This document shows, in pieces, positions 1-64,000 of a stretch of DNA of 64,000 nt; position 1 is the first letter of the stretch, and each line of letters begins with the position of its first letter. This DNA comes from Streptococcus mitis (GTDB lineage Bacteria; Bacillota; Bacilli; Lactobacillales; Streptococcaceae). The stretch spans positions 27,118 to 91,117 of the forward strand of contig JAWETZ010000004.1 of assembly GCA_032480835.1 (NCBI GenBank). Reading direction: 5' to 3'. The notes beneath the pieces were generated by a model. The model ran no database searches and was not told the origin of the DNA. It was given only the letters and a program-made list of their open reading frames with translations. The position numbers and the translations under genes are program-made.

Positions 1-235
1 GAAATCCATCACGGTAAATGCGACGGACACTTTCGCGAACATGCTTGGCCTTGACAGGAGCATCTGCCTCCACCTCACCCAAGCGTTCGCGCAACTTAGA
101 ATTTTCCAAACGAAGAGCTGTATTTTCCTCTACCAGGCTCTTGAGATTTTTCTTGATGGCTTCCACATCGGCCAAGGTTACCAATAACTGTTGGGAAAAA
201 TCATCCAGCGCGTCAAATAATTCTTTTTTGTCCAT
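1..235 (-). CDS. yabA: DNA replication initiation control protein YabA (3' end beyond window)
   Basis: Manual minus-strand translation from ATG at 235: [52 protein letters not shown]; conserved tmk-holB-yabA order. Confidence 0.88.
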
Positions 236-274
236 AAACCAGCTCTTTCCTTTCTTTATCGTTCATTTTTGAGT

Positions 275-1165
275 TTACATTTCTTTTAAGACCAGATATT
301 CCATGGCATTTTGAAAGCTAACATTAGCTTGCCACATTTTTCTAGCTTCTAGCAAATCTTGTAGAATCACTCTTACTCTTGCTTGTAGGATATCTTGTCC
401 ACAGAGGACTTCAAGAATCCGTAAAACCTGATCTTGTTTTTCCTTGTCATCTGCCAAGCTAGCTAGTTTGGCAACTTGCAAATAACTTTCTTTTTTCTTA
501 GCTACTAACCAAGTCAGCAGGCGTTCACTTTCATCGACCAAGGTCCAAAAACTTGCCTGATTAGCTAACTTTTCTGCTTCAGCTCGCGATTGACTAAACT
601 GGGCTAAAAGAGTTGCTTTTTTCTTAACCAGTCCCATTTGTTCTAAGAGCAAGATGAGCTTCTCTTCCTGCTTTTTAAAGTGGAAAATCTGGGTCCGACT
701 TCGGATTGTTGGTAAGATCTTTTCCTCATCGCTGGTCAAGAAGAAAATGTAAACCTCACTCTGGGGTTCTTCGATGACCTTGAGCAGAGAATTGGTTGCA
801 TTAGTATGCATTTTCTCAGCTTGCTCGATAATAAAGACCTGCTGCTGGCTTTCAATCCCTGCTTGAGAAAACTGCCCCACCAATTCTCGAATCCGTTCTG
901 TCTTGATGACCTGATTGACTGGCTTAATCAAAGTAACATCGGGAAACTCTCCCTTTTCAATCAGCTTACAATTTCGGCAGTTTTCACATGGTAAAACGCC
1001 TACTTTATCCGTACAAAAGAGGCTCTTAGCTAAAAATTGCGCCATTTCCAAGCTTCCAAAGAAACCTGAAAAGAGGTAGGCATGATTGAGCTGGTCTTGT
1101 TCTAGGATACGGACAAAGCGATCAAACTGATCTGGCTGCAAAGCTTTTAGTTGTTCTTGTTTCAT
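275..1165 (-). CDS. holB: DNA polymerase III delta' subunit
   Basis: HAYLF, Zn motif CxxCxx[17 protein letters not shown]; follows tmk. Confidence 0.95.
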
Positions 1166-1800
1166 TTATCCAAGCCCATTCTGTCAAATAAGACAGCCTT
1201 GGTTGTTTCCACAACTTGCTCCAAAGGAAGACTGGCATCAATCTTGACAATGCGATTTCCTTCTTTTTCCAGAAGAGAAAGGTAGCCTTGACGGACTTTT
1301 TTGTGCAAGTCCAAACCTTCCAAGTCCAAGCGATTGACCTCACGGTCACTATTAGCAGCAATACGAGCCAGTCCTTCTTCCACCTCAATGTCAAAATAGA
1401 GGGTCAAATCGGGTTTGAGGCCATCTGTCGCAAACTGATTGAGCCAGTCAATGGCATCGATATCTAAACCACGTCCAAAGCCCTGATAAGCAACCGAACT
1501 ATCGATAAAGCGATCCATGATAACCAGTTTTCCAGCTGCAAGTGCTGGTAAGACCTTTTCCACCAAGTGTTGTCGACGACTAGCAATATAGAGGAGAAGC
1601 TCAGTCTTAGGATCCATTTCAGTATGACTAGGATCTAGGATAACTTCGCGAATTTTTTCTCCAATTAAGACCCCACCTGGTTCGCGCGTTGTTAAAACTT
1701 CTACTCCCCTATCCTCTAATATAGGGATTAGGGCTTCAAGAACGCTTGTTTTTCCTGCTCCCTCTGGTCCCTCAAGAGAGACTAAAAATCCTTTTGACAT
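1162..1800 (-). CDS. tmk: Thymidylate kinase
   Basis: [10 protein letters not shown]-loop, [18 protein letters not shown]. Confidence 0.97.
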
Positions 1801-1881
1801 GTCTAACTCATTTCTTTTTTACTACTTCTATTCTATCAAAAAAATAGGGGTTTGTGACAATCTTTTTGTCTTCTCATTTCA

Positions 1882-1984
1882 TACTCAATGAAAATCAAAG
1901 AGCAAACTAGGAAGCTAGCCGCATGCTGTACTTGAGTACGGCAAGGTGAAGCTGACGCAGTTTGAATTTGATTTTCGAAGAGTA
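1882..1984 (+). repeat. BOX element (boxA-boxC type)
   Basis: TACTCAATGAAAATCAAAGAGCAAACTAGGAAGCTAGCC...TTCGAAGAGTA; flanked by TCA/TCA. Confidence 0.92.
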
Positions 1985-2019
1985 TCAACCACCATAAAAG
2001 AGGCAGACAAATCCACCTC

Positions 2020-2817
2020 TTATTTACCCAGTTTTTTAGTTCGTTTGTAGGCTTTTTTGACTGCCTCCATAACGGTTCCTCTAAAGGCATGTGCTTCTAA
2101 GCTTGCTACACCAGCGATAGTCGAACCGCCTGGGCTGCATACTTGGTCTTTCAAAACTCCAGGATGTTGCTGGCTTTCTAAGACCAATTGCCCAGCTCCT
2201 ACCACAGTTTGAGCCGCCATTTTCAATGCCGTTTCTCTTGGCAATCCAGTCTGAACACCTGCATCTGCCAAGGCCTCGATAAAAAGATAGACAAAGGCTG
2301 GTCCACAACCTGCAAGACCTGTCGCTGCGTCGATTAAACCTTCTCCTAGTTCAACCAAGAGACCTGCCTTGGCTAACAGCTGACAAAAGAGCTCACTGTC
2401 CTCAGCCCTGCAATTAGAAGACAAGGCATAACTAATCACTCCTTGCCCGATAGAAGCAGGGGTATTCGGCATCATACGAATAATTCGGTGTTGACTTGGG
2501 ATAAGACTTGCTAGTTTTTCTAAAGTCAATCCAGCTGCCATCGAAATCAAAAGAAGACTCTCTCGTTTTTCAAGAATGGTCTGGTATTGAGAAAGCAAGT
2601 CTGAGAACTGGGCTGGCTTAACACCTAGAAAAATCACATCTGCTTCTGCAAAAATTTCTTCATTGCTTGAAGCCTGACCACCAAAGTCTGCAATGAAAGC
2701 ATCCACCTTGGCTTGGCTACGATTGGCAAGGAGAAGATTATCACTCGTCTTAGCCTGCGAAACAGCCTTGGCCAAACTAGCACCCATATTCCCCAAACCG
2801 ATAAATCCAATCTTCAT
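2020..2817 (-). CDS. proC: Pyrroline-5-carboxylate reductase
   Basis: GFIGLGNMG, RMMPNTP, VCSPGGSTIAG. Confidence 0.97.
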   Translation of the reverse strand: MKIGFIGLGNMGASLAKAVSQAKTSDNLLLANRSQAKVDAFIADFGGQASSNEEIFAEADVIFLGVKPAQFSDLLSQYQTILEKRESLLLISMAAGLTLEKLASLIPSQHRIIRMMPNTPASIGQGVISYALSSNCRAEDSELFCQLLAKAGLLVELGEGLIDAATGLAGCGPAFVYLFIEALADAGVQTGLPRETALKMAAQTVVGAGQLVLESQQHPGVLKDQVCSPGGSTIAGVASLEAHAFRGTVMEAVKKAYKRTKKLGK

Positions 2818-2820
2818 CTC

Positions 2821-4083
2821 TTACTCCCTTATCTGTCCGTCACCAGCAACCACATACTTGTAACTGGTCAACTCCTTCAAGCCCATGGGACCACGCGCGT
2901 GCAATTTCTGAGTAGAAATTCCCATTTCACAACCCAGACCAAATTGACCTCCATCTGTAAAACGCGTTGAGGCATTGACATAAACGGCTGCAGAGTCCAC
3001 TTGATCTGTAAAGTATGCTGCAGCTTCAGCATTTTCCGTCACAATGGCATCCGAATGATGAGTACTGTGGGTTTCAATATGGGCAACCGCTTCTTCTAAA
3101 CTGCTCACAACCTTAACAGCTAGGACATAGTCTAAAAACTCGGTGTCAAAGTCTTGGGCCTCAGCTGCTCGACCTGAAACGAATTGGCTTGCTTTGCTAT
3201 CCAAGCGGAATTGAATTGGCTCCAGTCCAGCTTCCTTACGCTCTGTAACTAGAACTTGCTCCAAGCGAGGAAGGAAGCTTGCTGCCTTGTCTTCATGAAC
3301 GAGAAGGACCTCCATGGCATTACATACAGAAGGACGACTGGTTTTGGCATTGTTGATGATAGACAACGCCTTGTCTTCGTCTGCATCCTTGTCCACATAA
3401 ACATGGACAATCCCAGTTCCTGTCTCAATAACAGGTACGATAGCATTTTCAACCACGGCATTGATTAAGCCAGCCCCTCCACGAGGAATGAGAAGGTCTA
3501 GATATCCCTTGGCCTTCATCATGGCATAGCTACTTTCTCGGCTGGTATCTTCCACCAGTTGAATCACATCTGGGTGAATAGTAGTCGTCTCCAAACCCTT
3601 CTTTAAAGCTGTGACAATGGCATGGGCTGTTTGATAGGCGTCCTTACCACTACGAAGAACAACCGCATTTCCACTCTTGAGAGCCAAAGCAGCCGCATCA
3701 GACGTCACATTTGGACGGCTTTCATAGATAATACCAATAACCCCCATAGCCACCCGTTTCTTGGTAATAACCAAGCCATTTTCAAGCTGATTGGTTTCTA
3801 AAACTTCGCCGATTGGATCTGGTAAAGCAACCACTTCACGAATCCCTCTTGCCATTGCTTCAATACGTCCTGCATCCAAATAAAGACGATCCAACATCAC
3901 ATCTGAGATTTTCCCCTTGGCTGCTTCCATATCGAGGGCATTGGCCGCTAAAATTTCCTCAGTAGCAGCCACTAAGTGATCAGCCATTGCTAGCAAGGCT
4001 TGGTTTTTCACTTCTTCACTAGCTGTATTGATTGATTTTTTAACAGCCTGTACCTGTTCAAATTGTTCTTGTGTACTTACCAT
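2821..4083 (-). CDS. proA: Gamma-glutamyl phosphate reductase
   Basis: [42 protein letters not shown]. Confidence 0.97.
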
Positions 4084-4092
4084 AGTTTACCT

Positions 4093-5202
4093 CTAAAATT
4101 CTGTAAAGAGTAGTTGGATTTCAGGAGTAATGGAAATCCAGTCATCACGGTGAATCAAGACACCCTTGGCTTTTTGAGAACGTAACATATCCTCCAAAGC
4201 AGATGCCCCAAATTGCACGCGCCCTTTTCCAAGTGATTTTCCACTTTCCTTGTCAAATACTGTCACGATATCACCGTAAGAAAAGGCTCCTTCTGCTTCA
4301 ACAATACCAGATAAGAGAAGACTCTTTCCATGTTGAGAGAGAGCTTCAGCAGCCCCTTTATCAACCCAAATAGAACCTTGACTCTGAGCATAGAAAGCCA
4401 GCCATTGTTTCTGGGTACGAAGTCCCTTCTCTTGCGCAACAAAGTAAGAACCATCCTTGGTCTCATCAGCCGCCTCAATCATGGCATCTGCCTTCAATGA
4501 TGAACAGATATAAACAGGAACTCCTGATTCCGTCGCAATAGTCGCAGCCTTGATTTTTGTTAACATGCCCCCAGTTCCATTTGACGAGCCAGCTCCACCA
4601 GCCATATCGATAATCTCACGATTGATGGTCTCAATTTTCTCCAATCGTTTGGCTTTTGGATCTGAATTAGGATTTCCAGTATAGAGACCGTCCACATCTG
4701 TCAAGAGAACCAAAAGATCTGCTTGGACCATGGCCGCTACCTGGGCACTAAGAGTGTCATTGTCACCCACCTTGAGCTCATCAATGACGACACTGTCATT
4801 CTCGTTGATGATAGGAATCGCCCCACGGCTAAGTAGAACTGACAAAGCCTGATGGGCATTTTTATAACGGCGCTTATCCACAAAGTCATCCTGGGTCAGC
4901 AAAATTTGTGCAGAAACGATTTGGCGCAAGAGAAGATTGGTTGTGTATTCTTCCAACAAAAGCCCTTGTCCTACCGCTGCTGAAGCCTGCTTATCAGCAA
5001 TCTTAGTCGGACGCTTTTTAAATCCTAAGGCTCCAAAACCAGCCGCAATGGCACCTGATGACACCAAAATCAATTCATGACCAGCCTCGTGCAACATAGC
5101 CAACTGCTGGGTAATAGCCTTTACCTTACTACGTGATAAACTTCCATCCTCATTCGTCAGAGAAGAAGTCCCCACCTTAAAGACAATCCGTTTGTATTTC
5201 AT
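4093..5202 (-). CDS. proB: Glutamate 5-kinase
   Basis: [30 protein letters not shown]-terminal PUA-like domain; start set at MKYKR. Confidence 0.96.
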
Positions 5203-5302
5203 AGTCTCACTCCGATTCTTCATATTTATCCATTATAACATGAATGACAGGAAATAGAAAAGAGTTGATAGGAAAAAGAAGGCCCTAAAACCTTCTTTTT
5301 TA

Positions 5303-7186
5303 CTACTGTTCTGATTCTGATTTGTTTGCACTCGTTTCAGAATTTTGTGAAGTTGAGGATGTCAAATCTTGGCTAGTTGAAGAACTTGTACCACTTTCAT
5401 GTTGACTCGTTGCCTTATTTTCAAGATCTTTTTTCACTACTTCTTTGGATTCTTTTATTTCCGAATTACTTGTAGCTCTAGTTGTAGCAGATTTCTCTAC
5501 CGGAACATCCACTAACCAGCCACCACTTGAATCAACAGTATAGCCTTCTGGTGTCTTACCGTTCACAAGTAATTGACCATTTTCTTTCAAGAAGTACCAT
5601 TTGTCCTTGTCTTTGATCCAACCAACAGCTCGTGAACCATCTGTATTGTAGAAGTACCAATCATTTACCTTTTTATGCCAGCCTTGCTTCATAGCTCCTG
5701 ATTCTTTTAGATAATAATGATGACCAGCAACTTCTATCTCACCTGTCTTCATGATACCAGTGGAATCCATATAGTACCAGGTTTCTTTATCTTTTACCCA
5801 ACCCGTTTTCATTTCCCCTGATTGAGCAAAGTAATACCATTGACCCTTATATTGAAGCCAACTTGTCTTCATAGAACCATCGTTTGATAAATAATAGTTC
5901 TGACCTCCAGTATTTACCCAACCAATTTCCATCTGTTTTTCTTTGTTGAAATAATACCAGGTTCCATCGATTTTCTTCCAATTTTTTGCAGAAGCACCAG
6001 AGTCTGTCAAATAGAACCAACGATTGTTCCATTTTTTCCATTGATTCTGTAACAAGATACCTCTTTGGTTAAAGTAATACCATTCACCTTCGATTTCATT
6101 CCAACCGACAGCATATTCTCCTGTAGAATCAGGCGCTTGATACCACCAATTACCATATGCACTCTTATGCCAACCAGCTTGAAAACTTGGAATCGACTTG
6201 TAGGACGTTGAAATATTGACAAACCCATCTTTTCGAATATCAAAAACTGTTGCATCATAGTCTTTGCTGGCTGCATTAATTCTCTCAATTCCTCGTTCTT
6301 TGAGCCAATTGACATACTCACTGTCAACACCATTTTTCCAAGGTAGACTATCCGAGGTTTGAACAATCAAACTCGGACTCAAATTTCTGATGAAATCCTT
6401 GGTATTTGATTTGTTGGTATCATGGTGATGATTAAACTTCATCAAATCAACTTTTCCAATAAGAGGACCATACTTGTCTTCTGCTCCATGAACATTATCT
6501 AAGTCTCCCCCAAGGTAAATTTTCTTGCCATTGACTTTCACCACACTAATCAAGGAATTGGAATTGTCATCCCAAATTTTCTTTAATTCACCTGATGAAT
6601 CTGTTTCATTTTCATAATTATAGAGCTGGATATCCATGTCCCCAAACTTAAAATGAGCATCTCCTTGTGTGATGTTTTGAATAACTGAAACACCTTTTTC
6701 TGCAGCAGTCTGTAAAACCTTATTATAGCCATACAGATTATCCCATAGGCGTTCAGAATTAGTAATACGATTATCACTATATTTTTTAAGATAAACTCGG
6801 TCAACTGGATAGGTAGACAATAATTCATCAACATTTCCAATATGATCACTGTGGGTATGAGTCACTAAAATAAAATCAAGTTTTTGGACACCCAATTCCT
6901 TCAAATGACGAAAGACACGGTCTGTCAGAACATGCTTATAAGACGTTTCAGTTCCTTCTCTCCATGGATAACGAGAATCACTTCCATCTGGGAAATCATA
7001 ATCTTCTCCTGTATCCACTATGGCAAAATGTCCATTACTTTCAAGAATAATTGCATCACTGCCACCTTCATGAACATTTATAAAGTGAATTTTATTTCCC
7101 GAACTTTCTTGAGCTTGTACATTACCATACCATGACACACCTAAAAAAGCGCCTGCAAGTGCCAAACTAGTTAATTTCTTTTTCAT
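5303..7186 (-). CDS. pce: Choline-binding protein E / phosphorylcholine esterase
   Basis: Signal peptide, metallo-beta-lactamase motif THTHSDHIG, repeated GW-x(5-6)-WYY choline-binding repeats, Ser/Thr/Glu-rich tail. Confidence 0.92.
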   Translation of the reverse strand: MKKKLTSLALAGAFLGVSWYGNVQAQESSGNKIHFINVHEGGSDAIILESNGHFAIVDTGEDYDFPDGSDSRYPWREGTETSYKHVLTDRVFRHLKELGVQKLDFILVTHTHSDHIGNVDELLSTYPVDRVYLKKYSDNRITNSERLWDNLYGYNKVLQTAAEKGVSVIQNITQGDAHFKFGDMDIQLYNYENETDSSGELKKIWDDNSNSLISVVKVNGKKIYLGGDLDNVHGAEDKYGPLIGKVDLMKFNHHHDTNKSNTKDFIRNLSPSLIVQTSDSLPWKNGVDSEYVNWLKERGIERINAASKDYDATVFDIRKDGFVNISTSYKSIPSFQAGWHKSAYGNWWYQAPDSTGEYAVGWNEIEGEWYYFNQRGILLQNQWKKWNNRWFYLTDSGASAKNWKKIDGTWYYFNKEKQMEIGWVNTGGQNYYLSNDGSMKTSWLQYKGQWYYFAQSGEMKTGWVKDKETWYYMDSTGIMKTGEIEVAGHHYYLKESGAMKQGWHKKVNDWYFYNTDGSRAVGWIKDKDKWYFLKENGQLLVNGKTPEGYTVDSSGGWLVDVPVEKSATTRATSNSEIKESKEVVKKDLENKATSQHESGTSSSTSQDLTSSTSQNSETSANKSESEQ

Positions 7187-7188
7187 TC

Positions 7189-8076
7189 TTATTTTCTCAA
7201 TTTCTCCAAGGTTTCCTTAAAAATCTCTGGGATATCTGCAGTAAATTCCAAAATCTCACCTGTTCGTGGATGAGTAAACCCTAAAGTCTTAGCATGAAGA
7301 AATTGTCCATGTCCCTTAAGTGTCTTGCGTGGACCATAGACCTCATCACCAGCGACTGGATGGCCAATATAAGCCATGTGGACACGGATTTGATGGGTAC
7401 GGCCTGTCTCCAGCTGCAACTCTACTAAACTATAATCGCCAAAGCGTTCCAAGACATAGAAACGGGTCACTGCAGGCTTCCCTTTGGCAGTCACAGCCTG
7501 TTTCTTACGGTCTTTTTCACTCCGGCCAATCGGTGCTTCAATGACACCACGATCATTTGGTAGATTTCCATGAACAATCGCCCAATATTTGCGGAGAGAC
7601 TTTTTATCCTTGAGTTCTTGGGCAAGTGCTAGATGCGCCTCATCATTTTTAGCAATCATGAGAAGACCTGACGTATCCTTGTCAATGCGGTGAACAATTC
7701 CCGGACGCAGAACCCCATTGATACCCGACAAATCCTTGATATGATACATAAGAGCATTTACTAGAGTTCCATTAGTATGACCAGCACTCGGATGCACCAC
7801 CATCCCCTGAGGTTTGTTGACAACAGCCACATCCTCATCTTGGTAGACTATTTCTAGCGGAATATCCTCAGCCACATACTCTAATACCTCTGGTTCTGGC
7901 ACATGGTAAGTGACGACATCACCCTCTTGAACTGTGTATTTAGCTTTCTTGACTTGGCCATTGACCAAGACCTGGCCTGATTTAATTTGTTCATTCGCGA
8001 GACTACGTGATAATTCTGTCAAATCCGACAAAGCCTTATCCAAACGCAGGCCACCAGTTTCAATTTTAATTTCCAT
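7189..8076 (-). CDS. rluD: RluA/RluD-family pseudouridine synthase
   Basis: N-terminal S4 domain, [19 protein letters not shown]. Confidence 0.9.
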
Positions 8077-8527
8077 TTATTTCCTCTTTTAGCATTGCAA
8101 TCAATAAAATAATCACTCCAACAGTCAGATAGCTATCTGCCACATTGAAAATTGCAAAATTGATAAAGTCAAGGTGAAACATATCCACAACAAAACCCTG
8201 ACTGATCCTGTCAATAAAGTTTCCAAGACCACCTGCAATTATCAAGGTCAAGCCCAAGACCATCCAGAGTGAGTCCTCCATGTGTTTATGTAGATACCAA
8301 ATGGCACCTACCATAACGACCAGTGTAATGACAGCAAATAACCACTGCTGGTCTTGTAAGATAGAAAAGGCTGCCCCTCGATTTTGCAGGTAGGTCAAGC
8401 TAACGAGATTGGGAATCCAAGAACGTACTTCACCCAGTGGAATCTGCCAGACGATATAGGATTTAACTAACTGATCAAGCCCAATCAAAAGCAGTACAAT
8501 GACTGCCACTATTCCTCTTTTTTTCAT
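8066..8527 (-). CDS. lspA: Lipoprotein signal peptidase II
   Basis: NRGAAFS, GNFIDR, VVD, FNVAD. Confidence 0.97.
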
Positions 8528-9432
8528 GATTTCCTCTTTTGATTAAAATATTCTTGCATGACTTCTACAAAGAGAGTCCCAGCTTGACTGAGCTCCACTT
8601 CCTCACGTTTAACATAGACCATGCGATTATCCAAATTATCCTTGAGACGAATAACTGTGATGCCATTAACACTGTCACTATCTAAAAATCCAGAACCTGT
8701 AGCATAGGCGTCCGTCCGCTCCAAAATACCATTCAAGGTAGCACGGTCTGTCACATTGAACATCTGCGAGCTAGCGCTAGTATCAACAAAGTTCTCTGAA
8801 TAATAAAGGTACTCGTCTTTCTCTTGAGTGAAACGAACCGTTGGTAGATCCGCTAAATCCTCCATGACCAATTCCTCTTTCTGGGCTAAAGGATGCCCCT
8901 CACGGAGATAAATATGGGTATGGAAGGGAATTAGTTCAATAACCTCTAGGCCTAACTTTTCAACACGTTGCATAATCCCCTTTTTATTTTGATTGTTGAG
9001 GTAGATAATCCCAATCTCACTATGCCCTTGCGCTACTTCATCTAAGATTTGAACAGTAGTTGATTCAAAAATGCGGAAGTTCTTGTAGTCAGGATAGCTC
9101 TCTGAAAAAGCCGTAATAGTTGGTGGCAAGAAGTCATAGTGCTGGCTAGCAATGGAAAATTCATCTTTTTCTTCCTCAGGATTAGCATACTGATTTTGAA
9201 AAATATCAAATCCCTTGACCAATTCTTGCGCTTTTTCATAAAATTCCATACCGCGACGAGTCAAGAAAGTCCCTGAGCTGGTCCGACGGAAAATCTTAAA
9301 GCCCAATTCTTTTTCCAAATCACGAACAGAAATAGACAGACTCGGCTGACTTACATACATCTTTTCAGCAGCTTCACGGAAAGTACCACTATTGGCAATA
9401 GCAACAACATAGCGTAATTGTTGAATGTTCAT
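8524..9432 (-). CDS. LysR-family transcriptional regulator (CysR/CmbR/CpsY type)
   Basis: LysR HTH ([13 protein letters not shown]); typical streptococcal LysR-lspA-rluD operon. Confidence 0.9.
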
Positions 9433-9670
9433 CTTCTACCCCCAACTTCTTTATCTTTTCATTATACCATATTTTAGAAGTTTTCCAAAAAGGAAAAAAG
9501 TATGGAAATTGTCAAGTCTCAATGAAGATTCTAACATTCCAATGCAAGAATTAGAATGATATCTTTTTTCAGTCCTCATTTTATTTCAAACAAATAAAAA
9601 CAGCAAATCTTGTTGATTTACCGTTTATAATATGATGCAAATACAATTCTCATAATATGGGTATCAAAAC

Positions 9671-9710
9671 AAAAAAATAGGCTCTCCGAAAACTCGGAAA
9701 GCCTATTTTT
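9671..9710 (-). terminator. Intrinsic terminator of the rplU-prp-rpmA operon
   Basis: Minus strand AAAAATAGGCTTTCCGAGTTTTCGGAGAGCCTATTTTTTT: long stem plus U tract. Confidence 0.75.
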
Positions 9711-9776
9711 ATGCTATCTCTAGCTTCCTCACCTTTATATTTCAAGGCTCGGGATAAAAAGGTTCACTGAACCTTT

Positions 9777-10070
9777 TTATTTAGCGATTGGATAAACAGA
9801 AACTTGTTTTTTATCGCGTCCTTTACGTTCAAAGCGTACTACACCCTCAACTTTAGCGAACAAAGTATCGTCTCCACCACGTCCAACGTTTACACCTGGG
9901 TAGATGTGTGTACCACGTTGACGGTAAAGGATTGATCCACCTGTTACAGTTTGTCCGTCAGCTGCTTTAGCTCCAAGACGTTTCGCTTGTGAATCACGTC
10001 CGTTTGATGTAGAACCTCCACCTTTTTTGTGGGCGAAAAGTTGCAAGTTGTTAAGAGTCATTTTTAACAT
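9777..10070 (-). CDS. rpmA: 50S ribosomal protein L27 with N-terminal Prp-cleaved extension
   Basis: [27 protein letters not shown]. Confidence 0.98.
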
Positions 10071-10086
10071 AATGTTTTCCTCCGTG

Positions 10087-10440
<354 letters not shown>

Positions 10441-10446
10441 TTAAAA

Positions 10447-10761
10447 TTAAGCGTTGATTGCGTTGATGACAACTTTTGTATATGGTTGACGGTGACCTTG
10501 TTTACGGTGGCTACCTTTTTTAGGTTTGTACTTGTAAGTAACAACTTTCTTTTGTTTTCCTTGTTTTTCAACAGTTCCAACTACAGTAGCTCCAGCAACA
10601 AGTGGAGTTCCGACAACAGTGTTTTCACCACCAACAAGAACAACTTCGTTAAAAGTAACTTCTTGACCAGCTTCAACGTTCAATTTTTCAACGTAAACTG
10701 CTTGACCAACTTCAACTTTAACTTGTTTTCCGCCAGTTTTGATAATTGCGTATGTGCTCAT
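10447..10761 (-). CDS. rplU: 50S ribosomal protein L21
   Basis: [17 protein letters not shown]. Confidence 0.98.
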
Positions 10762-10804
10762 TATGCACCTCCTATGATTTTTATGGGTTTCCCCGAATTT
10801 TTTG

Positions 10805-10895
10805 TGAAGACTCGCCTAGCATCGTGGGACGAACCACTTAAACTTGAATAATCAAGCAACGATGTTCGTGCGGTTGCACAGGATCGTGCATAGTC
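10805..10895 (-). promoter_or_regulatory. L21 leader RNA (ribosomal protein leader)
   Basis: Structured 5' UTR of rplU, minus strand TGTGCAACCGCACGAACATCG...CGATGCTAGGCGAGTC; boundaries approximate. Confidence 0.65.
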
Positions 10896-10943
10896 AACTC
10901 TTCAAGTATAGCATATCTCCTATTTTCTTACAAGTAATAACAC

Positions 10944-11636
10944 CTAAAATGAAGCTTTTTCTTTTACTTTTTTCCGCCACGAAGCAAAAAGCATACTGAG
11001 GTAAAAAATGCTCATCATAATAGGAACACCAAGAATGGTCTTTTCATGATAAAAAATCGTCAAATAAGCCGAAAAGACAACGCCGAGGACAAAACTGCTA
11101 AGCAGGCTAACAAATATGAAACCTTCACGTAAAAAAGGAGTGTGCTTAGTTCTGAAATAATCTCCAAAAGCCAGCATGGTCCGTTTGATATTCCCTGTCA
11201 TGAACGCGTTATTATAAGCTATACCTGACACTTCTCCAAAAGCGGTTGTCACCAACCCCATACAAAAGGCCAAGGGCGGTACTAGATAGATATTATCTAC
11301 AGTCTGTGGTACAAAACCAATAATGATTGATAAGATTGCCAAAGGAATCAATGATAAAATAGGTTTTTTTACAATTCTCAATTTTTCCTTATAAACAGTT
11401 AGTAAAAAGACCCCCATCATAAAAGCTAGCAAGGTCATTACTTTGGCACTGGCATCTGAGACATTGTGTTGAATGAGTTCCACTGATAGAAAGACGACAT
11501 TCCCGGTTTGTCCAGCTACAAGAGTATTCCCTCTCACAATAAAAGTATAGGCATCTACATATCCTGCACAAAAAGTCAAAAAAAGCGCTAGCCTCTTAGA
11601 CTGACGTGATATTTTTCTTATAGGTAGTAACCTCAT
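10944..11636 (-). CDS. YoaK/DUF1275 family membrane protein
   Basis: AGYVDAYTF, AGQTGNVV, FMTGN motifs; hydrophobic; GGAGG RBS before MRLLP. Confidence 0.85.
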   Translation of the reverse strand: MRLLPIRKISRQSKRLALFLTFCAGYVDAYTFIVRGNTLVAGQTGNVVFLSVELIQHNVSDASAKVMTLLAFMMGVFLLTVYKEKLRIVKKPILSLIPLAILSIIIGFVPQTVDNIYLVPPLAFCMGLVTTAFGEVSGIAYNNAFMTGNIKRTMLAFGDYFRTKHTPFLREGFIFVSLLSSFVLGVVFSAYLTIFYHEKTILGVPIMMSIFYLSMLFASWRKKVKEKASF

Positions 11637-11789
11637 TTTTCCTCCCATTTCATTTACTCATCTCATTATTGTACCACTTTCTTTGGGAAAGTCCTAGTAG
11701 CTTATTTGAAATTTTTTACCCCTTGTTGGATAGTCACGTCTATCTATGTTATAATGAAAGAAGGATTTAAAATTGGAAAAGGAGTATTT

Positions 11790-12773
11790 ATGCTAAAATT
11801 AGGTGTCATCGGAACTGGCGCTATCAGCCATCACTTCATAGAAGCAGCCCATACCAGTGGAGAATATCAGTTGGTCGCAGTCTATTCTAGAAAACTAGAA
11901 ACTGCAGCAACCTTTACTTCTCGCTATGAAAATATCCAACTATTCGATCAAGTAGAGGACTTCTTTAAGAGCTCCTTTGATGTAGTCTATATCGCCAGTC
12001 CAAACTCCTTACATTTTGCTCAAGCAAAGGCTGCCTTGACTGCTGGTAAACACGTCATTCTTGAAAAGCCAGCTGTCACGCAGCCACAAGAATGGCTGAA
12101 TTTGATTCAAACAGCTAATAAAAATCACTGTTTTATCTTTGAGGCAGCTCGTAATTACCACGAGAAAGCCTTTACTACTATCAAAAACTTTTTAGCAGAC
12201 AAGCAAATCTTAGGAGCTGATTTCAATTATGCCAAATATTCTTCCAAGATGCCAGATTTGTTGGCTGGGGAGACACCAAATGTCTTTTCAGACCGTTTTG
12301 CTGGTGGAGCACTTATGGACTTGGGGATTTATCCTCTCTATGTTGCCGTTCGTCTTTTTGGAAAAGCTCAGGACGCAACCTACCAGGCTCAACAGCTTGA
12401 CAATAGCATTGACCTAAACGGAGATGGTATCCTCTTCTACCCAGACTTTCAAGTTCACATCAAGGCTGGGAAAAACATTACTTCCAATCTTCCTTGCGAG
12501 ATTTATACGACAGATGGGACCTTAACCCTCAACACGATTGAACATATCCGCTCAGCTATTTTTACCGACCACCAAGGAAATCAAGTTCAACTCCCTATCC
12601 AACAGGCTCCTCATACGATGACTGAGGAAGTCGCTGCATTTGCACAGATGATTCAGCAACCAGACCAGACACTCTACCAGAATTGGCTGGACGATGCAAG
12701 CTCTGTTCATGACCTACTATATACCATGCGCCAGGCTGCTGGCATTAGATTTGAGGCAGAAAATGAAAACTAA
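11790..12773 (+). CDS. Gfo/Idh/MocA family oxidoreductase
   Basis: GVIGTGAI, ASPNSLH, GKHVILEKP, GGALMDLGIY; AAGGAG RBS before ATG 11790. Confidence 0.92.
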   Translation: MLKLGVIGTGAISHHFIEAAHTSGEYQLVAVYSRKLETAATFTSRYENIQLFDQVEDFFKSSFDVVYIASPNSLHFAQAKAALTAGKHVILEKPAVTQPQEWLNLIQTANKNHCFIFEAARNYHEKAFTTIKNFLADKQILGADFNYAKYSSKMPDLLAGETPNVFSDRFAGGALMDLGIYPLYVAVRLFGKAQDATYQAQQLDNSIDLNGDGILFYPDFQVHIKAGKNITSNLPCEIYTTDGTLTLNTIEHIRSAIFTDHQGNQVQLPIQQAPHTMTEEVAAFAQMIQQPDQTLYQNWLDDASSVHDLLYTMRQAAGIRFEAENEN

Positions 12774-13845
12774 ACTACCGACTGAATGGCAAGAACTGAG
12801 CGACCAACTCGGCTTCCAAGAATTTACCCCCATTCAAACCCAACTATTTGAGCCACTTCTTGCAGGAGAAAATCTTCTAGGAGTGAGCCCAACAGGAACT
12901 GGTAAGACCCTCGCTTACCTCCTTCCAAGTCTTCTCCGACTACAAAAGAAAAAAGCCCAGCAACTCTTGATTCTAGCACCAAATACAGAACTGGCTGGAC
13001 AGATTTTTGAGGTATGTAAAACGTGGGCAGAGGCTATCGGTTTGACAGCACAACTCTTCCTATCGGGTTCAAGTCAGAAACGTCAGATTGAACGCCTAAA
13101 AAAAGGACCAGAAATTCTAATTGGAACCCCTGGCCGTATCTTTGAATTGATTAAATTGAAAAAAATCAAGATGATGAATGTAGAAACCATCATCTTGGAC
13201 GAATTTGACCAATTGCTAGATGAGTCTCAAATTCACTTTGTTGAGAAAATCACTCACTACGCACCTCGTGACCACCAACTCATCTACATGAGTGCGACGA
13301 CCAAGTTTGACCAAGAAAAGATTGTACCTAATACACGTACCATTGACCTCTCTGACCAAAAATTGGACAACATTCAACATTTCTATATGCAGGTGGACCA
13401 GCGTCACCGAGTGGATATGCTACGAAAATTGGCTCATGTTGAGGATTTCCGCGGACTAGTCTTTTTTAACAGCCTATCAGACCTTGGGAGTGCCGAGGAA
13501 AAACTACAGTATCGTGATATATTGGCTGTTTCCCTCGCTAGCGATGTAAATGTTAAATTTAGAAAAGTCATCTTAGAAAAGTTTAAAGATAAGCAACTAA
13601 CCCTGCTTCTTGCAACTGACCTTTTGGCTCGTGGTATTGATATCGATAGCCTAGAATGCGTCGTAAACTTTGATGTTCCTAGAGATATTGAAACATACAC
13701 TCACCGTGCTGGCCGTACAGGTCGCATGGGTAAAGAAGGTTATGTTATCACTCTCGTCACTCATCCAGAAGAAATCAAAAAACTCAAAAAGTATACAAGT
13801 GTACGAGAAATTGTCTTGAAAAACCAAGAACTCTATATCAAATAA
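12763..13845 (+). CDS. DEAD/DEAH-box RNA helicase
   Basis: PTGTGKT, DEFD, SAT, ARGID, HRAGRTGR. Confidence 0.93.
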   Translation: MKTKLPTEWQELSDQLGFQEFTPIQTQLFEPLLAGENLLGVSPTGTGKTLAYLLPSLLRLQKKKAQQLLILAPNTELAGQIFEVCKTWAEAIGLTAQLFLSGSSQKRQIERLKKGPEILIGTPGRIFELIKLKKIKMMNVETIILDEFDQLLDESQIHFVEKITHYAPRDHQLIYMSATTKFDQEKIVPNTRTIDLSDQKLDNIQHFYMQVDQRHRVDMLRKLAHVEDFRGLVFFNSLSDLGSAEEKLQYRDILAVSLASDVNVKFRKVILEKFKDKQLTLLLATDLLARGIDIDSLECVVNFDVPRDIETYTHRAGRTGRMGKEGYVITLVTHPEEIKKLKKYTSVREIVLKNQELYIK

Positions 13846-13905
13846 TCTTCATTGCTCTATACACATCTAGTGTATAGAGCTTTTTCTGTAAGCAATTCAA
13901 TTTTA

Positions 13906-14099
13906 TACTCTTCAAAAATCTCTTCAAACCGCGTCAGCGTCGTCTTGCCGTATATATGGTTACTGACTTCGTCAGTCTTATCTACAACCTCAAAAACATG
14001 TTTTGAGCTGACTTCGTAAATTCTATCTACAACCTCAAAGCAGTGCTTTGAGCAACCTGCGGCTAGCTTCCTAGTTTGCTCTTTGATTTTCATTGAGTA
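13906..14099 (-). repeat. BOX element with boxB repeats (A-B2-C)
   Basis: boxA/boxC termini plus repeated CTGACTTCGT...TCTACAACCTCAAA units. Confidence 0.92.
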
Positions 14100-14189
14100 C
14101 TAGCTCAATAATCGAAAAAAAGAACCTTGCATAGCAAGATTCTTTTAATGTCTGACTTAAATAATTGTTCTTCTGGGAACTAAACCGAA

Positions 14190-15386
<1,197 letters not shown>

Positions 15387-15592
15387 TTGAGTAAAAGCCT
15401 CCAATAAAATATATTTTATAGATAGACAGTAGGCAATACAGTCTAACTTTCCTTACTATTTTATCAAATTTCAGCTAAATTGCAAGTGTTTTACAAAGTT
15501 TTTGTGAATTATTCTTAATCTACTAATCTAAACGGCACTTCTACTCCTATCACTTGCCTAAATAAAAAGAAAAATCAGGAATTTCCTGACTT

Positions 15593-16702
15593 TTACTTGG
15601 CTAATTCTCTTTCTCTTTCTTTCATTATTTTGTGATTTTCATACAAGCGAGATAAGAACTTAGAAATTTCTTTCAAGATAGAATAGGTTGGTACTGCGAC
15701 AATCATACCAATGACACCATAGATATTACTTGATAACAAAAGTAATACTAAAATCGTAATTGGATGGACTTTCATCACGCCACCAACGATTCGAGGGTAA
15801 AGGATATTTCCATCCACTTGTTGAATGATTAGCATGTAAACAACTGCAATTAGCATTCTATGAGGATCCGTAAAGACATTGGCAATAATCATCGGAATCA
15901 AGCCAATACTTGGTCCCACATAAGGAATGAGATTGGCCAATCCTGAAAAGATGGCGAAGACCAAAGCGTATTTCAAACCAATCACGCTATATCCGATAAA
16001 GGCCAAACAACCGATAATAATCGCATCAATTGCGACTCCACTAATATAGCGAGCAATTGTCGCATTCAAATTCTTTAAAAGACCTGCAATATGCAACTTA
16101 TCTCTCTTTAAAACAGTGCGCTCAAGCATCGGTAAAAATTTGTTACCATCTAACAAAAAATAAACCAAAAACACGGGGGTCATAATAATAATCAAAACGG
16201 TACTAAAGAGAGCTGATATAACACTTCCGACACTATTTGTCACACTATTTAGGATATTTTGTAAAATATCTACATAGGATAAATTTAACTGTTGAATAGT
16301 CGCTTGAATATCCAAATTTTGAAAGGCTGGATAAGTAGATAAATCCACAATCAAATCTTGTAAACGACTATAGATAGTCTGGCTAGTCGCAATCAAGCTG
16401 GTCAACTGATTGACCAAAATCGGTAACAGATAGACTACCCCAATGACAAGCCCCCAAAGCAAAGCACACAAGGTTAGTAAAATACCAATGATACGATTAA
16501 TTTTGAAATACTTTTGTAAAAAAATTACAATAGGATTGGTCAAATAATATAAAAAGCCACCCAATAAAAATGGAAGCATGATGGTGTTCGCTACGCTTAC
16601 AAAAGGCGTGATAATAGCCCCCATCTCTCTCCATAAATAAAAAATAATTGTTACTAATAAAATCTCACTGGTCCAAAAAAATAATTTATTCTTACGAAAC
16701 AT
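15593..16702 (-). CDS. AI-2E (PerM) family transporter
   Basis: Multi-TM, IPYVGP, QQVDGNILYP. Confidence 0.88.
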   Translation of the reverse strand: MFRKNKLFFWTSEILLVTIIFYLWREMGAIITPFVSVANTIMLPFLLGGFLYYLTNPIVIFLQKYFKINRIIGILLTLCALLWGLVIGVVYLLPILVNQLTSLIATSQTIYSRLQDLIVDLSTYPAFQNLDIQATIQQLNLSYVDILQNILNSVTNSVGSVISALFSTVLIIIMTPVFLVYFLLDGNKFLPMLERTVLKRDKLHIAGLLKNLNATIARYISGVAIDAIIIGCLAFIGYSVIGLKYALVFAIFSGLANLIPYVGPSIGLIPMIIANVFTDPHRMLIAVVYMLIIQQVDGNILYPRIVGGVMKVHPITILVLLLLSSNIYGVIGMIVAVPTYSILKEISKFLSRLYENHKIMKERERELAK

Positions 16703-16804
16703 GAGCTACCTCCATTCATCTATTTTACCATACTTTCAAAAAAGCTTCTTTCTTCTATCATGAAACTGGGAATATTTTTTTCTTTATGTTAGAATAAACT
16801 TACT

Positions 16805-18046
16805 ATGAAAAAAATCATTTTAACTCTACTAAGCCTATCCCTTATTGGGTCAGCTTCTACTGTTGCTGCACAAGATTTTAATATTACTGCTAAACATGCG
16901 ATTGCTGTTGAAGCAAATACTGGAAAAATACTTTATGAAAAAGATGCAACTCAACCTGTCGAAATTGCTTCTATTACTAAGCTACTTACAGTTTATCTTG
17001 TCTATGAGGCTCTAGAAAATGGAAGTATCACACTATCCACCCCAGTAGATATTTCTGATTATCCTTATCAATTAACGACAAATTCTGAAGCCAGTAATGT
17101 TCCTATGGAGGCCCGTAATTATACTGTCGAAGAGTTGCTTGAAGCAACCCTGGTATCTAGTGCCAACAGTGCCGCTATTGCCTTAGCTGAGAAAATTGCT
17201 GGCTCAGAGAAAGACTTCGTCGATATGATGCGTGCCAAACTCTTGGAATGGGGAATCAAAGATGCCACCATTGTCAATACAACTGGTCTTAACAACGAGA
17301 CTCTAGGAGATAACATTTACCCAGGGTCTAATAAAGATGATGAAAATAAGCTCAGTGCTTATGATGTTGCTATCGTTGCTCGCAATCTCATCAAAAAGTA
17401 CCCACAAGTTTTGGAAATAACGAAAAAACCTTCTTCTACTTTTGCTGGGATGACAATCACTTCGACCAACTATATGTTAGAAGGTATGCCTGCTTACCGT
17501 GGTGGTTTTGATGGGCTGAAAACAGGAACAACAGATAAGGCTGGAGAGTCTTTTGTTGGTACTACTGTCGAAAAAGGCATGAGGGTTATCACAGTTGTTT
17601 TGAATGCAGACCATCAAGATAATAATCCCTACGCTCGTTTTACAGCTACATCTTCCCTAATGGATTATATTTCTTCTACATTTACACTTCGTAAAATCGT
17701 GCAAAAAGGCGATGCCTATCAAGATAGCAAAGCCCCTGTACAAGATGGAAAAGAAGATACGGTCACTGCAGTGGCTCCAGAAGATATCTATCTAATTGAA
17801 CGTGTTGGGAATCAATCTTCCCAATCTGTTCAATTCACTCCTGATTCCAAAGCAATCCCAGCACCACTTGAAGCTGGAACCGTGGTCGGCCATTTGACTT
17901 ACGAAGACAAGGATTTGATTGGTCAAGGTTACATTGCCACAGAACATCCTAGTTTCGAAATGATAGCAGAAAAGAAAGTTGAAAAAGCTTTCTTCTTAAA
18001 AGTTTGGTGGAATCAGTTTATCCGATTTATCAACGAGAAATTATAA
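16805..18046 (+). CDS. dacA: D-alanyl-D-alanine carboxypeptidase PBP3
   Basis: SITK, SAN, KTG penicillin-binding motifs; signal peptide; C-terminal amphipathic helix. Confidence 0.96.
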   Translation: MKKIILTLLSLSLIGSASTVAAQDFNITAKHAIAVEANTGKILYEKDATQPVEIASITKLLTVYLVYEALENGSITLSTPVDISDYPYQLTTNSEASNVPMEARNYTVEELLEATLVSSANSAAIALAEKIAGSEKDFVDMMRAKLLEWGIKDATIVNTTGLNNETLGDNIYPGSNKDDENKLSAYDVAIVARNLIKKYPQVLEITKKPSSTFAGMTITSTNYMLEGMPAYRGGFDGLKTGTTDKAGESFVGTTVEKGMRVITVVLNADHQDNNPYARFTATSSLMDYISSTFTLRKIVQKGDAYQDSKAPVQDGKEDTVTAVAPEDIYLIERVGNQSSQSVQFTPDSKAIPAPLEAGTVVGHLTYEDKDLIGQGYIATEHPSFEMIAEKKVEKAFFLKVWWNQFIRFINEKL

Positions 18047-18104
18047 AACATTCTGAGCAGAAGCTTGCTCCAAAATAGAGACAGAGAAAAAAGGCTTTAA
18101 AGTC

Positions 18105-18310
18105 AAAAACGCATAATATCAGGTATTAAAAAAACTTGATATTATGCGTTTTATTGTGGTAATATTTACTTCGTTTTCTCCTGATACTCTTCGAAAATCT
18201 CTTCAAACCACGTCAGCGTCGCTTTACCGTACTCAAGTACAGGCTGCGGCTAGCTTCCTAGTTTGCTCTTTGATTTTCATTGAGTATGAAATTGAAGTTT
18301 ATCCCAGTCT
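18105..18310 (+). repeat. SPRITE-like terminator repeat interrupted by a BOX element
   Basis: Long inverted repeat AAAACGCATAATATCA..TGATATTATGCGTTTT followed by a T-rich tract that resumes after the BOX; family assignment from recollection. Confidence 0.5.
18185..18286 (-). repeat. BOX element (boxA-boxC type)
   Basis: TACTCTTCGAAAATC...TTTTCATTGAGTA; TGA/TGA flanks. Confidence 0.92.
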
Positions 18311-19153
18311 TTTTTGAGATATTTTATTCATTACTTTAGGGAGACAATTACCAATCTCCGTTGGCAAGACCACATAATGTTCTTGAGCTAATTCTTGGGC
18401 TATCGCTGAATGAAGATGAGTCGCTACGGTTACACGCTCGTAGAGACTGGCCTGTCGGAATTGACCTGCAAATCCTGCAATCATCCCAGCCAGAGTATCT
18501 CCCATTCCCCCAGTCGCCTGATAGGGACCGCCAACCTGTAACTGGTAATAATCAGATTGGCCAGCTTGCCAAATACGAGTAGCTGGACCTTTCTCTACCA
18601 AAATTGTTCCTTGAGGGAAAGAAGTCAGGGCACTAGCTGTTGTAGCTTCGTTTTGCTTTTCAATCGTAATTCCAGACAGTTTTTCCCACTCCTTTTGGTG
18701 GGGAGTTAGGATAAGCTGGTTAAACGGAAATGACAGACTTGTTCTAGCAAGAATGGTCAGGGCACCACCATCTACAATCAAAATCTGATTTTTGCTTAAA
18801 TTAACAAAGACTTGTTTTACTAGATCTTCTCCAAAAGCATCGTCTCGTAAACCAGGTCCCAGCAAGACCACTTCTGCCTTCTCCAACTGCTCTTTTAACA
18901 GTTGCTGGTCTTGAAGAGAAAAGGCCATAGCCTCAGGTAAATGGCTGTGCAGAGCTGGAATATTTTCCCTGTCCGTTCCAACAGTCACCAATCCTGCACC
19001 GCTTTTAACAGCCACCAAAGCAGCCATGATGATAGCACCACCATAAGGATAAGTCCCACCCAGCAACAGCAGACGACCGTAGTCTCCTTTATGAGTTGTA
19101 CAAGAACGTTCAATAATGACTTTTTCTAGTAAGGCTTGATCAATCACTTTCAT
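18299..19153 (-). CDS. nnrD: ADP-dependent NAD(P)H-hydrate dehydratase
   Basis: HKGDYG, GAGLV, GPGL, LTPHQKEW, ATGGMGDTLAG. Confidence 0.92.
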   Translation of the reverse strand: MKVIDQALLEKVIIERSCTTHKGDYGRLLLLGGTYPYGGAIIMAALVAVKSGAGLVTVGTDRENIPALHSHLPEAMAFSLQDQQLLKEQLEKAEVVLLGPGLRDDAFGEDLVKQVFVNLSKNQILIVDGGALTILARTSLSFPFNQLILTPHQKEWEKLSGITIEKQNEATTASALTSFPQGTILVEKGPATRIWQAGQSDYYQLQVGGPYQATGGMGDTLAGMIAGFAGQFRQASLYERVTVATHLHSAIAQELAQEHYVVLPTEIGNCLPKVMNKISQKRLG

Positions 19154-19167
19154 TGTTTTTTCCTCAA

Positions 19168-19989
19168 CTATCCTTTACCTGATCGTTTTAAAACAATCCG
19201 ATATACTTTTTTAACCCACTCCTCCAAACCTTCTCCATCATGGTCAAGATAATACACCCTATCCAGTAATTGACTTGGAATAATATTTTCAAATTGGCTC
19301 TTATTATGAGTTGGAATAATGCAAATATACAACTCACTAAATAAATTCAATATGTCCTTAATTTTTGCAACATGGTAGCCATCAAAAATATAACCAGTAA
19401 GTTTAATCAAATCTGTATAGATAAAATGAAAACTCACTCCAGGAATAAACTTGTCTTGTAATTCTTTCTCTGAAGGAGCTCGACCTAATAAACGCTCCAT
19501 CGCTAATCGATAACCAGAACTTGTATTTGACCACCCTAACATGACATAGTCAAAATAATCTATCGGATCCGATGCAGCATTTCGACTATCCAAAACCAAC
19601 TCCTCAGCATCTCGCCCAAAGGCTTTCACAGCAGATAAGAGCTGACCTGTTTTAAAGATAGAAATCGCTGCATCTATAGTCGTAGTATGACTACAGTAGT
19701 CTGAAGTCACTAACCTCTTATGTAGATCATAAGTCGAGGCTACTATTTTATTTGTAGGGGTAAATGGTGGCAGAAAGAGATGCTGAAAGATATAATCTAA
19801 AATCTCTTTCTTTAAACAAGAATCAGCACACTCAATACTTGTTTGACGTTTATGAAGTTTTTCGTAAGCTATAAATTTAGCAATTTTTTCTAATTCCCAT
19901 TCTTGAATATTTGGATAATCAATTAGTGCTAAGTAGTATATTCCATCCCATTGTAAACTATATTCCCCATTATAAATTTTTAAAATCAT
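19168..19989 (-). CDS. Hypothetical protein, possible ADP-ribosyltransferase (DarT-like) fold
   Basis: 273-aa AT-rich ORF; SHTTTIDAAISIFKTGQLLS and DYV motifs; RBS GAGGTGA. Confidence 0.6.
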   Translation of the reverse strand: MILKIYNGEYSLQWDGIYYLALIDYPNIQEWELEKIAKFIAYEKLHKRQTSIECADSCLKKEILDYIFQHLFLPPFTPTNKIVASTYDLHKRLVTSDYCSHTTTIDAAISIFKTGQLLSAVKAFGRDAEELVLDSRNAASDPIDYFDYVMLGWSNTSSGYRLAMERLLGRAPSEKELQDKFIPGVSFHFIYTDLIKLTGYIFDGYHVAKIKDILNLFSELYICIIPTHNKSQFENIIPSQLLDRVYYLDHDGEGLEEWVKKVYRIVLKRSGKG

Positions 19990-20126
19990 CTAATCACCTC
20001 ACTCCATTATACAACAAAAAGGAGGCGCAGACCTCCTTTTGTAATCTTATATCTAAAATTTAATATTTATTTCTGCCATTTTAGATATAGCTATAGAAAA
20101 TACACTCTCTTCAGCGAATGTTTCTT

Positions 20127-20984
20127 TTATTTGCTATCCAATGTCCGAAGTGCTGCTTGATAAGTTTGCTCCATTAGCATGGTAATGGTCATAGGGCCGA
20201 CACCTCCAGGCACTGGTGTGATATGGCTAGCAAGTGGTGCAACCGCCTCATAGTCAACATCTCCACAAAGCTTACCATTTTCATCGCGATTCATCCCAAC
20301 GTCAATGACAACCACACCTGGTTTGACAAAGTCAGGAGTCACAAACTTGGCACGACCGATTGCGACCACAAGAATATCCGCTTTTGCAGCCACCTTAGCA
20401 AGATTATGGGTACGTGAGTGAGTCAAGGTCACTGTTGCATTTTTGGCCAAAAGAAGCTGAGCCATGGGTTTACCGACAATATTGGAACGACCGATAACAA
20501 CGGCATTTTTACCTTCCAAGTCAATCCCATATTCATGAAACATCTCCATAATTCCTGCAGGTGTTGATGGAATCATAACTGGATGTCCAGACCAAAGACG
20601 ACCCATGTTTAGCAGATGGAAACCATCCACATCCTTTTCTGGGTCAATGGCTAATAAAACCGCCTCTTCATCGATATGTTTTGGCAATGGCAACTGGACC
20701 AAAATCCCATGCCAAGCTGGATCTTGATTGTATTTAGCAATCAAGTCTAACAATTCCTCTTGACTAATGGTCTCTGGAACTCGAACTACTTCGCTACGGA
20801 AACCAGCCGCAAGGGCAGAACGTTCCTTGTTGCGAACGTAGACTTGGCTGGCTGGATTATCCCCAACCAAAATCACTACCAAACCAGGCACTAGACCTGT
20901 TTCTTCCTTTAATTTTGCAGTCTTTTCAGCCAACTGTCCCTGCAATTTGGCCGCTAAAGCTTTCCCATCAATAATCTGTGTCAT
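20127..20984 (-). CDS. folD: Methylenetetrahydrofolate dehydrogenase/cyclohydrolase
   Basis: [40 protein letters not shown]. Confidence 0.97.
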
Positions 20985-21138
20985 ATCACTTCTCTTTTCT
21001 TTCAAACTATCTTCCATTATACCAAAAACTGCTAGTACCCTCTAACACTTCTTTCCTAGGCAATCTTATAGTTTCAAACTATAAGAAAAAGCTCTGGTCG
21101 AGCTTTTCATTAATCTTGTCTTGAAATTTTAAAATAGA

Positions 21139-21873
21139 TTATAAAACCTTACTCAAGAAGTCCTTAGTCCGTTGTTCTTGGGTTTGTTCAAAAATCTGCT
21201 CTGGTGTTCCGTCTTCAACAACCACACCGTCTGCCATAAAGATAACACGGTCTGCCACCTCACGGGCAAATCCCATCTCATGTGTTACGATAACCATAGT
21301 CATTCCTGATTTGGCAAGGTCTTGCATAACAGCCAGAACTTCTCCAACCATTTCAGGGTCCAAGGCTGAGGTTGGTTCGTCAAAGAGCAAAACATCTGGT
21401 TCCATGGCCAAACCACGCGCGATGGCAATCCGTTGTTGCTGCCCACCTGACAAACTCTGTGGGTAAGCGTCTGCCTTATCTGGCAAACCAACTTTTTCCA
21501 AAAGCTCTTGGGCTCTCTTCTCAGCCACTATCTTGCTCTCACCTTTGGTCTTGATAGGTGACAAGGTGATATTTTCCATCACAGTCATATTAGGAAAGAG
21601 ATTGAATTGTTGGAAAACCATGCCCATCTTCTCACGCATGGCAAAGAGGTCATTCTTCTTGTCCGTGATATCGACTCCCTCAAAGATAACCTTCCCTTTG
21701 GTTGCTTCTTCCAATAAATTCATAGAGCGAAGCAAGGTAGATTTCCCACTCCCTGAAGGACCGATGATAACGACAACCTCTCCACGTTTAATCTCGAGGT
21801 TGATTCCCTTTAATACTTCATTCTTTCCAAAGGATTTATGTAAATTTTCAATTTTTATCAAGGTATCTGTCAT
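21139..21873 (-). CDS. Polar amino acid (likely arginine) ABC transporter ATPase
   Basis: [27 protein letters not shown]. Confidence 0.92.
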
Positions 21874-22556
21874 TATTTCTTATCTCCTTGTCCCATACGT
21901 TTTTCAAAAGCTTTCAAGGCTACGGTCAAAATAGAAGTCATAATCAAGTAGTAAAAGGCTGCAAATAAAAGTGGTGTCAAAGGTAGATAGGTTGTTGTAG
22001 AAACTGTTGTAGCACCATTCCACAACTCCATAACACCAATAGCTGATAAGAGGGAACTATCCTTGATAATGGTAATAAATTCGTTCCCCAATGCTGGCAA
22101 GATATTTTTGATTGCTTGTGGCAAAATCACATATCTCATAGCATTTTTAGGACGAATCCCTAGCGAATAAGCCGCCTCTAGCTGACCTTTTGGAACCGCA
22201 TTAATCCCAGCACGAACAGTCTCAGAAACATAAGCACCACTGTTCATAGAGATAATCAAAATCCCTGGAATCAAGCGAGAAAGATCGACACCCAAAATTC
22301 CAACCTGAATAGTCGGAGCATTGATATGCATAAGAGCAAAGGCAATCATAATCTGAACCATCATCGGTGTCCCACGGAAAATCCAAACGTACAAGTTGGC
22401 GAGCCAAACAAGCGGTTTAAACTTTGAACGTTGCCCAAAAGCCAAGACAACACCCAAAATAGTTCCCAAAAAGACAACACAGATAGAAATGAGAACCGTC
22501 ACAACAGCCCCATAGTTAAAATAAGGTAAATACTTAGGTAAAAAAGAAAAATTCAT
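21873..22556 (-). CDS. Polar amino acid (likely arginine) ABC transporter permease
   Basis: FRGTP, EAA motif ([10 protein letters not shown]), IIKDSSL; ARG box upstream. Confidence 0.9.
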
Positions 22557-22602
22557 AGTCACACTGCTTTCTAAAATAGAATACTGTATGATTATAACAT
22601 GT

Positions 22603-22620
22603 ATTGAATTAAAATTCAAA
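22603..22620. promoter_or_regulatory. ARG box (ArgR/AhrC operator) next to an extended -10 promoter
   Basis: ATTGAATTAAAATTCAAA fits the TGAAT-N4-ATTCA palindrome; TGTTATAAT on minus strand at 22599-22591. Confidence 0.65.
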
Positions 22621-22746
22621 CCTTTTATCCAATTTATTCAAAAAAACTTTAAGCTGGTAGAATTAGCGAGAAATCTTAGTTTTTTCTAGTCAAGTTGGCC
22701 TCCTTTATGGTAAAATAGTAACGATAAGAAATGAAGGAGAATCAAA

Positions 22747-22977
22747 ATGGAATCACATTTGGTTAGAATCATCAACCGCCTTGAAGCAATGGCAAAAGAC
22801 GGCGGAAATTTAAAACGTAATTTTGAACGCGAAGGAGTTGTTGTTGCAGAAGTTGCATACAGCCACGACGAAGAAAACGGATCAATCTTTACCCTTCGTG
22901 ATGTAGAGGCTCGCGAAACTTATACTTTTGACAGCATTGACTTGATTGCAATGGAGATTTACGAACTCCTCTACTAA
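22747..22977 (+). CDS. DUF1797 family protein
   Basis: 76-aa conserved small protein (RNFEREG...FDSIDLIAMEIYELL), AAGGAG RBS. Confidence 0.8.
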   Translation: MESHLVRIINRLEAMAKDGGNLKRNFEREGVVVAEVAYSHDEENGSIFTLRDVEARETYTFDSIDLIAMEIYELLY

Positions 22978-23108
22978 TCTAAAACAAGCTGGGATTGTCC
23001 CTGCATGTCTAACCAAAATCCTTTTTGTCTCACAAATAGGATTTTTTTATAGTCCAAATTCACAAAAATTTTCATTGTAACAACTTCTCAAAGCTGCAAT
23101 CTTTTTAC

Positions 23109-23166
23109 TTGCTTTACAGTCCAATCCTGTTATAATGAGAGTATAGAAATTTGACTATTTTTGACC
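23109..23166 (+). promoter_or_regulatory. clpE promoter with CtsR operator
   Basis: TGTTATAAT extended -10 (23128-23136); TTTGACT-ATT-TTTGACC heptad direct repeat (23150-23166). Confidence 0.8.
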
Positions 23167-23206
23167 TTTAAACAGGTCAGGCTAAAGAAAGAAATGAGGT
23201 AGATGT

Positions 23207-25465
23207 ATGCTTTGTCAAAACTGTAAAATCAACGACTCAACAATTCATCTTTACACCAATCTCAATGGAAAACAAAAACAAATTGACCTCTGTCAAAACT
23301 GCTACAAGATTATCAAGACTGATCCTAACAACAGTCTCTTTAAAGGAATGACAGATTTGAACAATCGTGACTTCGATCCCTTTGGTGATTTCTTCAATGA
23401 TCTAAACAATTTCAGACCTTCTAGCAATACTCCTCCTATTCCCCCAACCCAATCAGGTGGAGGTTACGGTGGAAACGGCGGTTATGGCTCCCAAAATCGT
23501 GGACCTGCTCAAACTCCTCCACCTAGCCAAGAAAAAGGCCTACTAGAAGAATTTGGTATCAATGTAACTGAGATTGCTCGTCGTGGTGATATCGACCCCG
23601 TTATTGGACGCGATGATGAGATTATCCGTGTCATCGAGATTCTCAATCGTAGAACCAAAAATAATCCTGTCCTTATCGGTGAACCTGGTGTCGGAAAAAC
23701 TGCCGTTGTCGAAGGTCTAGCTCAGAAAATTGTTGATGGCGATGTTCCACATAAACTCCAAGGTAAACAAGTCATCCGTCTAGATGTGGTTAGCTTGGTT
23801 CAAGGAACGGGTATCCGTGGACAATTTGAAGAACGCATGCAAAAACTCATGGAAGAAATTCGCAAACGTGAGGACATCATTCTCTTTATCGATGAAATCC
23901 ATGAAATTGTCGGTGCTGGTTCTGCAGGCGATGGCAATATGGATGCAGGAAATATCCTCAAGCCAGCCCTTGCTCGTGGGGAACTACAATTGGTCGGTGC
24001 TACTACCCTCAATGAATACCGTATCATTGAAAAAGATGCTGCCCTAGAGCGTCGTATGCAGCCTGTGAAGGTAGATGAACCAACCGTGGAAGAAACAATT
24101 ACTATCCTCAAAGGTATTCAAAAGAAATACGAAGACTACCACCACGTTCAATATACCGATGCCGCAATTGAAGCAGCTGCAACTCTTTCCAATCGCTACA
24201 TACAAGATCGCTTCTTGCCTGACAAAGCTATTGACCTCCTAGATGAAGCCGGTTCTAAGATGAATTTGACCTTGAATTTTGTAGATCCTAAAGTGATTGA
24301 TCAACGCTTGATTGAGGCTGAAAATCTCAAATCTCAAGCTACACGAGAGGAAGATTTTGAAAAAGCTGCCTACTTCCGCGATCAAATTGCCAAGTATAAG
24401 GAAATGCAAAAGAAAAAGGTTACTGACCAAGATACTCCTATCATCAGTGAGAAAACAATTGAACACATTATCGAGCAGAAAACCAACATCCCTGTTGGGG
24501 ATTTGAAAGAGAAAGAACAATCTCAACTCATCCATCTAGCTGAAGACCTCAAGTCTCATGTTATTGGGCAAGACGATGCTGTTGATAAGATTGCAAAAGC
24601 TATTCGCCGTAATCGTGTCGGTCTCGGTACGCCTAACCGCCCAATTGGAAGCTTCTTATTTGTCGGCCCAACCGGTGTCGGTAAGACAGAACTTTCCAAA
24701 CAACTAGCTATCGAACTCTTTGGTTCTGCTGACAGCATGATTCGCTTTGACATGAGTGAATACATGGAAAAACACAGCGTTGCTAAGTTAGTCGGTGCCC
24801 CTCCAGGTTATGTCGGCTACGATGAAGCTGGACAATTAACTGAAAAAGTCCGCCGTAATCCCTATTCTCTTATTCTCTTAGATGAAGTAGAAAAAGCCCA
24901 TCCAGATGTCATGCATATGTTCCTGCAAGTCTTGGACGATGGACGTTTGACAGATGGGCAAGGACGTACCGTCAGCTTCAAGGATGCCATTATTATCATG
25001 ACTTCAAATGCAGGTACAGGTAAGGCTGAAGCCAGCGTTGGTTTCGGGGCAGCTCGCGAAGGACGTACCAACTCTGTTCTCGGTGAACTCGGCAACTTCT
25101 TTAGCCCAGAATTTATGAACCGTTTTGACGGCATCATCGAGTTCAAAGCTCTCAGCAAGGATAATCTCCTTCAAATCGTCGAGCTCATGCTAGCGGATGT
25201 TAACAAGCGTCTCTCTAGCAACAATATCCATCTCTATGTGACAGACAAGGTCAAGGAAAAGTTGGTTGACCTCGGTTATGATCCAAAAATGGGAGCCCGC
25301 CCACTTCGTCGTACCATTCAAGACTATATAGAGGATGCCATCACTGACTACTACCTTGAAAATCCAAGCGAAAAAGACCTCAAGGCAGTGATGACTAGCA
25401 AGGGAAACATTCAAATTAAGTCTGCCAAAAAAGCTGAAGTGAAAACTTCTAAAATAGAAAAATAA
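23207..25465 (+). CDS. clpE: ATP-dependent Clp protease ATP-binding subunit ClpE
   Basis: N-terminal CxxC..CxxC zinc finger, two AAA+ domains ([16 protein letters not shown]), UVR motif. Confidence 0.96.
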
Positions 25466-25532
25466 ATCCTATAGAAAAGGAGTAGAAAATGAAAATTTTC
25501 TGCTTCTTTTTTACTAAAATAACTGTAATTTC

Positions 25533-25561
25533 TTGACAGCTTGCCCTTTGTCCATTATGAT
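25533..25561 (+). promoter_or_regulatory. Sigma-A promoter of the NUDIX gene
   Basis: TTGACA-N17-TATGAT. Confidence 0.7.
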
Positions 25562-25595
25562 AATAATAACGATACTAGATAATGAGGAAAATGCA

Positions 25596-26048
25596 ATGGC
25601 AAACCCAACTTTTGGAGAAAAAAAAGCGAATACAGACTATGTTGCACGCTATGGAGTGTATGCAGTTATCCCTGACGCTGAACAAAAACAAATTGTTCTT
25701 GTTCAAGCGCCTAATGGCGCTTGGTTCTTACCAGGTGGCGAAATTGAAGCAGGTGAAAATCATCAAGAGGCCCTAAAACGTGAGTTGATTGAAGAACTTG
25801 GATTCACAGCTGAAATTGGTACCTATTATGGACAAGCTGATGAATATTTCTACTCTCGTCACCGTGATACCTACTACTACAATCCTGCCTACCTCTATGA
25901 AGCGACTTCTTTCAAGGAAGTTCAAAAACCACTAGAAGACTTTAATCATATTGCCTGGTTCCCTATTGATGAGGCTATGGAAAATCTCAAACGTGGTAGT
26001 CATAAATGGGCCATCCAATCTTGGAAAAAACAGCATAAGATTGACTAA
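25596..26048 (+). CDS. NUDIX hydrolase
   Basis: Nudix box GGEIEAGENHQEALKRELIEELG. Confidence 0.93.
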   Translation: MANPTFGEKKANTDYVARYGVYAVIPDAEQKQIVLVQAPNGAWFLPGGEIEAGENHQEALKRELIEELGFTAEIGTYYGQADEYFYSRHRDTYYYNPAYLYEATSFKEVQKPLEDFNHIAWFPIDEAMENLKRGSHKWAIQSWKKQHKID

Positions 26049-26198
26049 TACTCTTCGAAAATCAAATTCAAACTACGTCAGCTTCGCCTTGCCGTAGATA
26101 TAGTCACTGACTTCGTCAGTCTTATCTACAACCTCAAAACTGTGTTTTGAGCAACCTGCGGCTAGCTTCCTAGTTTGCTCTTTGATTTTCATTGAGTA
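26049..26198 (-). repeat. BOX element (A-B-C)
   Basis: BOX termini plus one boxB unit; TAA/TAA flanks. Confidence 0.92.
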
Positions 26199-26259
26199 TA
26201 AATCAAGCTACTTTATTTAAAAAGTGCTATAATAGAATTAGAAAATCGGAGGGAATGTT

Positions 26260-26559
26260 ATGAAGCTTATCAATACGACAAACTCACACTCGCAACTTGT
26301 AAAAAGCCAGCTAGAAAGTACAGATGCAACCCTTGTTGAGGTCTATTCTGCAGGGAATACTGATGTTATTTTTACTCAAGCTCCGCTTCACTATGAAGTC
26401 CTCATTTCAAATAAACACCGTGCTATTCGCGAAACCGAAATCGAAGCCATCCAAGAGTTTTTCTTGAAACGTAAAATTGATAAAGACTCTATTGATGAGA
26501 CCAATATCAAAACCCTCTACTCAGAAAAATTAATTGGGATTTCGATTCCAATCAAATAA
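26260..26559 (+). CDS. DUF1827 family protein
   Basis: MKLINTTNSH...VYSAGNTDVIFT; GGAGG RBS. Confidence 0.75.
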   Translation: MKLINTTNSHSQLVKSQLESTDATLVEVYSAGNTDVIFTQAPLHYEVLISNKHRAIRETEIEAIQEFFLKRKIDKDSIDETNIKTLYSEKLIGISIPIK

Positions 26560-26680
26560 AATTTTGGAGAGATTAGAAAGCTATTGAACCTTATAGACCA
26601 GACATAGGTTCTGACTTGCTTTTTAAATCGTCTCCAATTTTTTATCTTGAGATCTTATCATACAAGATTTTATAGACAAA

Positions 26681-26731
26681 TAATAAAAAAGATTTGATTC
26701 TGCTTCTCACACAATCAAATCTTTTTTATTA
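26681..26731. terminator. Bidirectional terminator between the DUF1827 gene and ezrA
   Basis: AATAAAAAAGATTTGATT...AATCAAATCTTTTTTATT inverted repeat. Confidence 0.7.
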
Positions 26732-26733
26732 TT

Positions 26734-28461
26734 TTAGAAACGAATTGTTTCACGTGTTTTCTCATATGAGGTAACAAAGCGGTTGGTTACACCAGGCTCT
26801 GCCACTTCCAATGCTTGAGAAATCTTGTCAAACGAAGCATGATAATCAAATTCTTTCTCAAAAATATCTAAAGCTTCATTGAAGGCTTCTTGAATGCGTT
26901 CATCAAATGAGCGGTAGCGGTTAGAATATTGCAAGAGTTGTTCTGTCAAGGTTGCATATTGTACAATATTATAAGTTTCCGCCTCAAGCTCTTCCATATC
27001 CTTCGTTGCAATTTCAAGAATACGGTTAACTGATTCTATATTGACTAATTTTTGTTCTAATTCAGCCATTAAATCTTCCGTATTATTACTTGCTGTAAAG
27101 AATAACTTCAAGAAAGTTTGTGGAATACCAGGTAAGTTCCGTTTCTCCATATATCTCTTGATGGTATGGAGACGATTAACATATACATTTGCCTTTTGAC
27201 GTGCATTGATATCATCTTTTTCAATCTGAGCAAGACGTTGACTAAGTTCAACTTGTTCATCCTCAATTTCTTTCAAAGTAGCTTGTAAGTTTTCCAAACG
27301 TTCTTCAAGTAATGAATATGGCTCAGAATGTTCCTCTTGTTCTGAAGTTAATTCTAATACAGATTCTTCCAAAGACTCTAACTCAGCTTGCAATCTATGA
27401 ACATGACTTGCATCTGACTCAGAAAGTAAATAGTTCTTGCTCAAACGCTCAATATCTTCTATCAATAAAGCATTATTTTCCTTCATATGTTGCAGATAAG
27501 TAGGAAGTGTTGCTACTAAACCTTCTACCACTTTCTGTGCCGCAATTTCTCGTGTAAAGATATCGTAAAGTGCATTAATCTCTTCTTGGATTTGAGTATT
27601 TTCGTACTCGGCATTATCCAATTCTAGTTTAGCAATATTCTCATGATTTTTCTTGAGAGCCTCATAAAGCAGTTGGAAACGCGCTTCGATATCTGTCTCA
27701 GCAAGATAATAGTTGGCATCTAAGAGCTTACGGTAACCATCTTCTAAATCTTCTAGTTGATCTGGTAGCTCTTTAGATAATGTTGTTACAATTGCTGGTA
27801 TACGATCAACAATATGTGTCAAAGCCAAGATATGATTTTCAGCATTATCCAAAATCACAGCAGCTTCTACTGGGTCACCAGATGAATTTAAAGTTACAAA
27901 CTGAGAAAACTCTGATTGGATATTTTCCAATTGTTTTTCGATTTCAGACAAACCTTGTCCATATTCTTCAGAATGATCAGCAACTCGGTGTTGCAACTCT
28001 TCAAACAAGTCCAAGGTATGAAGAACACGTCCACTATTTTTAGACTCTTGTTTCTCCAAATCTGCCAAGGCATTGCGAATTGCCGCAATATCTTCTTCAA
28101 TCAAGGTAATTTGACTCTCGATTTGATCAATTTGATGACTGGCCTTGAAAAAACGGAATGAGTTATTGTAGCCTTCTGCCTCGAAAAGATTATTTTCGAT
28201 ATCGGCAAAAGAATTAAGAGATAAATCAACCCATTTTTGATTCCATTCACGGAAAGTCACCTGACTTTGTCCAATCAAGTGCATATTTTTTACAGCTTCA
28301 ACTTCATCATTAACTGGAAGATTATAAAGTTCTTCTTTTTTCTCTTCTAAAATTGCTAATTTACTTTCATTGCGCTTCCTTACATAGATTGCGATAGCAT
28401 AGGCAATGACCAATAAAACTGCAACTGCAATTATTAAATAAATTACTAGTGTAGCAGACAT
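26734..28461 (-). CDS. ezrA: Septation ring formation regulator EzrA
   Basis: N-terminal TM, coiled coils, QYSNRY (QNR patch); follows gyrB. Confidence 0.95.
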   Translation of the reverse strand: MSATLVIYLIIAVAVLLVIAYAIAIYVRKRNESKLAILEEKKEELYNLPVNDEVEAVKNMHLIGQSQVTFREWNQKWVDLSLNSFADIENNLFEAEGYNNSFRFFKASHQIDQIESQITLIEEDIAAIRNALADLEKQESKNSGRVLHTLDLFEELQHRVADHSEEYGQGLSEIEKQLENIQSEFSQFVTLNSSGDPVEAAVILDNAENHILALTHIVDRIPAIVTTLSKELPDQLEDLEDGYRKLLDANYYLAETDIEARFQLLYEALKKNHENIAKLELDNAEYENTQIQEEINALYDIFTREIAAQKVVEGLVATLPTYLQHMKENNALLIEDIERLSKNYLLSESDASHVHRLQAELESLEESVLELTSEQEEHSEPYSLLEERLENLQATLKEIEDEQVELSQRLAQIEKDDINARQKANVYVNRLHTIKRYMEKRNLPGIPQTFLKLFFTASNNTEDLMAELEQKLVNIESVNRILEIATKDMEELEAETYNIVQYATLTEQLLQYSNRYRSFDERIQEAFNEALDIFEKEFDYHASFDKISQALEVAEPGVTNRFVTSYEKTRETIRF

Positions 28462-28542
28462 ATTAAACTCCTTTTTTACTTGAAACAATCGTAATGATTA
28501 TATCATATTTTTTAGACCAAGGGAACTACTTCTCCCATTTTT

Positions 28543-31067
<2,525 letters not shown>

Positions 31068-31152
31068 AGCTTTCATTATACCATTTTTTCGTTAAAAAAG
31101 CGATGATTTCCCTGAGTTTTCCACATAAAAAAACGAGAGGTTGACTCCCGTT

Positions 31153-31707
31153 TTACTGATTTTTACCAAAGACATCTCGATAGAGCATTCCTGTTCGTAA
31201 ACTCTCTGCGTCCCCTCCTAGCTGCTCCACCAACTCGTAGGCAAAGGCAAGGGCTGTAGAGGGACCTCGACTGGTTGTCAAATGACCATCTACCACTACT
31301 GTTTCCTTGACATATTGACCATCAAGGATTTGCTCTTGAACGCCATCATAACAAGTGTACTGCTTGTTTTTCAATACCCCTGCTTGATTGAGAGCAATTG
31401 GTGCCGCACAAATAGCTGCTAGTTTTTTTCCTTCTCGTTCGAAGCTTTGCAATTCTTGAATCAAGGCCTGATTGTCACGCAAATGTGCAGAACCAGGCAT
31501 CCCTCCAGGAAGGACAATCATGTCATAGTCTGATAAATCACCATCAAAGACACGATCCGCTCTTACTTGGATTGCGTGCGAACCCGTCACTTGCTCCTCA
31601 AAACCAACCATATCACAAGTAATATTTGCCCGACGCAAGACATCTACAACTGTCAAAGCTTCAATTTCTTCAAAGCCCTGAGCTAACATAACTGCTACTT
31701 TAACCAT
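31153..31707 (-). CDS. DJ-1/ThiJ (YajL-like) family protein
   Basis: GFEEIE, LPGG, AICAAP, TSRGP. Confidence 0.92.
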   Translation of the reverse strand: MVKVAVMLAQGFEEIEALTVVDVLRRANITCDMVGFEEQVTGSHAIQVRADRVFDGDLSDYDMIVLPGGMPGSAHLRDNQALIQELQSFEREGKKLAAICAAPIALNQAGVLKNKQYTCYDGVQEQILDGQYVKETVVVDGHLTTSRGPSTALAFAYELVEQLGGDAESLRTGMLYRDVFGKNQ

Positions 31708-31717
31708 GATTTTCTCC

Positions 31718-32941
31718 TTATTTGATTCGTTTTAATACAACCTTTTTCCTCTTGAATGGCACTTTTCCGCTCTTTTCTTCAGCTAGATTAGTCTGATAGC
31801 TCATCGATAAAAGCAAGCCAACACCAATCAAATTACTGATAATAGCCGATCCTCCTTGCGAAATGAAAGGCAGTGGAATCCCAGTCAGAGGAAGCAAGCC
31901 CGTCACAGCGCCGATATTTTCAAAGATGTGGAAGAGCAACATCATAATCAAACCTGTAGAAATATAAGTGTAGAACTGGTTATTTGATTTAAGAGTAATC
32001 TTCAACATACGGTAAATCAGCATGAGGTAAAGAGCAATAACAAGGACTGAGCCAATAAATCCAAAATCTTCTGCAATAACCGTGAAAATCATATCCGACT
32101 CACGAACTGGAATAAGCAGATTAGAAGCATTAAAACCTTGACCAAATAAGCCACCACTTCCAATGGCAATTTGTCCTTGAGCCTGTTGGTAAGTGGTTGT
32201 TTGGGCAAAGTCAAATGGATTGAGCCAAGCCAAGATACGATTGATTTGGTAGGTAGGCATTCCCAGTTGATGGAGAAAAGCCCGGCCACCCTTACTGATA
32301 AAAATGGCTAAGAATCCAGCAACTCCTGTTACAGCAGTCACAAATACTGGAATAATAATTTTCCAAGAAACTCCTGATAGTAAGACGATTCCTGAGAAAA
32401 TGGCTACAAAAACCAAAGCCGTCCCCAAGTCACTTTGAAGTGCCAAAAGAACTAGGACTGGAATGGTAAAGACAATCATCCAAAAAATTAATAAAAAGTC
32501 TAGCGGAACTGTACGTTGCCATTCCTTATGTTTCTTTGTAAATTGGACAATGACACGAGCCAACATGAGGATATAGGATATCTTCATAAATTCTGACGGT
32601 TGGAATAGGGTAATTCCATTTATTGATACCCAGTTTTTGGCACCCGTTGATGCAACTAGGCTTGGATTATAAAAGACGATCGGCAAGACCATGAGTCCCA
32701 AACCTAACATATATAGAAAAGGGGTCACTTTCCAAAGAAATTCTGTATTAAAGAGCATGACCACAAAACCAATCACAAGCCCCAAGGCAATCCAGGCGAC
32801 CTGCTGTCCTAAAATGGGCAAAATATTATTTGGATAATCATGACTAACGGCTATATAAATAGCCACCACGCCGATAACCAGTAGGAAAAACACTGGCAAT
32901 AGCAAACTATAATCGACTCTAGAGTCGAAAGAACGTTTCAT
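31718..32941 (-). CDS. rodA: Rod shape-determining protein RodA (SEDS glycosyltransferase)
   Basis: FQPSEFMK, DLGT, ESDMIF, TGIPLPFISQGGS. Confidence 0.92.
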   Translation of the reverse strand: MKRSFDSRVDYSLLLPVFFLLVIGVVAIYIAVSHDYPNNILPILGQQVAWIALGLVIGFVVMLFNTEFLWKVTPFLYMLGLGLMVLPIVFYNPSLVASTGAKNWVSINGITLFQPSEFMKISYILMLARVIVQFTKKHKEWQRTVPLDFLLIFWMIVFTIPVLVLLALQSDLGTALVFVAIFSGIVLLSGVSWKIIIPVFVTAVTGVAGFLAIFISKGGRAFLHQLGMPTYQINRILAWLNPFDFAQTTTYQQAQGQIAIGSGGLFGQGFNASNLLIPVRESDMIFTVIAEDFGFIGSVLVIALYLMLIYRMLKITLKSNNQFYTYISTGLIMMLLFHIFENIGAVTGLLPLTGIPLPFISQGGSAIISNLIGVGLLLSMSYQTNLAEEKSGKVPFKRKKVVLKRIK

Positions 32942-32977
32942 ATACACTAACCTTATACTTTCATACAATACTATTTA

Positions 32978-35428
32978 TCAAAGTTCATTTAAAAATTTAT
33001 CAATAGCCTCATTAACTTCAGATTGAGCGATCGTTGTAACACTCGCTTCTTTTGCTAGAGAATTCACCATTTGCTTGCCGTATCGTTTTCCGACGATTCT
33101 CCTATCCAGAATGAGGGTTAAGGAACGTTGATGTTCACGTCTCATACTTCTTCCCAAAGCCTGTTTTAAACGAATAATAGCCATTGGCAATTGATAATCA
33201 TAAAAGGCATTTTTCCCTTCTTGAATTAGTTCCTGATTGATCTTTTTCGTCAAGGGTTCTTGGGGATTTTGGAAAGGAAGTCTTGGTACAACTTGAATCA
33301 CAAAAGGATGACTTGAAAAGTCAACTCCCTCCCAGAAACTCGCTGCACCAAACAGGATTTGTTGTTCTCCTTTTTCAAAGCGTTTCTTCAGTTGATGAAC
33401 ATCGCCATTTTTATACTGGGCCAGATGGCTAACTGGAAGTAAATCCGATACTGCTAAAAGCATGTCTTTGGCAGTAAAGAGAACCAAAATCGGTTGTTGG
33501 AAAACTTGAACATCCATCAGCAAATCAGCTACTTCTTTAGCGTAAACTTCTAAGGAGGTTTCTGTTACTAGAGGGAAATCTTTGACCAAGACCACTTCTT
33601 GATCCTGTTTTTTATGAGCTTCAATCTTGACAAATTTGGCTTCAGGATAGCCTAAAAGGTCTGCCAAAGAAATCCTCTGACTAATCTCAAGAGTAGCCGA
33701 CACTCCCAAGACTTGACATGATTCAGGCACTAAGGAAGATAGAAGAACACGGCCTGATTTTGTAGAAGAAATCTGAATTTTCTTTTGACTCATTTCAGTT
33801 GCTTCAAGCCAGTAATCACCTTCAGCCGTAAAATAGCAAACCAGTTCCTCAAAGCCTTCTACCTCTAATTCTGAAAAATACTGGTGGAGATTGGCCAGAG
33901 AATCTAAGATATTTTTCCTAGTTTTGCCAGATTGAAATTGTTCTATCAAATAGAGACACTCAAAGCGAATACTTTCTAATATTCGTTGTTGAATCCTATT
34001 TTCTTCTCCTACTAAAGCCTTATCAACTAAATCAATAATAGACTGGATATCGTAGGTCTCTTGAAGCAGATTTTCTAGGGCCAACAAAACTTTTTGGACT
34101 TCATCAATAATCAATAAACGGTCACTGACAAATTCAGGATTATCTTCCAGTCTGATTACAAGATAGGCATGATTGGTCACTAAAAGCTTACAGGCTTGTG
34201 CCCTTTCTTGACTTCTTTTCCAAAAATCTTCCGTCACAAATAAGCTCTTGGATGATAAATTCCCATCATGACGAAGGTCTCTTAGAAAATGTTGGTAACG
34301 GTATAGTTGTCCGATTTCATCCAAATCCCCAGTTTCTGTCTCTGTCAACCAGACCAAGAGTTGCATTTTAAAGCGCCTAAATAAGCGATTTTCATCATTT
34401 TCCTGCAAGGAACGATAAAAGGCATCCAACTTCAGGTAATTCTGTGGCCCCTTTAAACTATGGATATCTGTATGGAATACTTCCTTGAGACGGTTACCTT
34501 CTTTTTCCATAATTTGATTTTGAAGAATCTTTGTCGGAACACTAAGGACAATCTGACGATTTTCCACTTGGGACAAAGCAGGTAAGAGATAGCCATAGGT
34601 TTTCCCAATTCCTGTCGGCGCTTGAATTAATGAGACAGGCTCATCTTTCAATAGCAAGCCAACCTCTTTAGCAAAACTTTCTTGTTCCTCCCTCATTTCA
34701 AGGTTCAATAGAGAAATATTTTTAGAAAAATCTTGAGATAGTTTTCGTGTCTCCAGAGGAGATGCAGTTTTCTTGAAATACAGTCCTTGAACTTCAACCA
34801 AGTCAGAAGAAGTCAGAATAGATTGGTTTCGATAAATTTCTTCAATAACCAAGTAGGACTCATATAAGAGGGCGTCAGCCATCTCCAGCAAGCGTTCCAA
34901 GAGTCCTTTAGGAAGTTGGGCCATCTTTTCTCGTAGAAAAAGGAGTAATTCAGCAGTCGCTTGGGCATCTGAAAGGGCTGTGTGAGCGTGTTTTAGAGGA
35001 ATGCCTAATTCCTGACACAAAATCGGCAAACTATATTTTTCCAGTTCTGGGAAAAAGACTTGGGCCAATTCGACCGTGTCAACACGAGGATTTCTTAGTT
35101 CATAGCCTTCAAAAAATAAATTTTCCGCCAAGAGATTGGCATCAAACTGAACATTGTGGGCTACAAAAATCCCATCCTCCACCAAGTCAAAGATTTTTCT
35201 AGCAACTTGCGAAAAATCAGGCGCTTGCGCCAGACGTTGGTCTGTCAATCCTGTCAGTTCTTTGATATGAGCATCCAAAGGTTCATGGGGATTGACATCC
35301 GTCGTATAGTGATCGACGATTTTTCCATCCTCAATCACAACAATTCCCACTTGGATAATTTTAGCCTTACTACCTGTGCTAGTTGCCTCTAAATCCACCA
35401 CAACATAGCGATTACCAATCGTTTTCAT
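32978..35428 (-). CDS. dinG: DnaQ-family exonuclease / DinG-family helicase
   Basis: DLEAT exonuclease I motif, AHNVQFD, HTALSDA, PTGIGKT, DEVQ, FWEGVD, QALGR. Confidence 0.92.
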   Translation of the reverse strand: MKTIGNRYVVVDLEATSTGSKAKIIQVGIVVIEDGKIVDHYTTDVNPHEPLDAHIKELTGLTDQRLAQAPDFSQVARKIFDLVEDGIFVAHNVQFDANLLAENLFFEGYELRNPRVDTVELAQVFFPELEKYSLPILCQELGIPLKHAHTALSDAQATAELLLFLREKMAQLPKGLLERLLEMADALLYESYLVIEEIYRNQSILTSSDLVEVQGLYFKKTASPLETRKLSQDFSKNISLLNLEMREEQESFAKEVGLLLKDEPVSLIQAPTGIGKTYGYLLPALSQVENRQIVLSVPTKILQNQIMEKEGNRLKEVFHTDIHSLKGPQNYLKLDAFYRSLQENDENRLFRRFKMQLLVWLTETETGDLDEIGQLYRYQHFLRDLRHDGNLSSKSLFVTEDFWKRSQERAQACKLLVTNHAYLVIRLEDNPEFVSDRLLIIDEVQKVLLALENLLQETYDIQSIIDLVDKALVGEENRIQQRILESIRFECLYLIEQFQSGKTRKNILDSLANLHQYFSELEVEGFEELVCYFTAEGDYWLEATEMSQKKIQISSTKSGRVLLSSLVPESCQVLGVSATLEISQRISLADLLGYPEAKFVKIEAHKKQDQEVVLVKDFPLVTETSLEVYAKEVADLLMDVQVFQQPILVLFTAKDMLLAVSDLLPVSHLAQYKNGDVHQLKKRFEKGEQQILFGAASFWEGVDFSSHPFVIQVVPRLPFQNPQEPLTKKINQELIQEGKNAFYDYQLPMAIIRLKQALGRSMRREHQRSLTLILDRRIVGKRYGKQMVNSLAKEASVTTIAQSEVNEAIDKFLNEL

Positions 35429-35627
35429 TATAAAAAATTATACCAAAAAAAGGGCCATTTGGCACCTGCAAACATGGGATATTTTTCAAACTCAAGGACG
35501 TTACTTAGCTTAAAAAGCCTATCAAATAGAGCATCCTAGCCTGCTAATTCTTTGAAAATATTGGAGAATAAGAAAAAATTGAGAGAAGAAATGATTGTCT
35601 CTTCCTTCTCTCAACTATCCATTTACT

Positions 35628-36557
35628 TTATTTAACCATGTCAGGATCGTAATCATAAAATCCTGTATCAAGGAAACGGTTTTTAGGGTGTAACTTGCGC
35701 ACTTCTTCATCCAGCAAGAAGGCTTGGTCATGGCTAAAGTTGTCCTCTTGGATCAAGCTACGCGCTTGGATAAAGAGTTTTGCAATCTCAACAAAGTTTT
35801 GACCTGGAGTATAGAGTCCTTCTAATTTCCAGTGAGTGAAACCATGCTCCACCAATTCTGTCAATTTGGTCATCAAATCAAGGTCATTGTTGGCAAAGAT
35901 GTGAGTACCATGATTGTCTTCAAAAATAGAATAGTGGCTTTCAGGGTCACTTGGCTCAGCCAAGAAAAGGTCACGTTTACGCGTTTTTTCATCATCGATA
36001 TGCGTAAAGTTATAGTAGTTTTGCAAGAGTGGACGTTTAGAATGGTGAATAACACTAGCTCCGTAAACCAAAACTTCAGCAGGAATTTCCAAAATCTCTG
36101 GCATTTTAAAAAGTTCAGCTGATGGAATTTCACGCGCCAAAACAGCTTCAGATGCGCCAGCCTTTTGTCCCCAGAAGTTAATCTGACGACTGCTAGTCAC
36201 CATTGTAGAAGCATCGTAGATAGTTTTAAAGGAATAACCATCGCGATTGACCACATAAAAGACACCTGCATCCCCAATTGTAATGTAATCTGTCTTAATT
36301 TCTTCCAAGAAATCGAGGAAAGGCTTGATACGATCCATCATGTCTTGGTGCATGAGGGCATTGACTGCAACGATCAATTCCTTACCAGCATCATGAACCA
36401 GATTAGCAATTTCACGCAATTGGTCATAACTAAAGGTTGTTGGCAGACGAAGGCCAAAATCTTTCTCACCGACATAGATACGATCTACGCCAGCTTCGAG
36501 CAGTTGTTTAACTTGTTCAATACTTTCAGCAGTTGCTGTAATGATAATCTTTTCCAT
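35628..36557 (-). CDS. Peptidase U32 family protein (tRNA hydroxylation TrhP-type)
   Basis: GVDRIYVG, VLAREI, WKLEG. Confidence 0.85.
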   Translation of the reverse strand: MEKIIITATAESIEQVKQLLEAGVDRIYVGEKDFGLRLPTTFSYDQLREIANLVHDAGKELIVAVNALMHQDMMDRIKPFLDFLEEIKTDYITIGDAGVFYVVNRDGYSFKTIYDASTMVTSSRQINFWGQKAGASEAVLAREIPSAELFKMPEILEIPAEVLVYGASVIHHSKRPLLQNYYNFTHIDDEKTRKRDLFLAEPSDPESHYSIFEDNHGTHIFANNDLDLMTKLTELVEHGFTHWKLEGLYTPGQNFVEIAKLFIQARSLIQEDNFSHDQAFLLDEEVRKLHPKNRFLDTGFYDYDPDMVK

Positions 36558-36684
36558 AAGAAAAATTATACCACATTTCTAGCAAATCAGCCAAGACTTA
36601 TCAAAGTTTTACAAATAGGAATCATTTCTCCGTAACTTTTCAAAGTAACTTCCAGTTGCCTGACCCAAGTGGAAATTAGTCTAA

Positions 36685-36795
36685 TACTCTTCGAAAATCT
36701 CTTCAAACCACATCGGCTTTATCTGCAACCTCAAAGCGGTGCTTTGAGCAACCTGAGGCTAGCTTCCTAGTTTGCTCTTTGATTTTCATTGAGTA
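36685..36795 (-). repeat. BOX element (boxA plus shortened boxC)
   Basis: BOX termini; TAA/TAA flanks. Confidence 0.9.
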
Positions 36796-37032
36796 TAAAA
36801 CGGATTTTTATAAGAATAACTAGATGAAAGGCAAACCCAGAAGCATGAGAGAGCTCACCAGTAACAATTTACTTTGTACACTATCCATAAATAGCAAACA
36901 TCTCAAGCTCCATTAATCTTCAAAACATCATAGATAAAATCTAGTCCAAAATTTAAGCAATTGATACTGTAGGATTTATACATTGTTATAAATTTCTAGT
37001 CGTTTTGTTTTTATGATAAGAAAAATGGCATA

Positions 37033-37072
37033 GAAAAACGAGTATCTCCATCTACGGAAATACTCGTTTTTT
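37033..37072 (-). terminator. Intrinsic terminator after the ABC permease
   Basis: AAAAAACGAGTAT..ATACTCGTTTTTT inverted repeat. Confidence 0.7.
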
Positions 37073-37144
37073 GATAGTTAGAAGTGGTTTTTTGCTCAGC
37101 TTCATTTCTTTTTATAAAATTTATCAAGCAAGCGACCAACTAGC

Positions 37145-38779
37145 TCATCTTTTTTCTATTTCTGCCAATATGCGTGACAGGTAGTAATGATAGCCAAAAA
37201 TAGCAAGACCAAGCAAGAGGATAAGAACTCCTACTCCCAAGCTAATGGCAAGGACAGGGGCCAGAGACTGAACCAAGAACAAGCTTACAATGACTAAAAT
37301 CATTAAGATAACACTATAAACCAAAATCAAAACTATTGCTACTATACGATTTGAACGGTTCACCAAGTCCGTAATGCTACTCCAATTGGTTGACAGATTT
37401 TTTACGTCCTTAAAGTAATTGTGGCAAGAAAGGATGACACTGGCAAGGGTCCAGACTACAAGAAGGTAAATCATCGAAAGGATGGGCAAGCCTAGATATA
37501 GAGAAAGACCAAGTAAAGTCAGAACTGGTAAAAAGGACTGGACAGCATATATAATCCAAAATTTCACTTTCACATAACGAGCAAAGTCAAAGGGTAAACT
37601 CTTAAGAAAATCAACATTTTCCCTCTCCAAGGACAAGGCAATTGAATGCAGGCTGGTGATATTGTTATTGACAACTGCTATAAAGAGAGCTATAAAAAAC
37701 AAGGGTAACCAGTATGGAGGATGAATGTCTGGAACTATCTGAGAATCTCGGATGTTGAAAATCAGACCAATCATCATGAGATAAGGAAGGAAAGCACTTG
37801 TAAAAAGCACTGTAATCACGCCAGTTCCCTGTCCCAAGAGGGTGAGGTGGTAGCGTAAAACCATACGGAAAAAGCCCTTTTTAGTAGTTGAAAGCCCCTC
37901 CTTACTGCGACGTTCTTTTTTGACCTTCTCCTCACTATTAAGTAGGACCACATCATAAAAACGAGGCAAAACCTTCTTTTTGGTCAGGTAAAGCAAGAAA
38001 ACAGTTAAAGCTATCCAAGCGAGCAGACCCAGTATGGCTTCTGTCGAAAAAGGCTCCACTGCTATTTTGTAAAAGATATGAAGAGGATAAAGGAGAAATG
38101 GAATGTCTCTAACTTTGTCAACAATACTTCCAAAAGTCGACTGTAGAAAGAGGACAAATATTAAAGGTATGAGAACTCCTATCCCAATCATCACATTGGC
38201 AAAAATAGACTGATACTTTCTGAAGACCCTAGTCTGAGCCAAGAAATGTACTGCCACTACCATCACTAAAGTAACAGAGACAAATAACAAGGCCAAGGAC
38301 AGCAGCATCAAAGGCAAGCCCAGCCAAAGAGAAGGAGCTAGCCTAATATAGAGGACTAGAAAATAAGCTAGGATTGGTACAATTCCAGCTAGAGCTGGCA
38401 AGAGAACAGACAGTCCTTTAGCAATTATAATCTCTGATTCTTTAAAGGCATAGGGCCTATACGACGCCAAGTCCTTACTCTCATAAAAGACATTGTAAAA
38501 GGCAGTGAAAGAAGTTGAAAAGGCAAGCACCAGTAAAATAGCAACCATGGTACTAAAAAAACTTGGTATTTCCTCAAAAGGAAAACGAAAGGCTATATTT
38601 ATAAACATTAAAAGCATCAAGAGACTGGAAAAAATGTAAGAACTTAGGACTCTAGCGGAAACATTTACTTTTTTTTCAGGATTTTTAGCTTGCTTCTTTC
38701 GTAGGTTAGCCAGATTAGCTTCTTGAGATGAATAGAGGATATTGATATCAACTAATTTTTTAATGACCTTGAGACGCAT
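37145..38779 (-). CDS. ABC transporter permease (exporter type)
   Basis: Many TM segments, SLERENVDFLKSLP; coupled to upstream ATPase. Confidence 0.85.
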   Translation of the reverse strand: MRLKVIKKLVDINILYSSQEANLANLRKKQAKNPEKKVNVSARVLSSYIFSSLLMLLMFINIAFRFPFEEIPSFFSTMVAILLVLAFSTSFTAFYNVFYESKDLASYRPYAFKESEIIIAKGLSVLLPALAGIVPILAYFLVLYIRLAPSLWLGLPLMLLSLALLFVSVTLVMVVAVHFLAQTRVFRKYQSIFANVMIGIGVLIPLIFVLFLQSTFGSIVDKVRDIPFLLYPLHIFYKIAVEPFSTEAILGLLAWIALTVFLLYLTKKKVLPRFYDVVLLNSEEKVKKERRSKEGLSTTKKGFFRMVLRYHLTLLGQGTGVITVLFTSAFLPYLMMIGLIFNIRDSQIVPDIHPPYWLPLFFIALFIAVVNNNITSLHSIALSLERENVDFLKSLPFDFARYVKVKFWIIYAVQSFLPVLTLLGLSLYLGLPILSMIYLLVVWTLASVILSCHNYFKDVKNLSTNWSSITDLVNRSNRIVAIVLILVYSVILMILVIVSLFLVQSLAPVLAISLGVGVLILLLGLAIFGYHYYLSRILAEIEKR

Positions 38780-39509
38780 CTGAAACCTCCTCTTTTCTAC
38801 CAGCAAGGCTAAGGTAGATACTTTCCAAAGACTGGGCTGGATGGTCTTTCCTCAAGTCCTCTACACTACCACAATAAATCAAATGCCCCTTTTTCAAAAT
38901 GGCAATCCGATCACAGACTTGCTCGGCTACCTCTAGGACATGAGTTGAAAACAAGACCGTCTTCCCTTTTTGTGCATGTTCCTTCATCATCTGCTTCAAA
39001 TCAAAGGCAGCCTGGGGATCCAAACCAGTCAAGGGTTCGTCCAAGACCCAAATATCAGGATCAGACAAGAGTGCTCCGATGACAAAGACTTTCTGACGCA
39101 TTCCGTGAGAAAGGGTTTCAATAACCTGATAGCGGTTTTCAGCAAAATCAAAAACACTTAATAGCCTAGCTAGACTAGCCTCCAAGTCAGAGCTAGTCAG
39201 ATCATAGGATGAGGAGATCAATTCCCAAAATTCATTGGCTGTTAAACGCAAAAATAAGTCAGGCGAGTCTGCTACGTAGCCAATCTTTCGTTTGATCTCT
39301 AAGCGATTTTCCGATAAATCCTGACCGTCTACCAAAATACCGCCACTGCTGGGCGAAATGATACTGACTAAGGATTTTATGGTGGTCGATTTTCCAGCCC
39401 CATTATGACCAATCAAACCCATAATCTCCCCATTTTCAATCTGCAGATTGAGATTGCTCAAGGCCTCTTTATCACCATACAACTTACTAACATTTTGAAA
39501 TTCAATCAT
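38760..39509 (-). CDS. ABC transporter ATP-binding protein
   Basis: GHNGAGKST, LSHGMRQK, LDEPLTGLD. Confidence 0.93.
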   Translation of the reverse strand: MIEFQNVSKLYGDKEALSNLNLQIENGEIMGLIGHNGAGKSTTIKSLVSIISPSSGGILVDGQDLSENRLEIKRKIGYVADSPDLFLRLTANEFWELISSSYDLTSSDLEASLARLLSVFDFAENRYQVIETLSHGMRQKVFVIGALLSDPDIWVLDEPLTGLDPQAAFDLKQMMKEHAQKGKTVLFSTHVLEVAEQVCDRIAILKKGHLIYCGSVEDLRKDHPAQSLESIYLSLAGRKEEVSDASQGH

Positions 39510-39616
39510 GGGACAACTCCTATCTTTATCTATATTACATACTGTTATACTAGCACTTTGATACAAAAAAATCAACACTTTATTTTAAGTAGTTAAAATA
39601 TATTTATTCTATCTTA

Positions 39617-39630
39617 CGCAAACGTTTGCC
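39617..39630 (+). promoter_or_regulatory. MalR (LacI-family)-type operator upstream of alpha-amylase
   Basis: CGCAAACGTTTGCC palindrome upstream of amy; a CcpA cre site cannot be excluded. Confidence 0.65.
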
Positions 39631-39687
39631 CTAAAAGATACTTTATGATAGAATAAAGAACAAGATTGACAAGTAAGAGGAAACATC

Positions 39688-41142
39688 ATGCAAAATCAAA
39701 CACTCATGCAATACTTTGAATGGTATCTGCCCCACGACGGTCAGCACTGGACACGTCTAGCTGAAGATGCTCAACACCTAGCTAATCTCGGCATCAGTTA
39801 TGTCTGGATGCCACCAGCTTTTAAGGCTACCAACGAAAAAGATGTTGGCTATGGGGTTTATGACTTATTCGACCTAGGAGAGTTTAACCAAAAAGGAACT
39901 GTCCGCACCAAGTATGGCTTCAAAGAAGACTATCTTCAAGCTATTCAAGCCCTAAAAGCGCAGGGAATCCAGCCTATGGCCGATGTGGTACTCAATCACA
40001 AGGCTGCTGCTGATCACATGGAAGCCTTTCAGGTTATCGAAGTGGATCCTGAAGATCGTACAGTCGAACTCGGAGAACCCTTCACCATCAACGGCTGGAC
40101 TAGCTTTACCTTCGATGGTCGCCAAGATACCTATAATGACTTCCACTGGCACTGGTACCACTTCACAGGTACAGACTACGATGCCAAACGTCGTAAATCT
40201 GGGATTTATCTGATCCAGGGTGATAACAAGGGCTGGGCAAATGAGGAATTAGTCGATAACGAAAACGGAAACTACGACTATCTCATGTATGCTGACCTAG
40301 ACTTTAAACATCCTGAAGTCATCCAAAACATCTATGACTGGGCTGACTGGTTCATGGAAACCACTGGTGTAGCTGGTTTCCGCTTGGATGCCGTCAAACA
40401 TATCGATTCTTTCTTTATGGGCAATTTTATCCGCGATATGAAGGAAAAATACGGTGAGGATTTCTATGTTTTTGGTGAATTTTGGAATCCAGACAAGGAA
40501 GCCAATCTAGACTATCTTGAAAAAACAGAAGAACGCTTTGACCTTGTCGATGTTCGTCTCCACCAGAATCTCTTTGATGCTAGCCGAGCAGGTTCCGACT
40601 ATGACCTTCGTGGTATTTTTACAGATAGCTTGGTTGAACTCAAACCTGACAAGGCTGTAACCTTTGTCGACAATCACGATACCCAACGTGGTCAGGCTCT
40701 TGAGTCTACTGTTGAAGAATGGTTCAAACCAGCAGCCTATGCTCTCATTCTATTACGCCAAGATGGGCTTCCATGTGTCTTTTACGGAGATTACTACGGG
40801 ATTTCAGGGCAGTATGCTCAACAAGATTTCAAAGAAGTCCTTGACCGCCTCCTAACCATCCGAAAAGATTTGGCCTATGGAGAACAAAATGACTACTTTG
40901 ATGACCCTAACTGTATCGGTTGGGTACGTTCAGGTGCTGAACATCAATCACCAATCGCAGTCCTGATTTCAAACAACCAAGAAAACAGCAAGTCAATGTT
41001 TGTCGGCCAAGAATGGGCTAACCAAACCTTTGTAGATTTACTTGAAAACAACCAAGGTCAAATTACAATTGATGAGGAAGGTTATGGACAATTCCCAGTC
41101 TCAGCTGCTTCGGTAAGTGTCTGGGCAGCCAATACAATCTGA
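39688..41142 (+). CDS. amy: Cytoplasmic alpha-amylase (GH13)
   Basis: MQYFEW, DVVLNH, GFRLDAVKH, GEFW, FVDNHD; no signal peptide. Confidence 0.95.
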   Translation: MQNQTLMQYFEWYLPHDGQHWTRLAEDAQHLANLGISYVWMPPAFKATNEKDVGYGVYDLFDLGEFNQKGTVRTKYGFKEDYLQAIQALKAQGIQPMADVVLNHKAAADHMEAFQVIEVDPEDRTVELGEPFTINGWTSFTFDGRQDTYNDFHWHWYHFTGTDYDAKRRKSGIYLIQGDNKGWANEELVDNENGNYDYLMYADLDFKHPEVIQNIYDWADWFMETTGVAGFRLDAVKHIDSFFMGNFIRDMKEKYGEDFYVFGEFWNPDKEANLDYLEKTEERFDLVDVRLHQNLFDASRAGSDYDLRGIFTDSLVELKPDKAVTFVDNHDTQRGQALESTVEEWFKPAAYALILLRQDGLPCVFYGDYYGISGQYAQQDFKEVLDRLLTIRKDLAYGEQNDYFDDPNCIGWVRSGAEHQSPIAVLISNNQENSKSMFVGQEWANQTFVDLLENNQGQITIDEEGYGQFPVSAASVSVWAANTI

Positions 41143-41244
41143 TACTCTTCGGAAATCTCTTCAAACCGCGTCAACGTAGCCTTTCCGTACTCAAGTACAG
41201 CCTACGACAAGTTTCCTAGTTTACTCTTTGATTTTCATTGAGTA
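41143..41244 (-). repeat. BOX element (degenerate boxA-boxC type)
   Basis: BOX termini with several substitutions; begins right after the amy stop codon. Confidence 0.88.
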
Positions 41245-41337
41245 TAATAGCAAATGATAATCAAGCCAGGTCCAATCGGATTTGGCTTTTTTCTATTCAC
41301 AAAAAAGACCTACCCAAATGGATAGATCTTTATTTTC

Positions 41338-43956
41338 TTACAATTTACCTGCTACTGCATCCAACAATTCTTGGATCTTAGCTTGGTTGCTTCCTCCTGC
41401 CATGGCCATGTCTGGTTTACCACCACCACGTCCATCGACGATTGGTGCCAATTCTTTGACAAGGTTTCCTGCATGAAGGTCTTTTGTCTTACTTGCTACA
41501 AGGACATTGACTTTGTCACCGATAGCAGCAACAAGGACAAGAAGATCAGAGTAGTCTTTTTGTTTCCAGTTGTCCGCAAAAGTACGAAGGGCACCGGCAT
41601 CTGATACAGACACTTGGCTAGCGATATAACGGTGACCATTGACTTCCTTAACGTCCTTGAAGATATCGCCTGCGGCTGCAGCTGCGGCTTTTTCTTTCAA
41701 CTCAGCATTTTCTTTTTGAAGCTGACGAAGTTGTTCTTGGAGTCCTTCTACCTTGTGAGGGACTTCCTTGACTTGAGGTGCTTTAAGAGTTGCTGCGACA
41801 GCTTTAAGAGCGTCCTCTTGTTCACGGTAGGCTTCAAAGGCTTCCTTACCAGTTACTGCCAAGATACGACGAGTTCCTGAACCGATTCCTTCTTCTTTGA
41901 CAATCTTGAAAAGACCAATCTCAGAAGTGTTGCCAACGTGGGTACCACCACAAAGCTCGATAGAGTAATCACCGATAGTCACGACACGGACTTCTTTACC
42001 ATATTTCTCACCAAAGAGAGCCATAGCTCCCATTTCCTTGGCAGTGTCAATATCTGTTTCAACTGTCTTCACTTCAAGAGCTTCCCAGATTTTTTCGTTG
42101 ACTTGCTGCTCAATCGCACGCAATTCTTCTGCAGTTACTGCTTGGAAGTGGGTAAAGTCAAAGCGAAGGAATTCAACTTCGTTAAGAGATCCTGCTTGTG
42201 TCGCGTGGTTTCCAAGGATATTGTGAAGAGCAGCGTGAAGCAAGTGAGTCGCAGTGTGGTTTTTCATGACACGGTGACGACGATTTGTATCGATTGCCAA
42301 AGTATATTCTTGGTTCAAGGCAAGTGGGGCAAGGACTTCAACTGTATGAAGAGCTTGTCCGTTTGGTGCTTTTTGAACATTTGTGACAGTAGCCACGACC
42401 TTACCTGACTCATCCAAGATTTGTCCGTGGTCAGCGACCTGTCCACCCATTTCAGCATAGAATGGCGTTTCCGCAAAGATAAGTGAAGCAGTTCCTTCTG
42501 ACACAGCTTCTACTTCTGCATTGTCAGCTACGATAGCCACCAATTTAGAAGACAATTGGCTAGCATTGTAGTTGAAGACACTTTCTACAGTGATGTTTTG
42601 AAGGGTTTCATTTTGCATACCCATTGAGCCACCCTTAACAGCTGAGGCACGCGCGCGTTCTTGCTGTTCTTTCATGGCTGCTTCAAAACCTTCACGGTCT
42701 ACAGTCATACCAGCTTCTTCAGCGATTTCTTCAGTCAATTCAACTGGGAATCCATAAGTGTCATAAAGCTTGAAGACATCTGAACCAGCAATGACAGATT
42801 GACCTTTTTCTTTCAAGTCTGCTACGATGCCTTGGGCAAAGTGTTGACCTGAGTGAAGAGTACGAGCAAATGATTCTTCCTCACTCTTCACGATTTTTTC
42901 GATAAAGTCACATTTTTCAAGAACTTCTGGGTAGTAGCTTTCCATGATTTTTCCAACAGTTGGAACGAGTTTGTAAAGGAAAGGCTCGTTGATACCCAAT
43001 TTTTGACCATGCATAGACGCACGACGAAGGAGACGACGAAGGACATAACCACGACCTTCATTTCCTGGAAGGGCACCATCGCCGATAGCAAATGAAAGGG
43101 AACGGATGTGGTCAGCAATAACCTTAAAGCTCATGTTGTCGCCATCCTGGTCATAGACCTTACCAGACAATTTCTCCACTTCACGAATGATTGGCATGAA
43201 GAGGTCCGTTTCAAAGTTTGTCTTAGCCCCTTGGATAACCGCCACCAAACGCTCCAAACCAGCGCCCGTATCAATGTTCTTGTGTGGTAATTCCTTGTAT
43301 TCGCTACGAGGAAGAGCAGGGTCTGCGTTAAATTGTGACAAAACGATGTTCCAGATTTCGATATAACGGTCATTTTCGATATCTTCTGCAAGGAGGCGAA
43401 GACCGATATTTTCTGGGTCAAAGGCTTCCCCACGGTCAAAGAAAATCTCTGTATCAGGTCCAGAAGGTCCTGCACCGATTTCCCAGAAGTTGTCCTCGAT
43501 TGGAATCAAGTGACTTGGATCTACTCCCACTTCAATCCAGCGGTTGTATGAATCTTTATCAGCTGGATAGTAGGTCATGTAAAGTTTTTCAGCAGGAAAG
43601 TCAAACCATTCAGGGCTTGTCAAAAGCTCATAAGCCCAAGTGATGGCTTCATCACGGAAGTAATCCCCGATAGAGAAGTTCCCCAACATTTCAAACATGG
43701 TATGGTGACGTGCAGTCTTCCCTACGTTCTCGATATCGTTGGTACGAATAGCCTTTTGGGCATTGGTAATACGTGGATTTTCAGGGATGATGGTCCCGTC
43801 AAAGTATTTCTTAAGGGTTGCTACCCCAGAGTTAATCCACAAAAGAGTTGGGTCATTTACAGGAACCAAACTTACTGATGGTTCTACTGAGTGACCTTTG
43901 GTCGCCCAGAAATCAAGCCACATTTGGCGTACTTGTGCACTAGATAGTTGTTTCAT
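41338..43956 (-). CDS. alaS: Alanine--tRNA ligase
   Basis: [45 protein letters not shown]. Confidence 0.98.
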
Positions 43957-43977
43957 ATTGTCTCCTTATTTACTTGT

Positions 43978-44463
43978 TTAATGTGATTGGCTTTCCAGCA
44001 TTTCCACATAGTCAATCGCGACACAGAGGGAAATGACTAGGTCTGCATAAGCGTCCTCCTGAACCGTTACGGTATAGGTAGAGGTCAGATGGAAGAGTTC
44101 CTTCTTAATTTCAGCAATCAGCTGATCGCGATCATCCAGCAATTTGAAATCCAAATCCCAGACATTGCCCTCGATACGAAGACCTAAATTATCAAACTCA
44201 TACTTATCTCGCCAGAAGGTCAACTTCTTACGAATGACAAAACTCGAGCCATCCCTAAGCTGAATCTCAAAACGAGGAAGCAAGGTCAAGATTTCTTTAC
44301 TGATCTGACCGACATGTTCACCATTAGCATCATAGATGGTAAAAGTTTTGGGAATCTTAAAAAATGATCCCTCCACCTGATAGGCGATTTCTCCCCTGTC
44401 ATCCTTGATAGCGAAGCGTTCGCCTCCAAAACGAAACTTTTGTTTGACAAGAAATGTTTTCAT
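43978..44463 (-). CDS. LURP-one-related/scramblase family protein
   Basis: F.I.D..G...Y.VEG pattern, LCVAID C-terminus; GGAGG RBS. Confidence 0.82.
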   Translation of the reverse strand: MKTFLVKQKFRFGGERFAIKDDRGEIAYQVEGSFFKIPKTFTIYDANGEHVGQISKEILTLLPRFEIQLRDGSSFVIRKKLTFWRDKYEFDNLGLRIEGNVWDLDFKLLDDRDQLIAEIKKELFHLTSTYTVTVQEDAYADLVISLCVAIDYVEMLESQSH

Positions 44464-44471
44464 CAACACCT

Positions 44472-44662
44472 CCAAAAAATCAAAAGACAAGCTCATATCA
44501 CGAAGGGCGAAAAACCGCGGTACCACCTTCATTCAATGAACTTGTCATTCTCTTATTTTTATTATGCAATTGTTAAATTGAGTAGCATGAGTTTCTAGCT
44601 TAGATGGCTCGCAGCACCGCCATTTCTCTGGACTAAGACAAGTGAAAATCAATTCTCAACTT
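44472..44662 (-). promoter_or_regulatory. T-box riboswitch (Ala) upstream of the LURP-alaS operon
   Basis: Minus strand AGAGA/GGTGCTGCGA stem I motifs, AAGGTGGTACCGCG T-box, terminator with U tract; candidate GCU specifier at 44586-44584. Confidence 0.88.
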
Positions 44663-44833
44663 TCTTATTATAACGTTTTTTTAAGCTTGCGTCAACTGGA
44701 AATCATCTTAACTAATAGTAGTGAGGTAGGAGTGAAGACCTTTTAAAAATTTAACTACTAGTTTCGAAATGTAAGTAGTAATATTTAATTTATTTCTAAA
44801 ACCTTTCTATCTAGCATAGCCCTCCAGCGCTGT

Positions 44834-45139
44834 TTAGTATGTACCCCCTATACTGATAAGATTCCACTCAGAGTAGCTTATCTTGAACAATTTTGGGGAT
44901 TTTGTGTCTTCGTCATACACTACGAGATAGTGCCCTTCATCATTCCAAAACTTGCCCAATACCTCAGCGTCTTTCAGTTCCACTTTCTGGTTCATATAGT
45001 CGCTTTTATACTCAATTTGTGGTGCATCTTTTACCCCAGCAGTAGAAAAACTACTACCAATAAAGATAAAAGCATAAAACAGCACCACAGCAATTCCCAA
45101 GAATTTAAAGATTTTATAATTTGTATTATTGTTTTCCAT
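44834..45139 (-). CDS. Small hypothetical membrane-anchored protein
   Basis: 101 aa, one N-terminal hydrophobic segment, AAAGGA RBS. Confidence 0.7.
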   Translation of the reverse strand: MENNNTNYKIFKFLGIAVVLFYAFIFIGSSFSTAGVKDAPQIEYKSDYMNQKVELKDAEVLGKFWNDEGHYLVVYDEDTKSPKLFKISYSEWNLISIGGTY

Positions 45140-45211
45140 GTTAGTATATTCCTTTTCTTTCTGTTTTGTGTTTTCTTAAATCCAAAGGGGGAAAAATACT
45201 CCCTTATCCCA

Positions 45212-46357
45212 CTAGATCATTAAGCTAACTTTTTCAATCACTTCTTGGATCTCATCTAGCGATACTAGAAACCATTCTTTAGGGACAAAGCTCTCTCCAT
45301 TTGGTGCTATTAATTCCATATCTAACTGCTTGTCTGCAAAATAATGATGAAGAGTCGTTTCTAATTTTCGAGCGCTGAAATTTTGAACCTCAAAACTAGC
45401 TACTAAACGGACAGGAGCATAAAGATAGGTTCCTTCTCTTTCTGCATTTGCTAACCGTTTTTCAATTCGATCCTGTGTAAAACCGATTTTATAGAGATTA
45501 CGGATGTTGGCAATTTGAGGATGGCTACTCAAGGATTTTACTACATAGATATATCCAGTTGTAATTCGTTCGCTTGGACTGATACCAGTCATCACATCTT
45601 CTATCAATTCTGTTACCATTCGTCCATGGCGCGTTCTATCGTGCAGATTAGATACAAAAGAGCGGAGTAAGGCCTTCTTATTTTCTGTACCATTTTCATA
45701 TACGAGATGAAGTTCAGCATTAGTATAACCATTCTTATCAGTGAAGTCTTCTCCTTTAGAAACAACATAAACCATTACTCCATTATCCACATAGAACATA
45801 TCAGGTTTAATTTCTTTTTCTTTTATCACATCAGACTTTCTGACTTGACGACGACCTTCACTAATTTCATCATGAACACGAGTAAATAATCCCTGATAAT
45901 CTTCAAAATTTCCCATCCGTTTACGTGTTCGTGTTTTATCCCGCGCTTGAATCGTTCGTTTATAACGTGAGACATCAAATAAAGATTTCTCAGCACTATT
46001 CACTGACTCAAACAATTCATCTGATAAAATATCTGTTAAACTAGCAGGACTTGAAATAGGGGGCTCGGACTCAACTATATCTATTTTTAGTAGCCCAAAT
46101 TCATCATAAGGTTCTAACTTTCGGATGCTATCAGGAGATTTTCTAATACCATTCAATCGAGAAAATAAACTGCGTTCTTTAATATTTCTAGACTTTTGTG
46201 GCTCTTGCCCATTATTTTCTCTCACCCAATCTATGATTTCTAAAAATTTCTCCACTTCGTGATCTATAACTATTTTTTTCATAGGTTTTAAAGGAGCTAT
46301 TAAATGTTCAAAATCAGAATCATTAAAAATGTCATTTAAGTTTTTGAAATCATTCAT
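45212..46357 (-). CDS. GIY-YIG/T5orf172-domain nuclease (YeeC-like)
   Basis: C-terminal GYIYV...LYKIGFT...EKRL...LETTLH...EWF signature. Confidence 0.82.
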   Translation of the reverse strand: MNDFKNLNDIFNDSDFEHLIAPLKPMKKIVIDHEVEKFLEIIDWVRENNGQEPQKSRNIKERSLFSRLNGIRKSPDSIRKLEPYDEFGLLKIDIVESEPPISSPASLTDILSDELFESVNSAEKSLFDVSRYKRTIQARDKTRTRKRMGNFEDYQGLFTRVHDEISEGRRQVRKSDVIKEKEIKPDMFYVDNGVMVYVVSKGEDFTDKNGYTNAELHLVYENGTENKKALLRSFVSNLHDRTRHGRMVTELIEDVMTGISPSERITTGYIYVVKSLSSHPQIANIRNLYKIGFTQDRIEKRLANAEREGTYLYAPVRLVASFEVQNFSARKLETTLHHYFADKQLDMELIAPNGESFVPKEWFLVSLDEIQEVIEKVSLMI

Positions 46358-48281
46358 TACCGCTCTCCATCTTCAGCTTCATCTGAGACAATTGTAACAA
46401 AGCATACGCAAGTCTCTGTTCGTACTTATCGTGACTTGATTTATCTGGATGACGACCATTTTCATTTAAAAATTGCTTAATTTGAGGATAAAGAATTAAC
46501 AGTTCTTCTTCAGAAAACTCCATCTTCTGACCATCCATATAGTCTTGTATTAGACGCAGAGTCGGAGCATCAATTTCACGTGATATAACTTCGTAAGCTC
46601 TCTGGAAAGGATTAATCTGATCAATTAAATCAATAGATAACTCATCAATATTCACAAATTTATCTGCCATTTTTAGAAAGTCTGTTTGCCCTACTCCCTC
46701 TTTCCGTTCAGCTGATTGAACTACCGATTGACTAATAAACTGTTGACGAACTTCTTCAACTTCAGCCCCACTTAAGTCAGGATAGATTTGTTTAATGATG
46801 GCTGGAATCATCTGCTTATTAATGACTTCTGCATCCGTTCCCGCAGCAATTGCAGTTTGGATACGCGGTTCTTGCAATATACTAGCACGTAAGTCATTCA
46901 AATCATTTTCTATGATATCCTTTGTTCTCTGTGTACTAGGCTCTTTTAAGCCTTTAACGAATATTTCGGCACCAGAAGATTTCTGGTCTTCTCGGTCTTT
47001 TCGTTTGAACTTGAAATTTGGCGCTAAAACAGACTCCATCAATAGACTAGCTGTAATGGCCTTCATAACATTATTCACAGCAAAGAAAACTTCATCATCT
47101 TGAGCATCTGGTTGAGAAATGAGATTGGTAAATTGAGCGTGTGACTTATTGGAACTATCGCGTGTTACTCGACCTATAATCTGAACAATTTCTGTTAGCG
47201 ACTGACGATAGCCAATCGTCAAAGCATACTCAGCATAAGGCCAGTCAAAACCTTCTTTAGCCATACCAAGTGCGATAATGATATCGAGATCATCTAAACT
47301 GGTCATTTTGTTTAGGTAATCCTGTACTTTTTCACGTCCTTCTTCTGTGACAAGGTCTGCAACTTTCAATACACGACCTGTTTCCTCAGTAACTAACCAT
47401 AATCCAGTCTTAGGATCTGGAACTGCTTGCCCTAGTTCATCTAAAATTCGGTCAACTTCATCATACTTATCCTTGGTTGATTCACCTGAGTTTACATTGG
47501 GAATATGAATGATAGTTTTCTTACTCGTGTCCAGTACTTCGTGCAAGGCATCTGTGTAACGACCACGATAAAAGTTATAACCCATGGCAAAACTTTTCAG
47601 ATATTTGTACCCCTCCAACTGTTCATAATAAGTATAGGATACCTTATCAAATTTTTGCTCATCTTCAGGTGCCAAAATGGGTACAGAATCTCCACGGAAA
47701 TAAGACCCTGTCATAGCTACTACATGGGCTGTTGAATTGGCTAATATGTTTCTTAAGGCATTTCCTAAAACTGAATTATCATCTTGAGATACATGATGAA
47801 ATTCATCGATAGCTAGAAGAACATCATTAAAATCACTATCAGCTAGCTGTTCAAAGGCAAAACGCAAGGTGGCATGCGTACAGATTAAAGCTCTATCATC
47901 AGGAGACTCTGAATGCATAAAGTCTACAAACTGTTTTACCTTACTTTTACTGCTCCCTTGTTCAGTCAAATTATTTTTGGGAAGAACTTCCCAATCCCAG
48001 TAAAAACCATAATCTGTCAATTTTGTTGAACGAAACGATTTTCCAATAGATCTTTCTGGAACAGCTATAATAGCTTTTTTCAGACCTTGAGCATGTAATT
48101 TATCAAGAGCAATAAACATCAAAGCTCTCGACTTACCAGATGCAGGAGGCGCCTTAATCAATAAGTGTTGAGAAGTTCTCTTAGCATATACCCGCTCCTG
48201 CATTTCACGCATACCAAGTGCATTATTTGATTGACTAGCACCTGTACCATTGTAATTAATTTCAAATATATTTGAGGTCAT
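46350..48281 (-). CDS. SF2 DEAD/DEAH-type helicase/ATPase (YeeB-like)
   Basis: APPASGKS, IDEFHH, MTGS, KEGFD, QIIGRVTR. Confidence 0.85.
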   Translation of the reverse strand: MTSNIFEINYNGTGASQSNNALGMREMQERVYAKRTSQHLLIKAPPASGKSRALMFIALDKLHAQGLKKAIIAVPERSIGKSFRSTKLTDYGFYWDWEVLPKNNLTEQGSSKSKVKQFVDFMHSESPDDRALICTHATLRFAFEQLADSDFNDVLLAIDEFHHVSQDDNSVLGNALRNILANSTAHVVAMTGSYFRGDSVPILAPEDEQKFDKVSYTYYEQLEGYKYLKSFAMGYNFYRGRYTDALHEVLDTSKKTIIHIPNVNSGESTKDKYDEVDRILDELGQAVPDPKTGLWLVTEETGRVLKVADLVTEEGREKVQDYLNKMTSLDDLDIIIALGMAKEGFDWPYAEYALTIGYRQSLTEIVQIIGRVTRDSSNKSHAQFTNLISQPDAQDDEVFFAVNNVMKAITASLLMESVLAPNFKFKRKDREDQKSSGAEIFVKGLKEPSTQRTKDIIENDLNDLRASILQEPRIQTAIAAGTDAEVINKQMIPAIIKQIYPDLSGAEVEEVRQQFISQSVVQSAERKEGVGQTDFLKMADKFVNIDELSIDLIDQINPFQRAYEVISREIDAPTLRLIQDYMDGQKMEFSEEELLILYPQIKQFLNENGRHPDKSSHDKYEQRLAYALLQLSQMKLKMESGNE

Positions 48282-51070
48282 TTCGCTTCCTTTTCTGTCA
48301 TTTCTTTATACAGGTTCAATAAGACACTGAGCCTTTCTTCATCTGATTCAAAAGGCTTTTGCTGGTAGGCACGTTCTACGATACCATCAATTTTTTCATG
48401 TGCTTGACGAAGACGTTCGTTCATCGGTTTATTGGCTCCACCGTACAATTCAGCCAAGGTTCCACCTTCTTCTTCTCGAACATCTAGCATTTCAAAAACA
48501 GCTTCTTCAAGCATATTTTTCCGACTATCTGAAAGTTCTGGGATTGGGAATGTATTATAAACCAGTCCAGCTGAATAACTATATCGAGTTTCTAATTTCC
48601 CACCGATCGCTTGAAACCATTTTATATGCATTTTAGAAACAAGACATCCAAGTAGCCAAATTGGAGTATCATACACAATATAGCAACGATTTGAAATAAT
48701 TGTATCGTCTCCCACAAATCCCATTGGTATATAATCTCTATCTTCTGAAGTAACAGCAGGAACTAACAGTTGAAACTTCCCTTCTATTTTCCCCTTAGAA
48801 AACATATCATCCCATTCACCACGTTGAACAAATTTCCATGGTGTGGATGCAGTTTCTCTTGTTCCAGCAGCCTTAGAATTCAGGCGTTCTTGCCTTACAT
48901 TTTCAAATAATTGATGGAATTCCTGGATCTTATCTAATTTAGTATATTCATCTTGATCAATCCAAATAGTATATCTAAAATTTCCATTGATATACTCATC
49001 TGCTCCAATATACTTTTTAAAATACACTTCAGTTTCAGGATATCTTTGAACTAATTGATTTTTATCATCATTTGTCAGTATTAGATATTTACTTCTTGGC
49101 ATATTCCCAAAGACTATTTTTGGAAAATTATTTAACTTCTCTGAATCATTGTGATTAGATACAATAATATCATCTGCAAAAGCTAGATAGGGATTTATAT
49201 TCTTTCCATAACTCTCTCCCTTATCACTATATATAATTCTTTTCTTATCATTTTTATTTGAAAATCCAATGATAGTAACTGTAACCCCTGCATTATGGGC
49301 CGCGCTATTATTCCATTTAAACGATTGATATGCAAAGGAAATTTGGCCATATTGTAGAAGAACACTCCACAAAATTGAAACTTGCTCACCTTGATTTATT
49401 GAATTTGTTGTTACAAAAGCATATTGAGCATTTTTACCATAAATAAGGTGAGTTGCCTTATAAAACCATCCCGAAATATAATCTAATTTTTTAGAAGAAA
49501 TTTCTGAACAAATCACATTTTCTAGTTCCTTCTTTTGTTCCAAGGTCATTTTTTTAGAGCCTATATACGGCGGATTCCCAAATATATAAACTTCATCATC
49601 TGCCTTAGCATTCAAAACAGTTGTCCAGTCAATTCTTAGGGCATTCCCACAAACGATATTCCCAGCTTCTCTTAAGGGGAGTAGCCTTGGATGGACATCA
49701 GCAAGTGCTTCTTCCATCTCCACATTCATCTGGTGTTCCGCTATATACAAGGATAACCTTGCTACTTCATGAGCGAAATCATCCAATTCAATTCCTGAAA
49801 ATTGGGATAGAGAAATCTTAGATGCATCAGCAATCAATTCTCCTTGATAAACAGCTTTTTCATTTAAGGATTCACGAATTTCACGCTGTTTGATTAAGAT
49901 ATTAATTTCTAAACGACGAAGTTCTTTATAAGTAATGATGAGGAAATTTCCAGAACCACAAGCAGGGTCTAAAAACTTGATAGAGGCCATACGAGTGAGC
50001 AACTCTTCTAACTTAGGTAAGATTTGTCGCAATTCCTTGCGACGATGTTCCTCGCTAAAGTCACCACCTCCTATATAGTAGTCAGCTCGTTCTTCTAATT
50101 CCGTAAATGCTGCTCGTAAATTATCTAAAAACAGTGGTTTGATGACCTTCATAATATTGGGCACGCTAGTATAGTGCATACCCGATGTTGATCTTGCTTC
50201 TGCATTTGCCACGGTTTGAATCATGGAGCCCAAAATATCTGGATTGATTTCATTCCAGTTTAGCAATTCCCCTGCTTCAATGAGTAATTGACGAGTTCTT
50301 TTATTGAAAATAAGGTCATGATGTGGCTCTGAAAAAAGCTTACCATTTACATAGGGAAAATCTGATAACCACGACTCCAAATCCTGACGACTAAATTCAG
50401 GCATATCTAAAACAGTAAATAGTTTTCTAACACACTCATTCAAGTCAGAACCATCTTCAGATGTCCTCATCTTAATAACATTTGTGAAAGCTCCCTTGGA
50501 GATGATATTTGTATCTTCTGCAAATAGTAGAAAAAGAACACGAATCAAAAATAGATTAAATGATTTACCGTCAGTTTCAGTAATGGCAAGTTCAGGATTG
50601 ATAGAAATTAGTTCATCATAAAGTTTGGTGAAACGCTCTGCCGCTTTTACATCAGCAGGGTTTTCCTTATCATAATCAATCTTTTCAATACCATTCCAAG
50701 GTAAGAAGAAATCACAATGGGCTGGTAAATCATTAAAAGAAATTGCTAGAGTCAGTCCTGTCTGTGTATCCTTTGCATATAATTCTTGAAAATCTGTTGT
50801 AATAATAAATCGAGATTTACGAACCTGACCATCCAACTCTTTATCAATCTCAGTCAGAGCAAGTAATGGCTGATTTTCAACTTTACGAAAATACAATCTG
50901 TTTTTTATTATAAAATCATCAGATGCCACTTTACTTGCTCTTGTTATGGTCGTTTTAGTAATGTCAAACAATGAAACAAAATCAATAATGAATGTCGATT
51001 TATTAAGATTCTCTACTAAAACCTTGGTTCTATCCTCAATCTCAGTGATATTTAATAACTTTTTAGCCAT
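48278..51070 (-). CDS. MmeI-like N6-adenine DNA methyltransferase with fused specificity domain (YeeA/DnmA-like)
   Basis: FPYVNGKLF, INPDILGSM, HYTSVPNI, FLDPACGSGNF (motif I), GNPPY (motif IV), TNSINQGEQV, YNTFP, TLAELY. Confidence 0.88.
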   Translation of the reverse strand: MAKKLLNITEIEDRTKVLVENLNKSTFIIDFVSLFDITKTTITRASKVASDDFIIKNRLYFRKVENQPLLALTEIDKELDGQVRKSRFIITTDFQELYAKDTQTGLTLAISFNDLPAHCDFFLPWNGIEKIDYDKENPADVKAAERFTKLYDELISINPELAITETDGKSFNLFLIRVLFLLFAEDTNIISKGAFTNVIKMRTSEDGSDLNECVRKLFTVLDMPEFSRQDLESWLSDFPYVNGKLFSEPHHDLIFNKRTRQLLIEAGELLNWNEINPDILGSMIQTVANAEARSTSGMHYTSVPNIMKVIKPLFLDNLRAAFTELEERADYYIGGGDFSEEHRRKELRQILPKLEELLTRMASIKFLDPACGSGNFLIITYKELRRLEINILIKQREIRESLNEKAVYQGELIADASKISLSQFSGIELDDFAHEVARLSLYIAEHQMNVEMEEALADVHPRLLPLREAGNIVCGNALRIDWTTVLNAKADDEVYIFGNPPYIGSKKMTLEQKKELENVICSEISSKKLDYISGWFYKATHLIYGKNAQYAFVTTNSINQGEQVSILWSVLLQYGQISFAYQSFKWNNSAAHNAGVTVTIIGFSNKNDKKRIIYSDKGESYGKNINPYLAFADDIIVSNHNDSEKLNNFPKIVFGNMPRSKYLILTNDDKNQLVQRYPETEVYFKKYIGADEYINGNFRYTIWIDQDEYTKLDKIQEFHQLFENVRQERLNSKAAGTRETASTPWKFVQRGEWDDMFSKGKIEGKFQLLVPAVTSEDRDYIPMGFVGDDTIISNRCYIVYDTPIWLLGCLVSKMHIKWFQAIGGKLETRYSYSAGLVYNTFPIPELSDSRKNMLEEAVFEMLDVREEEGGTLAELYGGANKPMNERLRQAHEKIDGIVERAYQQKPFESDEERLSVLLNLYKEMTEKEAK

Positions 51071-51087
51071 TAGATACCTCCAAGAAA

Positions 51088-51119
51088 CGCAAAAAGCCTA
51101 CTGGATTTTCAGTAGGTTT
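51088..51119 (-). terminator. Terminator-like hairpin in the methyltransferase leader
   Basis: CCTACTG-AAAATC-CAGTAGG followed by CTTTTT, ending about 15 nt before the GGAGG RBS. Confidence 0.6.
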
Positions 51120-51150
51120 CAATCTATATTTTTTGCATTTTTTTATTAGG

Positions 51151-51192
51151 TTATATATATATATATATATGCATTTGCGTAGTCTGACTCAT
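51151..51192 (-). CDS. Putative leader uORF MSQTTQMHIYIYI spanning the TA tract
   Basis: AAAGGAG RBS 6 nt before ATG at 51192; TAA at 51153-51151. Confidence 0.55.
   Translation of the reverse strand: MSQTTQMHIYIYI
51152..51170. repeat. (TA)9T dinucleotide microsatellite
   Basis: TATATATATATATATATAT read directly. Confidence 0.95.
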
Positions 51193-51261
51193 TTTGAACT
51201 CCTTTGGAATTAAATTTTCAGAGATGCTGTAAACAATACTAATAACTCTCACCCTAAAACT

Positions 51262-51270
51262 ATTATACCA
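51262..51270 (-). promoter_or_regulatory. Extended -10 promoter for the island operon
   Basis: TGGTATAAT on minus strand, just downstream of the potD terminator. Confidence 0.65.
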
Positions 51271-51288
51271 TGATTTCTATTTTTTCTA

Positions 51289-51317
51289 AAAAACGAACCA
51301 GCTGACTGATTCGTTTT
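51289..51317 (-). terminator. Terminator of potABCD
   Basis: AAAACGAA..TTCGTTTT inverted repeat after the potD stop. Confidence 0.65.
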
Positions 51318-51331
51318 CATCCGTTTAGCTC

Positions 51332-52402
51332 CTACTTCCGATACATTTTAAATTGTAGGAAGAGGTCGCTGTATTTGCCTGTCCATTTATGGTTAAATTT
51401 CTCGTAAACTTCTAGGTGTTTCATGGTTTCAGCATCTGGATAGAAGGCCTTGTCTTCTTTTTTCTCCTCTGGGAGCAGTTCCTTAGCTGGTAGGTTTGGA
51501 GTTGAATAGCCGACATACTCTGCATTTTTGAGAGCATTTTCAGGTTTCAACATAAAATTGATAAAGGCATAGGCGGCATCTTGGTTTTTCACGGTTTTTG
51601 GAATGACCATATTGTCAAACCAAAGGTTGCTGGCCTCAGTCGGTACCACATAGCGTAGGTTTTCATTTTTTTCTAGCATTTGGCTGGCTTCACCAGAGAA
51701 GGTCACTCCGATAGCAGCGTTATTCTGAATCATGTAACCCTTCATCTCGTCGGCAACGATGGCCTTGATATTTGGAGTCAATTTATAGAGCTTATCCACT
51801 GTTTCTTCCAACTGCTGGGTATCCTTGGAGTTGAGGCTGTAGCCGAGGGAGTTGAGACCCAGTCCCAATACCTCACGCGCCCCATCAAAGAGCATGATAG
51901 AGTTCTTATACTCTGGTTTCCAGAGGTCGTCCCAATGCTCAGGAGCCTCATCTACCATGGTTTCATTGTAGACAATTCCTAAGGTTCCCCAGAAGTAAGG
52001 GATAGAGAATTTATTGCCTGGGTCAAAGGACTGGTTGAGAAACTCTGGTCCGATATTTTCAAGACCTTCAAGTTTTGAATAATCAAGCGGTACCAAGAGG
52101 TCTTCGTCCTTCATCTTGTTAATCATGTATTCACTAGGAATGGCAATATCGTAGGTCGTTCCACCCTGCTTGATCTTGGTATACATGGCTTCATTGGAGT
52201 CAAAAGTCTCGTACTGGACTTGGATTCCTGTTTCTTCTGTGAACTGAGTCAAGAGTTCAGGATCTATATAGTCCCCCCAGTTGTAGATAACCAGTTTTTG
52301 ACTATCTCGGCTATTGATTTTACTATCTAAATGCGTCGCAATTCCCCACAAGACGAGGATAATGGCTACAATTCCTGCTAAAAATGAATAGAGTTTTTTC
52401 AT
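51332..52402 (-). CDS. potD: Spermidine/putrescine ABC transporter substrate-binding protein
   Basis: YNWGDYID, FDSNE, PSEY, PYFWG, WFDNMVIPK. Confidence 0.95.
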   Translation of the reverse strand: MKKLYSFLAGIVAIILVLWGIATHLDSKINSRDSQKLVIYNWGDYIDPELLTQFTEETGIQVQYETFDSNEAMYTKIKQGGTTYDIAIPSEYMINKMKDEDLLVPLDYSKLEGLENIGPEFLNQSFDPGNKFSIPYFWGTLGIVYNETMVDEAPEHWDDLWKPEYKNSIMLFDGAREVLGLGLNSLGYSLNSKDTQQLEETVDKLYKLTPNIKAIVADEMKGYMIQNNAAIGVTFSGEASQMLEKNENLRYVVPTEASNLWFDNMVIPKTVKNQDAAYAFINFMLKPENALKNAEYVGYSTPNLPAKELLPEEKKEDKAFYPDAETMKHLEVYEKFNHKWTGKYSDLFLQFKMYRK

Positions 52403-53172
52403 GCTTGCTCCTCCTTCTCACGTGAGATAAAGTAATATCCAACAACTAGGATAATACTAAAGAGAAAGACGAGGGCAGACAGGGCATTGATTTCTAAGGA
52501 AATCCCCTTGCGAGCACGAGAGTAAATCTCGACTGATAGGGTTGAAAAGCCATTTCCCGTTACAAAGAAGGTCACAGCAAAGTCATCTAGCGAATAAGTG
52601 AAGGCCATGAAATAACCTGCAATGATAGACGGAGTCAGGTAAGGAAGCATAATTTCCTTGAACATCTGAAATTGACTAGCTCCCAAGTCATAGGCCGCAT
52701 GAATCATGTCACCGTTCATTTCCTTGAGTCGAGGCAAGACCATCAAGACCACGATAGGAATGGAGAAGGCCACGTGACTAGATAGAACGGTCAAAAAGCC
52801 AAGTGAAAACTTGAGTTGGGTAAAGAGAATCAAGAAGCTGGCACCAATCATAACATCAGGCGCAACCATGAGGATATTATTGAGTGAAAGAAAGGCTTCT
52901 TGGTATCTCTTGCGAGACTGGTAAATGTAAATAGCTCCAAAAGTCCCGATAATGGTCGCTATCAAGGCTGACAGAAAGGCCAAGAAAAAGGTCTGAGTCA
53001 CAATCAACATAAGGCGACCATCGCCAAACATAGTTTTAAAATGGCTCAGGCTGAAGCCTGTAAAGCTATTCATGTCGTTTCCTGCATTAAAGGCGTAACC
53101 AATCAAGTAAAAAATCGGCAGGTAGAGGACAAGAAAGACCAGTCCCAGATAAAGATTGGCAAATTTTTTCAT
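52399..53172 (-). CDS. potC: Spermidine/putrescine ABC permease
   Basis: LYLPI, AAYDLGA, SLDDF. Confidence 0.94.
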   Translation of the reverse strand: MKKFANLYLGLVFLVLYLPIFYLIGYAFNAGNDMNSFTGFSLSHFKTMFGDGRLMLIVTQTFFLAFLSALIATIIGTFGAIYIYQSRKRYQEAFLSLNNILMVAPDVMIGASFLILFTQLKFSLGFLTVLSSHVAFSIPIVVLMVLPRLKEMNGDMIHAAYDLGASQFQMFKEIMLPYLTPSIIAGYFMAFTYSLDDFAVTFFVTGNGFSTLSVEIYSRARKGISLEINALSALVFLFSIILVVGYYFISREKEEQA

Positions 53173-53975
53173 CGTTCTCTCCTTTCCTTGGTCACCCACA
53201 TGGTGATGAACATGGTCAAGATGAGAATTACACCGATGGTTGAACCCATACCGTAGTTGTCATTGGTTAGGAAGTTCTGCTCAATAGCCGTTCCCAGAGT
53301 AATAACACGGTTCCCACCAATCAAACGGGTCAGCATGAAGAGACTCAAGCTTGGAATAAAGACCGACTGAACCCCACTTCTCACTCCGTTCATAGACAGA
53401 GGGAAGATGACATGACGGAAGGTCTCCCACTTGGTCGCACCGAGGTCATAGCTGGCATTGATGAGGTTGTTATCCATATCGTCCAAGACATTGAAAATCG
53501 GCAAAATCATAAAGGGAAGCTCGATGTAGCTTGCGACAAAAATAAAGGAGAAATCGGTAAAGAGCAACTGTTGCGAACCGATTCCGATAAATTCCAAGAA
53601 TTGGTTAATTGAGCCATTTTGACCAAAAATCCCGATAAAAGCATAGGCTTTAAGGAGCAAATTGATCCAGGTAGGCAGGATAATCAGCATGAGCCAGAGT
53701 TGACGGTGCTTGAGACGGGTCAAAAAGAGGGCTGTTGGATAACTGATAAGCAGGGTCACAAAAGTCACAATTCCTGCATAGAGCACAGAGTTGAAACTCA
53801 TTTTTAGGTAGGTCAAGTTTTGTGACGCAAAGTAAGATTTATAATTTTCTAAACTAAACTGGCCTTCAATGTTGAAAAAGGATTGTCCGAAAATCAAGAC
53901 CAAGGGTGCCAACACAAAGAGGGCGATCCAGAGCATGTAGGGCACTACAAAGAGTTTAGAGCTTGTTTTCTTCAT
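53169..53975 (-). CDS. potB: Spermidine/putrescine ABC permease
   Basis: [28 protein letters not shown]. Confidence 0.94.
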
Positions 53976-55113
53976 CTCTCTCCTCCTCGATTGCATTGAT
54001 CAGACCTGCTTCTTGCTCTTCGATTTCCACGTACTCCTCGATACGAGCATCAAACTCCTCCTCAGTTTCGTTGAGACGCATGATGTGGATGTCTTCTGGT
54101 TCAAAGTCCAGACCGATTTCCTCACCAACGATGGCCTTACGGGTTGAGTGGATCATCCATTCATTTCCAAGTTCGTCATAGGCGATAATTTCATAGTGAA
54201 CCCCACGGAAGAGCTGGGTATCAACCTTAACTTGGAGCTTGCCTTCTTCAGGAAGGGTAATCCGCAAGTCCTCTGGACGAATAACAACCTCGACAGGCTC
54301 ATTTGGCTTCATCCCACCATCGACCGCTTCGAAGCGTTTGCCGTTAAACTCAACCAAGTAGTCCTCAATCATGGTTCCTGGCAAGATATTTGACTCACCG
54401 ATAAAGGTCGCAACAAAGTGGTTGATTGGCTCATCGTAGATATCTACTGGTGTTCCAGACTGGACAATCTCACCATCATTCATAACGAAAATCCAGTCAC
54501 TCATGGCCAGTGCTTCTTCCTGATCGTGAGTGACAAAGACAAAGGTGATTCCCAATCGTTGTTGCAGTTCACGCAGTTCGTACTGCATATCTGTTCTTAA
54601 TTTCAAGTCCAGCGCTGACAAAGGCTCGTCCAACAAAACCACACGGGGTTGATTGATGATGGCACGGGCAATAGCCACACGCTGACGTTGTCCTCCAGAG
54701 AGTTTACGGATGGAACGTTTTTCGTACCCTTCCAACTGAACCATCTTGAGAACTTCCTCTACGCGTTGCTCAATTTCTTTCTTGTCAATTTTACGCAAGC
54801 GAAGTGGAAAAGCAACATTTTCAAACACATTCATATGTGGGAACAAGGCATAGGATTGAAAGACGGTATGGACGTCTCGCTTGTTGGTTGGGATATCATT
54901 AATTCGGACACCGTCTAGCATGATATCTCCTGTCGTCGCATCCAGTAAACCTGCAATGATGTTTAGGATGGTTGATTTCCCTGAACCAGATGCGCCTAGA
55001 AGGGTGTAGAATTTCCCTTCTTCCAACTCAAAGTTGATGTCTTTGAGAACCTTGGTGTTGCTGTCTTCAAAAACTTTAGAGACGTTTTTGAATTCAATAA
55101 TTGGTTTTTTCAA
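53956..55113 (-). CDS. potA: Spermidine/putrescine ABC ATPase (TTG start)
   Basis: [28 protein letters not shown]-terminal TOBE-like region. Confidence 0.95.
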
Positions 55114-55272
55114 TTGTCATTTATTCCTTCTTTTTCATAGATTAACAGATCAGGGCTCTGTCAGGCCGCAACTACCTCGTGTAGGAGATTGAACTGCCTA
55201 CATTCTTCTGCACTAACGATAGGCTTTCACCCCCTTTCCATGATATAGCAGCAGCTTTTCAACTAAAGTGCC

Positions 55273-56178
55273 CTACTTGCTTTCACCCAAGATCCGGACT
55301 TCTCTTTCAAGCGTGATACCTGAGTGTTCCTTGACTTTTTCAATCACAGACTCAATCAAGTCTTCGTAGTCTTTTGCCGTTCCATCTGCGACATTGATCA
55401 TAAATCCTGCGTGCTTTTCAGACACTTCAACACCACCGATACGATAGCCTTTCAAGCCAGCTTCTGAAATTAATTGACCTGCAAAATGGCCTACTGGACG
55501 CTTAAAGACCGAACCACAAGATGGGTATTCCAAAGGTTGTTTGAGTTCACGTAGGTGCGTCAAGCGGTCCATTTCCTGCTTGATAACCTGATGGCTTCCT
55601 GGAGCAAGGGCAAATTTAGCTGACAAGACAACTGCACCAGACTCCTGAATGGCTGAGTGGCGATAACCAAAAGCCAAGTCCTTGGCAGACAAGGTTTCGA
55701 TTTCTCCATCCTTGGTCAAGACCTTACAAGACTGCAAGATGTGGGCAATCTCACCACCATAGGCACCTGCATTCATAAAGACAGCACCACCGACACTTCC
55801 AGGAATACCACAAGCAAACTCAAAGCCAGTCAAACTATGACGAAGGGCAATGCGAGTTGTCTCAATTAAGTTAGCACCAGCTTCAGCTTCGATGGTATAG
55901 CCATCAACTGAAACATTATTGAGCTTGTCACACAAGATGACAAATCCACGAATCCCACCGTCACGAACGATAATGTTGCTGGCATTTCCAAGAACCATCC
56001 AAGGAATATTTTCTTGATTGGCAAATTTAACAACGCGAGCCAACTCAAAACGATTTCGTGGAAAGACCAAATAATCGGCCTCTCCACCTACTTTTGTATA
56101 ACTATAGCTATGCAAGGGTTCCTTGAAACGGATATCAATCCCTTCTAAGATTTCAAGCATGTTTTCTTTTACTGACAT
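55273..56178 (-). CDS. murB: UDP-N-acetylenolpyruvoylglucosamine reductase
   Basis: [39 protein letters not shown]. Confidence 0.97.
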
Positions 56179-56288
56179 GACACTCTCCCTTTTACAAAAT
56201 TCATTCCATTATACCATTTTTAAGACCATTTGACGACCCTAAAAAAATCTTGGGCTTCTTTTAAACAAAAAAGAGGTTTCCCCTCTTT

Positions 56289-57041
56289 TTATGATTTTTT
56301 GCAAAAGATAGCCTTTGTTCCATAGGCAACCAGAACAAGTTCAAGTGCTAGGACAACTTCAACCAAGACTGGATTGGTCAACCAGCCAACTTGAGCAAGA
56401 GATGGTGCCAGGTCAAAGAAGGCATGTAGTCCATAGGCCGCTAGGAGATAAATCCATTTCTTCTGGCGAACAGCTTGGTAAACCCAAACAGTCAATAGTA
56501 ATTGGAAACCTAGCGCCAAGATTCTCTCAAAACCAAGCAAATAAATCTGCCAGTCTGATAGCGACTGAATAGTTTTCAACATATTTTCAGACAGCAATTG
56601 CATAACCTGTGGATTTTGCGTTTGAACTGCTGAGAGAACGAAGTAGAGATTAAGCAAACTAGTAAGACCTAGGAAAATCAACTCCAAGCCACCATGCCCC
56701 AATCCATAAGCCAAGGCGTCTGCCTTTTCCAAACTTCTCTTTTTCTCCATCCATTTGAAGAAAATAAGGCGAGCTGTTTCCTCAAAAAATGCTGCCATGG
56801 CTAGGCCATAGATGATATAGACAAGCGGATGATCTTGCAAGAGGGCAATACTACCGTCTTTTTGAGGATGCAAAACCAAGATATGTACCAGTTTTTCCAA
56901 AAGCTGTGAAGAGACAAAGAAGGCGACAGCCCCCAAACCCAAGACAGCTAGATTAATCTGGTATTTCTTTTTTGCATACCAAATGCTTCCTATCAAGAAA
57001 GCCAGCAACAGCACCATGGTAATGATAATATGAATGGTCAT
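56289..57041 (-). CDS. YhfC-family intramembrane glutamic/metallo-protease
   Basis: FEETAR, GLGHGGLE, ERI, LHAFFD. Confidence 0.85.
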   Translation of the reverse strand: MTIHIIITMVLLLAFLIGSIWYAKKKYQINLAVLGLGAVAFFVSSQLLEKLVHILVLHPQKDGSIALLQDHPLVYIIYGLAMAAFFEETARLIFFKWMEKKRSLEKADALAYGLGHGGLELIFLGLTSLLNLYFVLSAVQTQNPQVMQLLSENMLKTIQSLSDWQIYLLGFERILALGFQLLLTVWVYQAVRQKKWIYLLAAYGLHAFFDLAPSLAQVGWLTNPVLVEVVLALELVLVAYGTKAIFCKKS

Positions 57042-57050
57042 TTTCTTCTC

Positions 57051-57782
57051 CTATTCTGCCTTTTCAATATCTTTTCTCATCTCGTCAACATTGAACTTAG
57101 CAAACAAGTATTGACGGTCTTGGACGGGAAAACGTTGGTCCAATTGGTCAACAGCTCCCACCTCGATAATGCCTTCCTTGATGACAAAGTCCATGACATG
57201 ACCACCGAAGGTCAAATCATCTGAAATGAAGTGCAGATGATAGCCTGCCACACTGACCCCATGGAAAATCTCTGGCGTCCAGAAACCAACGATGGTTCCC
57301 AACACATTGTCACGACTATATTCCGGTTGATGGGTTGCGACATCAGCAAACTTGGTATCTGGTGTTGACTTAGGAATCATGCGCACATGCATATGCGAAA
57401 ATTCCCCCCGAATCTTGATAGAGCGGAAAAGATTTTCCCCGTCATAATAAGACTCGATTCGCTCTTCCAATTCCTTGTCTGTCATCTCAAAGCGCTGGCG
57501 GAAAATGACCTCTGCCTGGTGCGGTACTACTGCTGCATAAGGAATAAGGGCGTCTGGCGACACTTCCACAATCTCTGGCTGGTCTCCAGACCCTTTGGCC
57601 TGATAAGCCTTGCCATCCAAGACAATCAATTCCCCATCAATGGAATCCAAGGTTCCCAAACCAAGGTCACCATGCTCTAGTAATTCTCCTACTGTCATGG
57701 TACCACCATAAAGGCCTGCCATCAAGGCTCCGAGGGTATTGTATTGAAATAATTTCACTGGTTCCTGCACGTTCTTAACCAT
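57051..57782 (-). CDS. alsD: Alpha-acetolactate decarboxylase
   Basis: HGDLGLGT, DGE, GYHLHF, GGHV. Confidence 0.95.
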   Translation of the reverse strand: MVKNVQEPVKLFQYNTLGALMAGLYGGTMTVGELLEHGDLGLGTLDSIDGELIVLDGKAYQAKGSGDQPEIVEVSPDALIPYAAVVPHQAEVIFRQRFEMTDKELEERIESYYDGENLFRSIKIRGEFSHMHVRMIPKSTPDTKFADVATHQPEYSRDNVLGTIVGFWTPEIFHGVSVAGYHLHFISDDLTFGGHVMDFVIKEGIIEVGAVDQLDQRFPVQDRQYLFAKFNVDEMRKDIEKAE

Positions 57783-57923
57783 TCTCTTTCTTGTATGTTA
57801 TTCTATAAATCTTACTCCTAAGTATACCACATTTGCCCCTAGATGTGAACGAGAGAAACACTCTAGACATTGCCAAGAAGGAAAAAAAAGGGTACAATGT
57901 AACAAAATCAAGGGAGGTCTGGA

Positions 57924-59195
57924 ATGAAGAAACAAAGCAAGTACCAAGAGGTCGTTTCCTATCTAAAAAATGGTATCGAGTCTGGACGCTTTCCGACGGG
58001 AAGCCGCCTGCCTTCTATCCGTCAACTGAGCCTTGACTTTCACTGTAGCAAGGATACCATTCAACGAGCCCTACTGGAATTACGACACGAACAATACCTC
58101 TATGCCAAGCCCCAGAGTGGCTACTATGTCCTAGAACAAGGGCAACATCAAGACCTAGAAATCGAGGTTACGGACGAACACGCCAGCGCCTATGACGATT
58201 TCCGACTCTGTGTCAATGAAACCTTGATTGGCCGGGAAAACTACCTCTTCAACTACTATGACAACCAAGAAGGTTTAGAAGACTTAAGACAATCCATTCA
58301 TAAACTGCTCTTTGACCAAGCCCTCTACTGCAAGGCTGACCAACTGGTACTGACTTCTGGAACCCAGCAAGCCTTGTTTATCCTCTCTCAAATTTCCTTC
58401 CCTAGCCAAGCTAAAGAAATCTTGGTGGAACAGCCGACCTATCATCGGATGAATCGCCTCTTGATTGCACAGGGTCTGGACTATCAAATGATTGAACGAG
58501 GCATTGATGGGATTGACTTGGAGGAGCTGGAAGGCCATTTCAAGACAGGAAAGATTAAGTTTTTCTATACCATTCCTCGTTTTCACTATCCTCTTGGGCA
58601 TTCCTATTCTGAGCAGGACAAACGGGCTATTCTTGACTTAGCTGCCAAGTATGGTGTCTATATCGTAGAGGACGACTATTTGGGGGATTTGGACTCCAAG
58701 AAGGGCCATACCTTCCACTATCTGGATACAGAAGAGCGCGTCATTTATATCAAATCCTTCTCAACCAGCCTCTTTCCAGCCCTGAGGATTACGGCACTCA
58801 TTCTTCCAAATGCTATTAAGGAAGCCTTTGTGACCTACAAAAATATCCTTGACTACGACAACAACCTCATCATGCAAAAGGCCCTGTCACTCTATATTGA
58901 CAGTCAATTATTTGAGAAAAATCGGCTAGCTCGCTTGTCCAATCAGGAAAACTACCAAAAACAAATCGAGGAAAGACTAGTTAACACTCCTTGTCCCCTT
59001 CCTCATTATCCTCTACACGATGGTTTATTGCTGGACCTGAGACAATTCCCTAAAATTGCCAGTCTCAAGCACAGCCAACTGGGCTTGGATTTCTTTGAAG
59101 AGGCTTACTTGGGTGTCTGTCCTTATCAATTTGCCAAGGTAGCCTTAGAAAATCTGGAAAAGGTTTTAAACTATTTAAAAGCAGAATTGGACTGA
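57924..59195 (+). CDS. MocR/GntR-family PLP-dependent transcriptional regulator
   Basis: wHTH LPSIRQL..KPQSGYYV plus aminotransferase-like domain (VEDDY, KSFS). Confidence 0.92.
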   Translation: MKKQSKYQEVVSYLKNGIESGRFPTGSRLPSIRQLSLDFHCSKDTIQRALLELRHEQYLYAKPQSGYYVLEQGQHQDLEIEVTDEHASAYDDFRLCVNETLIGRENYLFNYYDNQEGLEDLRQSIHKLLFDQALYCKADQLVLTSGTQQALFILSQISFPSQAKEILVEQPTYHRMNRLLIAQGLDYQMIERGIDGIDLEELEGHFKTGKIKFFYTIPRFHYPLGHSYSEQDKRAILDLAAKYGVYIVEDDYLGDLDSKKGHTFHYLDTEERVIYIKSFSTSLFPALRITALILPNAIKEAFVTYKNILDYDNNLIMQKALSLYIDSQLFEKNRLARLSNQENYQKQIEERLVNTPCPLPHYPLHDGLLLDLRQFPKIASLKHSQLGLDFFEEAYLGVCPYQFAKVALENLEKVLNYLKAELD

Positions 59196-59218
59196 CTTCC
59201 AACTCTGCTTTTTTCTTA

Positions 59219-59320
59219 TACTCTTCAAAAATCTCTTCAAACCACGTCAGCGTCGCCTTACCGTACTCAAGTACAGCTTGCGGCTAGCTTCCTAGTTTGC
59301 TCTTTGATTTTCATTGAGTA
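59219..59320 (-). repeat. BOX element (boxA-boxC type)
   Basis: BOX termini; TTA/TTA flanks. Confidence 0.92.
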
Positions 59321-60136
59321 TTATTGTTCAACTTCTGTTAAGGTTGCCGCTTTTTCAAGATATTTTTGGTAGGTACCGTCATCCTTGAGTTTTTGGATGA
59401 CCTTGTCCACCACTTCTTTCAAATCAGCACTATTTTTTCTAAGGGCAACTGCATTGGCTTCGCCGTCCTTCATCTTCAAGCTGACAGTTGCGACAGCTAA
59501 ATCCGCATTTTTAGCAGCATAGCTAAGGGCAACAGGCTCATCCATGTGAACAGCATCTACTTTTCCAGCCTGCAATTCATTGACAGCTTCACCCATATTG
59601 GTTAGGGAAGTTAATTGCGCTTTTGGCAATTGTTCCTTGACCATTGATTCTGGAACAGTCCCTTTTTGGGCTGCAATATTAGCACTTTCAAGGCTAGTTA
59701 AATCCTTGTATTTTTCTACATCAGACTTACGGACCAAGAAACTAATCTTGTTTTCATAGTAAGGGATCGAAAAATCAAAGACTTCTTTTCTCTCGTCAGT
59801 AGCGCTAATTCCCGCAACTGCTAGGTCAGCCTTCCCAGTTTGAAGACTGGTCAAGACATTGTCAAAACTCATGCTTGAAATTTCCAACTTCACCCCAAGT
59901 TCATCAGCGATAGCCTGAGCCATATCAATGTCCGCACCTACTACCTGATTTTTTCCGTCAACCAAGGCTTGGAATTCAAAAGGTGCATAGTCAGGACTGG
60001 TCGCCACAACTAATTTCCCCTTTTGCTTAATGGCCTCAAGAGCTGACTGAGAACCATTCGAACTTGACTGGCAAGCCACTAAGAAGAAACTTGCAAGAAA
60101 GCTACATAAAACAAATATCCATTTTTTTGATTTCAT
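59321..60136 (-). CDS. Polar amino acid ABC substrate-binding lipoprotein
   Basis: Lipobox LVAC, SPDYAPFEF, ERKEVFDFS. Confidence 0.92.
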   Translation of the reverse strand: MKSKKWIFVLCSFLASFFLVACQSSSNGSQSALEAIKQKGKLVVATSPDYAPFEFQALVDGKNQVVGADIDMAQAIADELGVKLEISSMSFDNVLTSLQTGKADLAVAGISATDERKEVFDFSIPYYENKISFLVRKSDVEKYKDLTSLESANIAAQKGTVPESMVKEQLPKAQLTSLTNMGEAVNELQAGKVDAVHMDEPVALSYAAKNADLAVATVSLKMKDGEANAVALRKNSADLKEVVDKVIQKLKDDGTYQKYLEKAATLTEVEQ

Positions 60137-60294
60137 AAATAAACAACCTCTCTGTTAATTTTGTATAATTATAACGCTATTCAAGATACTTGTCAAGCGT
60201 TTTTTTGAATTTTTATCTCAAAAATATTTTTTTCATTCAATAAAAGGAGCTTTCGGTTGATTTCAAGCTCCTTTTTATACAGAATGAATCTATT

Positions 60295-60948
60295 TTATAG
60301 TTCGACAATCTTACCTGTTTCAAAGTAAACAACCCATTCACAGATATTCTTGGCATAGTCTCCAATGCGTTCCAAGAAGGCAATCACTTGGAAATAATCT
60401 CGACCTGTAACGATGGCATCTGGATTTTTCTTGATTTCTTCTGTAGCCAACTCACGAATGCTATCAAAGTAATGGTTGATTTTTTCGTCCATAGCTGCTA
60501 CTTCATAGGCCTGGTCAACTGAACCATTGAGATAGAGTTCCAAGACTGCTTCGACGAAGTTCTTGACATCGCGACCCATTCTCTTGATTTCTTCTTCAAC
60601 AGCAGGGATACGTTGTTCCCCCTTCATACGAATTGCTGCTTTGGCAATAGAAACAGCATGGTCACCCATACGTTCCAAGTCAGATACAGCCTTCAAGACG
60701 GTTAGAACTGTACGCAAGTCCTGAGAAACGGGTTGTTGAAGGGCAATCATTTCAAATGATTTCTTCTCTAATTTCACTTCGTATTCGTTTACTTCTGCAT
60801 CGTCTTCGATGACTTCCTTGGCCAAATCACGGTCATGCGTAACAAAGGCACGCACCGTACGATTGATTTGGGATAACACTTCTTGTCCCATAGCGTAGAA
60901 CTGGTTGTGCAATTTCTCTAAATCTTCTTCAAATTGAGAACGTAACAT
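60295..60948 (-). CDS. phoU: Phosphate uptake regulator PhoU
   Basis: QQPVSQDLR, LERMGDHA, LERIGDYAKNICE. Confidence 0.96.
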   Translation of the reverse strand: MLRSQFEEDLEKLHNQFYAMGQEVLSQINRTVRAFVTHDRDLAKEVIEDDAEVNEYEVKLEKKSFEMIALQQPVSQDLRTVLTVLKAVSDLERMGDHAVSIAKAAIRMKGEQRIPAVEEEIKRMGRDVKNFVEAVLELYLNGSVDQAYEVAAMDEKINHYFDSIRELATEEIKKNPDAIVTGRDYFQVIAFLERIGDYAKNICEWVVYFETGKIVEL

Positions 60949-60959
60949 CATTTATCTCC

Positions 60960-61718
60960 TTATCCAAATTTTCCTGAAATATAATCTTCTGTTTCCTTGT
61001 GTTGTGGGTTGAGGAACATCTTCTTGGTATCGTTAAACTCAATCAAATCTCCATCTAGGAAAAATCCTGTCTTGTCAGAAATACGAGAAGCTTGTTGCAT
61101 AGAACGCGTAACCAAGAGCATGGTATATTTATCTTTTAGACCATACAAGGTTTCCTCAATCTTACCAGCCGAGATAGGGTCCAAGGCTGAAGTCGGCTCA
61201 TCCAAGAGAATGATTTTAGGACTGGTTGCCAAGACACGGGCAACACAGACACGTTGCTGTTGTCCACCTGAAAGTCCGATAGCTGAATCATGCAGACGGT
61301 CCTTGACCTCATCCCAGATGGAAGCACGCTGCAAGGCTTTTTCCACAGCTTCATCCAGAACCTGCTTGTCCTTCACTCCATTGATACGAAGCCCATAAAC
61401 AACATTTTCGTAGATAGACATAGGGAAAGGGTTCGGTTGTTGGAAAACCATACCGATTTCCTTTCGCAATTCAACTGTATCTGTACGCGGACTGTAGATG
61501 TTGTGGCCGTTGTAAACCACCGAACCAGTTGTGGTCACCTCAGGATTGAGGTCCCCCATGCGGTTGATTGCTTTGAGAAGGGTTGACTTCCCTGATCCAG
61601 ATGGACCAATCAAGGCTGTAATTTCCTTAGGTTGGAAAGATAGGGAAACACTATTCAAGGCCTTTTTTTGATTGTAGTAAACGGACAGGTCTGACACCTG
61701 TAAAATCGCTTCTGTCAT
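60960..61718 (-). CDS. pstB: Phosphate ABC transporter ATPase
   Basis: [25 protein letters not shown]. Confidence 0.95.
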
Positions 61719-61730
61719 ACTGTTTCCTTT

Positions 61731-62534
61731 CTATCCAAAGTGTCCTGTTACGTAGTCATTGGTTGACTGTAGTTTGGCATTTTGGAAAATATTAGAGGTC
61801 TTATCGTACTCGATCAAGTCACCCAAGTAGAAAAATCCTGTGTAGTCACTAGCACGCGCAGCCTGCTGCATACTGTGAGTCACGATGATGATGGTAAAGT
61901 CCTTCTTCAATTCCAACATAGTTTCTTCCAGCTGGGCTGTTGCAATCGGATCCAAGGCTGACGCTGGTTCATCCATCAAGAGGATATCTGGTTTAACAGA
62001 GATAGCACGAGCGATACAGAGACGTTGCTGCTGACCACCTGATAGGGTCAAGGCTGACTTGTGCAAATCATCTTTGACCTGGTCCCAAAGGGCAGCTTGA
62101 CGAAGAGAGGTTTCCACAATTTTATCCAAGACTTGCTTGTCCTTAACCCCTGCACGTTCATGGGCAAAAGTGATGTTGCGGTAGATAGACTTGGCAAAGG
62201 GATTTGGTCGTTGGAAGACCATTCCGATGTGCTTACGCATCTCATAGACGTTAATTTCTGGACGGTTGACATCAATCCCTTGATAGAGGATTTGACCTGT
62301 GACCTTAGCAATATCAATGGTATCATTCATACGGTTGAGACTGCGGAGGTAGGTTGATTTCCCTGATCCAGATGGGCCAATTAAGGCTGTAATTTTATTT
62401 TTTTCAAATTGCATATCGATGCCCTTGATGGATTCTTTTTTACCGTAGTAAACATGTAAATCCTTAGTAGAGAGGGCCACTTTCTCTTCAGGAAAGGTGA
62501 TGATATGCTTTTCATCCCAATTATATTTTGACAT
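61731..62534 (-). CDS. pstB: Phosphate ABC transporter ATPase (second copy)
   Basis: [29 protein letters not shown]. Confidence 0.95.
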   Translation of the reverse strand: MSKYNWDEKHIITFPEEKVALSTKDLHVYYGKKESIKGIDMQFEKNKITALIGPSGSGKSTYLRSLNRMNDTIDIAKVTGQILYQGIDVNRPEINVYEMRKHIGMVFQRPNPFAKSIYRNITFAHERAGVKDKQVLDKIVETSLRQAALWDQVKDDLHKSALTLSGGQQQRLCIARAISVKPDILLMDEPASALDPIATAQLEETMLELKKDFTIIIVTHSMQQAARASDYTGFFYLGDLIEYDKTSNIFQNAKLQSTNDYVTGHFG

Positions 62535-62544
62535 GGCTTCTCCT

Positions 62545-63429
62545 TTAGGCAGCGGTTAATTTCTTATGTAGGTAGCTTCCGAGTTTGCGGGCTCCAAAGT
62601 TAAAGATGAGGATAAAGATGAGGAGCACGGCTGCAGAACCTGCTGATACGATGGTTCCATCTGGAATGGTTCCTTCGCTATTGACTTTCCAGATGTGGAC
62701 AGCCAAGGTTTCTGCTTGACGGAAGATAGAGATTGGGCTGGTCACACTAAGAATATTCCAGTTAGACCAGTCAAGGGCTGGAGCGGATTGCCCTGCTGTA
62801 TAGATGAGAGCTGCCGCCTCACCAAAGATACGACCAGAGGCCAAGACAACCCCAGTTACAATCCCTGGAAGAGCTTCTGGAATAACCACATGGACCACAG
62901 TCTCCCAGCGAGAAATCCCAAGGGCCAAACCAGCCTCACGTTGCGTATGGTGAACGTGTTTCAAGCTGTCCTCAACATTACGAGTCATCTGAGGCAGGTT
63001 AAAGACTGTCAAGGCCAAGGCACCTGAGATGATTGAAAATCCGTACTCAAACTGAACTACAAAGATCAAGTAACCAAAGAGACCTACAACCACTGATGGT
63101 AGAGAAGACAAGATTTCAATACAGGTTCTGACAAAGTTGGTCACAGGACCTTTTTTGGCATATTCAGCTAGGAAAATCCCAGCTCCCATAGACAAGGGCA
63201 CAGAAATAATCAAGGTAATGACCAGAAGGAAGAAGGAATTATAGAGCTGAATTCCAATCCCTCCACCTGCTTGGTAAGAAGAGGATTTGCCAGTCAAGAA
63301 AGACCAAGAGATGTGGGGCAAACCACGAACCAAGATATAAAGAATCAAGGATGCCAAGATGGCAACGATAATTCCTGCAATTGAGTAGAGGACAGCTGTT
63401 GCAATTTTATCTAATTTCTTAGCGTGCAT
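62545..63429 (-). CDS. pstA: Phosphate ABC permease PstA
   Basis: LPSVVVGLFG, GRIFGEAAAL, ETLAVHIW. Confidence 0.94.
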   Translation of the reverse strand: MHAKKLDKIATAVLYSIAGIIVAILASLILYILVRGLPHISWSFLTGKSSSYQAGGGIGIQLYNSFFLLVITLIISVPLSMGAGIFLAEYAKKGPVTNFVRTCIEILSSLPSVVVGLFGYLIFVVQFEYGFSIISGALALTVFNLPQMTRNVEDSLKHVHHTQREAGLALGISRWETVVHVVIPEALPGIVTGVVLASGRIFGEAAALIYTAGQSAPALDWSNWNILSVTSPISIFRQAETLAVHIWKVNSEGTIPDGTIVSAGSAAVLLIFILIFNFGARKLGSYLHKKLTAA

Positions 63430-64000
63430 AGTTTTTCTTTCCTCTTTCTTTCGTAATCAATTTAATCACACTGTTGAAGGCCAAACTCATCAAGAGCAAG
63501 ACTAAGGCCAGTGACCAGAGAACATTATTGTCAACGGTTCCCATAACGGTATTTCCGATACCCATGGTCAACACAGAGGTCAAGGTCGCAGCAGGTGTTG
63601 TCAATGAAGTTGGGACAACGGCTGAGTTTCCAACCACCATCTGAATGGCCAAGGCCTCACCAAAGGCACGCGCCATTCCAAAGACAACAGCGGTGAAAAT
63701 CCCTGAACGCGCTGCCTTTAAGGTTACGCGCCAGATGGTTTGCCAACGAGTTGCCCCCATAGCCAAACTAGCTTCACGGTAGTGACGAGGCACTGCACGC
63801 AAACTATCGGTTGTCATAAAGGTTACCGTCGGTAAAATCATGACAAAGAGAACGAAAATCCCTGACAAAATCCCAAAACCAGTTCCACCAAAGACACTAC
63901 GTACAAAGGGAACTACGACCTGCAAACCGATAAATCCATACACGACTGAAGGAATTCCGACAAGCAATTCAATGGCTGGCTGTAAGATTCTAGCACCTTT
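63419..64000 (-). CDS. pstC: Phosphate ABC permease PstC (5' end beyond window)
   Basis: GIPSVVYG, MARAFGEALA; frame open to the window edge. Confidence 0.92.
   Translation of the reverse strand, partial: KGARILQPAIELLVGIPSVVYGFIGLQVVVPFVRSVFGGTGFGILSGIFVLFVMILPTVTFMTTDSLRAVPRHYREASLAMGATRWQTIWRVTLKAARSGIFTAVVFGMARAFGEALAIQMVVGNSAVVPTSLTTPAATLTSVLTMGIGNTVMGTVDNNVLWSLALVLLLMSLAFNSVIKLITKERGKKNYAR

Follow-up and report, generated by a model that had tools for sequence, protein, structure and literature searches.

Results

The window analysed here, a 64,000-nucleotide stretch of a Streptococcus mitis genome, carries on its minus strand three overlapping genes, preceded by a leader in which a tract of alternating A and T lies within a short open reading frame (ORF; Table 1). 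The product of the first gene matches the Pfam domains MmeI_N, MmeI_hel, MmeI_Mtase, MmeI_TRD and MmeI_C over residues 22-926, the PADLOC model REase_MTase_IIG (9.6e-291) and MmeI itself (PDB 5hr4; E = 1.6e-154), the phmmer alignment to the latter beginning at query residue 86, which corresponds to MmeI residue 108. An alignment of 12 methyltransferase sequences, considered with regard to the N-terminal PD-ExK endonuclease motif of MmeI, holds no invariant acidic residue at positions 45-86. A helicase match lies 3' of the methyltransferase in all 17 loci compared, separated from it by ~0.7-1.1 kb in about half of them and by a few bases from the methyltransferase match in the rest, and within the DNA examined 14 of the 17 also have a T5orf172 match. 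The helicase and the T5orf172 protein have only weak matches in PADLOC (PbeA, Cas3, PD-Lambda-1), and for that reason no named defence system was assigned; an NCBIfam search returned sub-threshold BREX PglX and Dnd matches alone and added no name. On these domain matches the cargo is a DnmA/YeeA-YeeB-YeeC-type operon; its predicted products are an MmeI-like m6A methyltransferase together with a helicase and a T5orf172 protein.

Table 1. Leader and operon features, listed in the direction of transcription.
Feature	Position	Strand	Remarks
potD terminator hairpin and T-run	51288..51317	-	potD is the upstream core gene; the island-specific leader starts directly after
Promoter	51262..51290	-	-35 TTTAGA 51290-51285, 17-nt spacer, extended -10 TGGTATAAT 51270-51262
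Shine-Dalgarno AAAGGAG of leader ORF	51199..51205	-	6 nt 5' of leader ATG (51192-51190)
Leader ORF, present short (predicted OFF) form	51151..51192	-	MSQTTQMHIYIYI then stop; TAA 51153-51151
(AT)9A tract within leader ORF	51152..51170	-	reads (TA)9T on plus strand; codons 8-13
Latent leader-ORF extension	51063..51151	-	read when n mod 3 = 1; TAA 51065-51063
Terminator-like hairpin	51091..51116	-	CCTACTG-AAAATC-CAGTAGG 51116-51097, then CTTTTT 51096-51091
Shine-Dalgarno GGAGG of methyltransferase gene	51077..51081	-	sequence reading; methyltransferase ATG at 51070
MmeI-family N6-adenine DNA methyltransferase (type IIG/IIL-like, DnmA/YeeA-like), 930 aa	48278..51070	-	Pfam, PADLOC and PDB matches
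DEAD/ResIII-type helicase (YeeB-like)	46350..48281	-	start overlaps methyltransferase stop by 4 nt; domain matches
T5orf172/MUG113 (GIY-YIG-like) domain protein (YeeC-like)	45212..46357	-	8-nt overlap with helicase gene

Reading the minus strand alongside promoter and terminator scans placed every leader element exactly where an earlier note on this DNA had put it. When an 84-base query spanning the end of potD and the leader was searched, most of the 80 genomes of the genus with merely a partial match aligned over query bases 1-54 alone (the potD end and its hairpin), and the remainder was matched in only 8 of 199 genomes. The leader promoter agrees with consensus at 10 of 12 positions, has the TG, is unchanged in 8 of 8 aligned leaders and is the sole promoter-like site that the scan found on the leader's minus strand. 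The motif AAAGGAGTTCAAAATG, which contains the Shine-Dalgarno sequence of the leader ORF, is common to 21 of 21 mitis-type genomes. A main promoter 3' of the hairpin, an arrangement that the earlier note had raised as contrary to its reading, is ruled out: the distance from hairpin to ATG is only 26 nt and the scan found no site there.

At the present tract length (n = 9) the stop of the short leader ORF ends 34 nt 5' of the hairpin. Beyond the tract, the latent extension stays open for 28 codons and crosses the hairpin before reaching a TAA that ends 34 nt 3' of the hairpin's 3' arm and overlaps the methyltransferase start by 8 nt; the two other frames hold 4 and 3 stops, and in shuffles the frame is open with P = 0.075. 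Terminator scanning and in silico folding give the hairpin a 7-bp stem with dG -10.3 kcal/mol and z from -2.75 to -3.1. A minimum free energy (MFE) fold of the whole leader as a single sequence, used as a check for a trp-type attenuator, retains this hairpin and contains no rival antiterminator helix, and an Rfam scan of positions 50000-52500 with E up to 10 placed no family on the leader and gave five chance-level matches elsewhere. Chance does not account for the tract: the entire genome (2.06 Mb) has only five dinucleotide repeats of at least six units.

The same leader was resolved in 20 species-representative genomes of the mitis type, in which the tract is uninterrupted in every case and spans 13-33 nt, with n = 6 (two genomes), 7 (two), 8 (three), 9 (five), 10 (three), 11 (two), 13, 15 and 16. 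Two metagenome contigs (L112, L117) were left out of these counts owing to clear homopolymer errors (one has a surplus A ahead of the leader ATG, the other two extra A in the methyltransferase start), and L083-L091 were excluded as duplicates of genomes already counted. In eight aligned genomes the tract is the sole indel of the island part of the leader, and among 27 sequences there are seven pairs with 0/620 substitutions in the flanks, six of which differ in n; tract length thus varies across strains, as the earlier note had suggested examining. The long frame is present in 7 of the 20 genomes, natural variants with n = 7, 10, 13 and 16 reading the extension, and changes in the poly-A runs break or shorten it in two sequences (L042 and L039). 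Both peptides that the earlier note had derived from hypothetical slippage exist in nature: n = 10 alleles encode exactly the 43-aa peptide MSQTTQMHIYIYIYNLIKKCKKYRLKPTENPVGFLRFLEVSNG, with its TAA overlapping the methyltransferase start by 8 nt, and n = 8 alleles, one unit fewer than here, end in ...IYIYIT at ACC TAA. The note was also right that both OFF stops precede the hairpin, with the detail now corrected to 29 nt for the ACC TAA stop and 34 nt for the present one. The ON:OFF ratio of 7:13 equals the 1/3 expected under neutral length drift, so state frequencies do not argue for function, and the ratio was discarded as an uninformative sign of selection. The mitis-type leaders are closely related, and their conservation alone is weak evidence.

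The same architecture (Shine-Dalgarno sequence and ATG, repeat, short-form stop, hairpin with U-run, and a long frame ending at the methyltransferase start) recurs in other Streptococcaceae, in a comparison of one to five sequences per non-mitis leader type, and precedes homologous MmeI-like methyltransferase-helicase-T5orf172 operons at different chromosomal sites. The repeat unit depends on the lineage: five S. equinus/infantarius-type leaders have (TA)n with n = 3, 3, 8, 9 and 12, one genome (G024) has (TTCC)5, a Pseudolactococcus genome has (AGCCAAC)3, and a further genome (G216) has (GCAGA)14, the unit also found in pil1 of S. gallolyticus. These units of 2, 4, 5 and 7 nt, none of them a multiple of three, all lie within an ORF with its own Shine-Dalgarno sequence and ATG. 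The earlier note had proposed asking whether homologous leaders keep the long open frame; it is kept in every leader type, starting from the repeat, crossing the hairpin and closing at a stop in overlap with the methyltransferase ATG (ATGGCTAA in types A, B and C, ATGGTTAG/TAATG in D, TGATG in E), while the remaining frames hold 1-13 stops and P(open) per type is 0.007-0.107. OFF stops lie 27-41 nt 5' of the hairpin in all leader types compared. The stems differ in sequence and keep their shape (CCTACTG/CAGTAGG, CCTGTCA/TGGCAGG, CCTGGTAA/TTGCCAGG, and longer stems in L103 and L092), with dG from -9.9 to -17.4 kcal/mol and a U-run after each; hairpin and U-run together are retained in 5 of 6 leader types. 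Leaders with short tracts are all in the predicted ON frame ((TA)3 in L066/L127, (AT)5 in L046/L119, three heptamers in L103). In the Bacillaceae homologues examined (L048, L052 and others) the repeat and leader ORF were not found, and a plain promoter takes their place.

Two raw RNA runs (X21, X24) and two RNA contig sets (X17, X15) were checked at the locus. X21 has zero reads there, and the reads of X24, from a strain without the island, fall on potD alone, at 90-99% likeness and with loose ends at the island junction. X17 holds two contigs that both break at the tract: one covers potD and the 5' part of the leader at a mean depth of 1056, a whole-contig mean that is uninformative on termination, and the other runs unbroken from the post-tract leader through the hairpin into the methyltransferase gene, with a whole-contig mean depth of 13. 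Since the latter crosses the hairpin, some read-through RNA, or contaminating DNA, exists. X15 contributes a 217-nt contig over 50870-51086 at depth 2.2.

Discussion

We propose that the locus is a simple sequence repeat phase switch within a leader ORF, of the 'attenuation-like' kind known from pil1 and pil3 of S. gallolyticus, and we put the probability of this reading at roughly 70%. Transcription would start from the TGGTATAAT promoter, and ribosomes would bind at AAAGGAG-ATG and read into the (AT)n tract, where slipped-strand mispairing would alter n by whole units, so that the frame leaving the tract would cycle through three states. When n mod 3 is 0 or 2, the peptide would end at TAA or ACC-TAA respectively, after which the hairpin and U-run would fold and most transcripts would terminate (OFF, or basal). 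When n mod 3 is 1, ribosomes would traverse both arms of the hairpin, block termination and stop just inside the methyltransferase ORF (ON), a state in which translational coupling into the methyltransferase is possible as well. On this scheme, n = 9 puts the genome studied here in the predicted OFF (basal) frame. Most likely, the TA repeat, leader ORF and hairpin together flip the methyltransferase-helicase-nuclease operon on and off in mitis-group streptococci; we infer that termination at the hairpin would be relieved by translation, that switching would take place within a clone, and that it would have consequences for the methylome, for defence or for both. The underlying logic, in which only the long frame would carry ribosomes over the hairpin to the methyltransferase start, is supported by the hypervariability of the tract between near-identical sequences, by the recurrence of the architecture in diverged lineages with other repeat units and stems, and by experimental precedent in the same genus (PMC3894217). 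These observations likewise favour the earlier note's suggestion of a slippage-switched leader ORF gating the operon, and we consider the leader-switch observation to be real.

That precedent is the repeat-in-leader switch proved for pil1 and pil3 by Danne et al. (2014; PMC3894217), who report that ATG, three-stop and terminator-deletion mutants gave the proof and that the mechanism is also functional in Lactococcus lactis. Their proof answers a caveat of the earlier note, namely that loose coupling of transcription and translation in some Firmicutes could limit the effect to translation. As described there, the pil1/pil3 leaders share with the methyltransferase leader a promoter, a leader ORF with Shine-Dalgarno sequence and ATG, a repeat unit that is not a multiple of three, a copy number that varies between strains, a short-form stop ~28-40 nt before a stem-loop and U-run, and a long form that runs into or past the stem-loop. 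The rule found by experiment for pil1, a short-form stop at least 28 nt before the hairpin (PMC3894217), agrees with the range of OFF-stop distances in the methyltransferase leaders. Both systems occur in the genus Streptococcus, and one homologous methyltransferase operon (that of G216) uses the GCAGA unit too.

The two systems also differ. Here 6-16 units of the dinucleotide TA make up the repeat, whereas the pil1/pil3 report describes a pentamer of 13-22 units or more and gives about 400 nt between the ATGs of leader and gene (about 120 nt in the methyltransferase leader). Our hairpin is weaker (-10.3 kcal/mol versus -18.7 for pil1), and a stem this modest may let many transcripts through and leave little dynamic range. 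The methyltransferase leader has one long frame of three, whereas both out-of-frame changes gave longer peptides in pil1 as described. Here the long frame closes exactly at the first gene's start codon, which makes translational coupling possible, unlike in pil1/pil3; translation of the methyltransferase need not depend on the leader ORF, since the gene owns a strong GGAGG. Finally, the cargo of pil1/pil3 is pili, and here it is a predicted methyltransferase-helicase-nuclease operon.

In an unlikely alternative, the tract still sets the frame, the hairpin is no effective terminator, and switching is translational only, through reinitiation coupling or unfolding at the methyltransferase start; in a variant, ribosomes crossing the Shine-Dalgarno sequence could instead reduce methyltransferase translation. 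The precise stop/start overlaps are not needed for antitermination alone, and both the weakness of the hairpin and the X17 contig that spans it would fit. However, a hairpin with U-run kept in nearly all leader types despite differing stems fits a terminator, the methyltransferase already has a strong Shine-Dalgarno sequence, and the effect reported for pil1 is transcriptional, with an 11-fold rise in transcript on deletion of the terminator (PMC3894217).

A reading of the tract as a neutral microsatellite is rather improbable; on this view it would be a hotspot of mutation in an AT-rich 5' untranslated region, without regulatory effect, and the open frame and hairpin would be incidental. In its favour, the ON:OFF ratio matches neutral drift and the mitis-type leaders are too alike for their conservation to count. 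Against it stand the full architecture, found with four repeat units ahead of homologous operons elsewhere in the chromosome, an open long frame in each type, OFF stops that always precede the hairpin by 27-41 nt, unbroken tracts in all 20 genomes, and the scarcity of such repeats genome-wide.

Tract length can also act independently of frame, as with (TA)n in the promoter spacer of H. influenzae hif. That the tract tunes mRNA stability or transcription regardless of frame, by way of DNA or RNA structure or the spacing of a second promoter, is very improbable here: alternating AT can adopt unusual DNA structures and forms a weak self-paired RNA hairpin in the MFE fold, and the G216 repeat adjoins a perfect TTGACA-17-TATAAT, but no promoter-like -35/-10 pair flanks our tract in the promoter scan and the tract span goes far beyond any workable spacer range, which rules out a second promoter with the tract as spacer, and the units in every leader type avoid multiples of three and lie within a translatable ORF.

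In C. difficile, the invertible element of the cwpV switch creates a terminator in the 5' leader, so that premature termination in a leader is phase-variable there as we propose here; cwpV differs in relying on site-specific inversion, with no leader peptide and no repeat slippage. Similar in cargo are the phasevarions and those restriction-modification systems that undergo phase variation, in which, in the accounts consulted, repeats lie in the ORFs of Type III mod and Type I hsd genes and a poly-G tract in the C. jejuni Type IIG gene cj0031 (PMC5909438, PMC7383803, PMC4889913). There as here, stochastic switching of a DNA methyltransferase would rest on a repeat tract; in those accounts the repeat lies in the methyltransferase or specificity gene, truncating the enzyme, or in its promoter, whereas here the enzyme ORF is intact and it is a distinct leader ORF that holds the repeat.

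The cargo itself resembles DnmA (YeeA)-YeeB-YeeC of B. subtilis (Nye et al., 2020, PMC7261158; Morgan et al., 2009, PMC2731913), in which, as described, an MmeI homologue is likewise followed by conserved helicase and nuclease-like genes. DnmA is reported to make m6A at GACGAG and to affect promoter activity, with no restriction seen in the transformation experiments of that report, which also describes DnmA-type homologues without the PD-ExK motif of MmeI (PMC7261158). The Bacillaceae homologues examined here have a plain promoter with neither repeat nor leader ORF, and the streptococcal operon has both.

The mechanism was published for pil1/pil3, and in that respect the earlier note rated the novelty too highly; what appears to lack an earlier report is only its use at a locus of the yeeABC/DnmA type and with a repeat unit of two nucleotides, and our literature search found no report of a repeat-in-leader switch at a methyltransferase or defence operon. 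The switch would extend the mechanism from one species and one class of genes, the pili of S. gallolyticus, to DNA methyltransferase or defence operons that occur in abundant oral commensals and relatives of the pneumococcus; the bovis/equinus group and a lactococcus-like genus have them too, combined with different repeat units. We see about even odds that these leaders form a conserved, modular attenuator of DnmA/YeeABC-type operons across Streptococcaceae, in which the repeat unit was exchanged several times (TA, TTCC, AGCCAAC, GCAGA) while the OFF-stop distance, the terminator and the stop overlapping the methyltransferase start were retained, under long-term selection for stochastic ON/OFF expression. 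If so, repeat surveys based on ORFs would be overlooking a phasevarion, or a defence system run as a bet-hedge, possibly under dual control by antitermination and translational coupling. Phasevarion number may be underestimated, because surveys seek repeats inside mod and hsd ORFs and a leader-ORF switch escapes them. The natural ON-frame and OFF-frame alleles offer ready material for testing. The function of DnmA-YeeB-YeeC is unsettled, and stochastic ON/OFF control would suggest the kind of cost-benefit trade-off that is typical of defence systems or epigenetic regulators.

Architecture of the methyltransferase leader and its operon

The leader studied here precedes a methyltransferase gene on the minus strand of the window, and its frame depends on the number of repeat units, n, in a dinucleotide tract: n mod 3 = 1 gives a long (ON) frame, while other values give a short (OFF) one. 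The element coordinates and frame statements of the earlier note all proved correct on minus-strand reading, with one amendment, to the place of the second OFF stop relative to the hairpin. A promoter scan of this strand of the leader returned solely the promoter-like site listed below. The hairpin has a calculated dG of -10.3 kcal/mol, and as good a fold was seen in 1-2 of 200 shuffles; the present TAA lies 34 nt 5' of it, and the second OFF stop (ACC TAA) 29 nt. Just five dinucleotide repeats of at least six units, all TA, occur in the whole 2.06-Mb assembly, and the tract is therefore no chance feature.

Elements of the methyltransferase leader in the window
Feature	Position	Strand	Basis
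Leader interval	between potD and the 930-aa gene 48278-51070	minus	sequence reading
potD terminator	about 51317-51288	minus	sequence reading
Promoter-like site TTTAGA-17 nt-TGGTATAAT	51290-51262	minus	scores 10/12 with TG
AAAGGAG, SD of the leader ORF	51205-51199	minus	sequence reading
Leader ORF ATG	51192	minus	sequence reading
Leader ORF, 13 codons, MSQTTQMHIYIYI then stop; enters tract	TAA at 51153-51151	minus	sequence reading
(AT)9A tract	51170-51152	minus	sequence reading
Hairpin CCTACTG-AAAATC-CAGTAGG, then CTTTTT	51116-51097 (hairpin)	minus	terminator-like in terminator scan
GGAGG upstream of the methyltransferase	51081-51077	minus	sequence reading
Methyltransferase ATG	51070	minus	sequence reading

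The gene order on the minus strand is murB, potABCD, a three-gene block, two small genes and alaS. The first gene of the block encodes an MmeI-family methyltransferase: Pfam gives five MmeI domains, PADLOC a Type IIG match (9.6e-291), and the MmeI structure 5hr4 matches (1.6e-154) in an alignment that starts only at residue 86. The second encodes a DEAD/ResIII helicase, overlapping the first by 4 nt, and the third a T5orf172/MUG113 protein, overlapping the helicase gene by 8 nt. The block fits the published account of B. subtilis DnmA(YeeA)-YeeB-YeeC (PMC7261158). There, DnmA-type proteins are MmeI homologues lacking the PD-ExK motif, with helicase and nuclease-like genes alongside; promoter activity is affected by DnmA, which places m6A at GACGAG, and transformation showed no restriction (PMC7261158). 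Between the operon and alaS (window 43978-45139) lie a 101-aa ORF, which found no match in Pfam, PADLOC or NCBIfam, and a gene for a 184-aa LURP-one-related/Tubby-like protein.

A 570-nt query spanning the potD end, the leader and the methyltransferase 5' end was searched against 199 genomes of the genus. Some part of it matched in 88, and the whole leader with the methyltransferase 5' end in just 8, the window's own genome counted. Most of the remaining 80 match the potD end and its terminator alone, indicating that the leader is part of an inserted block beginning directly after this terminator. A helicase match follows the methyltransferase in all 17 loci compared, joined by a T5orf172 match in 14 of them within the DNA examined. 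In eight loci (L054, L067, L070, L071, L073, L109, L110 and L111) the helicase match starts about 0.7-1.1 kb past the end of the methyltransferase match, leaving space for an extra gene; no more than a few bases separate the two matches in mitis-type loci (the window included), in the S. equinus/infantarius type (L066, L082) and in some others.

Tract length varies among closely related genomes

Combining the genus sample with a scan of genome contigs, and removing duplicates and re-fetches, gave 21 distinct mitis-group genomes with the leader; one (L032, equal to G321:C24) has a scaffold gap, a run of N, within the TA tract and was left out of the counts of n. In an alignment of the island part of the leader from eight genomes the tract is the sole indel. 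The comparison across island-carrying strains that the earlier note had proposed reveals hypervariability: the tract is uninterrupted in all 20 scored genomes, with n of 6 (two genomes), 7 (two), 8 (three), 9 (five), 10 (three), 11 (two), 13, 15 and 16. When 620 nt of flanks were compared in 27 sequences (these 20 genomes and 7 metagenome contigs), seven pairs had no flank substitution, and n differed in six of these (9/8, 15/7, 15/9, 7/9, 16/6 and 14/13); tract length therefore evolves far more quickly than the flanks acquire point substitutions.

The long frame is present in 7 of the 20 genomes (n = 7, 7, 10, 10, 10, 13 and 16), and the other 13 have a TAA or ACC-TAA stop just 3' of the tract. 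The 43-aa long peptide that had been predicted for one additional unit is encoded exactly by natural n = 10 alleles, with its TAA overlapping the methyltransferase start by 8 nt. The ON ratio is silent on function, because neutral drift of n would give the same fraction; to this extent it fits the view that the tract is a neutral microsatellite. We consider that view improbable; the rarity of such tracts in the assembly and the recurrence described below speak against it.

Within the long frame, A7 and A6 runs (window 51129-51144) also differ among genomes and shift its end. The changes seen are A6 in L039, A6 and A5 in L042, and a T-to-A in L034; those in L039 and L042 break or shorten the long frame. 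In the minimum free energy fold this A-rich stretch pairs with the U-run/GCGU 3' of the hairpin.

Two RNA contig sets cannot show transcript ends or levels. In one RNA-library assembly (X17) the two contigs covering the locus end at the tract; the mean depth over the whole contig is 1056 for the one towards potD and 13 for the one towards the methyltransferase. Together with the gap in L032, these breaks mark the tract as hard to assemble and are no evidence of heterogeneity. Of two raw RNA runs, one yielded no reads, and the strain behind the other lacks the island.

The same plan recurs in diverged lineages

Upstream DNA of homologous methyltransferases was examined in three sets: 52 genome-contig loci, a 398-genome family sample and 80 metagenome loci. 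Five further leader types share the plan of the window's own, type A.

Leader types upstream of homologous methyltransferases
Type	Source	Methyltransferase identity	Repeat and leader
A'	L046, L119	73%	(AT)5, long frame, degraded hairpin
B	S. equinus/S. infantarius records L066, L082; contigs L126, L127, L132	about 52%	
C	G024	56%	leader ORF MNSSFLPSFLIS then stop, with (TTCC)5
D	Pseudolactococcus record L075/L103	50%	(AGCCAAC)3, in frame
E	G216, another genus of the family	65%	(GCAGA)14

Type B occupies a different chromosomal site from the window type and comprises AAGGAG-ATG, (TA)n, a hairpin CCTGTCA/TGGCAGG with CUUUUU, and then ATGGCTAA; its n is 3, 8, 12, 3 and 9 in the order tabulated, with the long frame in four of the five. 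The long frame of type C would open with one TTCC unit fewer, the type D peptide has 44 aa and ends on ATGGTTAG, and in type E 85 codons, the hairpin included, are open between the repeat and a TGA that overlaps the methyltransferase ATG.

The earlier note had asked whether homologous leaders keep the long open frame, and they do: the frame reaching the methyltransferase start is open in all six types, while the other two frames hold 1-13 stops. In shuffles, a frame as open as this arises with a probability of 0.075, 0.094, 0.037, 0.068, 0.107 and 0.007 in the six types. These are not fully independent, since a ...TTTTTGCGT motif 3' of the hairpin is common to A, B, C and E. The distance from an OFF-frame stop to the hairpin downstream of it is 27-41 nt in all types, and the hairpins differ in their stems while keeping the shape of a stem-loop and U-run (dG -9.9 to -17.4 kcal/mol). 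A stop-on-start overlap (ATGGCTAA, ATGGTTAG, TAATG or TGATG) is likewise common to all. This recurrence in diverged lineages is the strongest evidence for a switch.

The upstream DNA examined of homologues from Bacillaceae, Enterococcus, S. suis and Veillonella holds no repeat leader; the gene is preceded instead by a promoter of the plain kind, by an HTH gene or by palindromic operators. In E. cecorum and S. oralis records (L054, L063) a small XRE-like HTH gene ends at the methyltransferase start, with no repeat leader, which looks like controller-protein style regulation of the same operon. S. suis-type loci (L071, L072, L074, L097, L098) carry a palindromic motif (...CATGATATACTACGTATACCATGGGTTTGACTTTCAGTCAAACCC...) upstream of the gene, in three tandem copies in L071. 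Internal methyltransferase stops were seen in L039 (equal to G400:C57; TAA, the match ending about residue 635) and in G024:C4 (TGA); with its stop and the poly-A shift of the leader long frame, the G400 locus may be decaying.

Repeats of similar form were also seen elsewhere. In the window's own genome (G000), outside the window, (TA)12 at C9:55148-55171 stands directly 3' of an SD-ATG (ATG ATC AAG AAA TTA CAC AC-(TA)12) at the 5' end of a frame continuing as a 453-aa ORF (55262-56623, plus strand), an arrangement that resembles classical repeat switches within the coding frame; the product would be a secreted or membrane protein. An intergenic (AT)11 at C2:5499-5520 is the loop between the arms of a perfect 14-bp inverted repeat (GTTCCACCGCTTGC ... 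GCAAGCGGTGGAAC), and long TA tracts like it are matched in many genomes of the genus. Modules of (GCAGA)n with 15-65 units lie directly 3' of an SD-ATG in at least 9 loci (L193-L201) from 8 other family genomes in 4 genera, some with a hairpin and U-run next. In most of these, and likewise in the G216 methyltransferase leader (L109:8776-8800), a promoter-like pair (TTGACA-N16-19-TAnnAT in the modules) overlaps the SD/ATG, which leaves transcription of the ATG in doubt.

A proposed model of repeat-controlled attenuation

A switch of this design has been proven in the pil1 and pil3 pilus operons of S. gallolyticus, where (GCAGA)n lies in a leader-peptide ORF upstream of a stem-loop terminator (Danne et al. 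2014, PMC3894217). A short peptide with its stop at least 28 nt before the hairpin leaves most transcripts terminated, while out-of-frame repeat changes give longer peptides with stops in or after the hairpin, so that the ribosome blocks the terminator. The proof came from SD/ATG, three-stop and terminator-deletion mutants, the last giving 11-fold more transcript; switching occurs at about 5e-3 per cell per generation, and the switch is functional in Lactococcus lactis too (PMC3894217).

Set against this published description, the window leader has every sequence-level feature of the mechanism, and we put at roughly 70% the probability that it is a pil1-type repeat/leader-ORF attenuation switch controlling a DnmA/YeeABC-type operon. 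Tract length would then vary within a culture, transcripts would terminate at the hairpin, and the tract would govern expression; with n = 9, this genome is predicted to be in the OFF or basal frame. The stop-on-start overlap of the methyltransferase leaders suggests an added translational-coupling component, which pil1 lacks. The earlier caveat that transcription-translation coupling may be weak in Firmicutes falls away, because the pil1/pil3 mechanism is proven in S. gallolyticus and works in L. lactis. Several points speak against a switch: the methyltransferase has a strong SD of its own, the window hairpin is weaker than that of pil1, and the long frame contains poly-A runs whose length differs among genomes.

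The likeliest of the alternatives, though itself unlikely, is a purely translational effect of the leader. That tract length acts independently of frame is very improbable.

The novelty suggested earlier stands for the cargo and locus type and not for the mechanism, which is already known (PMC3894217). A search of open-access PMC and bioRxiv returned no description of a pil1-like leader switch at a locus of the methyltransferase, R-M or YeeABC type. Neither the methyltransferase cargo nor the dinucleotide unit appears to have been reported for such a switch, and the same holds for its recurrence across the family with exchanged repeat units; we therefore regard the attenuation switch proposed here as a new use of a known mechanism, of concern to research on phase variation, phasevarions and defence systems.
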